From: Octopus sinensis
Taxonomy: Eukaryota
Assembly: GCF_006345805.1 (NCBI RefSeq)
Contig: NW_021828681.1
Location: forward strand, 1 to 7,970
Direction: 5' to 3'
DNA: 7,970 nucleotides
The translations under genes and the position numbers were made by a program. This document shows positions 1 through 7,970 of the stretch, one piece after another; position 1 is the first letter of the stretch, and each line of letters starts with the position of its first letter. A model generated the notes under the pieces. It did no database searches. It had not been told where the DNA came from and saw nothing but the letters and a program-made list of their open reading frames with translations.

Positions 1-114
1 AAATGTCTGCCCGATATACTCACCACGATATTAATGTAAACTAATTAATATACTAATCTATTACAGTCACAACGGCTGAATATTTCGTGAACTGCTTTAA
101 TAATTATAATACTA

Positions 115-285
115 ATCCTTTCTATTATAGGCACAAGGCCTGAAATTTTGGGTACTTAATTATCGACCCCGAAAGGTTGAAAGGCAAAGTCGACCTCGGC
201 GGAATTTGAACTCAGAACGTAAAGACAGAGGGAATGCCGCTAAAGATTTCGGCCGACGTGCTGACCATTCTGCCAGCTCGTCGCC

Positions 286-286
<1 letters not shown>
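115..286 (-). mobile_element. tRNA-derived SINE, family A copy 1 (internal ~45-bp deletion)
   Basis: Minus strand begins GGCGACGAGCTGGCAGAATGG (Pol III A-box-like) with a B-box-like GAGTTCAAATTCC at 201-213. Shares GAAAGGCAAAGTCGACCTCGGCGGAATTTGAACTCAGAAC with the copies at ~990-1030 and ~6545-6585. AAT-rich degenerate tail at ~98-114. Confidence 0.85.
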
Positions 287-321
<35 letters not shown>

Positions 322-348
322 TAATAATAATAATAATAACGATAATAA
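286..348. repeat. (AAT)n microsatellite, probably the 3' tail of SINE A copy 2
   Basis: About 20 AAT units with few interruptions, abutting the 3' end of the minus-strand SINE at 356-565. It encodes the poly-Y/L part of ORF 160..369. Confidence 0.9.
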
Positions 349-355
349 TTTTTTT

Positions 356-565
356 TGTACTCTAGGCACAAGGCCAGAAAATTTTGGGGAGGGGGCTAGT
401 CGAATAGATCGACCCCAGTGCTGAACTACTACTTATTTTATCAGCCCCGAGAGGATGAAAGGCAAAGTCGACCTCAGCGGGAATGGAACACACAAACGTA
501 AAAACAGACGAATGCCATAAAGAGTTTTGTCCGGTGTCCTAATTCTCTTACCAGCTCGCTGCCTT
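356..565 (-). mobile_element. tRNA-derived SINE, family A copy 2 (full length, diverged)
   Basis: Collinear with the other A copies (GGCACAAGGCC...ATCGACCCCAGT...GGATGAAAGGCAAAGTCGACCTC...CCAGCTCGCTGCCTT). A/B boxes are degenerate. Confidence 0.85.
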
Positions 566-599
566 AATCAAGTAACAGATATTCTTCCTACTGCTGAGC

Positions 600-896
600 T
601 GAGACCCCTTCGGTTATGACTGACCATGGGATTGCACCTAGAAAGTTACCCTCCCAGGCACAAGTCCGAGCAAGGTTGTTTTATGGAAGGCCAGCAGTCG
701 CTCATGCATACCGGCCTCCCCTCTCCACGCCACCAGTGTTATCCAAGAGAAAGGCAAGGGCCGATACAGCTTGGCACCTGTGACATTGCAACCCATTTCT
801 ACAGCTGAATGAACTGGAGCAACGTAAAATAAAGTGTCTTGCTCAAGAACACAACCTCACGATCGTAAGCTCGACGCTCAAACCACTGAGCCATGC
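600..896 (-). mobile_element. CORE-type tRNA SINE, family C (B-box apparently missing)
   Basis: Minus strand starts GCATGGCTCAGTGGTTTGAGC (A-box TGGCTCAGTGG), followed by TGTGTTCTTGAGCAAGACACTTT (831-853), which resembles the CORE-SINE motif CCTTGRGCAAG. There is no GTTCRA B-box between them. The 3' boundary is approximate and the family assignment is from recall. Confidence 0.65.
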
Positions 897-900
897 TGTA

Positions 901-1101
901 AGCACAAAAACTGATGCTTTGAGAGAAGGGGTTAGCCGATTATATTGGTCCCAGCGCTGAACTGGTACCTTTTTCATCTACTCCGAAAGGGTGAAAGGCA
1001 AAGTCGACCTCGGCGGAATTTGAACTCAGAACGTAACGGCAGACGAAATACGGCTACGCATTTCGCCCGGCGTGCTAACGTTTCTGCCAGCTCGCCGCCT
1101 T
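901..1101 (-). mobile_element. tRNA-derived SINE, family A copy 3
   Basis: Minus-strand AAGGCGGCGAGCTGGCAGAAACG head and GAGTTCAAATTCC B-box. Near-identical to copies 1 and 4 over ~985-1032; 901-985 is more degenerate. Confidence 0.87.
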
Positions 1102-1156
1102 TCTGATCCCTATTTACCAGTCAATAATAATAGCTTGCTGTCAATACAACCAATTT

Positions 1157-1691
1157 GATTCTTTTCGGTTTGAACGGCAGTTTGTAATATAATTTCTAGG
1201 TAACTAAAAAATTTTAAACTTCGTATACTAGTAGAATGTATTTATAAAACATCATTTTCTCTTGGCTTTATTGAGAAAATTCTGTAGTTTGTAACATATT
1301 TCGTCTTTAATTTCTTGCATTTCGGCAATTTTAACCAATCAATGACGTCCATTGACGTAAACAACATTCTGTGCCGCATGAATATGTCACTCGTTTAAGA
1401 AACAGATTGAGTTTATTTACATTTGTGAAGAAAAAAGGATACCCTTCCCCCACCCCTAACTCTAACCCTAAATCTAAAATAGATTGAAATGCAATAGCTC
1501 GATACTTGGGTTATAATTATGGGTGACAATTTCATATGACACCGCTAGAGAAAATGGCAGTTTTTTCTAGCGGTGTCATATGTTTTACCTAGCGGTGTCA
1601 CCCATAATTATGACCCTAGTATCGATCTATTGCATTTCAATCTATTTTAGATTTAGGGTTAGCTAGGGTTAGTTAGGGCTAGTTAGGGTCC
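1157..1691. mobile_element. Rearranged MITE copy 1: inverted full body plus fold-back second left end
   Basis: 1157-~1554 is the reverse complement of the MITE at 3263-3682, starting with a degenerate TIR GATTCTTTTCGGTTTGAACGGCAGTTT. 1556-1691 repeats the left end in forward orientation. Flanked by ACCAATTT at 1149-1156 and 1692-1699. Confidence 0.85.
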
Positions 1692-2181
1692 ACCAATTTT
1701 TTTAAACATGTTAAAATAAATATTTGAAATTTCAAGCTGACCTTCGGAGGGTTCGAACTCCGCAGTTGAACAGTTTCGGAATTTTAGCAGCTGAGAGAGA
1801 GAAAGAGAGAGAGAGGGTGGGGTGGAGGTGATGGGTAATAGCGGTGGTGGTGGTGGCAGTCTAGTATGTAACAGTCTAAGTAACCTACATAAAAGTCGTC
1901 CTTATGACTCAGAATAAACTTTATTTTTGTGATAGTGCAGGTCACAGCTCATGAATATGTATGAGGGGAGTGGCGGAGAGGGGGGGAGATAGAAAGAAAA
2001 GAAAGGAAAGAAGGGAGAAAAGAGAAAAAGGAATGAAAGGAAAATGTAAAATGTTAGAGTAAAAAAAAAATGAAAGAATAGTAAAAAAGAAAAGACCGAA
2101 AGTTTGTGTAAAGGCCACACACATACACATTCATATACACACATACATATACAAACATGCAGATTGCGTGAGAGAGAGAGA

Positions 2182-2342
2182 GTGAGAGCAGGAGAGGAGA
2201 GAGAGAGAGAGCAGAAGGAGAGAGAGAGGGAGAGCAAGAGAAGGAGAGAGAGAGAGGGTGAGAGCAGGAGAAGGAGAGAGAGAGAGAGGGTGAGAGCAGG
2301 AGAAGGAGAGAGGAGAGGGTGAGAGCAGGAGAAGGAGAGAGA
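2182..2342. repeat. GA-based minisatellite, unit GGGTGAGAGCAGGAGAAGGA(GA)n, ~29-32 bp
   Basis: Exact 20-mer at 2256, 2288 and 2317, with degenerate units near 2182 and 2228. Confidence 0.8.
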
Positions 2343-2406
2343 GAAAAGAGACAGAGAGGTGTGAAAAGAGGATGTGAAAGAACTTGAGAGAGAAGAAAAG
2401 AGAGAT

Positions 2407-2442
<36 letters not shown>

Positions 2443-2529
2443 AAGGGAAGGGAAGAGGGTCTGAGAGAGAGAAAGAAATGTGGAGAAAGAGAGGGGATAT
2501 AGAAATAGAGTGTGAGAGAGAGGGGGAGT

Positions 2530-2606
2530 GTGAGAGCGAGAGATTGAAAGGGGAGAGAGAGGGAGAGTCGGAGTGAGAGCGAGAGATTGAAAGGGGAGAG
2601 AGAGGG
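2530..2606. repeat. 34-bp direct duplication (period 43 bp)
   Basis: GTGAGAGCGAGAGATTGAAAGGGGAGAGAGAGGG at 2530-2563 and 2573-2606. Confidence 0.8.
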
Positions 2607-3262
2607 GAGAGCGATGGAGAGAGGGTGAAAGCGATAGAGAAAGAGGGAGAGTGAGCGTGGAGCGGGAGAGAGCGAGCGAGAGCTAGGGAGAGAGAGAAAA
2701 AAGAGAGAGAGGGAAAGATGGAGTCAAAGAACTACGAAGAGAAGAAAAGGAGAGAAAGAACAGAAGGACTGAGAAAAAGAGAGAGAGAAAAAAGGAGAGA
2801 GGGAGAAAGAAAGAGAAAGACAGAGACGTGGAGAGGAAGACAGACAGATACGAGTTACTATACGTTAATAGAAACAAAAGCAAAACCAGAGAACGGGCCT
2901 ATCTTTGAGTGATCGTTGGTTATGTATGTATGGAAGAGCCTAAAAACTAAGGCAGGACAATAGAAAAAGCTTGCGGCGTGTGAAGTTTATGCCTTATGTA
3001 TCAAGAATTAAACGCATAATTGAAACTTCCCAAAGCCAGATATTGAAACTGGATCACTAATTTAAACATCAGAGAACCGGTTTCCGTATTGACGTACCTC
3101 CGTCAACACCCAGGAATAATCTTAATAGTATCTAATTATATAAGAGGGCTGCAGACGGCTTCCTCGACAGGAAGTCGTATAATAACTAACCGTAGCAAGA
3201 ATAATAGCTTGCTACCAGTTACAATCACTCTACTATGTCTTTGGATGGCCAAGACAAATGCC

Positions 3263-3682
3263 GGATCTTTTCGGTTTGAACGGCAGTTTTTTCTAGCGGT
3301 GTCATATGAAATCGTCACCCATAATTATGACCCTTGTATCAATCTATTGCATTTCAATCTGTTTTAGGGTTAGGGTTAGTTAGGAGTGGCGGAACGGTAT
3401 CTTTTTTCTTTACAAATGTAAATAAACCCAATCTGTTTCTTAAACGAGGGACATATTCATACGGCACAGAAAGTTTTCACCTCAATAGACGTCATTGATT
3501 GGTTGAAATTGCAGAAATTGAGGAAAAAAAAATAACAAATATCTTACAAACAATAGAATTTTCTCGATAAAGCCAAGAGAAAAAGATGTTTTATAAACAC
3601 ATTCTACCAGTATACGAAGTTTAAAAGTGTTTAGTTACGTGGAAATTATTTTTAAAAACTGCCGTTCAAACCGAAAAGATCC
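3263..3682. mobile_element. Intact 420-bp MITE (non-autonomous TIR DNA transposon), 8-bp TSD, tentatively Merlin-like
   Basis: Perfect 29-bp TIRs GGATCTTTTCGGTTTGAACGGCAGTTTTT (3263-3291 and 3654-3682). Flanks CAAATGCC (3255-3262) and AAAATGCC (3683-3690) form an 8-bp TSD with 1 mismatch. No ORF of consequence. A second copy lies at 1157-1691. Confidence 0.92.
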
Positions 3683-3852
3683 AAAATGCCAACGATCAGG
3701 CCAACCTAAGCTGTAGTTTAACACTTTGACCACGTTACTAAATGTTATGACCATTGACCCATAAGTGTCCATGGTCCTTTGTTTTATATATTTTTTAAGA
3801 CCAGAAGGATAATCCATCATATTTCTGCAATATCTGTATTTTTCTGAGATAT

Positions 3853-4078
3853 CTTATTCTTACTTGTTTCAGTTATTTGACTGCGGCCATGCTGGAGCAC
3901 CGCCTTTAGTCGAACACATCGACCTCCAGGACTTATTCTTTGTAAGCCTAGTGCTTATTCTGATGGTCAATTTTGCCGACCTTCTAAGTTACGGGGACGT
4001 AAGCACACCAATATCGGTTGTCAAGCGACGGTGGTATTGTAACAAACACAGACTCACACACAGATACATATATATATC
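3853..4078 (-). mobile_element. Family B SINE, 3' half plus central (CA/TA) microsatellite
   Basis: TTGTTTCAGTTATTTGACTGCGGCCATGCTGGAGCACCGCC...ACGGGGACGTAAGCACACC matches 6066-6255 (same strand) and 5004-5180 (opposite strand). Confidence 0.8.
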
Positions 4079-4190
4079 ACCGTGATCGACCAGGCTATCA
4101 GATGTTGCTACACATCGCTGGTCACAATGCACTTTGCATTGTTTTAGCCTTTAAGTGACGCCACCCCGCTGGCTAAGCGAGCAGGCCAAC
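4079..4190. mobile_element. ~112-bp GC-richer insert bounded by (AT)n, probably a truncated piece of another interspersed repeat
   Basis: Sharp composition change, (AT)n on both sides, and absent from the equivalent position of the family B copy at 6066-6688. No second copy in the window. Confidence 0.4.
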
Positions 4191-4359
4191 ATATATATAT
4201 ATAGTTCAGAAAGATTTAGATTCAGATGAATGTGGTGCTTAAGTCAAAGGCACCAGAATTTGGTATGGTATTATCCATATAAATCAAATGGGGTGGTTAT
4301 AATCAAAATAAGCAACAAGGATATACTACACAACCTTGGATACCCTTGTTGCTTATTTT

Positions 4360-4361
<2 letters not shown>

Positions 4362-4402
<41 letters not shown>
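4362..4402. repeat. (AT)n microsatellite
   Basis: About 20 perfect AT units. It gives the IYIYIY ORFs 4230..4415 and 4346..4567. Confidence 0.95.
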
Positions 4403-4404
<2 letters not shown>

Positions 4405-4558
4405 GGTTCTTTTAGTTTCCGTCTACCACATCCACTCAAAGCTTTGGTCGGTCCGAGGTTATAGTAGAAGACACTTGCACAAGGTGCCATGCTGTGGAAC
4501 AGAACCCGGAGCCATGTGGTTGGGAAGCAAGCTTCTTACCACACAGCCACGCCTGCGC
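4401..4558 (-). mobile_element. Family B CORE-SINE, 5' half (tRNA head plus CORE)
   Basis: Minus strand GCGCAGGCGTGGCTGTGTGGTAAG (A-box-like), GGGTTCTGTTCC (B-box-like), then GGCACCTTGTGCAAGTGTCTTCT (CORE-like, 4466-4488). Homologous to 6283-6418 plus 6653-6688. Confidence 0.82.
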
Positions 4559-5003
4559 GTGACATAAGATATATTATGCAGGTATGCGTGTATAGCTCGT
4601 CTTTCTAGCGTTCATAATTTTTCACTTTGTCTTGGCTTAACAGCCCTTATCGTTTGTTTTTACTGTCTTGTTCTCACTGTCCTGTTTTTGTGACCACTTT
4701 CACCCTCCACAAAAAAATCCCAAATTTTTTTAATTTGCTTTGCGGGAAGGACTGTTTCAACGAAGTCCCGTATTGTCATTAGCTTCGAAACTCGGAGTAG
4801 ACGAAACAGGGACAACTGCTGAAAGGAATGTTTTTTTTATGTTGAATGTCTCGTTTCTCTGTTTCTTTTTTTATTCGTTGTTCGAAAAAAGTTCGTTTTC
4901 GATGTTTTTGTTATGTTTTCGTTTCTCATTGTGTCCACGTTTTTTTTTATGCATGTATATATACATATGTACGGGGACGTAAACACACCAACATCGGCAG
5001 TCA

Positions 5004-5180
5004 CACCATCACTTGACTACCGATGTTGGTGTGTTTACGTTTCCGTAACATAGCGGCTCGACAAAAGAGACCGATAGAATAAGTACTAGGCTTAAAAAGA
5101 ATAAGTCTTGAGATTGAGTTCTTCGACTAAACGTGGTGTTCCAGCATGGCCGCAGTCAAATGACTGAAACAAATAGAAGA
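5004..5180 (+). mobile_element. Family B SINE 3' half, 5'-truncated, plus strand
   Basis: CACCATCACTTGACTACCGATGTTGGTGTG...CAGCATGGCCGCAGTCAAATGACTGAAAC is homologous to the reverse complement of 3853-4035. It ends in an (AT)n tract. Confidence 0.85.
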
Positions 5181-5256
5181 ATATATATATATATATATAA
5201 TATATATTATATATATATACTTATTTACTTGTTTCAGTCATTTGAGTGCGGCCATG
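5181..5256 (-). repeat. (AT)n tract followed by a short inverted copy of the family B 3' terminus (5222-5256)
   Basis: 5229-5256 is the reverse complement of 5145-5172 at 27/28 positions. Confidence 0.8.
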
Positions 5257-5309
5257 TGTGTATGTGTTTCCATATTTTCTAGGAACATACAAGCAGCTTC
5301 GAACGATCA

Positions 5310-5642
5310 TACGCACACATGTATATATACACTGACACACACACATATATACACTCACACTCACATAGACTCACACACACACACACATATAGACTCACAC
5401 ACACACTCACACACACACACACATATAGACTCCACACACACACACACACACACATATAGACTCACACACACACACACACACACATATAGACTCACACACA
5501 CACACACACACACATATAGACTCACACACACACACACACACACATATAGACTCACACACACACACACACACACATATAGACTCACACACACACACACACA
5601 CACATATAGACTCACACACACACACACACACACATATAGACT

Positions 5643-5678
<36 letters not shown>

Positions 5679-5830
5679 CATACATACATACATACAGCAA
5701 GTACATACATACCTACACATACACTTGCTCTCTCACGTGGGTTCTACACACGAACAACTCATCCATCCCGACCTCTACACACACACACACACACACACTC
5801 ACACATACACTCACACACAAACACACATTT
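5310..5830. repeat. (CA)n-based compound satellite with a 30-bp higher-order unit CTC(AC)nATATAGA
   Basis: Six identical 30-bp units at 5461-5640, flanked by variant units. Explains ORFs 5242..5892, 5361..5720 and 5407..5706. Confidence 0.93.
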
Positions 5831-6065
5831 CGTCCATACACGTGCAACATGGATGTGTTATTAAGTTTAAATCAACATTTTATACTCAATAGGCTTAACA
5901 TAAATACCGTTTAAGATCGATCCCTTCACCGTTGTATTTGGATTTGACCCGTTAATGAGGTCGCCGAGTATAGAAACACACAGACCCCTGTTTGTCTACG
6001 CGTTTCTTCGTTAGTTTAATGAGGTTGTGGTCCAGGAGCGAACCTTTTACACTCAGGAATTATAT

Positions 6066-6688
6066 TCTTCTTTATTCTTTCACTTGTTTTCGGTCATTAG
6101 ACTGCGGCCATGCTGGGGCACCGCCTTGAAGAATTTTTGTCGAACGAAACGACCCAGGTACTTATATATATATTTGTTTTATTTTTATGTCATTTGAAGC
6201 CTGGTACGTACTCTGTCGCTTTCGGTTGCCGAACCGTTACGTCATGAGGACATAAATACATACATACATACATATATATACGATGGACTTTTTTCAGTTT
6301 CCGTCTACCAAATCCACTCACAAGGCTTTGGTCGGCCTGAGACTATAGTATAAGACATTTGCTGAAGGTGCCACGTAGTGAGACTGAACCTGGAAGCATG
6401 TGGTTGGGAAACAAGCTTCTTATTTCTTTACTACCCACAAGGGGCTAAACACAGAGAGGACAAACAAGGACAGACAAAGGGATTAAGTCGATTATATCGA
6501 CCCCAGTGCGCAACTAGTACTTATTTAATTGACCCCGAAAGGATGAAAGGCAAAGTCGACCTCGGCGGAATTTGAACTCAGAACATAGTGGCAGGCGAAA
6601 TACTGTTAAACATTTCGTCCGACGTGCTAACGATTCTGCCAGCTCGCCGCCTTTGGAAAACAAGCTTACCATACAAACACGCCTGTGT
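6066..6688 (-). mobile_element. Near-full-length family B CORE-SINE (3' half 6066-6255, microsatellite, 5' half 6283-6418 plus 6653-6688) interrupted by a family A SINE
   Basis: The halves seen separately at 3853-4078 and 4401-4558 are contiguous here, joined by (TACA)n/(TA)n. The head is split by the 6419-6652 insertion. Confidence 0.82.
6419..6652 (-). mobile_element. tRNA-derived SINE, family A copy 4, nested in a family B SINE, with an alternative 3' tail
   Basis: A-type head and body. 15-bp TSD TTGGGAAACAAGCTT (6404-6418) / TTGGAAAACAAGCTT (6653-6667) with 1 mismatch. Confidence 0.88.
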
Positions 6689-7049
6689 CTAATAATCATT
6701 TTTATATAATTCCTAAAAATATTTAATTATAAAAATATAATAGGACATCTTTTTAACATTGAATGGCTAGGAGGGGCCATGCAAGTAAAAGCGGAATCCA
6801 TAGGGTCCGTAGTCAAAACATATTAAAGTCGGCTGGTTTATTATTGATCGTCACAGCTCACATTAACTCCGCTTCTAAAAATATCTTAGACTTCATTACC
6901 AAACAGGGGATCAAGGAAAGATCTCTTCGGTGCAGGGACTCCACCCACTCTACTCCATCTTATACCATACTGTACAGTTTGACAATGTCAAATCAAAAGA
7001 TTACTTAGAGTTGGCCATGTACCCGTTTGTGTGGTGTGTGATTTGGAAC

Positions 7050-7350
7050 TAGAGTGTGTGAGGAAGAGAGAGAGTGAGAGACAGGGTGCGTGAGAGAGGC
7101 AGAGTGAATAACTGAGAGAGAGATATGTCCCTAATGTTTTGTAATGTCCCCTCTCCGTCGCCCCTTGTGGGTAATAAAAAATCAGAGTGATAATATTTAA
7201 GAGAGACGGAGAGAGTGTTTGAAAGAGGCAGAGAGAATGTGACAGAGAGATAGGTTGGGTAGAGTGAGAGAGAAAAAGATAAAGAGAGAGTCAGAGGAAA
7301 GAGAGGGAGACGGAGATAAAGATGGGAGAAAGAAAGAGATAGAAGGAGAC
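7050..7350. repeat. GA-rich low-complexity tract
   Basis: Interrupted (GA)n. Explains ORFs 7049..7423, 7197..7400 and 7255..7485. Confidence 0.8.
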
Positions 7351-7863
7351 AACATATATATATTAGAAAATTTAATCTGGGTTGGAGCGCGAGCGAGCAT
7401 GATAGCCTTTCGGCTGAGGGCATTTCAGAACATCGTTATTAAAATAGACAAGATGACAGAAAGACAAATTAATAGAGATAAATAAATAAATAGACAACAA
7501 CCTCTTCAGACAATAAAAATGAAATGATTAAAAACAGAAGAAAACAAAAAAAAAAAAAAGATGGATGATGAATATAGTTTTGAAAATAGCAGTAGCGGAA
7601 AACATTTATTTACAAGATGTCACTGATCAGGAAGACATCAGCTACAACAACTGGAACATCTACAACATCAATCAAAAGTAATCCATCAAAAGCTGGACTA
7701 GTTTCTATTTAATGGAAAGCAACAAACACGTAAGCAGACAGCAAACACACCGACTGACAGGAAGCAGACGATATCAGAGCGAAGACATATTGAAATGGTG
7801 ACAAGTAAGCGTTTTTATGTATGCAACCGGAAAACGAAATGGCTTGCTTGCTTGCTTTCTGTA

Positions 7864-7864
<1 letters not shown>

Positions 7865-7896
<32 letters not shown>

Positions 7897-7970
7897 TGTG
7901 TGTGTGTGTTTGTGTGTGAGTGTATGTGTGTGAGTGTGTGTATGTGTGTCTGTGAGTGTGAGTGAGTGTG
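7865..7970. repeat. (GT)n microsatellite running off the window end
   Basis: Directly visible GT/GA/AT-interrupted dinucleotide repeat. Confidence 0.95.

What the first reader, a model, noticed from the sequence alone, without database searches (positions are those of the whole stretch)
1149..1699. Fold-back MITE derivative with only one recognisable TIR is still bracketed by a perfect 8-bp target-site duplication
Seen: a right-end TIR at 1157 and a full inverted body to ~1554. A 6-bp spacer TGGCAG follows (5 bp match the TIR), then a second forward left end (1561-1691), making a ~100-bp-arm palindrome (~1455-1554 vs 1561-1670). Both inner TIRs are almost entirely lost. The unit ends ...TTAGGGTCC, echoing the TIR terminus ...AAGATCC, and ACCAATTT sits exactly on both sides (1149-1156, 1692-1699), the same TSD length as the intact copy. 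The right arm also has a 12-bp reiteration (CTAGCGGTGTCA at 1567 and 1589) joined at GTCA microhomology. Inference: either an inverted dimer transposed as one unit and later lost most of its second arm, or the transposase used a cryptic end inside the telomere-like tract.
Basis: partly seen in the sequence, partly recalled or inferred. Interest (0 to 1): 0.7.

Follow-up and report, generated by a model that had tools for sequence, protein, structure and literature searches.

The report
Rearranged one-ended MITE copy with hairpin
One copy of a small DNA transposon has had one end replaced by a back-to-front copy of its own neighbouring sequence, most likely by faulty repair of a break at that end, so it is an ordinary relic of transposon biology and probably not a new kind of mobile element.

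Summary
Window 1157-1691 is a reverse-oriented copy of the 420-bp MITE-like element seen intact at 3263-3682. It keeps its right-end TIR at 1157 but lacks left-TIR bases 1-24. In their place is a forward copy of its own left subterminal region (1555-1691). The result is a palindrome (85/89 matching) around the 6-nt spacer TGGCAG. ACCAATTT brackets the unit exactly (chance about 0.002).

The right end has no TIR. Only its tip (GGACC against GGATC) resembles one, and the remaining 24 bases match at background level. The forward arm shows marks of error-prone copying:
- a strand switch at a 2-nt microhomology
- a 22-nt-period reiteration with a GTCA-to-GTCA deletion
- a 10-nt array expanded to 3.7 units

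Best reading (about 0.55): a normal monomer inserted here and made the duplication. Later a break at its left end was repaired in place with template switching and rejoined to the untouched flank.

Transposition of the whole unit through a cryptic end (about 0.15) is not excluded. No other copies of the family could be reached, so the genome-wide test was not run. Interest is low to moderate.

The parts
1149..1156 (.). Left copy of the 8-bp flanking direct repeat ACCAATTT (target-site duplication)
   Evidence: Directly abuts the TIR tip at 1157. It is one of only two occurrences in the window.
1157..1185 (-). Right-end TIR of the reverse-oriented copy, GATTCTTTTCGGTTTGAACGGCAGTTTGT
   Evidence: 26/29 identical to the family TIR, with mismatches at positions 2, 3 and 28. 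The 24-nt core is exact.
1157..1554 (-). Reverse-oriented element body, equal to element positions 420 down to 25. It lacks left-TIR positions 1-24.
   Evidence: 87% identity to 3279-3679 by BLAST; global alignment.
1555..1560 (+). Spacer TGGCAG, equal to TIR positions 19-24 (CGGCAG) in forward orientation. It is the start of the forward arm.
   Evidence: GGCAGTTTTTTCTAG is 15/15 identical to the intact copy 3282-3296.
1561..1667 (+). Forward-oriented copy of the left subterminal region (element positions 25 to about 122), the second palindrome arm
   Evidence: BLAST 1553-1667 against element 17-122. Inverted-repeat blocks match 21/22 and 64/67 against 1462-1554.
1560..1600 (+). Reiterated block private to the forward arm: GTTTTTTCTAGCGGTGTCA / GTTTTACCTAGCGGTGTCA at period 22. 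The 13 nt between two GTCA motifs are lost.
   Evidence: D1, 89%; three-way alignment.
1653..1689 (+). Telomere-like 10-nt tandem array TTAGGGTTAG x3.7, expanded relative to the reverse arm and to the intact copy
   Evidence: TRF score 60; three-way alignment.
1690..1691 (+). CC (TCC if the preceding T is included). Possibly the retained tip of the lost left TIR (...GATCC).
   Evidence: Read inward, the end is GGACC against TIR GGATC (4/5). That this is a retained tip is inference.
1692..1699 (.). Right copy of the 8-bp direct repeat ACCAATTT
   Evidence: The chance of occurrence in the 88-nt boundary zone is 1.9e-3.
3263..3682 (+). Intact reference copy of the family: 420 bp, 29-bp perfect TIRs, flanks CAAATGCC / AAAATGCC at 3255-3262 and 3683-3690

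Best explanation
This is a dead, rearranged copy of a cut-and-paste MITE, made in place. It is not a new mobile unit.

Steps shown by the sequence:
- A reverse-oriented family copy runs from its right-end TIR (1157) to element position 25 (1554).
- Its left TIR (positions 1-24) is absent.
- In its place lies a forward copy of the same element's positions 19 to about 122, plus an expanded TTAGGG-like array (1555-1691).
- The whole is bracketed by ACCAATTT.

Steps inferred:
1. A normal monomer inserted here in reverse orientation and created the 8-bp duplication.
2. Later the transposase cut at the left end, or excised the element so that it was re-copied from the sister chromatid. This put a DNA break exactly at the element/duplication boundary.
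3. During repair synthesis the growing strand reached ...CTAGAGAAAA. It then switched to the complementary (displaced) strand 6 nt further on, at an AA microhomology, and copied back through the left subterminal region. This made the inverted arm with its asymmetric 6-nt spacer.
4. The same low-fidelity synthesis slipped twice. One slip gave the 22-nt-period reiteration with the GTCA-to-GTCA deletion. The other expanded the 10-nt array.
5. The strand was released in the G-rich array and joined to the other side of the break. That side still carried the intact duplication and perhaps 2-3 nt (CC/TCC) of the old TIR tip.

The product has one TIR, itself mutated at its tip. It should be immobile. 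Its only likely activity is hairpin or cruciform formation.
For: - Anatomy: as stated in the observation check.
- One source copy: the arms are 85/89 identical. They share 5 substitutions plus one indel against the neighbouring copy 1.6 kb away, so the forward arm was copied from this element (or its sister) and not from the neighbour.
- Spacer orientation: the spacer reads as the forward strand (CGGCAG 5/6) and not the reverse strand (CTGCCG 3/6). This fits a switch onto the complementary strand of an intact template. It does not fit a snap-back of a resected end.
- Type of change in the forward arm: it has no private substitutions but two private slippage-type changes. This is what error-prone copying gives, rather than slow decay.
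- Break position: the outer junction lies exactly at the duplication boundary, where a transposase cuts.
- Weak case for a usable right end: it is not TIR-like beyond its tip (9/29), and there is no further TIR in the window.
- Precedents: abortive gap repair with template switching and microhomology joins is the accepted origin of deletion derivatives and of the MITE Goblin, whose subterminal sequence was inversely duplicated (PMC3814204). Gap filling with template switching occurs at TIR elements in animals, with a median 2-bp microhomology (PMC8277862). Fold-back templated inverted insertions form at breaks, with one end extended by a polymerase and the other captured by end joining (PMC11724301).
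Against: - Nothing in the window shows that a plain monomer ever occupied this site.
- Abortive gap repair usually keeps both TIRs. Here one is reduced to at most 3 nt.
- The microhomologies (AA; T/TCC) are short enough to be chance.
- The 137-nt inverted tract is longer than most templated insertions reported in yeast (about 5-34 bp).
- The arms differ at 4 sites, all on the reverse arm (binomial P 0.125), so a different template is not excluded.
- An equally local alternative route, hairpin mis-opening followed by a central deletion, cannot be told apart from strand switching.
Confidence: 0.55

Rival explanations
1. The fold-back unit was formed elsewhere and then transposed here as one piece. 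The transposase paired the canonical TIR with a cryptic end at …TTAGGGTCC inside the telomere-like tract.
For: - An exact 8-bp duplication of the family's length brackets the unit.
- Read inward, the right end is GGACC against the TIR tip GGATC, 4/5 (about 1.6% by chance at a fixed position).
- Single-ended substrates are occasionally integrated by Hsmar1 (6.4%) and Sleeping Beauty (0.54%) in cell assays (PMC5224488).
- A Ds insertion in Arabidopsis carries a 598-bp inverted repeat between its TIR and one half of the target duplication. Its authors proposed cryptic transposase sites there (PMC1978519).
Against: - Beyond the tip, the right end matches the TIR at background level (9/29).
- The adjacent subterminal sequence is in the wrong orientation for a right end.
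- This reading needs two rare events (making the fold-back, then mobilising it). The in-place reading needs only the first.
- The canonical TIR tip of this copy is itself mutated (GATTC).
- No second copy of the junction is in the window.
Confidence: 0.15
2. The 8-mer match is coincidence. The structure is an inverted duplication from replication template switching or break repair, unrelated to the transposon end. The forward arm continues to about 1720.
For: The right flank 1697-1720 (TTTTTTTAAACATGTTAAAATAAA) is colinear with, and weakly similar to, the element sequence that would follow the arm (TTTCTTTACAAATGTAAATAAA). P is 0.014-0.035 for local alignment and 0.007-0.10 for colinear alignment.
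Against: - The 8/8 repeat abutting the true TIR tip has a chance of about 0.002. That is stronger than the AT-rich flank similarity.
- The repeat is exactly 8 bp, the family's length.
- Similarity stops after 24 nt.
Confidence: 0.1
3. In-place origin by a different route. The cut left end became hairpin-capped and was opened about 135 nt from its tip and filled in, giving a long palindrome centred on the TIR tips. It was then rejoined to the flank, and a later asymmetric central deletion removed 24 + 18 nt.
For: - It has the same anatomy as the main model.
- The centre lacks 24 nt of one arm and 18 nt of the other.
- By established knowledge, long palindromes are commonly stabilised by central deletions, and off-tip hairpin opening gives palindromic additions in V(D)J-type joining. 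Hairpin-type repair at Ds excision sites is described in PMC1978519.
Against: - It needs one more step than strand switching.
- In the 8-bp-duplication superfamilies for which this is known, hAT and Mutator-like elements (title of PMC5499845), hairpins form on the flank and not on the transposon end.
Confidence: 0.1
4. Two separate copies formed an inverted dimer that transposed as a unit and later lost most of the second arm.
For: Two arms in inverted orientation; bracketing 8-bp repeat.
Against: - The arms share 5 substitutions and an indel against the other family copy, and are 95.5% identical against 87% between copies. This points to one source copy.
- The later deletion would have to end exactly at the element/duplication boundary.
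- Both inner TIRs would also have to be lost.
Confidence: 0.04
5. Assembly or read artefact (a chimeric fold-back read).
For: Palindromes are a known artefact class. Read support could not be examined here.
Against: - The arms are not mirror-perfect. They differ by 4 substitutions, a 22-nt-period reiteration and an array expansion.
- The sequence returns to unique flank exactly at a duplicated 8-mer. A chimeric read would not produce that.
Confidence: 0.04

Closest known systems
Goblin MITE of Aedes aegypti, derived from the Tc1/mariner element Ozma (Yang et al. 2013, PMC3814204)
   Same: Subterminal sequence of one end is present in inverted duplicate. The authors explain it by template switching during synthesis-dependent gap repair after excision, followed by a microhomology join with small scars.
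   Different: In Goblin the switch kept both TIRs and lengthened them to 54 bp, so the product stayed mobile and became a family. Here the switch removed one TIR, leaving a single, probably immobile copy. The superfamily also differs (TA duplication against 8 bp).
Abortive-gap-repair derivatives of Ac/Ds, P, Tc1 and Mutator (Engels 1990; Rubin and Levy 1997, as cited in PMC3814204), and gap filling at TIR elements in animals (PMC8277862)
   Same: A break at or in a TIR element is repaired by copying. Interruptions and template switches occur at 1-3-bp microhomologies. The original target duplication is kept.
   Different: Typical products are internal deletions or captures of foreign sequence, with both ends intact. 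Here the captured 'filler' is the element's own complementary strand, and it replaces an end.
Fold-back templated inverted insertions at double-strand breaks in yeast (Yu et al. 2024, PMC11724301)
   Same: An inverted duplication forms next to the break. One end is extended by a polymerase and the other is captured by end joining, guided by microhomology.
   Different: Reported events are mostly about 5-34 bp, against about 137 nt here. The spacer orientation here fits a switch to an intact complementary strand better than a snap-back of the broken end.
Atypical Ds insertion ET500 in Arabidopsis (Langer et al. 2007, PMC1978519)
   Same: One half of the target duplication is separated from the transposon by an inverted repeat, so the duplication brackets 'element plus palindrome'. 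This is the best precedent for the rival 'moved as a unit' reading.
   Different: That Ds kept both TIRs, and its 598-bp repeat came from donor-site vector DNA outside the element. Here the repeat is the element's own end and one TIR is missing.
Foldback (FB) elements of Drosophila
   Same: Inverted repeats capable of snap-back. Their repetitive arms are prone to rearrangement (PMC8277862).
   Different: By established knowledge, FB arms are long, are built of tandem repeats and reach both termini, where they act as the TIRs. Here the palindrome is internal and off-centre and does not include the left terminus.

Membership tests
MITE (non-autonomous cut-and-paste element) | Small size (under about 800 bp) with terminal inverted repeats | tested here: met
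   The intact copy 3263-3682 is 420 bp with 29-bp perfect TIRs. The copy in the finding has only one TIR.
MITE (non-autonomous cut-and-paste element) | Target-site duplication of fixed length | tested here: met
   8 bp in both copies: 7/8 at the intact copy and 8/8 at 1149-1156/1692-1699. Only two copies are available.
MITE (non-autonomous cut-and-paste element) | No coding capacity | tested here: met
   The longest internal ORF is 54 aa. It has no homologue among 5.8 billion proteins.
MITE (non-autonomous cut-and-paste element) | High copy number in the genome | not testable with these tools
   There are only two copies in the window. The TIR core gave chance hits or none in the metagenome, prokaryote-genome and viral collections.
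In-place abortive gap repair / template-switch derivative | Original target duplication retained on both sides of the rearranged element | tested here: met
   ACCAATTT is exact on both sides.
In-place abortive gap repair / template-switch derivative | Microhomology, small scars or slippage at the novel junctions | tested here: inconclusive
   The inner junction has a 2-nt AA microhomology plus a C-to-T change. The outer junction overlaps by T/TCC. Slippage-type reiteration and array expansion lie inside the new tract. The microhomologies are too short to exclude chance.
In-place abortive gap repair / template-switch derivative | Duplicated tract copied from the same element or its sister, not from another copy | tested here: met
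   The forward arm agrees with its own reverse arm and differs from the neighbouring copy at 5 sites plus 1 indel. Arm identity is 95.5%, against 87% between copies.
In-place abortive gap repair / template-switch derivative | Progenitor monomer at the same site in other haplotypes or species; junction unique in the genome | not testable with these tools
   No genome, reads or relatives of this organism could be reached.
   There is one instance in the window, and no access to the genome.
   The right end matches the TIR 9/29, which is background level. Only the terminal 5 nt agree, 4/5.
hAT superfamily | 8-bp target duplication | tested here: met
   The hAT feature is as stated in PMC3517528.
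hAT superfamily | Short TIRs (5-27 bp), typically starting CAG/TAG; duplication consensus nTnnnnAn (Ac; from general knowledge) or nnnTAnnn (Buster; PMC3517528) | tested here: not met
   The TIR is 29 bp and starts GGATC. The duplications ACCAATTT and (C/A)AAATGCC fit neither consensus. With only two sites this is weak. P, Merlin, Mutator-like and other 8-bp families remain open.
Drosophila-type Foldback (FB) elements | Long inverted arms that reach both termini and serve as the TIRs | tested here: not met
   The palindrome spans 1462-1662 only. The left 300 bp of the unit has no inverted partner.

The most novel reading that the evidence does not exclude
The fold-back form is a mobile subfamily that transposes with one canonical TIR and a cryptic GGACC end embedded in a telomere-repeat-like array. 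That would show that this transposase can pair a full TIR with a 5-nt tip mimic, and that repair-made palindromes can seed new MITE families that lack a second TIR.
Probability: 0.12. Interest if true: 0.55.

Novelty: new member of a known kind. Interest (0 to 1): 0.25.

Why it matters
If the in-place reading is right, this locus is a clear natural example of how repair of a transposase-made break rearranges an element. It shows a strand switch, two slippage events and an end-joining junction, all within 140 nt, with the original target duplication kept as a timestamp.

Such events are the raw material from which hairpin-like and long-TIR MITE families are thought to arise (PMC3814204). Most products, like this one, are dead ends.

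Practically, it warns annotators that a target duplication around a one-TIR element does not by itself prove that the unit moved in that form. The roughly 100-bp palindrome may also be a local fragile site or a source of hairpin RNA, but nothing here tests that.

Tried and rejected
1. Finding more family copies. The TIR core was scanned in metagenome contigs, giving 11 hits. All were chance matches with no extension beyond the 19-mer. Prokaryote genomes and viral contigs gave none.

2. Reaching the source genome through called ORFs. Four exact look-ups and one homology search with the 54-aa in-element ORF found nothing.

3. Literature search for printed repeat sequences of this genome found nothing. 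The organism is therefore not identified. From memory alone, the SINE-like repeats resemble cephalopod repeats, but this was not tested.

4. A hidden or degenerate fourth TIR. None was found at 3 or fewer mismatches or by local alignment. The best extra hit scored 9-11, within the range of shuffled sequence, whose maximum is 11.

5. The neighbouring intact copy as template for the forward arm. Rejected: 5 sites plus an indel favour the element's own arm.

6. A composite transposon spanning both copies (1157-3682, right ends outward). Rejected: the outer flanks ACCAATTT and AAAATGCC differ.

7. Snap-back of a resected end. Disfavoured because the spacer is in forward orientation, not reverse orientation.

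8. Rfam and tRNA scans of the window found nothing.

9. Extension of the forward arm into the right flank. This is marginal only. It is kept as a caveat and not adopted.

Full report
**What is there**

The window is eukaryote-like non-coding DNA. It is full of SINE-like repeats and microsatellites, with no Rfam or tRNA hits.

It holds two copies of one short element. The reference copy at 3263-3682 is 420 bp and has perfect 29-bp terminal inverted repeats (GGATCTTTTCGGTTTGAACGGCAGTTTTT). Its 8-bp flanks are CAAATGCC / AAAATGCC, identical at 7 of 8 positions. Its longest internal ORF is 54 aa and has no homologue. It therefore behaves as a MITE with an 8-bp target-site duplication.

**The finding's copy**

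- 1157-1554 is the same element in reverse orientation, covering element positions 420 down to 25. Identity is 87% (BLAST; 364/416 in the global alignment that includes the flanks).
- The right-end TIR starts at 1157. Its 24-nt core is exact, but its tip reads GATTC instead of GGATC.
- The left TIR (positions 1-24) is missing.
- TGGCAG at 1555-1560 is TIR positions 19-24 read forwards, 5/6 identical.
- 1561-1667 is the forward left subterminal region.
- The result is a palindrome. The block 1533-1554/1561-1582 matches 21/22 and the block 1462-1528/1596-1662 matches 64/67. As single-stranded DNA it folds at -92.5 kcal/mol, z = -20.8.
- The forward arm ends in a 10-nt array, TTAGGGTTAG x3.7 (1653-1689), followed by CC.
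- ACCAATTT sits at 1149-1156 and 1692-1699. These are the only two occurrences in the window, and the repeat is exactly 8 bp.
- Placing that 8-mer by chance in the 88-nt zone where arm homology fades has a probability of 1.9e-3.

- The '12-bp reiteration' is a 19-nt repeat at period 22, combined with loss of the 13 nt between two GTCA motifs.
- Firm family homology of the arm ends near 1667.
- The 'echo' of the TIR terminus is 4 of the last 5 bases. Over 29 nt it is 9/29, which a third of all 29-mers in the window reach.

**Where the second arm came from**

A three-way comparison gives these counts over the well-aligned core:

| Pattern | Sites |
|---|---|
| Forward arm agrees with its own reverse arm, differs from the neighbouring copy | 5 substitutions + 1 indel |
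| Forward arm agrees with the neighbour, differs from the reverse arm | 4 |
| Substitutions private to the forward arm | 0 |

The arms are 95.5% identical, while the two element copies are 87% identical. The forward arm was therefore copied from this element (or its sister chromatid). It did not come from the neighbour 1.6 kb away or from an unrelated family member.

What is private to the forward arm is structural. It has the 22-nt-period reiteration with the GTCA-to-GTCA deletion, and the array expanded from about 2 to 3.7 units. These look like slippage during copying rather than slow point-mutation decay.

**Mechanism**

The outer junction lies exactly on the element/duplication boundary. 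A transposase cuts there.

At the inner junction the spacer is in forward orientation (CGGCAG 5/6) and not reverse orientation (CTGCCG 3/6). This is expected if a growing strand left its template after …GAGAAAA and resumed on the complementary strand of an intact duplex 6 nt further on. An AA microhomology lies at that point (TIR positions 17-18). A snap-back of a resected end would have kept the loop in reverse orientation.

I therefore infer this sequence of events:
1. A monomer inserted and made ACCAATTT.
2. Later the left end was cut, or the element was excised and re-copied from the sister chromatid.
3. Repair synthesis switched strands, slipped twice and fell off in the G-rich array.
4. 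It was end-joined to the flank, which still carried the duplication and perhaps 2-3 nt of the old tip (…GATCC, now …GGTCC).

Each step has a published precedent:
- Abortive gap repair with template switching and microhomology joins, including the inverse duplication of subterminal sequence in the MITE Goblin (PMC3814204).
- Gap filling at TIR elements in animals, with a median 2-bp microhomology (PMC8277862).
- Fold-back templated inverted insertions in which one end is extended and the other captured by end joining (PMC11724301).

What is shown is the anatomy. The order of events and the involvement of the transposase are inferred. A local variant, hairpin mis-opening followed by a central deletion, cannot be separated from strand switching.

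'Dimer transposed, then lost an arm' needs a deletion that ends exactly at the duplication boundary. It also conflicts with the evidence that both arms come from one copy.

'Cryptic end' remains possible. The right end read inward is GGACC against GGATC. Single-ended substrates are used at 0.5-6% in cell assays (PMC5224488). An Arabidopsis Ds insertion is known in which a 598-bp inverted repeat lies between the element and one half of the duplication (PMC1978519).

Against it:
- The end has no TIR-like sequence beyond the tip.
- The neighbouring subterminal sequence is in the wrong orientation.
- The model needs the fold-back to arise first and then also be mobilised.

I give it about 0.15, against about 0.55 for the in-place origin.

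**Caveats**

- The right flank 1697-1720 is weakly colinear with the sequence that would continue the arm (P about 0.01-0.1). If that similarity is real, the 8-mer is a coincidence. I rate this at about 0.1.
- An assembly artefact is unlikely. The arms differ in structured ways, and the sequence returns to unique flank exactly at the duplicated 8-mer.
- The decisive tests are the genome-wide count of the junction and the state of this site in other haplotypes or species. They could not be run, because every route to further copies failed.

**Classification and novelty**

The 8-bp duplication fits hAT. The 29-bp TIR starting GGATC and the two duplications fit neither hAT consensus, so the superfamily is left open. 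The structure is not a Drosophila-type Foldback element, because the palindrome is internal and does not reach the left terminus.

This is a new instance of a known kind of event. It is clear and instructive but not surprising.

Noticed in passing
window 107-288, 385-566, 921-1102, 6473-6654: Four copies of a SINE-like repeat of about 180 bp (65-82% identity), all ending …CCAGCTCGCCGCCTT. The copy at 921-1102 ends 54 nt upstream of the fold-back unit. There were no Rfam or tRNA hits.
   Followed up: partly
window 3867-3906, 5232-5271, 6088-6127; inverted pair 3927-4033 / 5004-5110: A second repeat family (…TTTCAGTCATTTGACTGCGGCCATGCTGGAGCACCGCCTT…). Two copies lie in inverted orientation, 81% complementary over 107 nt and 970 nt apart.
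   Followed up: no
window 4370-4538 and 6252-6422: A third dispersed repeat of about 170 bp at 81-84% identity. Each copy is preceded by an AT or ACAT microsatellite (D14/D17).
   Followed up: no
window 5372-5668: A 30-nt minisatellite, CACACACACACACACATATAGACTCACACA x9.7 at 96% identity, embedded in an (AC)n tract. There is also a purine-only GA-rich tract across 2170-2711 and (ATA)21 at 286-349.
   Followed up: no
window 1126-1139 and 3200-3213: The same 14-mer, AATAATAGCTTGCT, lies upstream of both MITE copies, in the same strand orientation although the copies are inverted. It is 17 nt before the TIR at 1157 and 49 nt before the TIR at 3263 (E 0.002 within the window). It could be chance or part of another repeat.
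   Followed up: partly
window 3488-3504 (reverse complement at 1333-1349): Both MITE copies keep a CCAAT-box plus CRE-like motif, GACGTCATTGATTGGTT, in the middle of the element. This is a possible promoter-like module carried by the family.
   Followed up: no
window 1696-1721 and 1745-1762: The right flank of the unit is an AT-rich palindrome, ATTTTTTTAAACATGTTAAAATAAAT (I5). It is followed by a tRNA T-arm-like hairpin, CGGAGGGTTCGAACTCCG, which ARAGORN does not call.
   Followed up: partly
window 1157-3682: The two MITE copies are inverted relative to each other and 1.57 kb apart, with both right ends facing outward like a composite transposon. Their outer 8-bp flanks differ (ACCAATTT against AAAATGCC), so there is no sign that the pair moved together.
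   Followed up: yes
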